Shown one piece after another: positions 1 to 32,000 of a stretch of 32,000 nt of DNA. Numbering within the stretch: position 1 is the first letter of the stretch; every line of letters starts with the position of its first letter. A program made the position numbers and the translations under genes. Source of the stretch: Candidatus Thorarchaeota archaeon (GTDB lineage Archaea > Asgardarchaeota > Heimdallarchaeia > Hodarchaeales > Hodarchaeaceae); NCBI GenBank assembly GCA_048882505.1, contig JBHLRO010000013.1:60001-92000 (forward strand), read 5' to 3'. A model generated the notes under the pieces. That model was given only the letters and a program-made list of their open reading frames with translations. It had not been told where the DNA came from and did no database searches.

Positions 1-403
1 GAAAGAGCACGGGTTTTTTTTTACCCTCGATTCCCGCCAGATGGCCGCTACGCAGTCCAATGTAACCTTCGACAGTCCCTGTATCTGTAAGAAACCTTAA
101 GGGAACTCCCGATAGGAACCGTGCATCCGGAGTGGTAGCTGCTGTGTTAAAAGCAACCTTTAAAAATCCGTTGGGAAGAATTCGCTCAACCAGGAACCCT
201 ATCGTATCTGCATGCCCTACAATAGCGATATGTTTTCCTTCCCCTTCCAGGCGACCGAACAAATTGCCGACCTTGTCTTCCGACGTTTTTAACCCCATTC
301 CCTTCCAATTGTTTCTGAGAAAGTGTTGAACAGCCCCTTCTCGACCTACGGGTCCAGGTATTTCTGCTAGTTGCTTCAACAATCCAAAAATATCATGATC
401 CAT
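1..403 (-). CDS. M42 family metallo-aminopeptidase (TET/Frv-like), N-terminal part; runs off the left edge
   Basis: Absent from the ORF track; hand-translated from ATG at 403: MDHDIFGLLKQLAEIPGPVGREGAVQHFL...DKVGNLFGRLEGEGKHIAIVGHADTIGFLVERILPNGFLKV...GYIGLRSGHL. The PGPxGxE, DxxGN and HxDxIGFxV motifs are typical of M42 peptidases. Frame stays open to position 1. Confidence 0.9.
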   Translation of the reverse strand, partial: MDHDIFGLLKQLAEIPGPVGREGAVQHFLRNNWKGMGLKTSEDKVGNLFGRLEGEGKHIAIVGHADTIGFLVERILPNGFLKVAFNTAATTPDARFLSGVPLRFLTDTGTVEGYIGLRSGHLAGIEGKKKPVLF

Positions 404-882
404 TTTTATCCAGTCCGAATTAAATGATTGAACTTGTACTTAATAAGAGACCATTTAGAAAACCAATATCTAATCCGCTTAACTCGAAATTGAAAATCTG
501 TCCTTAGCAATTTATTTCATTATTCATAAGGGAACGAAGGGTTTTAGCATCATGGTACCAAAAGAGAGATCATTAGAAACCCAGTCTAATGCTAAGGTTC
601 CCCTGTGACTTAATAATGCGAAGTATACAAGATTCGGCCTGATAATATCAATCCTTAATGGTTTGTGTTTATCCTGTTCCTCATTCTTCAAATCTGAGAT
701 CCTATAACTCCTCTAAGAGGCTCGTTAAAGCTCTTGCTCTTCCTGAAAACTTACACTGTCTAATCAAGATTTTTTTAGATCTTGAAGGAATATCTTATTA
801 ATAATTCCCCGTGGCTAGTAGCCTGCATATACCAAATTCAGATAGACTTGATATACCGTCAGAAAGCTGTGATGAGGTACTG

Positions 883-2490
883 ATGAATAAACGAGAACTA
901 GTGATGGTTATTTTACCAACAAGTTACCTTTGGCTACTTACTAGTCTTTTCCTCCTTTTATATGCCTTTGATATTCTGGAAATCGTCTTTGAAACACAAA
1001 CCCAGCTTGAAATTCTGAATCCTGGCATAGTAATCCTTTTCACAACTGCTTGTTTAGCTACCGCAGCTCTTTTTCTTTCTGGATATATTATTGACAAAGC
1101 GCCTCAGCTTACTAAGACTACTATTCTCGTTTCGTTGTTTATGAGCTCTATATCGCTGTCAGGAATTGCATTGGGGATCTCCTTTCCGTTTTTGCTAATT
1201 ATTGCACTTCCATTACTCGGAATCTTTCTTGGAACCTTGGCATCTGCTTCAGGGGCCGCATTTGCAGCTTATTCCGATGTAAGTTTACGAGGACGAATAT
1301 ATGCGCTCTCTATATTCTTGAGTGCAGTCATCGCGCTTTTTATACTACTATCTAGTTCCATTATGTCACTACTCCCAAGCTATCCACTCGTGATAATTTC
1401 CGCTATTGGATTTCTCTGTTTCATTTTTGTGTCTTTGAGCTCTAAAACAATCTTTCCGTGGAAAAATGACCCTTTTCCCACTTCAATTCTAAAAATTATC
1501 AATCGTAGATCTGTTCAAGCTTATCTTACTGCTCAATTCTTTATATATCTCATGCTTGGAATCGTATTTGTCACAATACCTCAGATTGGAAGCTATCGTC
1601 ACCCGATGGTATCTATAGGTGGGTTTTCGCTCGATCAGCGGATAGTATTCTGGGGTTTAGTTTTCTTGGGTGATTTGATTGCTGTCATCCCTGCTGGAAT
1701 AATAGCTGATCGGGTTGGACGTAAGAACCTGATAGTGGTTGGGGCATACCTCATCGTTGTCTCAACCTTGAATCTTGGGCTTAGCGAGGATATGTGGATG
1801 TTTTTGTTTTCTGCTTACATACTGGGTATTAGTTTTGGTCTAATCCATCCTGCTGCGAGTGTTTGGTGTGATTTAAGTCCACTGGATTCGATTGGACGTT
1901 ATATGGCGTTAAATTATGTCAGTTTATTACAGGGAGTCGGCGTCGGACTATTTTTTGGCTTATTTGTCGTATCAGGAAATAATGCCAGTACCATTAGCTA
2001 TATCTTAATCGGTGTAACAGTTTTAGCGCTATTACCATTATTTTTTGTGTCTGATTCGTATCAACCCTTAGACATATTCCTTCTTCTTCTTAGCATCAAT
2101 GGCATGGCATGTTTCGATTATGCGTTCAAAAAGGACAAAGAAGTGACCCAGAAAGACCTATCACTAGTTGCAGGTGCTCTATCAGCTATTAGTACCTTCT
2201 TTGAGTCAGTGGATAGACAACATGCAACTCTAGACCTTGTCAGGCATGGAAATGTGTTTATAGTCCAAACGAAGGTACAAACGAAAAGCGGGGAACTCGT
2301 TGGAACGTTATTTGCAAACAAAAATGATCCCGAGCTTTACCGGCACTTAAAAGAATTTATGAGAAGTTTTTGCAAACAATACTCCGATCCTCTAATGGAT
2401 TGGAAGGGGGAGTTGCGTGTTTTTCATGGGGCTTCAGAGATCGCGGAAGAAGTTTTTGGTCCTCTACTTCCCTCCAGAACAGTCAGTTAA
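883..2490 (+). CDS. MFS transporter (12 TM) fused to C-terminal longin-like domain, paralogue A
   Basis: About 12 hydrophobic segments and MFS motif A (IADRVGRKNLI), then a soluble ~140-aa tail from ~2068 (LDIFLLLLSINGMACFDY...LVAGALSAISTFF...LVRHGNVFIV...LFANK...WKGELRVF...AEEVF) with a longin-like beta-beta-alpha-beta-beta-beta-alpha-alpha pattern. The ORF track starts at GTG 811; ATG 883, preceded by GAGGT, is the more likely start. Confidence 0.85.
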   Translation: MNKRELVMVILPTSYLWLLTSLFLLLYAFDILEIVFETQTQLEILNPGIVILFTTACLATAALFLSGYIIDKAPQLTKTTILVSLFMSSISLSGIALGISFPFLLIIALPLLGIFLGTLASASGAAFAAYSDVSLRGRIYALSIFLSAVIALFILLSSSIMSLLPSYPLVIISAIGFLCFIFVSLSSKTIFPWKNDPFPTSILKIINRRSVQAYLTAQFFIYLMLGIVFVTIPQIGSYRHPMVSIGGFSLDQRIVFWGLVFLGDLIAVIPAGIIADRVGRKNLIVVGAYLIVVSTLNLGLSEDMWMFLFSAYILGISFGLIHPAASVWCDLSPLDSIGRYMALNYVSLLQGVGVGLFFGLFVVSGNNASTISYILIGVTVLALLPLFFVSDSYQPLDIFLLLLSINGMACFDYAFKKDKEVTQKDLSLVAGALSAISTFFESVDRQHATLDLVRHGNVFIVQTKVQTKSGELVGTLFANKNDPELYRHLKEFMRSFCKQYSDPLMDWKGELRVFHGASEIAEEVFGPLLPSRTVS

Positions 2491-2759
2491 ACTCATAAGA
2501 GGAATTTTACGGGCATCTCGATATCTTCTGAATAATGGATCCAAAACGAGAGCAGAAATCGCAATTTTCTGAGTTTTTCAGGATGAAATCTGGTTATATT
2601 GCTTTGTCTCGATCTTTCTAGATGATATTCTAAATTGCCAGAAAATCCAGTCTTAAACCAGATCCCGCCGTTTAGAATTCAAATTTAATTTTTCAAATCT
2701 CTTTCTTTCGATGCCATCACCACGGATTTTATGAATAATATGCTTAAGGTTGTTTCAAG

Positions 2760-3200
2760 ATGTCCCCTAATGATAAAAAGCCCGAAAAGGAATGGAAAAA
2801 GCTCTCTCGCGATGAATGGCGTGATCTCCTTACAAATGAACAATATTACATTCTTCGAGACAAGGGAACCGAACGTGCATTCACGGGAAAATACTGGAAC
2901 CACTTTGAAGAAGGTGTATACACCTGTGCCGGATGTGGAACCAAACTATTTGAGTCACAAGCCAAGTTCGACTCAGATTGTGGGTGGCCAAGTTTCTCGG
3001 AACCCATGAAAGAGGAAACAGTACAAGAAAAATCAGATACTAGCTTTGGTATGCGTCGTACGGAGGTCTTATGCGATAATTGCGGAGGCCATTTAGGACA
3101 CGTGTTTAACGATGGGCCCAAAGAACGAGGTGGACTCAGATATTGCATTAACTCGGCCTCATTGAAGTTTAATAAGGTTCCTGACGAAAATCCAGATTGA
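2760..3200 (+). CDS. msrB: Peptide-methionine (R)-S-oxide reductase MsrB
   Basis: [12 protein letters not shown] and CDNC zinc-binding pairs, [15 protein letters not shown] and catalytic RYCINS (Cys codon TGC, not Sec). Confidence 0.97.
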
Positions 3201-3297
3201 TGGGAAATTTAGCCGAATAACAGTTACTTCGGACAACAGTGTGTTCAGATCTGTTGATTGGATTATTGCCATGGCTATTCGGGGATTCTAGCAAGTA

Positions 3298-3319
3298 TAT
3301 GATTTTAACGAAAATCATA
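3298..3319. repeat. Perfect 9-bp inverted repeat (TATGATTTT-aacg-AAAATCATA) between msrB and the methyltransferase; possible operator or hairpin
   Basis: Read directly from the sequence; function not established. Confidence 0.4.
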
Positions 3320-3513
3320 GGCCTCTTTTAATATTGGCAAAGGGATTCTCCAGGGACGGAGGAATATCCACGTCAATCTGACGATTTGATGCTCTTAACA
3401 AGGTTTTTCTCTAAATCTACCTTGCAGGATCATTTCCTTCATAAATCGCAAGAATCTTCTGATTTAAGAAGAGAAATTCTAATTTATAACCGATAAGCCT
3501 TAGAGGTATTGAA

Positions 3514-4284
3514 ATGGAAGAGCTGTTGGATGAAAAAAAACTTGAAATGAAAATAAAAGAGATGTATCATAAAGTTGCGTTGTTTCCCTTCCAATCGTAT
3601 CATATAGAGATTGGAAGAACATTAGCAGAAAAATTAGGATATTTACCTCAAGATTTGGATAAAATCCCGAAAGAAGCAGTTGAATCATTTGCTGGTGTTG
3701 GCAATCCCTTCGATTACGCTGACATAAAAGAAGGAGAAGTTGTTTTGGATTTAGGGAGCGGTTCTGGGATGGATAGCTTTATTGCCGCAATGAAAACTGG
3801 GAAATCAGGAAAGGTATACGGTGTCGATATTACAGTCACACAACTGGACAATGCAGAAAAAGCGCGAAACCTTATTAAAATAAACAACATAGAATTTCAT
3901 GAAGCAAACATTAGTTCACTACCATTTGAAGACGACAGTATTGATGTTATCATCAGTAATAATGTAATAAACCTTTCACCAGAAAAATTGGATGTTTTTA
4001 AAGAAATTTCCCGAGTCCTCAAACGTAACGGAAGATTAGCGGTTTCAGATGTTCTTTCGGAGAGGAAACTTGGAAAAAAAGTCAAAAATGATGCAGATCT
4101 TTGGGCAGCTTGTGTGGCAGGCGCAGCAGATCAAAATGAATATCGTAGAATTATCGATCAAGTAGGTATGGAAGTTATCGACATTCATGAAAACCCGGAA
4201 TACCAGTTCCGGTCAGAGTCAGCGATCGCAGCCAGCAGAGAGTTTGGTGTGAAGAGCGTTACATATCTTGCTAAGAAGAGGTAA
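3514..4284 (+). CDS. SAM-dependent methyltransferase, arsenite methyltransferase (ArsM/AS3MT)-like family
   Basis: ESFAGVGNPF, VLDLGSGSGMD (SAM motif I), DVIISNNVINL, VLKRNGRL and LWAACVAGA; GAGGT RBS upstream. Only one Cys, so the arsM symbol is withheld. Confidence 0.8.
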   Translation: MEELLDEKKLEMKIKEMYHKVALFPFQSYHIEIGRTLAEKLGYLPQDLDKIPKEAVESFAGVGNPFDYADIKEGEVVLDLGSGSGMDSFIAAMKTGKSGKVYGVDITVTQLDNAEKARNLIKINNIEFHEANISSLPFEDDSIDVIISNNVINLSPEKLDVFKEISRVLKRNGRLAVSDVLSERKLGKKVKNDADLWAACVAGAADQNEYRRIIDQVGMEVIDIHENPEYQFRSESAIAASREFGVKSVTYLAKKR

Positions 4285-4633
4285 AAACGATTTTTTCACC
4301 CACAGAATATCGGAATATACAAGATAAATGAAAATCCATTGGTTGAATTGCAATATTCTTTTTCTTCGCTCGGGATCAAAAAAAGGGGCTTCGATAAATC
4401 TAGCGCCCAAAAATTCCTAATGACTGAATCAATTGAAATAAATGCCCGTTTTTCCCAATTATAATGTTAAATAACTTCTTCTCTGGACATTGTTTTGCGG
4501 ATAAACTTGGAAGATACTTTTAAGAAGATACAATACTCAGAATCTGGGATTATTTCTGCCCATACCTATCAGTATTTATATTCGGGGAAGCGGTTCATGA
4601 GACATAAAGCGTATGACTTCTTTGTAGGGTGGT

Positions 4634-5383
4634 TTGACCATGGTTATATGCGACAAATGCGAAACTTATAACGAGAAAGGATCTGTATTTTGTGCAGCTT
4701 GTGGTTTTCAACTTTCAAGTTCAAACCAAGCTGATTTTCTGAAGGATGAGGTAGAAATTAAAAAAGAGCGGAATAAATCCTTGGCAATTTCCCCAAAATT
4801 TCAGAGTAAACAAGTCATCCATGATGAAAAAATCCTCCCCGCTAATTTTCCCTTTACTAATTACTTGATTATCCTCATTGGAGGTTTTAGTATTATAGTA
4901 GGATTTACTTCCTTGTTTGACAGATTCCCTTCTTTGCCGCCGATGCCGCGAATGCCGACAATACCATCCCTTCCTCCCCTTACGGGATCAATTTTTATTC
5001 CCCTTGGATTAACTATACTCGCCGCTATCATCGTTTTTCTTGTGGCCAGGGATTCGAGTCGTGATCCGGTTATCTTCTGGATTATAGAGGTTCTTATTCT
5101 AACAATAGGATTATCCACTCTTATTCCCGAATCTAGTACCATATTGATTCCCATTGGAATGACAATATCTGGACTTCTAATCGTTTTTCTTTTTTCGCGT
5201 CGTTCTGACCGACCTTCGGGAGTGTATGCGGGTCTATACATTGCAGTTCTCGTGGCTGGCACTGTTTTGTTGATTCCGAGTTCTTCCAACATCATTATCC
5301 CCCTTGGCTTCATCCTTATCGGTTTTTCATTGTTTGCATGGGGGATCCGATTTAGGCCGGAAACGCCCTCTGGTACCTTATAA
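4634..5383 (+). CDS. Zinc-ribbon membrane protein with Pro-rich loop and repeated TM hairpins (hypothetical)
   Basis: N-terminal CDKC...CAACG zinc ribbon, charged linker, one TM, PSLPPMPRMPTIPSLPPL, then ~5 TMs. ATG 4640 is an alternative to TTG 4634. Confidence 0.7.
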   Translation: MTMVICDKCETYNEKGSVFCAACGFQLSSSNQADFLKDEVEIKKERNKSLAISPKFQSKQVIHDEKILPANFPFTNYLIILIGGFSIIVGFTSLFDRFPSLPPMPRMPTIPSLPPLTGSIFIPLGLTILAAIIVFLVARDSSRDPVIFWIIEVLILTIGLSTLIPESSTILIPIGMTISGLLIVFLFSRRSDRPSGVYAGLYIAVLVAGTVLLIPSSSNIIIPLGFILIGFSLFAWGIRFRPETPSGTL

Positions 5384-5671
5384 AGGTAAACGCGAAGTGT
5401 AAAAACTATCCTCTGGAAGAAAATAATACAAAGATCGTAAAGATTCAAAAAAAGATAACAAACGACACTTCAGGCCTAATTTTAGCGTTTTTATGGGAAA
5501 TCTAATCTGGCCATATAATGACAAGAGAAAACAGATATCTAGAGACGTTACGATCGTCTCGTTTTATCCTAAAAAGAACTCGAAAAAGGTTTTAGAATCG
5601 CTGGCGGAATCGAGATACCATTCTAAAATAATGGTGCTCCCACATTTTACGCGTATATGGATGGATAATCA

Positions 5672-7360
5672 GTGAGTAGTCGCCATACTATTGTCATTAT
5701 GATTCCGACTATCTTTAGCTGGGTGTTAGCGTCTTTATTGCTCTTAGTGTATCCCTTTGACATTCTGGAATATGTTGAAACATTACCTACGAATCCTCTG
5801 GCTGGTTTAGGCTTGTTTTTGCTTGGAGGGATTCTTGTTCTGGCCGTTGCTTCCCTTTTTCTAACCGGAGACGTATTAGATAAGCATCCTGAGTATTTGA
5901 GACAAATTACAACAATTGGACTCGTTGGATGTTCCACTTCAGTGGTGTTGCTTGTACTCTTGGTTGAATACGGGCTATTCATACTAATTTCACTCGTGGG
6001 ATTAGCTGTGTTTTTTGGAATAACGATAACAAGCGCTGGCACGTTATTTGCAGGGCTTATCCCTCTTCAAAAACGAGGAAGTATCTATTCTCTTGGAATA
6101 TTTGTATTTATTTTAATTTCTTTGGTGAGTATCCTCTTAGGTGGACTTATATCGTCTCGTTTCGTTAGTGGCCTTCTTACTATGTCTTGGGTTAGTATTC
6201 TTCCTTTACTTGGCATCTTGGGAATCGGATTGTCGGTGATATTCTGGTTATTTTCACAAGATCTAGAGAAGCCTTGGATAAATGACAGATGGCCCACCCA
6301 TATTCGGAAAATCGTTGGAAGAAGATCTGTTAAAGCTTACCTCCTTACTCACGTTTTCATTTACCTCATGCTTGGAATTAGCATTGCAAGCTTTGCACGT
6401 ATCGGGGAAATATCATTTGATACTTCATGGGTCATTACTATCCCATCTTTTGATGTGTTTGAACTTCCTAAAGACAAAGTGTTCTGGTTTGTGGTTCTCC
6501 TAGGAGATTTGATATTTATTCTGTTCGCAGGTAGACTTTCTGACAGGATTGGTCGAAAGTCCCTTGTTGTAATTGCTCTGTACGGCATTGTATTTGCATC
6601 TTTGATATTTGGTCTCGAACGAACCCCGGGAAGTTTCTTGGTTGCTGCGTTCCTAACTGGTGGTTCATTCGCGTTGCTTCACCCTACTTTAGATTCGTGT
6701 ATTTGGGCCGATCTATCCCCCCGAGATGGCCTTGGCAGGTATTTTGCCTTGGGATTTATTTCATTAGCTATAGGTTTAGGCATCGGAACTGCAATAGGAC
6801 ATTGGATGCTCCAACCTACCCTTGATAACATAGGATTCATTACCTATATTCTTACTATTTTGGCTATTATGGGTGCTTTTCCCCTTTTTTGGGTAGCGGA
6901 CAGTTTTGAACCTTTAGAATTCACATTACTCATTGTTATAGAGGAGGGGGGACTTAATATCTTTGATTATTCCTTTGGAAGAGAAATAGATGTTGAATTG
7001 ACCCTTCTATCAGGAGCACTAACCGCCGTATCAAGTTTTTTTTCTGAAACTCTAAAAGAAAAAGGGATTTTAAATCTGGTAAGACATGGAAGTCATTTCA
7101 TCCTAACCGATCGGGATGCTGAAACAGGACTCTCAGCAGCCGTGTTTAGTAATAAGCTGGATCCGGAACTTCACTCCTCCCTAGGTAAATTTCTACGAAG
7201 ATTTAGTAAGGACTACGGTACAGTCATAAAATCATGGAACGGAGCTCGTTCAAAATTCGATGGAGCAGCAGAGCTCGCAGAGGAATTTTTTGGTCATCTT
7301 TCCCCCTCACGTGATCTCTCCAATACAAAAAAACCCCAGAACATGGTTTCCGCGTTATAG
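5672..7360 (+). CDS. MFS transporter (12 TM) fused to C-terminal longin-like domain, paralogue B
   Basis: Motif A RLSDRIGRKSL. Colinear with 883-2490 (FDILE, PWxNDxxPT, FIYLMLG, GDL, HP, WxDLSPxDxxGRY). Soluble tail from ~6914 (LEFTLLIVIEEGGLNIFDY...LLSGALTAVSSFF...LVRHGSHFIL...VFSNK...WNGARSKF...AEEFF). GTG start. Confidence 0.85.
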   Translation: MSSRHTIVIMIPTIFSWVLASLLLLVYPFDILEYVETLPTNPLAGLGLFLLGGILVLAVASLFLTGDVLDKHPEYLRQITTIGLVGCSTSVVLLVLLVEYGLFILISLVGLAVFFGITITSAGTLFAGLIPLQKRGSIYSLGIFVFILISLVSILLGGLISSRFVSGLLTMSWVSILPLLGILGIGLSVIFWLFSQDLEKPWINDRWPTHIRKIVGRRSVKAYLLTHVFIYLMLGISIASFARIGEISFDTSWVITIPSFDVFELPKDKVFWFVVLLGDLIFILFAGRLSDRIGRKSLVVIALYGIVFASLIFGLERTPGSFLVAAFLTGGSFALLHPTLDSCIWADLSPRDGLGRYFALGFISLAIGLGIGTAIGHWMLQPTLDNIGFITYILTILAIMGAFPLFWVADSFEPLEFTLLIVIEEGGLNIFDYSFGREIDVELTLLSGALTAVSSFFSETLKEKGILNLVRHGSHFILTDRDAETGLSAAVFSNKLDPELHSSLGKFLRRFSKDYGTVIKSWNGARSKFDGAAELAEEFFGHLSPSRDLSNTKKPQNMVSAL

Positions 7361-7395
7361 ACCGAAAAACCTGAATTTACCTAGCTGGAAATATC

Positions 7396-8292
7396 ATGTC
7401 ACAAAATATTTTCTTGCGATTAAGGGGACCTAATATCGTTGGATCGGCCCTCTTTGTTTTGACGGGCTTTTTGTTTGCGGTTCGAGAAACCCATTCATTT
7501 GACTGGATCAGAGCTGTCTTAATCACTCTCTCAATGTTATGTTTCAATATTTATATTTGGATTTCAAATGACTTTTACGACGCTCCGTACGATGCAGAGG
7601 ACGAATTGAAAGGGACTCGAAATGTGTTTTGCGAGCAACCAGATAGTCGGGAATACAAAATTGGATTAGGTGCCATGTGGCTTTCCTTAGTAGGAGGGCT
7701 CGTGATTGGGTTTTTGGCTGGTTGGATTTATTTTGCCTTTACTGCCGTAGGAATGGTATTGGCATATCTATATACAAGCCCAACCTTTCGGGCGAAAAGT
7801 AGGGCCGGCTGGGACTGGTTATTTCACACTGTTTGGTTCTTGATCTCTTTTCTCCCCCTTTATCTATTTATTCACGGATTTAATGTGATATGGGGTATTG
7901 AAGAAAGTAACATTCAGTTTTATGCTGTTTTCCTCTACATCGGTCTCGCTTCCCTTCTGGGGCAGATTAATCATCAAATTCCTGATTATAATATTGATAA
8001 AGAAACTGGGCAAATGACCACAGTTGTAGTTCTTGGAGTGGCGCGTACCAAGCAAATTAGGTATATCGTTTACGTTTTGATCGCTTCTAGTACAGTTGTT
8101 TTGTTTCTTATAACTGGATCTTATATTGGCCTTATTCTAATCCTAATTTATTCTCTGTTTTTGGTTTTTAAGACGAGGAATAAGGACCCCGCGGATATCC
8201 GAAGAGTAGAGGATGTCCCTTTCGTATGGATATACTTCTTTATCTTAGATTATCTGATTCTTTCTCCGTTTATCTTGACATTTCTTTCGTAA
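7396..8292 (+). CDS. UbiA-family prenyltransferase (subfamily undetermined)
   Basis: Multi-TM protein with first Asp motif NDFYDAPYD, YLYTSPTFRAK loop and second motif QIPDYNIDKETGQMTTVVVLG. Starts 35 nt after MFS-longin B. Confidence 0.88.
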   Translation: MSQNIFLRLRGPNIVGSALFVLTGFLFAVRETHSFDWIRAVLITLSMLCFNIYIWISNDFYDAPYDAEDELKGTRNVFCEQPDSREYKIGLGAMWLSLVGGLVIGFLAGWIYFAFTAVGMVLAYLYTSPTFRAKSRAGWDWLFHTVWFLISFLPLYLFIHGFNVIWGIEESNIQFYAVFLYIGLASLLGQINHQIPDYNIDKETGQMTTVVVLGVARTKQIRYIVYVLIASSTVVLFLITGSYIGLILILIYSLFLVFKTRNKDPADIRRVEDVPFVWIYFFILDYLILSPFILTFLS

Positions 8293-8597
8293 CATCGTAT
8301 TTGTACATTATGGCCATAATTAATGACGATTACAATTTTAACTCCTATTTTGCCTGTCTGAATAATTTCAATCCCTTCATGTAATTCCCCAGCGCTTCTA
8401 TAAATGCCAGACAGATAAGACTGGTCTGTTAAGAATGAGAATTCAATAATCGAGTTTGGCCATTCCGATCTTTATGGCTAAAACCGGTTTCTTTATTAAT
8501 GGCAAATAGTATCGATCCATCTCCGACAAAAGAAGGAGGTACCAACAAAAAGCCCCCTTTTCAGCATCGTAATGGAACCGTAACTCCACAGGATAGG

Positions 8598-8675
8598 TCT
8601 GTCTAAAGATTTCCATTTGTTGTCCCGATTCTGTCTAAATCATAACGATTCATCATAATAGTTTTTCTAGACAGA
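8598..8675. repeat. TCTGTCTA motif, two direct copies (8598, 8630) and one inverted copy (8668)
   Basis: TCTGTCTAAA at 8598-8607 and 8630-8639; TAGACAGA at 8668-8675; AGACAGA also at 8409. Lies between convergent genes. Confidence 0.45.
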
Positions 8676-8735
8676 TCCTACGAAATTCAGGATAATTTTG
8701 GAACCATTCTTGCAAGAGGGGTTTTTTTGAAAGTT

Positions 8736-10640
8736 CTAAAAGTTTTGGTCTTCATCCGTTTTTTTATGCCCACTAGAATGTGCTAGAAAACGTGTTAAAT
8801 CACGTAAATACTGTTTGGCCTCCTTCAGAGACATTTCCTTTATTTCCCAGGGAATGTGGATTTTTTCCGCAAGATTGAGAATCTTCGTCTGAACAATAAA
8901 TGCTTCCAAAATATCTTGTTGTCGCTGAACCTTATCTTGGAGTTGGACAGAGTTATGGAGTTTCGCGCTTGTTAAACACCGGGAAAATACTTCTTTAGCT
9001 TGAAGAAGATGCCCCTGAGCCATCTCAAAAGTACCAAGAATCAATTCGACTTCGTCTCGAAACATCACCGATACCTGTGATGCGCTTTTCAGATCATTCA
9101 AAAGCAATTTAACCTTATGGAGATCTTCGTCATTCTCTGAAGCAAGGTAAGACTCAAGTGAAAGTTTTGTGAGACCAATAAGCGTTCCCGTTTCAACCTC
9201 AAATGTATTAGCCCATTGTAAAGCTTGAAAAAAGTGTTTTTCTGCCAGTTGAAGATCTCTACGGTTCAAGGCAATGGTTCCAAGCGTATTGTAATAACGT
9301 CCTTGATCCAAAGAACGTGGATTATCTTTAATTTGCAACCATGCCTGTTCACATAATTCTTGACTTTCCTTCACATATTTTGGACCCATATTGGACAGTA
9401 ATTCCGCATAGGCAAGGAGGATCACTACAGGGGGTTTGGTAAAACAAGATAGGCTCTTTTCATAGTATTTTTTGGCTTTCTCTTGATCACCCTTAGTAAT
9501 CTCAAGCCATCCTAAAGCGCCGTAAGTATATCCCATTCCCAGCTTATCTTCTTCTCTACAATCATCTAGGCTCGCTTTATAGTGTGTGACAGCACTCTTA
9601 TGGTCGCCCATAACGGTACAAATCATCCCCAATACATTATGGCTAAAAGCACTATGCCAATGATAATTAAACTCCTCTGAATTAAGTTTCAATGCTTCTT
9701 GAAGATAGTTAATTGCGCGTGTATATTCACCAGTGAAACGTAAGTTGGATCCAAGTTTATTCAAAATTATCAAGCGTCTGTAAGAGGCTCTATCCAGAAG
9801 TGCCAACGCTTCTTCCAGTAATTCAATTGCCCAATGGTATTCGTCAAACGGATTTACAAGTATGGTAGCAAAGTTAAGAAGTAGATTGGTGCGAATATCT
9901 ACACTTTCATTTTGACAGACATGTAGACAATTTTTCATGTTTTCAAGGAACGACTCTCGATCTCTTTTCGATTGAAAAATACGGGCTTGAATAAACAGAA
10001 AGTATCCTTCTAGTAAATTAGAGTCATGTAAATGATCTGATTTCCTTAATCTACTTACCACCTTTTGTACCAATCCCTCCCAATGAAATTCAGAGATACC
10101 ATGAGTAAATATCCAACAGAAGTCCAAAACTGGTAACCAATGGCTTGATAGTTTAGAATAACTATATCTAAGCCCTTGATCGAGTATCCTTGAAAATTCC
10201 TCCTCATTATGTAGTTTTCGTGTGCATCTAATGAGTTGTGATAAATAATAAAGATGGCTGGGAGGATCTTCTTCCGTTGAATTCGCCGCTGCTTCAAATA
10301 AAGCGAAACTTGTGGAATAATCATGCAAATGGTAGCTAATAGAACCTAATTTCCCTTGAATTTTGGTTAATAACGATTGATTTTCCGTAATTGAAACAGC
10401 ATGAGGCGCTAGAGAGAGTGCTTCTTCAAAAGCAATCTTAGCTTTATCAAAATCCCCTTTATGACGAGTAAGTTCCCCAGTTATTAAATAAGTCCAGAAT
10501 TTTCCTCTAATAGTTGTTTCTTTTAGCTGGTCATGAATTTTCTCTGCGTCGGAGATCCGATGTTGCGAAAGGAGGCGTTTCACTTCCTCGTAGATACGCA
10601 ACGACATGAGATATTGGCTCCAATTATACGTTGCTTTCAA
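8736..10640 (-). CDS. Tetratricopeptide-repeat (TPR) protein
   Basis: Repeated helical units such as LNKLGSNLRFTGEYTRAINYLQEAL, HNVLGMICTVMGDHKSAVTHYKASL, YGALGWLEITKGDQEKAKKYYEKSL and YNTLGTIALNRRDLQLAEKHFFQAL. Start may be ATG 10607 rather than TTG 10640. Confidence 0.88.
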   Translation of the reverse strand: MKATYNWSQYLMSLRIYEEVKRLLSQHRISDAEKIHDQLKETTIRGKFWTYLITGELTRHKGDFDKAKIAFEEALSLAPHAVSITENQSLLTKIQGKLGSISYHLHDYSTSFALFEAAANSTEEDPPSHLYYLSQLIRCTRKLHNEEEFSRILDQGLRYSYSKLSSHWLPVLDFCWIFTHGISEFHWEGLVQKVVSRLRKSDHLHDSNLLEGYFLFIQARIFQSKRDRESFLENMKNCLHVCQNESVDIRTNLLLNFATILVNPFDEYHWAIELLEEALALLDRASYRRLIILNKLGSNLRFTGEYTRAINYLQEALKLNSEEFNYHWHSAFSHNVLGMICTVMGDHKSAVTHYKASLDDCREEDKLGMGYTYGALGWLEITKGDQEKAKKYYEKSLSCFTKPPVVILLAYAELLSNMGPKYVKESQELCEQAWLQIKDNPRSLDQGRYYNTLGTIALNRRDLQLAEKHFFQALQWANTFEVETGTLIGLTKLSLESYLASENDEDLHKVKLLLNDLKSASQVSVMFRDEVELILGTFEMAQGHLLQAKEVFSRCLTSAKLHNSVQLQDKVQRQQDILEAFIVQTKILNLAEKIHIPWEIKEMSLKEAKQYLRDLTRFLAHSSGHKKTDEDQNF

Positions 10641-10923
10641 TCGGTTCGACTTAAATACAATTTACTGTTGAATCCAAAAAAAACCAAAAGACAAATTGAA
10701 AAAACTAGTTTTCCGTGTTGATATTCCTATTCTACTACTAATGCTATCGTGTGATTGGGGTTCCAAAGACCAATAGGGAAATAGAAGGAGATTAAATCAG
10801 TTGCCAGCTGTCATCATCTCTACACCATCAGAATTTAATCTAGGCAGTGTAGATCCAGACGGTAAAACCTTCATCACTCCTGAAACGGAAGTTCTCTCTG
10901 GATTTATCAATCCCGTTGATGAC

Positions 10924-13488
10924 CTATATCCGATCGATTCTTAAATAGATCTGGTCTATTTTCGGTACTAAGGCAATGGTTTGTGCGATCACATCACAGA
11001 CAGAGAGGAAATATTCTAGTTCAGTATTTGATATGGGCCTCGGAATTGTATTCTTTTTATACTGGAGACTATAGCGACGAGAATGCAACCATTGCTTAAG
11101 AACTTGACAATTACCGATTTTGAAGTCCCACATCTCCTGAGTAACGTTTCCTATAAAGAACGTTCCATTAACTTCTTTTTTATCCTTAGATTGAAGATAT
11201 ATTCGTTGTTTTCCCGGATCATATGAAATTTTAGTAATTTTAAGGTTCTTAGAACCACTTATAGGGAATTCGGATTGACGTTTATTAATAGATTTTAATA
11301 AATGCAAAGAAATAAGTTTTTCACCGAGATCAGACATCTGATAAAAATCGGATTCATTTTCTGGGAATGGTATTTTTGGAAAATCACGAATCAATAGAGA
11401 CTCATACCGTATTCGATACGTTCGAGAGAATAAAACTCCGTAAACGTAGTTTATCAGCATTTCGGATTTAATCTGATAGTTTAGAGGTGGGAGAACGACA
11501 TTGGAATTACCTTGTATCTTTGTGACAAATCCATAAGCAGATTCTTTAGATTTGGGGGAAAGGAAACACTTGTGAAATGGTTTCTCTGTAATAAAAACGT
11601 GGGTAAATGGGGAATTTAGTAAGAGTTTGGTCACTATCAAGGCTGGATTATTATCTGAAATGTTATCCATCAAACGTTTCCGATACCGATCGATTAGCTC
11701 AGGTTCATATGAAAGGAACCTGTCATCAAATCCCCTATAACCAAAAGGTTTAATGAGTGCGATACTGCGATCACCTATCCCAAGCCCCTGGATACGATTT
11801 TTATCAAAATCCTGTGTTGAGTGTATACGTACACCCATTGATTCTAGGTTTTTTTCCCTTTTTCCGAAAAACAGTTTCAGTCGGTGTCTCAGAGTTTTTT
11901 TATCAACATCTATGACAAGTTTATCCCTGTGAGTAGCGATTCCCACACTCTTATATCCAAATAATTGATCTAGTGAATAGAACTTCTCATACCTTTTTTG
12001 AATATCATCAGGTGTCTCTGAGGGGACAAACAATAGATCTTCAGTAACAGGAATTTGAGAGAATCTCGAAGTATCAAATCCCCCAGCAAGTTCCGCGAAT
12101 TTTTCGATTGTTTGGGGATGAGAGAGACTCCAATAATGAACTTTGGCTAGAGAATGATGAGCTTGGTTTGTGTAAACAAGGAAGAATACACAAACACCTA
12201 ATTTAATGTTAAATGGATTGCCAGTTTCTCCTTTGCGGAGGTCACCATGAAGATTAACAATGTAAATATGATCAAAAACTCGTAACAGTTCTTTTCTCAT
12301 CCCTCGGAAGATCTTTCCATCCAAAAAAGTATTATTGGTTATATATGCCACAATTCCTTTCTTTTTTTGTCCCACTATCCACTGAGCCCAACGAATGAAT
12401 TTAATATAATCATCTGAAAGCGGTTGGACATTTCGTTCATTTATCTTCTTCTTATAGTCTTTCAAGATGGTTATTAACCACTGAGGTCTATTCTTGGACA
12501 ATCTACGATATGGCGGGTTTCCTAATACTACTACTACATCAACCTTTGATTCGAGGAATTTAAGTTCCAAGGCATTACGTAAATACATGTTTGGTAGGTT
12601 ATATGAATCAGGGGCGATTCCCAAGTCCGCAGTAGCGAGCCAAATACAGAAGTGACTAATCAAGTAGGGGGTTGGAAGCACTTCGAATGTAAAAAGATTT
12701 TTTAGAAATCCTTCGTTATACCACCTAGTTAATTCTTGTATGGCTTGTGACTGTTGAGTAGAATATGAGGTGAAGAACCAATCCTTGGCAAAGCGAAGTA
12801 TCCCAAGAGGAAATGCCGATGTTCCACTTGCAGGATCAATTAAGATTATATCAGGGTCTAGAGCTCCCCCCTTTTTTCCTAAATCAGAACGTAGGAGACT
12901 GTCGATCCCTTGGACAATAAAATCAACTATTGTTGGGTGAGTATTGATCACACCCTGTTTTTTCGCCGTTTCAGTGTTATAATTCCTCAGGAAAGAACTG
13001 TAAAATAGATTTATCACCTGGTCTTCTCGAAAATTACGGAAAAACTCGGACAATTCAGCTTTATTAATGATGGCAAGAATTGTATTGACATGATGCTCAA
13101 GTAACGGATTTGAAAATATGGAAACGAAGTTTTTCAAGAACAGATGTTTATTATAGCAGGAAATTAAGCTATATTGCTGGGAAAATCGGTTCGATTCTGG
13201 CAATTTGCTACCCTGCCAAACCCAAGAAACGAAAATGAAATTTATTATTGATTCAGCAAGAAACTTCGTCAAATCTCGCATACTTAGCGAAATATCACTA
13301 GAACTAGTTGGTATCCATTTCTGAGTTTTAATAAGCCAATCCTTAACCATCAATTCTTCCGGGGTTAATTCTCCCTTCTGTGTCAGGATTTTTAAGAATA
13401 CTTGTTGAAGATTATTGGCGTAGGGTATCAAATCCCTAGACAAACCTGTAATCGCTCTGTTTTCTGAATTACAACTGAATCTTTTCAA
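10924..13488 (-). CDS. N6-adenine DNA methyltransferase with Type ISP-like C-terminal specificity domain; no nuclease or helicase domain visible
   Basis: THPTIVDFIV, motif I DPASGTSAF, motif IV VLGNPPY, DDYIKFIRWA, YITNNTFLDG...GMRKELL, NLHGD. C-terminus GIATHRD, GYRGFD, RYESLLIRDFPKIPF, GEKLISLHL and WDFKIGNCQVLKQWL resembles the Type ISP C-terminal domain. Start uncertain (TTG 13488 or ATG 13350). Confidence 0.85.
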   Translation of the reverse strand: MKRFSCNSENRAITGLSRDLIPYANNLQQVFLKILTQKGELTPEELMVKDWLIKTQKWIPTSSSDISLSMRDLTKFLAESIINFIFVSWVWQGSKLPESNRFSQQYSLISCYNKHLFLKNFVSIFSNPLLEHHVNTILAIINKAELSEFFRNFREDQVINLFYSSFLRNYNTETAKKQGVINTHPTIVDFIVQGIDSLLRSDLGKKGGALDPDIILIDPASGTSAFPLGILRFAKDWFFTSYSTQQSQAIQELTRWYNEGFLKNLFTFEVLPTPYLISHFCIWLATADLGIAPDSYNLPNMYLRNALELKFLESKVDVVVVLGNPPYRRLSKNRPQWLITILKDYKKKINERNVQPLSDDYIKFIRWAQWIVGQKKKGIVAYITNNTFLDGKIFRGMRKELLRVFDHIYIVNLHGDLRKGETGNPFNIKLGVCVFFLVYTNQAHHSLAKVHYWSLSHPQTIEKFAELAGGFDTSRFSQIPVTEDLLFVPSETPDDIQKRYEKFYSLDQLFGYKSVGIATHRDKLVIDVDKKTLRHRLKLFFGKREKNLESMGVRIHSTQDFDKNRIQGLGIGDRSIALIKPFGYRGFDDRFLSYEPELIDRYRKRLMDNISDNNPALIVTKLLLNSPFTHVFITEKPFHKCFLSPKSKESAYGFVTKIQGNSNVVLPPLNYQIKSEMLINYVYGVLFSRTYRIRYESLLIRDFPKIPFPENESDFYQMSDLGEKLISLHLLKSINKRQSEFPISGSKNLKITKISYDPGKQRIYLQSKDKKEVNGTFFIGNVTQEMWDFKIGNCQVLKQWLHSRRYSLQYKKNTIPRPISNTELEYFLSVCDVIAQTIALVPKIDQIYLRIDRI

Positions 13489-13695
13489 GCGAATCTTCCC
13501 AATGTTTCAATTAGCGATCCTAAATGCTTTATTGTACCTTCGAATTCTCTTCTTCAGTAAAACTTTCTTACTATATGAGAATTATCCTTAAAGCCATTGA
13601 TATTAAGTAAAATAATAGAGAAGAAGAAATTATGGTTGAAGGGACCCAGATGATTTAGCTCCCCAAGAGGTACAAATCTAGAAATACGATATTTT

Positions 13696-14541
13696 GTGAT
13701 TATGACAAAAATAAGGTTGAAGATCCAATTGGGCACCAATTCGCTGAAATTGAACTTGGAGGAGAAACCACTTATTGGTATGATTCATCTTCCCTCATTA
13801 ACAGGGTCAATAACTGATTTAGAAGAACGTACCCGTATTTTGGAGGACGCACGACAAGATATGAAGATTTTATCTTCAACGGGTTTCAATGCAATTCTAG
13901 TCGAGAATTATGGAGACCGTCCCTTTCCTAAATATCGTTTAGATGATGCAAGGTTTCTTGTTTTTTCCTATATCGTATCGAGATTAATTTCTGAGGTTAA
14001 AATACCCCTAGGAATAAACATACTACGTAATGCATGTGATCAAGCTTTAACTTTAGCAACTGTGACTGGAGCAAGCTTTATTAGGTGTAATGTTTGGGAA
14101 GGAGCCTATATCACAGATCAAGGCATAATCGAAGGAGTCGCCTATCAAGTTCAAAAGAGAAAAACTGAATTAAAATCATATGTGAAAATTCTAGCTGATA
14201 TCCATGTCAAACATTCAACATCACTCGGCCAGTTTACTCTTGGGGAAGCCGCACAAAATGCCTTGATACGGGGGAAAGCTGAAGCGATAATCGTTACGGG
14301 CCGTTCTACGGGGAAACCGATATCACCTTCCGAACTACGAGAATTAGCCTTAAATTCCAATATAAAACCTATACTAGGAAGTGGCCTCAACTTTGAGAAC
14401 ATTCCGTCATTTTTTCCTTATTTATCAGGCGCGATCGTTGGAACTGCCATAAAAAAGAATCCCAAAGATCTTTTCACTGCAGTTGATCCAGTTAAATCCA
14501 AAAGAATTGCCCAAAGATGGATTTCCATGAAAAATGGATGA
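13696..14541 (+). CDS. BtpA/SgcQ family TIM-barrel protein
   Basis: IGMIHLPSL, ILVENYGDRPF, PLGINILRN, FIRCNVWEGAYITDQGIIEG, ADIHVKHS, IIVTGRSTG, GSGL and AIVGTAIK. The true start is probably a few codons downstream (e.g. TTG 13750). Confidence 0.92.
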   Translation: MIMTKIRLKIQLGTNSLKLNLEEKPLIGMIHLPSLTGSITDLEERTRILEDARQDMKILSSTGFNAILVENYGDRPFPKYRLDDARFLVFSYIVSRLISEVKIPLGINILRNACDQALTLATVTGASFIRCNVWEGAYITDQGIIEGVAYQVQKRKTELKSYVKILADIHVKHSTSLGQFTLGEAAQNALIRGKAEAIIVTGRSTGKPISPSELRELALNSNIKPILGSGLNFENIPSFFPYLSGAIVGTAIKKNPKDLFTAVDPVKSKRIAQRWISMKNG

Positions 14542-14591
14542 TTCCAAACCCTAAATATCATATAAACATCAGTGTGAGATGAAAGGAAGAT

Positions 14592-15446
14592 ATGTTAACT
14601 CAAATCCCTTCAGTAACAATTGAAACGATCGTTGGTGCCCTAATACTTACGGGAATAGCGGGATTTGCTACAACAATTGGTGCTGGTTTCGCTTTTATTT
14701 CAACGAAACCTTCTGTTCGATTACTTGCAGTAGGTTTGGGATTTTCTGGAGGGGTTATGCTTGCTGTTTCATTTATCGAACTGCTTCCTTCAGCCATAGA
14801 TGAGTTTAGCGCAGCGGGTGCTTCCGACCGAGACTCTTTTCTACTGGGAAATATTTGGTTTTTTGTTGGAATTCTTTGTATCTTTATTGTAGACATTCTG
14901 GTTCCTCATTTATACAAGGAGGAAGATTCAAGTCGTTCTCCTCATTGGACCAATGTCACGAACAATAATAAAAAGCAAATTCCGTTGTCCAAAGGGGAGC
15001 TCCATCGTATAGGGGTGTTGACTGCGGTGGGAATCTTTATTCATAATTTTCCTGAGGGTTTAGTCACCTTTACAAGTTCCTTAAAATCCTTGGAACTCGG
15101 ATTCGTGCTGGCAATTGCTGTTGGCCTACATAATATTCCGGAAGGCCTTTCAGTCAGCATTCCGATCGTTTCAGCAAGTGAAAACAAATGGCATGCATTT
15201 CGTTTGGGACTTCTTTCGGGCCTAGCTGAGCCAATGGGTGCACTTATAGCCGCCTTTCTTTTATTTCCATTTCTCTCTCCTACACTGATAGGAACTTCAT
15301 TGGCCTTCGTAGCAGGAATCATGGTCTTTATTTCGTTTGATGAACTTCTTCCAGCTGCCAAATCCGCTGATGATTCCCACCTTGTAACTCTCGGTATAAT
15401 AGCTGGTATGATCATTATGTCTCTTACCCTTTGGATGTTTTCGTAA
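14592..15446 (+). CDS. zupT: Zinc transporter ZupT (ZIP family)
   Basis: LGFSGGVMLAVSFIELLP, HNFPEGLVTF, IAVGLHNIPEGLSVSIPI, LSGLAEPMGA and AGIMVFISFDELLP. Confidence 0.93.
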   Translation: MLTQIPSVTIETIVGALILTGIAGFATTIGAGFAFISTKPSVRLLAVGLGFSGGVMLAVSFIELLPSAIDEFSAAGASDRDSFLLGNIWFFVGILCIFIVDILVPHLYKEEDSSRSPHWTNVTNNNKKQIPLSKGELHRIGVLTAVGIFIHNFPEGLVTFTSSLKSLELGFVLAIAVGLHNIPEGLSVSIPIVSASENKWHAFRLGLLSGLAEPMGALIAAFLLFPFLSPTLIGTSLAFVAGIMVFISFDELLPAAKSADDSHLVTLGIIAGMIIMSLTLWMFS

Positions 15447-15529
15447 CCTCAAAGATCCTCTAAAACTGTAGGAAGAAAAAGCGTGTGATATTGTGAGGTT
15501 AAAAGCGGAGAGGCGAGAAAGGATTTGGA

Positions 15530-15832
15530 GTGAATTTCGTGTTTCCAGAAAATCCCCAGGTAAACTACCTGAAATTGGGGGAAATAATAACATTCAAGAG
15601 GCTGAAGACTTTAGCGACTCAATATAGATTGGTCATTGTGATTTGGCGTGAAATCCATATAGTTAATGACCCTCTTAGACTCAACAACAGTCATATATAT
15701 CCTCAGGGTTCCTATCGGGTAGAGGATATTGATGCTAGAGGACAATGGATTGAACTACGGTATCTTCCTCCAGAGAATGTCCCTCTTTCGATAAGAGAAT
15801 CCTCGGTTAACGAAATAAGTGTGAATTTGTAG
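15530..15832 (+). CDS. Hypothetical protein (100 aa)
   Basis: GTG start after purine-rich GAAAGGA; fills the gap between zupT and the DMT gene; no recognisable motif. Confidence 0.35.
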   Translation: MNFVFPENPQVNYLKLGEIITFKRLKTLATQYRLVIVIWREIHIVNDPLRLNNSHIYPQGSYRVEDIDARGQWIELRYLPPENVPLSIRESSVNEISVNL

Positions 15833-16005
15833 CAATCCTCACCATGAAATCGATTCTCAATTTAATCCAACCTTAGGTATTTATATCTTCCAATTTTTCC
15901 GTTTCCAATAGCTGTTTTTTTGCGTCAAACGCGAATAGAACTTTCAAGTTCCTTAAGATCAATCGTTTGATGTAATGGTTTGATTTGACTACCATGTGGT
16001 AAAAC

Positions 16006-16875
16006 ATGCCTCCCTTATCAGATAACCTTTTGATCTTGGGTACAATGATCATTTATGGCGTTTTCAGCGGAGGCTCGGCGATTATCCTTAAGAAAGGTAT
16101 TATTCGGGCTGGGGGTATACCTATTACAAATTTTTTCCGTGATCTTTTACCTGCTACTTGGCGATTGGTATCAACTCCATTATGGCTTTTTGGAGGATTC
16201 ATCGCTCTTATTGGATTCCTAATATATGCGTATGCCTTGAACTCCTATGAAGTTTCAGTTGTTAAACCCTTAGTTAACACTAATTTATTATTTACATTCC
16301 TCTTCGCCTATTTAATCTTTCATGAAAAGCTGTCCTCGGTGGAGTGGACGGGAGTGAGTACCCTCGTGGCAGGAATCCTATTAACAGCTTTTTCTCCAGG
16401 AATTGAATCTGCAGATCTCATTAATGTCCCCTTGCTTTACCTTCTATTTCCTATGACTTTAATACTTGCATCCATCATGATTTTTGTGATGTTCATCGTA
16501 AAACGGGGTTCTGCTGAATTTGTTTTCCCTGTTTTTGCTGGAATATTCTTTGGGATGGGAACCTTCTTTACTAAGAGTCTTCTGATTGGGTATTCAGAGC
16601 TCGGAACTTTAACCTATGCATTACTATTTTTGTACTCGTTACTGATGCTAATGTTAACTTATGGATTGGCTGCGCTCGGACAACAACTAGCGTTTGAGAA
16701 GGGAAGGTTAAGTGTCATATCACCCATATCAAATTCCCTAACTGTGATAACATCCCTGGTTGGCGCCAATTGGATATTTTTTGAGACATTTAATGAAATT
16801 AGGCTTCTTGGTATCGGCTGTATTTTGGTTTCACTGTTTATTTTGCGTAGAGAAATTGATCAGCCTAAAATCTAG
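16006..16875 (+). CDS. DMT/EamA superfamily transporter
   Basis: Two-repeat hydrophobic topology; EVSVVKPLVNTNLLFTFLFAYLIFHEKLS; C-terminal QQLAFEKGRLSVISPISNSL. Confidence 0.85.
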   Translation: MPPLSDNLLILGTMIIYGVFSGGSAIILKKGIIRAGGIPITNFFRDLLPATWRLVSTPLWLFGGFIALIGFLIYAYALNSYEVSVVKPLVNTNLLFTFLFAYLIFHEKLSSVEWTGVSTLVAGILLTAFSPGIESADLINVPLLYLLFPMTLILASIMIFVMFIVKRGSAEFVFPVFAGIFFGMGTFFTKSLLIGYSELGTLTYALLFLYSLLMLMLTYGLAALGQQLAFEKGRLSVISPISNSLTVITSLVGANWIFFETFNEIRLLGIGCILVSLFILRREIDQPKI

Positions 16876-17807
16876 GCCATCGTACGCTCTGAAGTGTCCA
16901 TTTTTACTATTTGATAGAGCTGGATCGCAACCACGCTAATAACGAGAAGAATCAGCCCAATCCATTCAAAATCACGAGGCCATTCTTGCAGGAATATAAT
17001 AGCGAGAACCACCGTCTGGGGAAGCATTGTACTGTTTATCAAAGTGCTATCCATTGCCCGAAGATGTCTCATTGAACTATTCCACAACGTAAAGGCCAGG
17101 GCAGTGTTAACTATACCCAACCACACGATGTAAAATATCGCTATGGGCGAAAAATTGAGAATTAGAGTAAAATCCTCGGTTAGAAATCCCCATCCCAATA
17201 ACCCAAAAGCTCCTATGGTCATACTTACACCCGTCACCAATAATGTTGGATTTCCCGAGCGATTTATTGACCTACCTTGAATCGTAGCAATCGAGTTGGC
17301 AAGAAGCTCGACTACCACGATAAACAGTCCAAAAAGAGTCGCGGTACTAAAATCTACAGGAGTAAAATAAATCAGAACGCCAATAAGAACAACAACAAAA
17401 AAGAAGATCTCAAATTTTGAAGGGCTTTCACTCAATAGGATGATGGACAGGATAATAACCACAAATATCGTTAGGTTTAGCACAAAAGAGACAGTGATTG
17501 CTGGGAGTAGAGATAGAGCCAAAAACTGAGTCCCTTGTGTGATAGTGATAAAAACTAGTCCGTATATCGTTATGTTACCCCACCACCGCCGTGATTGATA
17601 CGAAAGCCATTTTCTGCTATTCTTATCTTTCAGAATTAAGATAATAAGAATGATGGCACCTATAACATAACGTAATCCAGCAAAGATGAGAGGGGGAATC
17701 TCTGTAAGCCCGAACTTTATGATTACCCACGATGAAGACCAGAGAAGAGTGACTAAAACAGCCTGGCCCACTGCACTGAGATATTCCTTGCTTAGGCGCG
17801 CTTCCAA
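16872..17807 (-). CDS. DMT/EamA family transporter
   Basis: LLWSSSWVIIK, IPPLIFAGLRY, ILLSESPS, YLGIVNT-type segment WLGIVNTALAFTLWN and IFLQE; ~10 TMs. Confidence 0.92.
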   Translation of the reverse strand: MEARLSKEYLSAVGQAVLVTLLWSSSWVIIKFGLTEIPPLIFAGLRYVIGAIILIILILKDKNSRKWLSYQSRRWWGNITIYGLVFITITQGTQFLALSLLPAITVSFVLNLTIFVVIILSIILLSESPSKFEIFFFVVVLIGVLIYFTPVDFSTATLFGLFIVVVELLANSIATIQGRSINRSGNPTLLVTGVSMTIGAFGLLGWGFLTEDFTLILNFSPIAIFYIVWLGIVNTALAFTLWNSSMRHLRAMDSTLINSTMLPQTVVLAIIFLQEWPRDFEWIGLILLVISVVAIQLYQIVKMDTSERTMA

Positions 17808-17934
17808 AGTATCTCACGCTCGCTCTAAATTGATCTGGGAAGGTTTTACGATAAGGGATTCTTGCCAGGAATTTCGCTCTTAAATGAAAACTGTTTAATT
17901 TCCCAAACACTCACTATTCAGAGAGGTTCATATA

Positions 17935-18732
17935 ATGCCTCAAATGGGTAATCAAAGTTCTAGTGATTTATTAAATGAACTATGGATGACTTACGGCCCT
18001 TTATTGGTTAGAATAGCGTTGGTTTTGTTGATAGTATTTTTTCTTTGGATCTTTTGGGGTTTTCTCCTTAGGCGTATTAAAGCACGAGTATCTCCTGAAC
18101 TTCATAATGCTCTTCGAACTCTTGGACGTGCAACGTTCCTTTTATTAGGTTTATTTTGGATCGTTGGGGAGGAACTCTTCGTTGGTGCAGCAGCATTACT
18201 TGGAACTGCCATTGGATTTGCTTCCTCTACAACTATTGGAAATTTCATTAGCGGATTGTACCTTCTTGTCACCAATCCTTTTAATGTGGGCGATTATGTG
18301 ATGATTCCCAGTTTCAATATAGAAGGAATAGTAGAAGAGATTTCCATCAATTACACGAAGATTTTGACGCCACAAGGGATACACGTAATTATTTCCAATC
18401 AAAAGCTCTTGGGAGCCTCAATATTTAATACAAATATCACAATTCCTTCAGAAACAATCAATAAGGGAAAAATAACATGGAGAGATCATGAAGCGGACAA
18501 ATTTGATAGCATTGAAGATGTCGTCGATATCCTAAATCGTACTGAGAAGATAATCAGTTTAGCTACTAAGAAATTTAGCGAACGCACGGAAGAACCTATC
18601 AATTGGTTTCTTCTGGACCGTTCCACTTATCAGCTTAACCTCATCGTCTCAAATCCATACTCGATTTTTGACTTACGATCGGATATTCTGGGATATCTGG
18701 AATCAGAGCTGGAAAAAGCCCATTCTCTCTAG
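17935..18732 (+). CDS. Small-conductance mechanosensitive channel (MscS) family protein
   Basis: Three N-terminal TMs, AIGFASSTTIGNFISGLYLLVTNPFNVGDYV, EGIVEEISINYTKI and VIISNQKL. Confidence 0.88.
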   Translation: MPQMGNQSSSDLLNELWMTYGPLLVRIALVLLIVFFLWIFWGFLLRRIKARVSPELHNALRTLGRATFLLLGLFWIVGEELFVGAAALLGTAIGFASSTTIGNFISGLYLLVTNPFNVGDYVMIPSFNIEGIVEEISINYTKILTPQGIHVIISNQKLLGASIFNTNITIPSETINKGKITWRDHEADKFDSIEDVVDILNRTEKIISLATKKFSERTEEPINWFLLDRSTYQLNLIVSNPYSIFDLRSDILGYLESELEKAHSL

Positions 18733-19523
18733 CTATTTCTGCTTTTAAGGTATTTTAATCCTTCCATAAGGTTTGTGGAGTCCAGGTATGGGATTTGTTC
18801 CAACGGTATCCATCTTAAGATATTATCTTGCCATTCTTCATTGCCAGCTACGGGAATGGAGACATCGGGTGCTTCACCATCACCTAGGATCCCACATTTG
18901 GTATGAATCATTAGGATGGCCGCATTACCTTTTTCCCCCCTAATAATCGCGATCAAGTCCATCAGATCTTCCTGAACTTGAATTTCCAATTCCTCACGTA
19001 ATTCTCTAAGACATGCCTCCTGAAGCGTACCATTGATGTCAGAAATTTCAAACAAACCTCCAGGAAGCATTAAAAATCCGGGCTTATGCTCAGATTTCTG
19101 CGACCTTACTCCCGCCAAGAAATGAGTTTCTTTGGGATTCGTTATCAGCACCTTACATCCAAGAACGCCATGAGTTCCAGGAATACTCAGTTCATTACGA
19201 TTATGATATGCCAGGAGGGAGAATTCAATCCAGGACGTTGTAAGCGTTAATACTCCTGAGCTCTCAGAGATGTTCTGTAGAACTAGAATTCTACCATCGT
19301 AAAGCGCAGAATATTGACGGGAAAGCTCTTTCCAATGGAGTTTACTTAATCTTAGGACCTTTGAGGAAAAATTAAATCGATATTGGGGATCGTGCTCCCA
19401 TGAAACATCAGAAAGCGTGATTTTTTGTTCCCAAAAGACCTTTGCCGAATTCATTCCCAATTTAAGGCCGCTAAAAATGGTTTTATCAATATAATTATTC
19501 CCTTCGCCTTGGATCTTCTTCAT
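18729..19523 (-). CDS. Nudix hydrolase
   Basis: Nudix-box-like LPGGLFEISDINGTLQEACLRELREELEI with an N-terminal extension. Confidence 0.85.
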   Translation of the reverse strand: MKKIQGEGNNYIDKTIFSGLKLGMNSAKVFWEQKITLSDVSWEHDPQYRFNFSSKVLRLSKLHWKELSRQYSALYDGRILVLQNISESSGVLTLTTSWIEFSLLAYHNRNELSIPGTHGVLGCKVLITNPKETHFLAGVRSQKSEHKPGFLMLPGGLFEISDINGTLQEACLRELREELEIQVQEDLMDLIAIIRGEKGNAAILMIHTKCGILGDGEAPDVSIPVAGNEEWQDNILRWIPLEQIPYLDSTNLMEGLKYLKSRNS

Positions 19524-19628
19524 GCGAAACTTGGACTTTAGCAGAAATATAAACTCTTGTCCTTGAACAATAGAATTTGCAAGGCGCTCACAATTTTAAT
19601 GACGAATCGACGACCATGAGGCTCGTAT

Positions 19629-20402
19629 ATGTCAACTTCAACAGATATTCTTGTTTTATTTTACGGAACGGTGGCTGGTTTAGCAACCCTAGGGGGGATC
19701 TTTCTAATGAATAAAAACCGGGATTTTGCGGTAAAAAACACGGCTTATCTGAATTCATTTGCCGCGGGACTTATTGTTGCGCTGGTTTTCTTCCATCTCA
19801 TGCCTGAAGCAGCTGAACTAACCGAATACGCATTTGGAGGTATATTTGCTGGTTTTTTGATTTTTTTTGTTCTAGAAAATGTCATAATTCTCCATTCAGG
19901 GAGTGAGATTCATTTTCACCAACACGAAGTAGCCGATGATCATCCACACGCTCATACCTCCTCTAAACGATTAGGATTGATGGCATTTTCGGGCCTTGGA
20001 TTCCATTCTCTCATTGATGGCATTATACTAGGCGTGGGATTCGAATTGAGTGCGGAAATCGGCTTGCTGGCAGCATTGGCGGTAATCTCACATGAGGTAC
20101 CTGAGGGAATTACCTCTTTTACCCTGATATATGAGAGCATGCCGAACCGTGCGGGGTCTCTCTCCGTTCTAGTTGCATTAGCTACTCCTGTTGGTGCAAT
20201 ACTCTCCATCATATTTCTTAACGAGGGATTAAATACTTCTGTTATAGGAATACTCCTCGCGATTGTCGCAGGCACATTCTTGTATGTAGCCGCATCGGAT
20301 CTTATCCCCCAAACGCATGCAGAGCACAATTTTCGGAACTTGGGAGCATTTCTTACTGGTGCGCTCTTTGTTATAGCTGTATCATCGATTCTTCGGATTT
20401 AG
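19629..20402 (+). CDS. ZIP family divalent metal transporter
   Basis: SFAAGLIVALVFFHLMPEA, His-rich loop HFHQHEVADDHPHAH, HSLIDG, HEVPEG and AGTFLYVAASDLIPQ. Confidence 0.92.
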   Translation: MSTSTDILVLFYGTVAGLATLGGIFLMNKNRDFAVKNTAYLNSFAAGLIVALVFFHLMPEAAELTEYAFGGIFAGFLIFFVLENVIILHSGSEIHFHQHEVADDHPHAHTSSKRLGLMAFSGLGFHSLIDGIILGVGFELSAEIGLLAALAVISHEVPEGITSFTLIYESMPNRAGSLSVLVALATPVGAILSIIFLNEGLNTSVIGILLAIVAGTFLYVAASDLIPQTHAEHNFRNLGAFLTGALFVIAVSSILRI

Positions 20403-20429
20403 ATATGTCTAAAGAAGGTTATATAACTT

Positions 20430-21125
20430 TTATGCCTTTTCGATCCGATAAAGACAACATTCGTCTCCGAGTCGGATACATTTATCCTTTGGGATGTTCT
20501 TTCCAAGTAATTCACTTATAATGGTCTCATGAACAGTACAGACAAGTGGTTCTTCTTTTGCAATACGATATACTAAACAATTTGACAAACGTAAGTTATA
20601 GTCATCACCATTCTCGATAAGCTGAGGAAAAACACCCCAATTGGCTAGGATTTCGGTTATTGCGTCAAGTTTCTTTTTAAGGGAGACGGGTTTACCAGTT
20701 TCAAGATAGTTTTGGTGCATTGAATATTCAACTTCCCTAGCTAGGGTTATCCCCATATTCTCGAGAAGTCGTTTTGCTTTCGACGGACCCAGCTCGTTTT
20801 TCACCTCTTTGAGCAGACGAAGGCCAAAATCAGCGTAATCTTTAGGAAATATGTTCAGAGCGGATGGATTCAGTGCATAAACCATTGCTGGCCTGCCCGT
20901 TGTACCTTTCCTCTGAGTGCGAGTCACGAGTTCCTCTTTCTCTAGCATTAGGAGATACTGGCGTGCCGCATTTACCGATATTCCTGCAGCTTCAGCAATG
21001 TCTTTTACGCTTGTTTGATGAGAATCGTCCGGACCAACTCTATTTACCAGAAGAAATTCGAGGATCTTTTCTCTGGAGCTTAAATTTTCTTTTTTAATCG
21101 AAGAACTCCTTGTATACATCATCAT
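20430..21125 (-). CDS. Winged-HTH transcriptional regulator with Cys-containing C-terminal sensor domain (SufR-like)
   Basis: SVKDIAEAAGISVNAARQYLLMLEKEELV...GRPAMVYAL, FPKDY, and C-terminal NCLVY...VCTVHE...CIRLGDECC. Confidence 0.85.
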   Translation of the reverse strand: MMMYTRSSSIKKENLSSREKILEFLLVNRVGPDDSHQTSVKDIAEAAGISVNAARQYLLMLEKEELVTRTQRKGTTGRPAMVYALNPSALNIFPKDYADFGLRLLKEVKNELGPSKAKRLLENMGITLAREVEYSMHQNYLETGKPVSLKKKLDAITEILANWGVFPQLIENGDDYNLRLSNCLVYRIAKEEPLVCTVHETIISELLGKNIPKDKCIRLGDECCLYRIEKA

Positions 21126-21219
21126 GAATCAACTCGTTTTTGTACCACACCGAAACCGCCCCCAACAAGCTAGATTTGAAGATAAAATGGTTGGATTCGT
21201 TTAACCGCTAATTTTTGCG

Positions 21220-21247
21220 GTGTAATGTTTGTAAACATAAGTTACAC
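21220..21247. promoter_or_regulatory. Imperfect palindrome GTGTAATGTTTgtAAACATaagTTACAC between the divergent regulator and ABC operon; candidate operator
   Basis: Inner ATGTTT/AAACAT and outer GTGTAA/TTACAC arms are visible; binding is inferred only from position. Confidence 0.45.
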
Positions 21248-21324
21248 TGGCATGATTTGTAATAAATTTGAAACAGATTTGTTGATTTATATGATTTAAA
21301 TGTTTTTTATATTTTTGGTGTCCT

Positions 21325-23214
21325 TTGTTAGGGAACTCACAGATCGAGGTTTATAATAAAAAGGCGAATAGCGATAGGTGTCGGGATTTACCTGTGAATA
21401 CTGTACGATACTTGCTTACATATCTAGGAAAGCGCAAGAAACTCGCGATTGGGGTCATTACTTCCATTTTTATAGCACAGGTTGCCGAACTGACTATTCC
21501 GTTACTCATTGGAGCCCTTATAGATCGAATCCTAAGTACAGTCTCTCAAAATCAGTTTTCTATTGACATCATTTGGATTGGGGTCTTCTTCATAATCTGC
21601 GTAAGCTTTGTTCGAGGTTTAACTCATTTTTCTGGAAGATATTTGGGGTACAGCCAGGGGGAGCGGATCATCTACGAGATTCGCCGGGATTTGTTTGATA
21701 AGTATGAAAATTCAAGCCTAGCTTTTTTTGATCAGATGCACACAGGGGATTTGATGGCCCGAGCAACCACGGATTTAGAACCAATGGCTGAATTTTTAAT
21801 TTGGGGAGAACGCATTCTTCTGCAAGCTTTTTTAACATATCTCGGCGTTTATACTGTTTTGTTTCTATTGGACGTCCGTCTGTTTATCATGCTTGGATTG
21901 GTGACCCCCCTGCTATTTTTACTCTCATTTTTTGTTTCCAGAAAACTAGGCCCTCTTTACTTCGATATTCGGACACAATACGGTGTTTTGACGACTGTGA
22001 TTCAGGAAAACATTTCAGGAGCCCAGATTGTACGATCATTCAATGCAGAAAAGCGGGAACGAGCGAAATTTGATGGAGAAAACTTGGCGTACCAGAGTCT
22101 CAGAGCTTACGCCTTTAAAATTCGCTCCCTGTTTCTGCCTGCGATTTTATTTATTGTGAATCTCCTGATAACTCTGCTAATCTTTCTTGGGGGTGTACAG
22201 GTAATCGGGGGAAATTTAAGTCCTGGGCTTTTTGTGACAATGATTTCGTATTTTACATTGTTGGCAACACCTACTCGATTTCTTGCGTTTTCTATGATTA
22301 TGTTTGAAAGAGTGAAAGCTGCTGGAGAACGTGTATTCACGCTACTCGAGGAAAAAACAATCATTCCCGAGACAGAAAATCCGACTAATGTTTCCCATCT
22401 TACGTTTCCTCCAACGATTGTTTTTAATGATGTAACATTTGCCTATGATGAAAAACCTGTCTTGAGAAACATAAATCTTACCCTCCATCCTGGGGAACGT
22501 GTGGCCGTACTGGGCCCAACTGGATCTGGAAAAACAGCTCTTATTTCGATGATTCCTAGATTTTACGATCCCTCCAAAGGATCTCTTACCGTCAGCTGGA
22601 ATCCTACAAATAGTTACAGGCTGAATGATTTGTTTTTGAAACAATGGCGAGAAAAAATCGGCTTTGTACATCAAGAACCCTTTCTTTGGGGGCGAACTAT
22701 AAGTGAAAACGTTTCGTTTGGATTAACGGATATTAAACCTGAGGAAATTGAAGAGGTTCTAAAGATTGTGCAGATGGACGAGTTTGTCAAGTCGCTTCCT
22801 GACGGCATTGAGACGCTACTAGGAGAACGGGGAGTAACGTTATCAGGGGGCCAGAAACAACGCGTAGCTATCGCTAGGATGCTTCTTAGAAAACGACCAG
22901 TATTAATCCTGGATGACGCCACCTCGGCACTGGACATTACAACCGAGACAAAGTTCCAGGAGGCTTTTGAGAGATATTTGAAGGATCATCATCCGACCGT
23001 TGTGGTGATTACACAGCGATTGTCAACACTTAAGATGGTCGATCGTATTATAATCATGCATCAGGGACAGATTTTCGAAGAGGGCACACATGAAGAATTG
23101 ATGCGATCAGGAGAAATTTACCCACTTCTCTATAGAACCCAATATGAGGATGACGGGCTAGTTGATGTTAAACTCGCTCTAGAACGGATAGTCAAGGAGA
23201 GGATCACAAATTAG
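21325..23214 (+). CDS. Type IV ABC exporter, TMD-NBD subunit 1 (degenerate Walker B and switch)
   Basis: TGDLMAR, Walker A GPTGSGKT, Q-loop HQE, signature LSGGQKQR, Walker B LILDD, switch ITQR. GTG 21394 is a likely alternative start. Confidence 0.95.
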   Translation: MLGNSQIEVYNKKANSDRCRDLPVNTVRYLLTYLGKRKKLAIGVITSIFIAQVAELTIPLLIGALIDRILSTVSQNQFSIDIIWIGVFFIICVSFVRGLTHFSGRYLGYSQGERIIYEIRRDLFDKYENSSLAFFDQMHTGDLMARATTDLEPMAEFLIWGERILLQAFLTYLGVYTVLFLLDVRLFIMLGLVTPLLFLLSFFVSRKLGPLYFDIRTQYGVLTTVIQENISGAQIVRSFNAEKRERAKFDGENLAYQSLRAYAFKIRSLFLPAILFIVNLLITLLIFLGGVQVIGGNLSPGLFVTMISYFTLLATPTRFLAFSMIMFERVKAAGERVFTLLEEKTIIPETENPTNVSHLTFPPTIVFNDVTFAYDEKPVLRNINLTLHPGERVAVLGPTGSGKTALISMIPRFYDPSKGSLTVSWNPTNSYRLNDLFLKQWREKIGFVHQEPFLWGRTISENVSFGLTDIKPEEIEEVLKIVQMDEFVKSLPDGIETLLGERGVTLSGGQKQRVAIARMLLRKRPVLILDDATSALDITTETKFQEAFERYLKDHHPTVVVITQRLSTLKMVDRIIIMHQGQIFEEGTHEELMRSGEIYPLLYRTQYEDDGLVDVKLALERIVKERITN

Positions 23215-24988
23215 TGAGGATCAGGATCAGCGCGACAGATTAAGACGGTCCTACTCGGACCGTGAACTTTTTGTTCGGCTACTAGGGTATACACGGCCCC
23301 ATTTGCTGGTGTTTGGCTTGGCTCTAGGAGCAATGTTGGTCGCCTCGATTCTAACTGTTGTCCATCCTCTCATCCTCGCAGTAGCCATTGATGAATACAT
23401 CATTCCTGGCAATATAGCTGGTTTGGGAACTATAGCGCTTATTTATTTTGCAGTTGCCGTTGTTGCTTTTCTCCTTAATGTCGTATCAATGTATATCACA
23501 ACAATTACAGGCCTCACAATCATTACTAGGATTCGTCAACAGGCATTTTATCAACTTCAGGAATTTAGTATGGATTATTATGATCGAGAAGCCACGGGTC
23601 GTATCGTTTCTCGAGTCACAAATGATGTAGAACGCCTCATGAATCTTCTTTCAACGGGAATTATCGAGGCACTGGTTTCTGGCATGTTTCTGTCCGTTCT
23701 GTTTTTCGTATTATTCTCTCTCGATTTTCGGCTAGCAGTCACCGTGCTGATTATTTTTCCCATTTTATCGGTTTTTATTGTTTATTTTAGAATTAAGACC
23801 AGGATAGCGTGGCAGAAAACCCGAAGAACGCTAGCCAAGGTCACAGGTTACTATCAAGAGGCTATTTCAGGAATAGAGGTCTCCAAGGCTTTTGCAGCTG
23901 AAACTTTTATGGAAGAGGAATTTAATACGCTAAACCTCGAGAATTATGAAACTCGTCTTAGAGCCCTGCTATTATTTGCCATTTTTTTCCCGCTGGTAGA
24001 CACAGTTTTAGCCATAGGTACAGGTTTAGTGGTCTTAGTGGGTGGAGTGGCCATTGGAACCTCCACTATGTCTGTAGGCTTATTTGTTGCCTTTTTATCT
24101 TACTTAGGACGGATAGCTCAGCCCGTAATGACGCTCTCAACCTTTTATAATAATCTGGTAGCGGCTATGGCCGCATTAGAACGGATTTTTGACATTCTGG
24201 ATAGAAACCCTGGAGTTATTCCCAGGGAGAAACGGCCATTGAATAGTTTAGAAGGCGGGATTGAATTCCGTGACGTCTCTTTCGCATATGATCAAGGGAG
24301 CCCTATGGTTCTTAGTAATTTTAATCTGGAAATTCCTGCGAAGGGTACTTACGCATTGGTGGGCCATACGGGGGCTGGTAAGACCACTGTGACCAACCTT
24401 CTGTGTCGGTTTTATGACTTTGATACCGGTCAAATCCTCTTGGATGGAAAGGTGGATATCCGCGATCTAGACCTACATAGCTATAGAAATTGGGTAGCAA
24501 TAATCCCTCAAGATTCATTCCTATTTACGGGAACCATTCGAGAGAACCTTCTTTACGGTAAGCCAGATGCAACAGAGGAAGAGATTGAACAGGCCCTCTT
24601 GAAGGTTGGGGCGTTTGATTTTGTAATGAATAAAGGCCTGGATACTGAGGTCGGTGAACGAGGGGCTCGCCTTTCAATGGGCGAGCGTCAACTAGTTTGT
24701 TTCGCTCGTGCAGTTATAAGTGACCCCAAAATCCTGATCCTTGATGAGGCCACCTCGTCGATCGATCCTCATACAGAACTTGTAATCCAGCAAAGCCTTC
24801 ACCAGATCATCAGAAACAGAACAACCGTGATAATTGCGCACCGCCTCTCGACCCTTAAGAACGCAGAAAAGATAATCGTGATGGAAGATGGACAAATACG
24901 TGAAAGGGGGACATTTCAGGAGCTAATTGACAAACAGGGGATATTCGCTGACTTATATTCCAAGCAGTTTGCAGATCAGGAAACCTAG
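23210..24988 (+). CDS. Type IV ABC exporter, TMD-NBD subunit 2 (consensus catalytic Glu and His)
   Basis: TGRIVSRVTND, Walker A GHTGAGKT, signature LSMGERQL, Walker B ILDE, switch IAHR. The frame is open upstream of TTG 23303 (ISEDQDQRDRLRRSYSDRELFVRLLGYTRPH); ATT 23210 is the proposed start, and the start is uncertain. Confidence 0.93.
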   Translation: MSEDQDQRDRLRRSYSDRELFVRLLGYTRPHLLVFGLALGAMLVASILTVVHPLILAVAIDEYIIPGNIAGLGTIALIYFAVAVVAFLLNVVSMYITTITGLTIITRIRQQAFYQLQEFSMDYYDREATGRIVSRVTNDVERLMNLLSTGIIEALVSGMFLSVLFFVLFSLDFRLAVTVLIIFPILSVFIVYFRIKTRIAWQKTRRTLAKVTGYYQEAISGIEVSKAFAAETFMEEEFNTLNLENYETRLRALLLFAIFFPLVDTVLAIGTGLVVLVGGVAIGTSTMSVGLFVAFLSYLGRIAQPVMTLSTFYNNLVAAMAALERIFDILDRNPGVIPREKRPLNSLEGGIEFRDVSFAYDQGSPMVLSNFNLEIPAKGTYALVGHTGAGKTTVTNLLCRFYDFDTGQILLDGKVDIRDLDLHSYRNWVAIIPQDSFLFTGTIRENLLYGKPDATEEEIEQALLKVGAFDFVMNKGLDTEVGERGARLSMGERQLVCFARAVISDPKILILDEATSSIDPHTELVIQQSLHQIIRNRTTVIIAHRLSTLKNAEKIIVMEDGQIRERGTFQELIDKQGIFADLYSKQFADQET

Positions 24989-25114
24989 AGCCATTGGTTA
25001 ATAAGGGATTATGAGTCCTTCCCTTTCTCCTTGGTTTCTGGGGAGAGAGTGACAATCAAAACATCTATTCAGGTTTGACATTTCCATCGTATATCGGTCT
25101 CTGGTGATCTTTCC

Positions 25115-26476
25115 ATGGTAGATATCTCAAGTACTGACTCCCAATCAGATCAATCTAAAGAACCACGAGATCTACGCGAGCGTTTATCAATTTACTCTCT
25201 GAGCGTGGGATGGGCTGCGGGAAGGTCCTCGATTTTTGTTTATCTGTCGTATTTCGGAGTTGTTCTGGGGGCTTCACCACTTGAACAGTCCATTCTAACC
25301 TCCGTGCGAAACTTAGGGGCAAACATGTTCCAATCAGTTTGGGGATGGCTCGCAGACCTTAAAGGTCGAAGGTTGGTTTTGGTAATTGGTTTTACAACAC
25401 TTGCGCTTTCCACATTACTTCTACCTTTCGTTAACAATCCCTTTGAATTAGTTCTTGTGTCCCTAGTTCTTACATCAATCGGGTTCGCTGTAATCCCTGC
25501 GTGGAATGCATTTCTCGGAGACTATTCTTCTGAAAAGACACGAGCTTCATTTGTGGGAAAAATAAATTCCTTGGGAACAATAACCAGTGTTGTATTAATC
25601 CTTTCAGTAGGAGTTCTTATGGATCTCACTCCCTTCCCCTTTCCCCGAGAGGCCATTCAATATGCATCCAGTAGACCTGCTTTTGTTATTCCATTCCTCA
25701 TAGGAGGCTTATTATTTGTCGTAAGTTTGGGTACCTCCTTTGTTCTGGTTGAAAAATACGATAAACGCCTGTCAAAGGTACCTTTTCCCGAAGAGGTTCG
25801 TTTATCCATGAATGAATTGATCCAAAGAAATCCCCCATTCCGACGTCTTTTACCCATTGATGCCATTTTTAGATTTGCTATGAGTACGGCGTGGCCTATC
25901 TTCCCCTTTGTTACCTTAAGGGTTGCAACTTCATGGTTGACTGTAGCCATCTTATGGGTTGTTTTTAATCTTCCTCGCGGTATTGGACAGGCTTGGGGAG
26001 GGCAGCTAGCAGATCAGTTGGGCAAAAAACCTGTTATAATTGCTTCACGAATTGCTTACACAATCGTACCAATTGGATATGCACTTGGGCTTCTAACTGG
26101 AGACGTTTTATTTCTATTACTAGTAAACATACCTGGAGGAATGGCATTTGGGGCCGAGGACACCGCAATTGCCACTTACTCCCTGGACTGCTCCACAACG
26201 GAGACAAAAGCTCGATATTATTCAATTCTCCTAACTTTCGAAGGAATAGCTGCATTTTCAGGGGCCATTTTCTCAGGCCTTGTAATGGATATTTGGTTAC
26301 GGCTTGTTGGAATCGACTATTCTAGCACAAATTTCAATATAATATTGATTTCTATGCTGATGTTTATCTCTATACTCCGATTCTTGACTGCTATTCTTCA
26401 CGGCCTGATACATGCTAATCCCTTGGATTTTGAGCTGGAACAAGCCGTCCATAGAAGAAGGAAGTATGAACCGTGA
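25115..26476 (+). CDS. MFS transporter (no fused domain)
   Basis: Motif A in both halves (LADLKGRRLVL, LADQLGKKPVI); 12 TMs; GGTGA RBS; ends shortly after the last TM. Confidence 0.92.
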   Translation: MVDISSTDSQSDQSKEPRDLRERLSIYSLSVGWAAGRSSIFVYLSYFGVVLGASPLEQSILTSVRNLGANMFQSVWGWLADLKGRRLVLVIGFTTLALSTLLLPFVNNPFELVLVSLVLTSIGFAVIPAWNAFLGDYSSEKTRASFVGKINSLGTITSVVLILSVGVLMDLTPFPFPREAIQYASSRPAFVIPFLIGGLLFVVSLGTSFVLVEKYDKRLSKVPFPEEVRLSMNELIQRNPPFRRLLPIDAIFRFAMSTAWPIFPFVTLRVATSWLTVAILWVVFNLPRGIGQAWGGQLADQLGKKPVIIASRIAYTIVPIGYALGLLTGDVLFLLLVNIPGGMAFGAEDTAIATYSLDCSTTETKARYYSILLTFEGIAAFSGAIFSGLVMDIWLRLVGIDYSSTNFNIILISMLMFISILRFLTAILHGLIHANPLDFELEQAVHRRRKYEP

Positions 26477-26768
26477 CAATTTAGAACGCTTTTAGATCCG
26501 AGACATCATCTTTAAAACCTTAATAATCCCTCCTCTGTCTTTTATCCTATCATGAAACCAATGGAAATCCGCTGCAATGTGTGCCCAAGCATAGTAAACA
26601 AACAAGAATCCCAAGACTTTTTTCCAGATTTCTAAACCTTAGATATTTGTAACTCATGTTATTTCCAAGGACCGAAACAACGATTTATGGTAATTCCTAC
26701 ATAACATGACGGATTATCAGTAATGTCGGAAGGAGACAGGTCAAAGCGTTCTCAAGGTTTGATTACTG

Positions 26769-27383
26769 ATGGGTATACTTGCCAAGATTTTTGCAAAGAG
26801 TCGAAGATCTAAGCTGACAATTGGGATTTTGGGTGCCCCAAATGCAGGAAAAACAACTCTTGCAAATCGCATATCGTCTGAGTGTGGAGACGGAACCCCA
26901 TTGGGGGAAGTGTCTCCCATACCACATGAAACCAGAGACTGTGTTGCAATGGAGCATTGCTCCATTACGGATCAGCATGGTTCCTTAGATCTTACTATTG
27001 TAGACACTCCTGGTATCACTACTTCCATAGATTATAGAGAGTTCCAAATATATGGTCTCAGCAAAGATCAGAGTATTAATCGCGCTAAAGAGGCAACTCG
27101 AGGTGTAATAAAAGCAATTCAGTCTTTAGATCGTATGGATGCGGCCATCGTCGTTGTAGATTCTGCTCGTGAACCGTTCGATCAGGTGAATTGGACTGTT
27201 ATAGGAAATCTAGAGGCACGTAATATTCCCCTTATCGTTGCTGCCAATAAGACGGATCTCGCCAAATCAAATCCAGATTTGGTGCGAGACGTATTCCAAA
27301 GTGATATTATCCCAATTTCTGCAAAAAAAGGTACAGGGATGAATGAACTTTACACCTCCCTATTAGGGCTTTCGCAAATGTAG
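26769..27383 (+). CDS. oapA: Archaeal Era-like small GTPase, OapA/ArvA type
   Basis: G1 GAPNAGKTTLANRI, SPIPHETR, G3 DTPG, EATRGV, DSAREPFDQVN, G4 NKTD, G5 ISAK; first gene of a three-gene set. Confidence 0.88.
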   Translation: MGILAKIFAKSRRSKLTIGILGAPNAGKTTLANRISSECGDGTPLGEVSPIPHETRDCVAMEHCSITDQHGSLDLTIVDTPGITTSIDYREFQIYGLSKDQSINRAKEATRGVIKAIQSLDRMDAAIVVVDSAREPFDQVNWTVIGNLEARNIPLIVAANKTDLAKSNPDLVRDVFQSDIIPISAKKGTGMNELYTSLLGLSQM

Positions 27384-27384
27384 T

Positions 27385-27708
27385 GTGGTGGGAATCCAAA
27401 TGGATCTTAGAATAGATTTTGTGACGATCAATACAACTAAGAAGATGGATGTCACAGAGAAATGTGATTTTATAATTTCAAAGTTGCAGAATGAGAGAGT
27501 TGTAGTTTTTGAAGGTGGCCTCCAGCCAGAAGAAGAGGCAGAACTAATTCAAGAGGCAATGAAACAGATTGATCACGAGGATTTTATGGGATATAGGATT
27601 TTATCTCCGACGCCTGTCCGAACATCTGGTCTTTTTTCCCGTAAAGATATCCGTATGACTGTGATCGCACCTTCAAACTATCAGAGACTTTCCATTGCGT
27701 TAGTATAG
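27385..27708 (+). CDS. oapB: OapB/ArvB (DUF2073-like) protein
   Basis: VVVFEGGLQPEEEAELIQEAMKQIDHEDFMG and MTVIAPSN; 1 nt after the GTPase stop. ATG 27400 is an alternative start. Confidence 0.8.
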   Translation: MVGIQMDLRIDFVTINTTKKMDVTEKCDFIISKLQNERVVVFEGGLQPEEEAELIQEAMKQIDHEDFMGYRILSPTPVRTSGLFSRKDIRMTVIAPSNYQRLSIALV

Positions 27709-27726
27709 ATTATCGAATGATGTGAA

Positions 27727-28095
27727 ATGTCCAGTAACCAGGATAGCTTGAAGCGCTATAAATGTGCCCAATGTGGTCGGAGTCCCACTTCGGAATGGGA
27801 AATTTTCAAAGGTTGCAAATGTGGACATAGACTTTTCCGAATTGTACCTCGGCCTAAACCGTTATTAATTCCTGGCAGGCCGTATCAGCTTACAAATAAG
27901 CAGGAAGTGCCAGAGTTTTTAACCGTAAAGGAGGAAAGAGAAGGTATCTACGAAATCAATGTTAACAAACTCCTCCAGAATAACGAGGCCCAGCAGACTC
28001 CCTTGGTAGTAGGAACGGAGGGGGTTTTCCTCATAAAAGGGTTGGTACCGAGAAGAAAAAGTGAGACCCAACGAAATACTAACTCACAAGTTTGA
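27727..28095 (+). CDS. oapC: OapC/ArvC zinc-ribbon protein (DUF2072-like)
   Basis: KCAQCGR...EIFKGCKCGHRLFR and GIYEINVNKLL; third gene of the set. Confidence 0.78.
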   Translation: MSSNQDSLKRYKCAQCGRSPTSEWEIFKGCKCGHRLFRIVPRPKPLLIPGRPYQLTNKQEVPEFLTVKEEREGIYEINVNKLLQNNEAQQTPLVVGTEGVFLIKGLVPRRKSETQRNTNSQV

Positions 28096-28963
28096 TTTCC
28101 CGCGTCACTTCATTCAGGTCGCAAATCCGTAATTCATGAAGATACCGTAGATGTTTTCTGGCAATAATGGGTGTAATTCCCAGTTCCGTGGCAAGTGTGT
28201 CAAGAGCTAGTGTTTTAACTTTTTTTCTCTCAAAATAATCAATGATGTACAAAACGATTTTCCCTACCTCACTCTCCTGCAGAATGGTTCTGAGATGGCG
28301 ACTTCGTACCAAATCGCTTTTGCTCGGGTCAGCCTGTTCAAGTTGCCCTGCGCGTACTTCGGCCCGTTTAACTTCAGCCTGCATCTGGCTTAGTATTTCT
28401 CGATGTCCTGCCTCTATCTCTCTTATCTCCCCTTCTGTTTGTTGCAGAAGATCTTGAAGTTTCGAAATTTGCATAAGGTAGGTCTGCTGCTCCTCCTTGG
28501 CACCATGTATTGCCTTAATATACTCATTAAGCTGTATGAGCTGGTTTTCAATGATCTGATTTTTATCGTTAATGATTGTCTGAGCGGTCTTATACTCCTT
28601 CTGCAGAAGTTGCAGTTCCTGTTCTCTTTCGGTCAAAATATTCCTAGTGGCTATTAATTGGGCTTTTAATTCTGAAACTTGAGCTGAGTATTCTTGAATT
28701 TGGGAATCGATTGCGTCTTGTTTCAGTATCAGTTGTGCTTCTAATGTACCAATAGTTTCTTTTTGATTCTGGACTTTGAGGGCTAGTTTAGAAGAATCAT
28801 TGTCGATTTCTCTTATGATCTGTCTTTTTTCATCAGTGGGTCCTTTGGCTAGAGCATTAATATGTTTAGATTTCATTTCTTTAGGAACAAGCTGGCTGTC
28901 TTCACCCCCTTCTTCGCTAAGAGATGCTTCTTCCGATGAAGTCGGATCTTCGCTATCAGCCAT
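28079..28963 (-). CDS. Coiled-coil protein with acidic N-terminus and predicted C-terminal winged-helix domain
   Basis: Ser/Glu-rich first ~25 aa; ~160 aa of Q/E/K/L heptad-like sequence; C-terminal TLALDTLATELGITPIIARKHLRYLHELRICDL is HTH-like. Confidence 0.75.
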   Translation of the reverse strand: MADSEDPTSSEEASLSEEGGEDSQLVPKEMKSKHINALAKGPTDEKRQIIREIDNDSSKLALKVQNQKETIGTLEAQLILKQDAIDSQIQEYSAQVSELKAQLIATRNILTEREQELQLLQKEYKTAQTIINDKNQIIENQLIQLNEYIKAIHGAKEEQQTYLMQISKLQDLLQQTEGEIREIEAGHREILSQMQAEVKRAEVRAGQLEQADPSKSDLVRSRHLRTILQESEVGKIVLYIIDYFERKKVKTLALDTLATELGITPIIARKHLRYLHELRICDLNEVTREIKLVS

Positions 28964-29472
28964 AGTCTATAAACCCAATGATTGTGTAATTTGATCTTAA
29001 ATCATTTCATCTACTGTTACTTTAAAAAGTCAATTAATCAATCTTGTATCAAAAATACTTGGTATGAAATCTGTATAATCGTTTTTATTGGAAAATTATG
29101 GGTGATAGATTAGCGTCTGGCTCTTTGGGAGAGTGAAAAATAATGTCTTATTCAGAGATTAGCTAGCATATAACTCAAGAAAAAATATATCTTGCTGAGG
29201 GAGTATAATTGTTTGACAACGGAGATGATAACTTCAAACGCACTTTCTTACCGTGAAAGCATGATAACGCTTATAAAATCGCGAAAAAAGGATTGAGGGA
29301 GGAAAAACCAACCCTACAATGCGGTAGGATCTGATCTTTAATATTGGTCCGAGTAAATAGCTCATGGTTTATTGACCCCTCTGATAACCTAAAAGAATTC
29401 TAATTGTACGAATCGTTATATAGGCCACGTTTTTACATTTACAACTAGTGCATATGAGACAGGTCGAGGAAA

Positions 29473-30627
29473 CTGAAGAATTGGAGTGCAATTGTATTGG
29501 CAGGCGGGGTTGGTTCCCGGCTTCGTCCGTTGACTGAAAACATCCCCAAGCCGCTCGTACCCGTTGCGAACAAGCCGATGATAGATTATAGTTTAGAACT
29601 TCTTAGAAATAATGGAATCACGAGGAATATAATCATTGTAACGAAATTCATGGGGAATAAGATCAGGAGATACCTTGACCAAGCCGCCCAGTTCGATGAC
29701 TTAGAATATATAATACCTAATGTGAACCCCGTGGGTACAGCAGATGCTGTACGTCTGGTCGCAGATTTAATTGACACAGAACGCTTTATAGTGTCGATGG
29801 CTGACATAATTACAAATGTTCCAATTACAGACTTTCAAAAGTTTCACGAGGAAAAAAATAGTACGGCTAGTATAACGTTAAAAGATATTGCCTATCCTCG
29901 AGCTTTCGGAGTAATTATGCTTAATAAAGAATCTCGAATACTCCTATTCTTGGAGAAGCCACTTCCCCAAGAATTAAATTTTGTGACTTTAACGTTTGCC
30001 AAAAAACAAGCCATACGTCTCCAATCAAATCTCGTGAATACGGGACTATATTGTTTTAATCGAGAAATACTAGGAGTTCTCGATAGATTAACAGATCTTA
30101 CGGACTTCGGAAAAGACATCCTCCCGTACCTCGCTCGGGAATATGGGGTGTACGGGTATGAAAGACGTGATTACTACTGGATGGATGCTGGAAATCCTCA
30201 AACCTACCTATATTCTAACTGGGATGTTCTCCGTAGATGGGCGTTTCCTCATTTTCCAAGAGCAACGGCTGAAGAAAATGGTGTGTGGTATGAAGGTCCT
30301 CGTCCCGACTTTTCATCTTCTGTACAACTCCAGTTTCCATTAGTTCTTGGAAGAGATTTAGAACTCGGTGATAATACTAAAATTGGGCCGCTCACAGCGA
30401 TAAGTGATAGAGTACGTATTGGTAAGGACACAACTATCGAGGCATCGGTAATATGGCACGATGTCCATATTGGTAGCAAGACAACGATAAAGGAATCGAT
30501 TGTGTGTAACGATGTAGTAATACCTGATGGTTCACATTTAGCACAAGGTACAGTAATTGCTCCTGGCGTCCATTTGACGGAACCCGTATCAACTCAAAAA
30601 GGGGAAATAATCAGGAAAATAGAATAA
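29473..30627 (+). CDS. NDP-sugar synthase (mannose-1-phosphate guanylyltransferase-like) with LbH hexapeptide tail
   Basis: SAIVLAGGVGSRLRPLTENIPKPLVPVANKPMI, PVGTADAV, FLEKP, NTGLY, YWMDAGNP and C-terminal hexapeptide repeats. TTG 29497 (ORF track) cuts the first beta-strand; CTG 29473 is the proposed start, and the start is uncertain. Confidence 0.92.
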   Translation: MKNWSAIVLAGGVGSRLRPLTENIPKPLVPVANKPMIDYSLELLRNNGITRNIIIVTKFMGNKIRRYLDQAAQFDDLEYIIPNVNPVGTADAVRLVADLIDTERFIVSMADIITNVPITDFQKFHEEKNSTASITLKDIAYPRAFGVIMLNKESRILLFLEKPLPQELNFVTLTFAKKQAIRLQSNLVNTGLYCFNREILGVLDRLTDLTDFGKDILPYLAREYGVYGYERRDYYWMDAGNPQTYLYSNWDVLRRWAFPHFPRATAEENGVWYEGPRPDFSSSVQLQFPLVLGRDLELGDNTKIGPLTAISDRVRIGKDTTIEASVIWHDVHIGSKTTIKESIVCNDVVIPDGSHLAQGTVIAPGVHLTEPVSTQKGEIIRKIE

Positions 30628-30632
30628 ATAGA

Positions 30633-32000
30633 ATGGCAACGAGATGGTTTGTAATGTCACCCGAGTCTTCTTCTAAACATCTAGATCGACCTTACTTTCG
30701 GTGGGGAAGGATTATGGGGTTTTCGAACAAGGTACTAACTGTAGAGGTGGCGTCGCTTCTGGGTGGCGCTATGGGCACAATTCTTGATCTAGATTCAATT
30801 GTCTTGATCGCGCGTGATTATCGTCGAGATTCTAGGGCGTTAAAAAGGGGTTTTTCTGGGGGACTTATGGCAAGCGGAACTGAGGTGATTGATCTTCGAG
30901 CTACGCCGACTAGTGTCCTTCAATTTTCGATCCGACGATTTGGTGCTGATGCTGGAGTGATGTTTACTCGATCGCACAATTTAGCAGGCATGGTTTCTAT
31001 TCGATTATTCGATTATACTGGAATTGAATTTAATAGTCAAACAACTCGTAAGATTATTGATCTGGCCGAAAATCGGGATATTAAATGGGTTAATCCATCA
31101 AACGTCGGCTGGTTAAGCGTAGCTGATGCCATGACTATTTATGGGAGGGCTGTAGCAGGATTCTTCGGAGAAAACAAGAAAGATCTCGAATCAGCACAGT
31201 TAAAAGTTGTTATCGACTGTGGTTGCGGCCCTGCTTCTTATATCTTGCCAGACTTAATGAGCGAGTTAGGATGTGAAGTTATAACCCTCAACGCTCATCG
31301 TCCACGGAATCCCTTATTCCTTCCTAATCCTCAATCGCTTTTCCGGCTTAAAGAAACGGTCAGGGCGACAGGGGCGGATTTAGGGGTAGCTCTCGATGCA
31401 GAGGCACGACATGCCGTCTTCGTGGATAGCAGTGGAAAAACCCGAACTGCTGAAGAAACAGCTTTAATAATCCTGAACTCTAGATACAAATCAAATCCCC
31501 AAGCTACCGTGGTGATTGGAGACACGGTACACCCTTTGGCTTATCGGAAATTACCTAACAAGAAGGTTTTTGTGGGACATGAAGAACCAGGCGAGGCAGC
31601 AAGAGCTGTGTTAGAGCATCGCGCCATTTACGGATTTAATGACACTGGTCTCAATATCCGCCCAGTTTTTTCCCCTGGTTCAGATGCTATAGTTACAACT
31701 TTAAGTATCATGACTGAACTCGCCCAGAGTTCTCTGAGATCGACTCAATTATTCGATAATTACGAGATTCCTTATCAAAAAAAGACTTCAATCGCTCTTC
31801 CTCTGAACAAAATGCTTTCTTTTTTCCGAACCGTCCTAAATCAGCCTCCTGATGGATTTATATGTGTCGATACATTTCTAGGCATCAAATTAATAACTCC
31901 AACCAGGGAATGGATCCATCTATCTCTGGGAGACGGAGATGACATGCTCCAAGTTGAAGTATATGATCCAAATGACAATATCAACAGAAAGAATGATTTG
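30633..32000 (+). CDS. Alpha-D-phosphohexomutase (PMM/PGM/GlmM) family protein with degenerate metal-binding loop; runs off the right edge
   Basis: Absent from the ORF track; hand-translated (ATG 30633 or 30654): VLIARDYRRDSRALK, PTSVLQFSIRRFGADAGVMFTRSHN, LKVVIDCGCG, GCEVITLN, GADLGVALDAEARH and SDAIV. Open to 32000. Confidence 0.9.
   Translation, partial: MATRWFVMSPESSSKHLDRPYFRWGRIMGFSNKVLTVEVASLLGGAMGTILDLDSIVLIARDYRRDSRALKRGFSGGLMASGTEVIDLRATPTSVLQFSIRRFGADAGVMFTRSHNLAGMVSIRLFDYTGIEFNSQTTRKIIDLAENRDIKWVNPSNVGWLSVADAMTIYGRAVAGFFGENKKDLESAQLKVVIDCGCGPASYILPDLMSELGCEVITLNAHRPRNPLFLPNPQSLFRLKETVRATGADLGVALDAEARHAVFVDSSGKTRTAEETALIILNSRYKSNPQATVVIGDTVHPLAYRKLPNKKVFVGHEEPGEAARAVLEHRAIYGFNDTGLNIRPVFSPGSDAIVTTLSIMTELAQSSLRSTQLFDNYEIPYQKKTSIALPLNKMLSFFRTVLNQPPDGFICVDTFLGIKLITPTREWIHLSLGDGDDMLQVEVYDPNDNINRKNDL

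Follow-up and report, generated by a model that had tools for sequence, protein, structure and literature searches.

A Hodarchaeales-specific family of MFS permeases with a C-terminal longin-fold domain, represented by two linked paralogues

We analyzed a 32,000-nucleotide stretch of a Candidatus Thorarchaeota genome (hereafter, the window) in which two paralogous genes, A and B, each encode an MFS permease that continues directly into a longin-fold domain. Both genes belong to a family specific to Hodarchaeales, comprising the paralogues A, B and C and a rarer D. We lean towards the reading that A and B are transporters working independently of each other, and we hold this to be somewhat probable. 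An earlier note on this DNA had instead put forward a heterodimeric two-input sensor formed through the tails of A and B; the alternative that it also named, independent transporters, fits the data better.

Gene structure and predicted folds

The open reading frames of A (883-2490) and B (5672-7360) are both intact, and the peptides quoted from them in the earlier note are present in the translations. The features of the locus are listed below.

2..403, minus strand: M42 aminopeptidase, upstream neighbour, divergent from A (Pfam Peptidase_M42; syntenic in 8 loci)
883..2052, plus strand: paralogue A, MFS permease part, 12 TM helices (Pfam MFS_1, 57.5 bits)
2053..2490, plus strand: paralogue A, C-terminal cytoplasmic longin-fold domain and stop codon (AF2, VIA, Foldseek)
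2760..3200, plus strand: inserted gene 1, methionine sulfoxide reductase B (Pfam SelR, E 3e-55)
3514..4284, plus strand: inserted gene 2, class I SAM-dependent methyltransferase (Pfam Methyltransf_31, E 9e-34)
4634..5383, plus strand: inserted gene 3, protein with an N-terminal zinc ribbon (weak Pfam zinc-ribbon matches)
5542..5568, plus strand: hairpin followed by a T-run, a terminator-like site and possible terminator of the inserted genes
5672..6898, plus strand: paralogue B, MFS permease part, 12 TM helices (Pfam MFS_1, 54.2 bits; full-length AF2 model)
6899..7360, plus strand: paralogue B, C-terminal longin-fold domain, a disordered end of ~12 residues and stop codon (alignment with the A tail, AF2)
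7396..8292, plus strand: UbiA-family prenyltransferase, downstream neighbour (Pfam UbiA, E 8e-20; syntenic in 10 loci)

The two proteins align from TM1 to the C-terminus with 39% identity and 59% positives over 557 columns (BLASTP, E 2e-110), a sequence similarity far above chance and in agreement with the end-to-end match described earlier. Their tails likewise align end to end. The frame of A opens at a GTG at 811; because alignments with homologues begin at residue ~22-25 of that frame, translation probably starts at the ATG at 883. An AT-rich TATA-like box, read from the sequence, lies upstream of A at ~797-806.

The MFS_1 (PF07690) scores of both permease parts exceed the cut-off of 33.4. 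The full-length AF2 model of B (pLDDT 87, pTM 0.87) has 12 long helices ahead of residue 408, TM7 and TM8 being separated by an extracellular beta-hairpin, and continues into the longin domain. Using Foldseek, more than 400 PDB MFS chains matched this model at E<=1e-3, including LmrP, VMAT, GLUT, YajR and other MFS transporters. By sequence search the MFS part had no PDB match, and it was assigned to no specific subfamily, its NCBIfam matches falling far under the cut-offs and its weak TIGR00880 match below threshold. The best Foldseek matches of the permease were DHA1-type MFS antiporters (LmrP, VMAT and NorA; TM-score by target 0.71-0.82), from which it differs in an identity of only 12-15% and in carrying motif A whole in the C-terminal half (TM8-9) only. 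There, in the TM8-9 loop, D291, G294, R295 and K296 (B numbering) of the motif (G-x-x-x-D-R/K-x-G-R-R/K) are invariant across 45 sequences; the TM2-3 copy has shrunk to an invariant D70 followed by K. Polar residues had been described earlier as retained within the TM helices, and this proved correct for the G of GDL, which is invariant, and for the H of HP, which is nearly so, but the FD of TM1 is only partly conserved.

In both proteins, a tail of ~140 residues follows immediately C-terminal to the permease across a linker of about six residues, D-S-[YF]-x-P-L, which is invariant; in A the tail begins at this DSYxPL linker. That permease and tail would be rigidly coupled is suggested by the shortness and invariance of the linker and by the high pTM, rather than by inspected contacts. 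The AF2 model of the tail (pLDDT 82, pTM 0.78) has the topology b-b-a-b-b-b-a-a without an N-terminal helix (DSSP: E8-15, E18-24, H33-53, E62-65, E68-77, E80-88, H93-115, H127-138), and the same elements appear in the B tail within the full-length model. In the VIA comparison, ranks 1-32 were longin-type chains (Z 9.8-13.4), among them TRAPP Bet5 (3cue_C, 13.4), Fuzzy (7q3d_C, 13.0), 4afi_B (12.9) and MON1A (12.7), with Z values of 11-13.4 across Bet5, Fuzzy, VAMP7 and Mon1/Ccz1. The first roadblock appeared at rank 33 (Z 9.8 over 97 residues), other roadblocks scored 8.2-8.7, and the top Foldseek matches were longin domains throughout. Based on these model comparisons, the tail is a longin domain at the level of fold, closer to solved longins than to roadblock/LC7 domains, as the earlier note had supposed. 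At the sequence level, neither tail matched a Pfam family at E<=10, a profile built from 52 tails matched no PDB chain below E 0.1, and the tails fall outside the longin sequence families of Pfam.

Cytoplasmic modules appended to transporters, such as the tails of Snf3/Rgt2 and the STAS domain, are thought to regulate, signal or dimerize. The yeast glucose sensors Snf3/Rgt2 resemble A and B in being MFS proteins with a C-terminal cytoplasmic tail, and the STAS domain of SLC26/SulP would be an analogous C-terminal module on a secondary transporter. Escherichia coli YajR with its YAM domain (PDB 3wdo), one of the structural matches of the B model, likewise joins an MFS core to a cytoplasmic C-terminal module. 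A and B differ from all of these in the appended fold (longin), in having no long flexible linker, and in a tail that is more conserved than the permease.

Family distribution, selection and the loss of A

Among 301 Asgard genomes sampled, family-length matches were confined to the window's own order (19 of 20 in one of its families, 1 of 2 in a second, and 0 in other families). The phylogeny separated three clades, A, B and C, each with 100% SH-aLRT support, and A and B are distinct across about 20 species. In this genome, C is a third full paralogue on another contig, which the earlier note had missed. Most assemblies have it, the tree including 15 C rows from 14 of its 21 same-genus genomes, and it is always unlinked to A and B. 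Clade D, likewise absent from the earlier note, is rarer and occurs in three further Hodarchaeales genomes.

About 14 species carry A and B in tandem on the same strand, A first, with gaps of 50-214 bp. The synteny check suggested in the earlier note thus finds the two clades linked in most of the related genomes. An intact A is present in at least 11 species and a fragmented one in two genomes (G009 and G013), and A was never seen without B. The combination of this one-sided occurrence with the kept order and adjacency would equally fit a dependence of A on B. Five of about 21 species of the genus carry B and C and lack A. In these species the gap between the M42 gene and B is 48-209 bp and holds no remnant of A, which amounts to a clean syntenic deletion. 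The AU test rejected an origin of A after the split of the A-less lineage (p 0.0015), indicating that A was lost in one lineage rather than gained later elsewhere.

Between this genome and its nearest relative, dN/dS was 0.11 for A, 0.10 for B and 0.09 for C. Together with the two well-supported clades, these values uphold the earlier proposal that selection has preserved an old duplication. In all three clades, conservation is highest in the tail: mean conservation of tail versus TM part was 0.74 versus 0.69 in A, 0.83 versus 0.74 in B and 0.81 versus 0.66 in C, and 39 of 146 tail columns were invariant across all clades versus 41 of 438 TM columns. Helix alpha-1 of the tail is especially conserved in all three paralogues, and B tails have a mean column identity of 77% across 13 species.

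A shows the longest branches and the lowest within-clade conservation, which, together with its loss in one lineage and its fragmentation in two genomes, could indicate that it is a degenerating or regulatory pseudo-transporter that transports nothing and only modulates B. However, the dN/dS of its TM part alone is also 0.11, as for the whole gene, it is intact in so many species, and it keeps motif A (D..GRK), the RG motif, GDL, HP and the conserved cytoplasmic loops, all of which make such a role highly improbable. As we read the history, A and B arose by an old tandem duplication and then evolved separately under strong purifying selection, A as the faster-evolving, dispensable copy and B as the conserved core copy. 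Each paralogue would most likely be a secondary transporter in its own right, with substrate or regulation differing between paralogues.

The longin-like tail as an Asgard module and its possible partners

Hodarchaeales rank among the known archaea most closely related to eukaryotes, and in eukaryotes longin domains are core components of the apparatus that positions small GTPases on membranes. A longin that is fused to a transporter and is more conserved than that transporter provides a concrete, testable case of longins being tied to membranes before endomembranes.

The tail is not restricted to the MFS family. This genome contains 17 tail-family matches, including other polytopic proteins, an Arf-like GTPase, TPR proteins and ATPases. 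In total, 2234 cluster representatives matched the tail at E<=1e-3, and at least three hydrophobic segments were present in 83 of the best 148 of these. The tail belongs to a large Asgard longin-like family that is most often found C-terminally on polytopic membrane proteins. It shares its fold and a phylum-level origin with known Asgard longin/roadblock proteins, namely the longin dimer of Lokiarchaeota Roadblock-Longin (PDB 8yqg; tail Z 11.2 to 8yqg_B) and the Thor and MK-D1 roadblock dimers (PMC10933270). The longin/roadblock superfamily has expanded greatly in Asgard archaea, with many lineage-specific fusions (Liu et al. preprint, 10.1101/2020.10.19.343400). The fusions already described are to GTPases, TRAPPC3, DENN and two-component domains, whereas A and B are fused to an MFS permease. 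In the literature searched, we found no mention of a longin joined to an MFS permease or to polytopic membrane proteins, nor of a longin module as a common C-terminus of polytopic Asgard membrane proteins.

For independently working transporters, the tail could signal to a cytoplasmic partner which rocker-switch state the permease is in or, alternatively, could gate transport once such a partner binds. One candidate for the partner is an Asgard small GTPase. The longin tails, alone or dimeric, would then make each protein a membrane-anchored GTPase platform (a transceptor) in which transporter state is coupled to the GTPase switch or the reverse, with A, B and C as different inputs to the same kind of switch, comparable to TRAPP, Mon1-Ccz1 and Ragulator. 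The best structural matches of the tail are indeed GTPase-binding longins (Bet5/Trs23, Fuzzy, Mon1/Ccz1 and the SRX domain), and the tail family is itself fused to the Arf-like GTPase, encoded just beyond the window end (C13:92256-93236). Arf/Ras/Roc domains occur in 45-47% of the members of Atlas clusters of the same shape. The conservation of the tail in A, B and C, notably of helix alpha-1, is as expected for a common partner, and a Ras/Roc-type GTPase gene lies within the conserved gene block, 3-4 kb upstream. On the other hand, no GTPase adjoins or co-varies with A, B or C, and longin folds also have functions that do not involve GTPases, as in SNAREs, adaptor sigma/mu subunits and sedlin. 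We therefore regard a GTPase-docking role as unlikely. A more elaborate version, in which A, B and C form membrane-embedded longin dimers through their tails and dock an Asgard small GTPase, coupling nutrient transport to the GTPase switch, with A-B as a specialized heteromer in most Hodarchaeales, strikes us as a long shot. If it were true, such GTPase-docking dimers would be a prokaryotic forerunner of transceptor-Ragulator/Rag or Mon1-Ccz1-type membrane signalling.

Pairing of A and B and the organization of the locus

The proposal of a dedicated heterodimer, in which the longin tails of A and B would join the two proteins into a two-input sensor or transporter, draws on eukaryotic longin heterodimers that act on small GTPases (TRAPP Bet5-Trs23, Mon1-Ccz1, Fuzzy-Inturned, FLCN-FNIP and NPRL2-NPRL3). 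These resemble the A and B tails in fold and topology (VIA Z 11-13.4 over 120-135 aligned residues) and in the presence of two paralogous longin-bearing proteins per genome. In contrast, they are soluble subunits, whereas the longin of A and B is the C-terminal domain of a 12-TM permease; moreover, the identity between the tails and eukaryotic longins is 9-16% with no Pfam match, A is dispensable in five species, and the A-B heterodimer is putative. Known longins are commonly dimers of paralogues, as seen in the PDB matches and in the Asgard longin/roadblock dimers (PMC10933270), and by analogy the tails may self-associate as homo- or heterodimers. In the complex prediction, tail A with tail B reached an ipSAE of 0.53 against 0.00 for the best control, a result that cannot separate hetero- from homodimerization; runs shared at least 77% of contacts, with a partner pLDDT of at least 77. 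The tail pair passes the mark used, as do 58 of the 80 solved complexes and 2 of the 110 mismatched pairs that were scored; with an ipSAE <=0.60, however, only 7 of the 80 solved complexes passed, along with both of the passing mismatches. Close relatives of a genuine partner likewise pass this predictor, which therefore cannot demonstrate heterospecificity; the prediction weakly supports a possible tail-tail contact of some kind.

The comparative data speak against a dedicated pair. The retention of B without A in five of about 21 species, following a clean deletion, differs from the co-occurrence expected of a Mon1-Ccz1 or FLCN-FNIP type pair. The ratio of tail to TM identity in B was 1.25 in comparisons with A-less species and 1.17 among A-bearing species; since it is not lower in the former, the B tail is no less constrained there. 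The C tail is equally conserved, yet C is never linked to the others. The tails of A and B show fixed differences in only nine columns, all of them conservative core changes (I/F, V/L, A/S, I/V, D/N), with no complementary charge swaps among them. The same-strand tandem order, although widely kept, carries no added weight, because the entire ten-gene block is syntenic and A-B adjacency is kept no better than that of unrelated neighbouring genes, suggesting that it was merely inherited. Taken together, these observations make the heterodimeric sensor of the earlier note distinctly unlikely. An obligate A-B heterodimer in particular is unlikely, and facultative contact between A and B may occur. 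If A and B did form a heterodimer, they would represent an archaeal precedent for paralogous longin heterodimers, although the comparative data argue against obligatory pairing.

In this genome, 3.2 kb and three unrelated genes separate A from B, a further point against pairing. Apart from this genome, only one close relative (G014) shows this spacing, a restriction that had escaped the earlier note. Inserted gene 1 was found between A and B in these two genomes alone, and inserted genes 2 and 3 have counterparts in G014 alone. The hairpin and T-run lie in the 289-bp spacer upstream of B, and an AT-rich TATA-like box, again read from the sequence, is located at ~5621-5634, about 40 nt 5' of the GTG of B. 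A terminator and a promoter are thus probably present between the two genes. Judging from the three inserted genes, the hairpin with its T-run and the TATA-like box, A and B are probably transcribed separately in this genome.

Two MFS permease paralogues and their family

The window spans C13:60001-92000 of a genome (4.3 Mb, 94.5% complete) of Asgard affiliation, and database relatives of the window's proteins carry the labels Hodarchaeales, Heimdallarchaeota or Promethearchaeota. Two genes, here called A and B, each encode an MFS permease followed by a C-terminal longin-fold tail:

883-2490 (+): A, intact
5672-7360 (+): B, intact

The frame of A is open from GTG 811. Because alignments with homologues begin at about residue 22-25 of that frame, and because an AT-rich box lies 5' of A at about 797-806, ATG 883 is the likely start. 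A and B aligned by BLASTP from TM1 through the C-terminus (557 columns at 39% identity, E 2e-110), and both passed Pfam MFS_1. The earlier note had described them as diverged but intact MFS paralogues, which these data bear out, and all the peptide strings it quoted were found in the translations.

The family was sought in each of the order's 24 genomes; 40 loci were fetched, and 56 proteins went into a tree. Three clades emerged, all supported at 100% SH-aLRT: A with 16 rows, B with 21 and C with 15. A small distant clade D was present as well. C is a third full paralogue in this genome, located on contig C1, and was never linked to A or B. The initial observation of two genes is thus confirmed, and the set grows to three conserved paralogues. 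Comparison with the nearest relative (G014) gave dN/dS values of 0.11 (A), 0.10 (B) and 0.09 (C); together with the clade support, the estimates proposed in the earlier note uphold its view that the duplication is old and has been kept by selection. In a sample of 301 Asgard genomes, matches of family length came only from the window's own order (19/20 in family f1 and 1/2 in f2), and matches outside the order covered the tail only, within unrelated proteins of 720-760 aa.

The AF2 model of full-length B (pLDDT 87, pTM 0.87) comprises 12 TM helices, with the longin elements beginning about 9 residues past TM12; the linker between permease and tail, D-S-[YF]-x-P-L, varies little or not at all. 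With the high pTM, this short linker suggests that the two domains may be rigidly coupled. The conserved cytoplasmic loops of the protein include PWxNDxWPT and WxDLSPxDxxGRY. The permease part of the model resembles DHA1-type and other MFS transporters but gives no hint as to the substrate. Searches with the MFS part returned no match among PDB sequences and only generic MFS clusters in a language-model atlas. Since the NCBIfam search yielded only DHA1-like matches far below threshold, no substrate was assigned. Residues 253-265 of B (window 6428-6466) form a two-stranded beta-hairpin in the extracellular TM7-TM8 loop of the model, which is unusual for MFS permeases; this loop is shorter in A.

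The longin fold of the tail

The last ~145 residues matched no Pfam family at E<=10, and a profile of 52 tails gave only chance matches against PDB sequences (E>=0.14). An AF2 model of the tail built from the 52-tail alignment (pLDDT 82, pTM 0.78) has the element order b-b-a-b-b-b-a-a, and its best PDB matches by Foldseek were all longin domains: Bet5/Trs23 of TRAPP, AP sigma subunits, VAMP7, Sec22b, Mon1-Ccz1, Fuzzy and a Lokiarchaeota longin dimer. A structure search independent of Foldseek placed 3cue_C (Z 13.4, 124 residues aligned, rmsd 2.4), Fuzzy 7q3d_C (Z 13.0), VAMP7 (Z 12.9) and MON1A (Z 12.7) ahead of roadblock domains, which reached Z 9.8 at best. As longins came first and roadblock domains appeared only from that value down, the name MFS-longin is right at the level of fold, although no curated sequence family stands behind it. 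An NKxD string of the tail (NKND in one paralogue, NKLD in the other) raised the possibility of a GTPase G4 motif, which was rejected: the D varies (NKAS, NKTS, NKSK) and the domain has no P-loop.

Linkage of A and B and the proposed heterodimer

The earlier note had proposed that A and B might pair through their tails as a two-input sensor, or alternatively act as independent transporters. A was never found without B in the genomes of the order searched, and the two are mostly adjacent. In 11 genomes (G012, G018, G011, G015, G017, G013, G003, G001, G020, G004 and G021), A directly precedes B on the same strand with a gap of 50-214 bp, and the arrangement is apparently the same in G009, G019 and G016, at contig ends. 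In G009, A is apparently split: its C-terminal half (L046, G009:C1:2911844-2912539) adjoins B, and its N-terminal half (L071, G009:C1:2224789-2225676) lies ~686 kb away in the same single-contig assembly, owing to a rearrangement or else to an artefact of the assembly.

The 3.2-kb spacing between A and B occurs only in this genome and G014, and results from the insertion of three genes, which encode MsrB, a SAM methyltransferase and a protein with a zinc ribbon. The 289-bp spacer 5' of B contains a hairpin followed by Ts (T-run; 5542-5560) and, ~40 nt upstream of the GTG, an AT-rich box, so that, judging from the spacer, A and B are probably transcribed separately in this genome. A sigma-70 promoter scan, under a model not applicable to archaea, returned 28 sites where chance alone would give 21.6; from it only the hairpin was retained.

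The whole block around A and B is syntenic across the genus, in the order Ras-like GTPase, small ORF, IPK-MBL fusion, (M42 peptidase), A, B, hexapeptide transferase, UbiA, aminotransferase and TPR protein. Because unrelated neighbours are equally syntenic, the adjacency of A and B is inherited together with them and is no special sign of functional coupling.

Furthermore, five species (G002, G005, G006, G007 and G008) carry B and C without A. In these B-only species, B follows the M42 peptidase gene at 48-209 bp, and tblastn at E<=10 found no remnants of A in their genomes. A later origin of A, with the B-only state ancestral, was rejected by an AU test (p 0.0015 against A grouping with the B copies of A-bearing species). 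Given this result and the nesting of the B-only species' copies within clade B, A was lost and B persists without it.

The identity of the B tail relative to that of the TM part was 1.25 between B-only and A-bearing species and 1.17 among A-bearing species, with five fixed differences between the two sets, 4/5 of them conservative. Constraint on the B tail does not depend on A. In clades A, B and C alike, conservation is higher in the tail than in the permease, with 39/146 invariant columns across the three compared with 41/438 in the TM part. Fixed differences between A and B occupy only 9 columns of the tail, and each is a conservative core change. By these comparisons, the tail looks like the seat of a function common to all paralogues rather than a diverged complementary interface.

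Structure prediction of tail A with tail B gave an ipSAE of 0.53 against 0.00 for the best control, with contact agreement between runs of at least 77% and partner pLDDT of at least 77; proteins closely related to a true partner pass this test too. The mark used was reached by 58/80 solved complexes and 2/110 mismatched pairs, and passing scores of up to 0.60 came from 7/80 solved complexes and both passing mismatches. The outcome rated as "weak support" for contact between the two tails; it is compatible with a generic longin-longin association, and heterospecificity is beyond its reach.

Taken together, the persistence of B without A, the unchanged constraint on its tail, the few conservative differences and the inherited adjacency speak against the heterodimeric pair. 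We consider an obligate A-B heterodimer distinctly unlikely; a facultative contact would still be compatible with these results. The best supported reading, which we hold with slightly better than even confidence, is that A and B are MFS-longin permeases working independently and derived from an old tandem duplication. B would be the core copy and A a faster-evolving, dispensable one, and their tails would be a cytoplasmic module common to both and under strong constraint, serving in regulation or docking and possibly in self-association. The novelty lies in the fusion of an MFS permease with an Asgard longin, both of known kinds, and the A-B pair as such is ordinary paralogy.

Distribution of the tail domain and other genes of the window

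The tail profile matched 17 places in this genome. Besides the MFS family, the carriers include TPR proteins, one HerA-like and one ParA-like ATPase, small stand-alone proteins, five other polytopic membrane proteins and an Arf-like GTPase fusion:

C30:24718-27306 (-): polytopic membrane protein ending in the tail domain
C1:71164-72900 (+): polytopic membrane protein ending in the tail domain
C7:10109-11314 (+): polytopic membrane protein ending in the tail domain
C10:8451-9662 (-): polytopic membrane protein ending in the tail domain
C3:36811-37950 (-): polytopic membrane protein ending in the tail domain
C13:92256-93236 (+), 256-1236 bases past the window end: Arf/Ras-like GTPase of 317 aa with a C-terminal longin-like domain of the MFS-tail family (tail profile E 2e-6)

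Against 1.84 billion cluster representatives, the profile retrieved 2234 proteins at E<=1e-3. The MFS family accounted for 17 representatives at E<=1e-30, followed by a gap in E-values and then a broad set. At least three hydrophobic segments with the tail domain at the C-terminus were present in 83/148 top representatives, and at least one more distant MFS protein, P0069, bears the domain. The membrane parts of the C30 protein and eight database representatives matched no Pfam family, P0069 with its MFS part being the one exception. Atlas clusters sharing the same shape were mostly Promethearchaeota "hypothetical proteins", some with Arf/Ras or receiver domains. A polytopic membrane protein with a C-terminal longin-like domain looks like a general, undescribed Asgard architecture.

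The published accounts consulted on Asgard longin/roadblock expansions report fusions to GTPases, TRAPPC3, DENN and two-component domains, and none to transporters or other membrane proteins; our literature search found no description of MFS-longin or transmembrane-longin fusions in Asgard archaea. That the longin tails might serve as a GTPase platform or in a transceptor role is an attractive but hypothetical mechanism, and we regard it as doubtful.

Three further loci of the window were recorded, and a tRNA scan found no tRNA genes in it:

26769-28095 (+): small Era/Arf-like GTPase, then OapB (PF09846, E 4e-17), then a weak OapC-like zinc-ribbon gene, an OapABC trio
10924-13488 (-): protein of 854 aa that combines a methylase domain of the Eco57I type with a C-terminal specificity domain of Type ISP
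20430-21125 (-): winged-helix regulator fused to "methanogen output domain 1" (MetOD1)

The 854-aa protein, likely a single-chain restriction-modification enzyme, has a counterpart in G014 only. The regulator gene is flanked by a ZIP transporter gene and an ABC exporter gene pair.

Follow-up and report, generated by a model that had tools for sequence, protein, structure and literature searches.

The window analysed here, a 32,000-nucleotide stretch of DNA, carries at 26769-28095 an intact arcoABC operon (synonymous with dipABC, arvABC and oapABC), the system represented in Haloferax volcanii by HVO_3014, HVO_3013 and HVO_3012 (Mills et al., 2024, PMC10927574; He et al., 2026, preprint PMC13228585; bioRxiv 10.64898/2026.07.23.738820). 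The three genes are orthologous to the known family, have been inherited vertically in a Hodarchaeales-type Asgard archaeon, and by analogy with Haloferax probably encode an oscillator that places the FtsZ ring. The preliminary description had raised an Asgard host conditionally; this was confirmed, as the closest copies of the GTPase (78% identity) lie in Candidatus Hodarchaeota and Heimdallarchaeota records, and the host is a Hodarchaeales-type member of the Heimdallarchaeia rather than a euryarchaeon.

Three co-directional open reading frames on the plus strand make up the locus in the canonical order of the oapABC/arvABC trio, as described earlier, and each has Pfam support. arcoA (arvA, oapA, dipA; 26769..27383) encodes a single-domain small GTPase of 204 aa (PF01926), arcoB (arvB, oapB, dipB; 27400..27708) a SepF-like protein of 102 aa when read from the ATG at 27400 (PF09846), and arcoC (arvC, oapC, dipC; 27727..28095) a zinc-ribbon protein of 122 aa that lies near the cut-off of PF09845. 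The arcoB frame is also open from a GTG at 27385, which would yield a protein of 107 aa. The ATG is the more likely start, because an SD-like GGTGGG lies upstream of it at 27389-27394 and the ArcoB orthologues of the genus begin at the same point (M-D/E-L-R/K-I-D-F). Of the intergenic gaps given previously, the 18 nucleotides between arcoB and arcoC stand, while the single nucleotide between arcoA and arcoB holds for the GTG start and becomes 16 nucleotides with the likelier ATG. A 292 bp intergenic region 5' of arcoA (26477..26768, plus strand) presumably contains the operon promoter. Scanning the locus with a sigma-70 promoter model, which is inapplicable to archaea, and for terminators gave results no better than shuffled sequences. 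The four orc1/cdc6 genes of the genome are all on contigs other than that of arcoABC, so the position beside oriC noted for haloarchaea is not retained, and an association with the origin was rejected for this genome.

ArcoA scored 61.3 bits against PF01926 (MMR_HSR1) in Pfam and possesses a complete set of G motifs: G1 GAPNAGKT (22-29), G2 Thr55 within PHETR, G3 DTPG (79-82), G4 NKTD (160-163) and G5 SAK (184-186). Alignment with 22 Asgard orthologues (42-78% identity) showed G1-G5 to be invariant, and residues G22, G27, K28, T30, H53-E54-T55, D79-P81-G82, N160-K161-D163 and S184-A185 are identical in all 23 sequences. Full-length identity to copies from DPANN, Thermoplasmatota, Methanothrix, Archaeoglobi and others is 45-51%, and the family signature NRAKEATRGV (104-113) includes a RAKEAT core common to all relatives. 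The AF2 model (pLDDT 85) has a Ras-like/Era-like fold; its best matches among solved structures were Era (7c1o and 3iev; TM 0.66-0.67) and the MnmE G-domain, with Arl3 lower down, and the best PDB sequence-profile matches were Der/EngA, TrmE and Era. No Arv, Arco or Dip entry was found in the solved-structure search. Assignment to Era itself was rejected, since the protein consists of a G domain only and scores far below the cut-offs (TIGR00436, 52.7 bits versus 237; NF000908, 38.6 versus 116), as was assignment to Der (60 bits versus an NCBIfam cut-off of 307).

ArcoB scored 62.5 bits against the OapB family PF09846 (formerly DUF2073; cut-off 27). The top solved-structure matches of its AF2 model (pLDDT 82) were all SepF (7al1, 6sat, 3zig and 8hzt), at weak scores (E 4e-3 to 4e-2, TM 0.43-0.58); as modelled, ArcoB is SepF-like and not GEF-like. 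An LF-basic stretch, SGLFSRKD (76-83), occupies the site of the L-F-basic stretch of its relatives, and in Haloferax ArcoB a membrane-binding helix has been reported at residues 89-97. An alignment of 28 Asgard orthologues revealed that ArcoB lacks about 11 residues near the C-terminus compared with other families, a deletion specific to the host order.

In ArcoC, an N-terminal C4 zinc ribbon (C13, C16, C30, C32) is joined through a variable linker to a C-terminal segment that is conserved (EGIYEINVNKLL...TPLVVGTEGVFLI), and the four cysteines, G73, P92 and G99 are kept across 25 homologues. It scored 21 bits against OapC PF09845 (formerly DUF2072), for which the cut-off is 23, with a match spanning only the zinc ribbon. 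All 25 aligned Asgard homologues match PF09845 (best 2.2e-15), and the orthologues of the genus score 18.3-24.3 bits. When the whole genome was searched in six frames with PF09845, no stronger candidate for ArcoC came up elsewhere; the marginally scoring gene in the window was itself also unlisted. A profile built from Asgard ArcoC sequences, this protein included, retrieved the third gene of the operon at 29 of 30 loci in a euryarchaeal phylum, and arcoC is single-copy in 78 of the 83 genomes of the class. An apparent disruption of arcoC by in-frame TAA codons in one Asgard family (f7) was discarded, since the codons lie upstream of the start codon and the genes are intact. Published data place arcoAB throughout Heimdallarchaeia and the full operon in 8% of genomes (bioRxiv 10.64898/2026.07.23.738820). 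Because ArcoC scores in the host order straddle the Pfam cut-off, this figure is probably an undercount for the lineage, a warning that, in this order, surveys relying on the cut-off probably miss copies of ArcoC and so count too few operons as 'complete'.

Gene order and sequence are both well conserved. The A-B-C order is kept in every sampled relative within the genus, and the three genes are contiguous in every genome of the host order that bears the locus (23 of 24 genomes; species representatives). arcoA and arcoB are direct neighbours at each of the 70 examined Asgard loci that have both genes on the contig, and arcoC adjoins arcoB in 21/21 loci of the genus and 2/2 of the sister family. 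Further out, arcoC lies 4.5-8 kb upstream in a second family (f4), f7 has it on other contigs, and full operons are found in the Freyarchaeota/Jordarchaeia-labelled lineage (f14). OapB is present in 20 of 21 genomes of the genus and in nearly the whole class. Comparison with the nearest species gave dN/dS values of 0.04 for arcoA, 0.04 for arcoB and 0.10 for arcoC; as judged from the sequences, the genes are under purifying selection and the trio is more than a chance association.

Phylogenetic trees were built of operon-linked ArcoA sequences only. All Asgard ArcoA sequences fell on one side of a branch in the 72-row tree (UFBoot 100, SH-aLRT 98), the branch recurred in two larger trees (122 and 149 rows) at SH-aLRT 99, and a grouping of the host's own genus with the sister family was supported at 98/96. 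This separation of the Asgard copies, at a bootstrap of 100, therefore argues for vertical inheritance and not for recent transfer from Euryarchaeota, the two alternatives that the preliminary description had proposed to separate by OapA phylogeny. In a sample of a euryarchaeal phylum, the Asgard-built ArcoA profile had exactly one match in 87 of 101 genomes, and A-B-C synteny was observed at 29 of 30 loci. The pattern of one match per genome, together with linkage to OapB, argues strongly that ArcoA belongs to this family.

In Haloferax, the trio forms an oscillator that moves from pole to pole and positions the FtsZ1 ring (DipABC, PMC13228585; ArcoABC, bioRxiv 10.64898/2026.07.23.738820), and mutants produce minicells and mislocalize FtsZ (same preprints). 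Experiments in Haloferax and Archaeoglobus are the source for binding to the membrane, oscillation, inhibition of FtsZ (by ArcoC, in Archaeoglobus too) and an effect on vesicles (Mills et al., 2024, PMC10927574; preprints PMC13228585 and bioRxiv 10.64898/2026.07.23.738820), all of which would, by extension, also be expected of the Asgard proteins. GTP-bound ArcoA would bind the membrane through its hydrophobic and basic N-terminal extension, and the SepF-like ArcoB, likewise bound to the membrane, would displace it, probably by stimulating GTP hydrolysis, so that the pair could act as a Min-like reaction-diffusion oscillator. ArcoC, carried on ArcoA, would block FtsZ polymerization locally; the ring would form where the time-averaged level of ArcoC is lowest, and effects on the release of extracellular vesicles would be another outcome of that membrane GTPase cycle. 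A canonical FtsZ of 431 aa is encoded on contig 15 of the host (TIGR00065, 374 bits versus a cut-off of 295; PF00091 and PF12327, FtsZ_C). Because Hodarchaeales possess ESCRT and actin systems as well, FtsZ has a putative role in how these archaea divide. With no SepF detected by Pfam in the genus, and contig 16 of the host yielding only a divergent SepF-like candidate, the division machinery may differ from that of Haloferax. That same candidate led us to drop absence of SepF as a possible peculiarity.

The N-terminal extension of ArcoA was examined for the membrane targeting invoked above. The protein begins MGILAKIFAK, and the hydrophobic-then-basic extension MGILAKIFAKSRRSK has a counterpart upstream of the P-loop in 23 of 23 aligned sequences, with a net charge of +3 to +7 in most. 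The AF2 model has a helix at residues 4-9 with pLDDT below 50, and the hydrophobic moment of the N-terminus was not above that of shuffled controls (p = 0.59). We therefore retain only the qualitative hydrophobic-then-basic pattern for an extension that may target the membrane.

The same N-terminus bears on a different explanation, namely that vesicle formation is the primary function, with ArcoA an Arf/Sar1-like budding GTPase that would bend the membrane and power the shedding of extracellular vesicles, and ArcoB and ArcoC its GEF-like and GAP-like regulators. In Haloferax, knockout of arvA abolishes vesicles, knockout of arvB lowers them 3.1-fold and knockout of arvC raises them 1.65-fold, and the vesicles are enriched in the ArvA protein (Mills et al., 2024, PMC10927574). 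ArcoA also matches the Pfam Arf family (PF00025) at 22.8 bits, weakly and over residues 3-38 only, that is the N-terminus and P-loop, with no domain-level stretch. However, the genus does not conserve Gly2, many orthologues having Ser at this position (MSIL start), and an Arf-type myristoyl switch is therefore not supported. Because the match is partial, Gly2 is not conserved and Era, MnmE and Der outrank Arl proteins, we rejected membership in the Arf/Sar1 family; the Arf-like start sequence noted in the preliminary description is thus present, but the Arf-type switch it might imply is unsupported. The SepF-like character of ArcoB, as modelled, and the nearness of ArcoA to Der/EngA, Era and MnmE by both profile and fold also speak against the vesicle explanation. 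Changes in vesicle output can, moreover, be secondary to minicell formation or altered membrane dynamics, and the later preprints account for these genes in terms of a division-site oscillator (PMC13228585; bioRxiv 10.64898/2026.07.23.738820). We therefore consider a primary role in vesicle formation unlikely. The earlier link between this GTPase and vesicles is borne out as a Haloferax phenotype (PMC10927574), but as one read-out only of an oscillator that positions the FtsZ1 ring.

It could also be that Hodarchaeales have re-purposed the module to pattern a structure other than the FtsZ ring, for example membrane protrusions or another cytoskeletal system, possibly with the neighbouring coiled-coil/winged-helix gene (28079-28963, minus strand) as an addition. 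This gene adjoins arcoC in all sampled genomes of the genus and adjoins the operon, in two different arrangements, in 2/2 genomes of the sister family, and the order-specific deletion in ArcoB and the lack of a Pfam-detectable SepF in the order point in the same direction. The linkage, however, ends at the level of the order, the f4 homologues of the coiled-coil protein being encoded elsewhere in the genome, and synteny across the genus extends equally to unrelated transporter and sugar-nucleotide genes, so that adjacency of the coiled-coil gene alone is weak evidence. With a canonical FtsZ present and the catalytic and family-conserved residues all kept, re-purposing appears distinctly improbable. 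There is a slim chance that the operon represents a lineage-specific Hodarchaeales form of Arco, with a contiguous operon, a shortened ArcoB, no canonical SepF and the coiled-coil/winged-helix neighbour, in which ArcoB might take on, alone or as a second task, the anchoring of FtsZ to the membrane, with the coiled-coil protein as a possible fourth component; the proposed closest relatives of eukaryotes would in that case use a GTPase patterning system that has been re-wired.

That ArcoA should be the GTPase to which the longin tails of two MFS-longin transporters elsewhere in the window bind, as had been suggested, is very improbable: longin domains generally dock small GTPases, but the case here comes down to co-location within 32 kb, the MFS gene nearest the operon (25115-26476) encodes no longin domain by Pfam, the MFS-longin orthologues in four relatives within the genus lie 25 kb (G065), 55 kb (G059), 1.2 Mb (G067) and a whole contig (G071) away from arcoABC, and ArcoA already has two conserved, co-inherited partners.

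The finding preferred here, an arcoABC operon that probably serves FtsZ-ring positioning, is largely ordinary, because the presence of the system in Asgard archaea, including Heimdallarchaeia, has already been reported. It is no new kind of system, and a link between the GTPase and longin transporters is unsupported. What the present analysis adds is vertical descent, contiguity of the operon across the host order, the ArcoC cut-off problem, the presence of FtsZ, and a location linked neither to orc1/cdc6 nor to MFS-longin genes. A lineage proposed to be the closest relative of eukaryotes thus has the genes for a Min-like GTPase oscillator together with FtsZ, vertically inherited and near-core, and its short, conserved proteins (204, 102 and 122 aa) are therefore on offer for heterologous tests of division-site choice in Asgard archaea.

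Among known proteins and systems, ArcoA has the G-domain fold in common with Era, Der (EngA), MnmE and Arf/Arl proteins and carries no KH or other extra domain. The resemblance to bacterial MinD-MinE-MinC is one of function only, as the preprints argue: in each, an NTPase is targeted to the membrane by an amphipathic sequence and released by an antagonist, and an FtsZ inhibitor travels as its passenger. The two systems are unrelated in sequence and fold, MinD being a ParA-type ATPase whereas ArcoA is a TRAFAC GTPase and ArcoB is, by its model, SepF-like. The Haloferax ArcoABC system is among the closest known, with the same gene order and tight spacing, a GTPase extension before the P-loop, a SepF-like second protein, a third protein made up of a zinc ribbon, variable linker and conserved C-terminal segment, and co-occurrence with FtsZ. 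It differs in that the Asgard locus lies away from orc1/cdc6 or an origin, ArcoB of the host order lacks the C-terminal residues described above, and ArcoC has 122 aa versus a mean of about 276 aa in Halobacteria (PMC13228585). The trio does occur in Euryarchaeota, of which it had been called typical, but it is not confined to them: Mills et al. (2024, PMC10927574) had counted 8 genomes with ArvA among 183 from Asgard archaea, and arcoAB or arcoABC loci are known from Jordiarchaeia as well as Heimdallarchaeia (bioRxiv 10.64898/2026.07.23.738820). The loci of that preprint belong to the same phylum and the same system; whereas contiguous arcoABC was reported there for a subset of Heimdallarchaeia, the contiguous operon is the rule in the host order.

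The three genes that the preliminary description had taken for an oapABC/arvABC operon (window positions 26769-28095) matched PF01926, PF09846 and, near its cut-off, PF09845, which bears out that assignment; the locus is almost certainly an orthologous member of the system named ArcoABC, DipABC, ArvABC or OapABC, and the Arco names are used here. The genes are co-directional on the plus strand, and their longest open reading frames (ORFs) comprise 26769-27383 for arcoA (204 aa), 27385-27708 for arcoB (107 aa from a GTG start) and 27727-28095 for arcoC (122 aa). The 1-nucleotide and 18-nucleotide gaps initially described hold for these ORFs. The start of arcoB is, however, more probably the ATG at 27400 than the GTG at 27385, judging from an SD-like GGTGGG at 27389-27394 and from genus orthologues that start at that methionine; arcoB would then encode 102 aa and lie 16 nucleotides after arcoA. 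Low dN/dS values against the closest species (0.04 for ArcoA, 0.04 for ArcoB and 0.10 for ArcoC) mark all three as genuine genes under selective constraint.

ArcoA gave a Pfam match to MMR_HSR1 (PF01926, 61.3 bits) and, against NCBIfam, sub-threshold matches only, to Der, Era, HydF and MnmE. All of its G motifs are kept (G1 GAPNAGKT, G2 Thr55 within PHETR, G3 DTPG, G4 NKTD and G5 SAK), as is the long helix with the family RAKEAT signature, and these positions were invariant in an alignment of 23 Asgard sequences. AlphaFold modelled ArcoA (pLDDT 85) as an unremarkable G domain whose best solved-structure matches were Era, the MnmE G-domain and Arl3; the nearest solved proteins by sequence profile were Der, TrmE and Era, and no Arv, Arco or Dip structure was found among the PDB entries searched. 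The N-terminus (MGILAKIFAKSRRSK) shows a small number of hydrophobic residues followed by a cluster of basic ones directly before the P-loop, a family-wide pattern, with residues 4-9 modelled as a short helix at low confidence. This segment is consistent in sequence with an amphipathic membrane-targeting helix; we go no further than compatibility, because its hydrophobic moment showed no excess over shuffled controls. An Arf-style myristoyl switch is unsupported, as Gly2 is not conserved within the genus, where many copies begin MSIL. At two loci from a euryarchaeal phylum (L174 and L175, genomes G477 and G493), the longest ArcoA-containing ORF was 461 aa vs the usual ~211 aa, reflecting either an N-terminal extension fused to ArcoA or an over-extended ORF call.

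ArcoB matched OapB (PF09846, formerly DUF2073) at 62.5 bits against a Pfam cut-off of 27, and could be aligned with 28 Asgard orthologues. The match ends at profile position 88 of 104 because ~11 near-C-terminal residues are missing, residues that the alignment showed to be absent from ArcoB of the host order (the host genus and its sister family) and kept by all other Asgard families. The top solved matches of the ArcoB model (pLDDT 82) were the SepF proteins 7al1, 6sat, 3zig and 8hzt, with weak fold scores (E from 4e-3, TM 0.43-0.58). ArcoC matched OapC (PF09845, formerly DUF2072) through its zinc ribbon only, at 21 bits against a Pfam cut-off of 23, and scores within the genus straddled that cut-off (18.3-24.3 bits). 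In the alignment the four cysteines and a C-terminal segment are conserved and the linker varies, the same layout as that given for DipC (PMC13228585). PF09845 was matched by all 25 aligned Asgard ArcoC homologues, a profile built from these homologues picked up the third gene of 29 out of 30 operons in a euryarchaeal-phylum sample, and a search of the host genome found no better candidate.

A euryarchaeal origin of the contig, which the preliminary description had named as a refutation, can be dismissed, since the nearest ArcoA copies (76-78% identity) are from records labelled Candidatus Hodarchaeota (WORE3, YT2_065) and Candidatus Heimdallarchaeota (CP070665.1, CP070760.1); the host, whose contig 13 (60001-92000) supplies the window within a 4.3-Mb assembly of 94.6% completeness, is an Asgard archaeon of Hodarchaeales type. 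Whether ArcoA was inherited or transferred was addressed with trees confined to operon-linked ArcoA rows, which bear on relationships within ArcoA and not on the outer limit of the clade against other GTPase families. Non-Asgard rows came from DPANN, Thermoplasmatota, Methanothrix, Archaeoglobi, Hydrothermarchaeota, Altiarchaeota and a 27-row euryarchaeal-phylum sample. Every Asgard ArcoA fell on one side of a branch, with SH-aLRT 99 in both the 122-row and 149-row trees and UFBoot 100/SH-aLRT 98 in a careful 72-row tree with long branches removed; support was 100/100 for the genus and 98/96 for genus plus sister family. Such a topology points to vertical descent, not to recent transfer from Euryarchaeota.

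A search of 400 species representatives from the host phylum found PF09846 in 97. Among the families of the host class (f1, the host genus, to f7), counts were 20/21 in f1, 2/2 in the sister family f2, 1/1 in f3, 29/31 in f4, 3/3 in f5, 11/12 in f6 and 6/12 in f7. Wherever one contig carries both, arcoA and arcoB are adjacent, and of 83 class genomes searched with an ArcoC profile, 78 had a single copy. arcoC lies directly 3' of arcoB in the host, in the 20 other genus genomes with the locus and in both sister-family genomes; in f4 it lies 4.5-8 kb upstream of arcoAB on the same strand, and in f7 on a different contig. One genus genome (G075) lacks the arcoABC genes and also the neighbouring gene, likely through an assembly gap. 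Full operons carried by f14, a genome labelled Freyarchaeota, fit those of Jordiarchaeia in the ArcoABC preprint (bioRxiv 10.64898/2026.07.23.738820). At loci L061, L063 and L077 (family f11), L068 (f32) and L072 (f6), arcoC instead sits immediately 5' of arcoA and on the other strand, a divergent arrangement that surveys of A-B-C order only would score as pairs without arcoC.

The operon is flanked upstream by ABC and MFS transporters and downstream by genes for a coiled-coil/winged-helix protein, a nucleotidyltransferase and a phosphomutase-like protein, syntenic throughout the genus. The first downstream gene (28079-28963, minus strand, 294 aa) converges on arcoC, overlapping its final 17 bases, and its product runs from an acidic N-terminus through a long coiled coil to a winged-helix domain (IclR/TrmB-like) at the C-terminus. 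This gene adjoins arcoC in every genus genome sampled and is the only flanking gene to stay close to the operon in the two sister-family genomes, in two different arrangements; f4 homologues are unlinked. ESM Atlas places it in an uncharacterised family whose phylum-assigned members are mostly Asgard (Promethearchaeota), and it might or might not be part of the Arco module. The suggested partnership of ArcoA with longin-tailed MFS transporters elsewhere in the window found no comparative support: Pfam detected no longin domain in the adjoining MFS gene, and orthologues of the longin-tailed genes lie 25 kb, 55 kb and 1.2 Mb from arcoABC, or on a separate contig, in four relatives.

A bona fide FtsZ (TIGR00065, 374 bits vs a cut-off of 295, plus FtsZ_C) is encoded in the host genome, as is a divergent second member of the tubulin superfamily. 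Two adjacent genes at contig 2: 295485-298326 encode a 474-aa protein without a Pfam match and a 465-aa protein with a weak tubulin/FtsZ GTPase match (PF00091, 60.6 bits; TIGR00065, 28 bits), and are possibly a tubulin-like Asgard pair similar to those reportedly described for Heimdallarchaeales. SepF (PF04472) was found in 28 of 31 f4 and all 12 f7 genomes; the search gave one weak match among 21 host-genus genomes, none in f3 or in the 12 f6 genomes, and sub-threshold matches only in f2 and f5. We do not call SepF absent from the host, because contig 16 carries a divergent SepF-like candidate (about 6434-6750, minus strand, ~106 aa) with a basic N-terminus.

The Arco system, its present mechanism and its occurrence in the host class are already described, in Mills et al. 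(2024) and two 2026 preprints. Mills et al. (PMC10927574) introduced the name ArvABC for OapABC, demonstrated vesicle phenotypes in Haloferax and, among 183 Asgard genomes, counted 8 with ArvA. All three DipABC proteins oscillate from pole to pole, dipABC deletions give minicells and misplaced FtsZ1, and the system is present in 'some' Asgard genomes, dipC being at times a loner gene (He et al., 2026, preprint; PMC13228585). ArcoC is a binding partner of ArcoA that inhibits the polymerisation of FtsZ1, also with Archaeoglobus proteins in vitro (bioRxiv 10.64898/2026.07.23.738820). At present the system is best read as a Min-like oscillator that positions the FtsZ ring, vesicle effects being a second read-out, and we lean towards the host module working as in Haloferax. 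The haloarchaeal origin-associated context, given in the preliminary description, is not retained: of the four orc1/cdc6 genes found, two are on contig 2, one on contig 24 and one on contig 12, with none on contig 13. For Heimdallarchaeia, the same preprint places arcoC mostly at a distance from arcoAB and gives 8% as the share of genomes with full operons, probably an undercount for the host order because the PF09845 threshold of that survey, 23, bisects the genus ArcoC scores. What is new relative to these accounts is modest: a contiguous, vertically inherited operon across the host order, a conserved coiled-coil neighbour, an ArcoC at the edge of Pfam detection and a shortened ArcoB.
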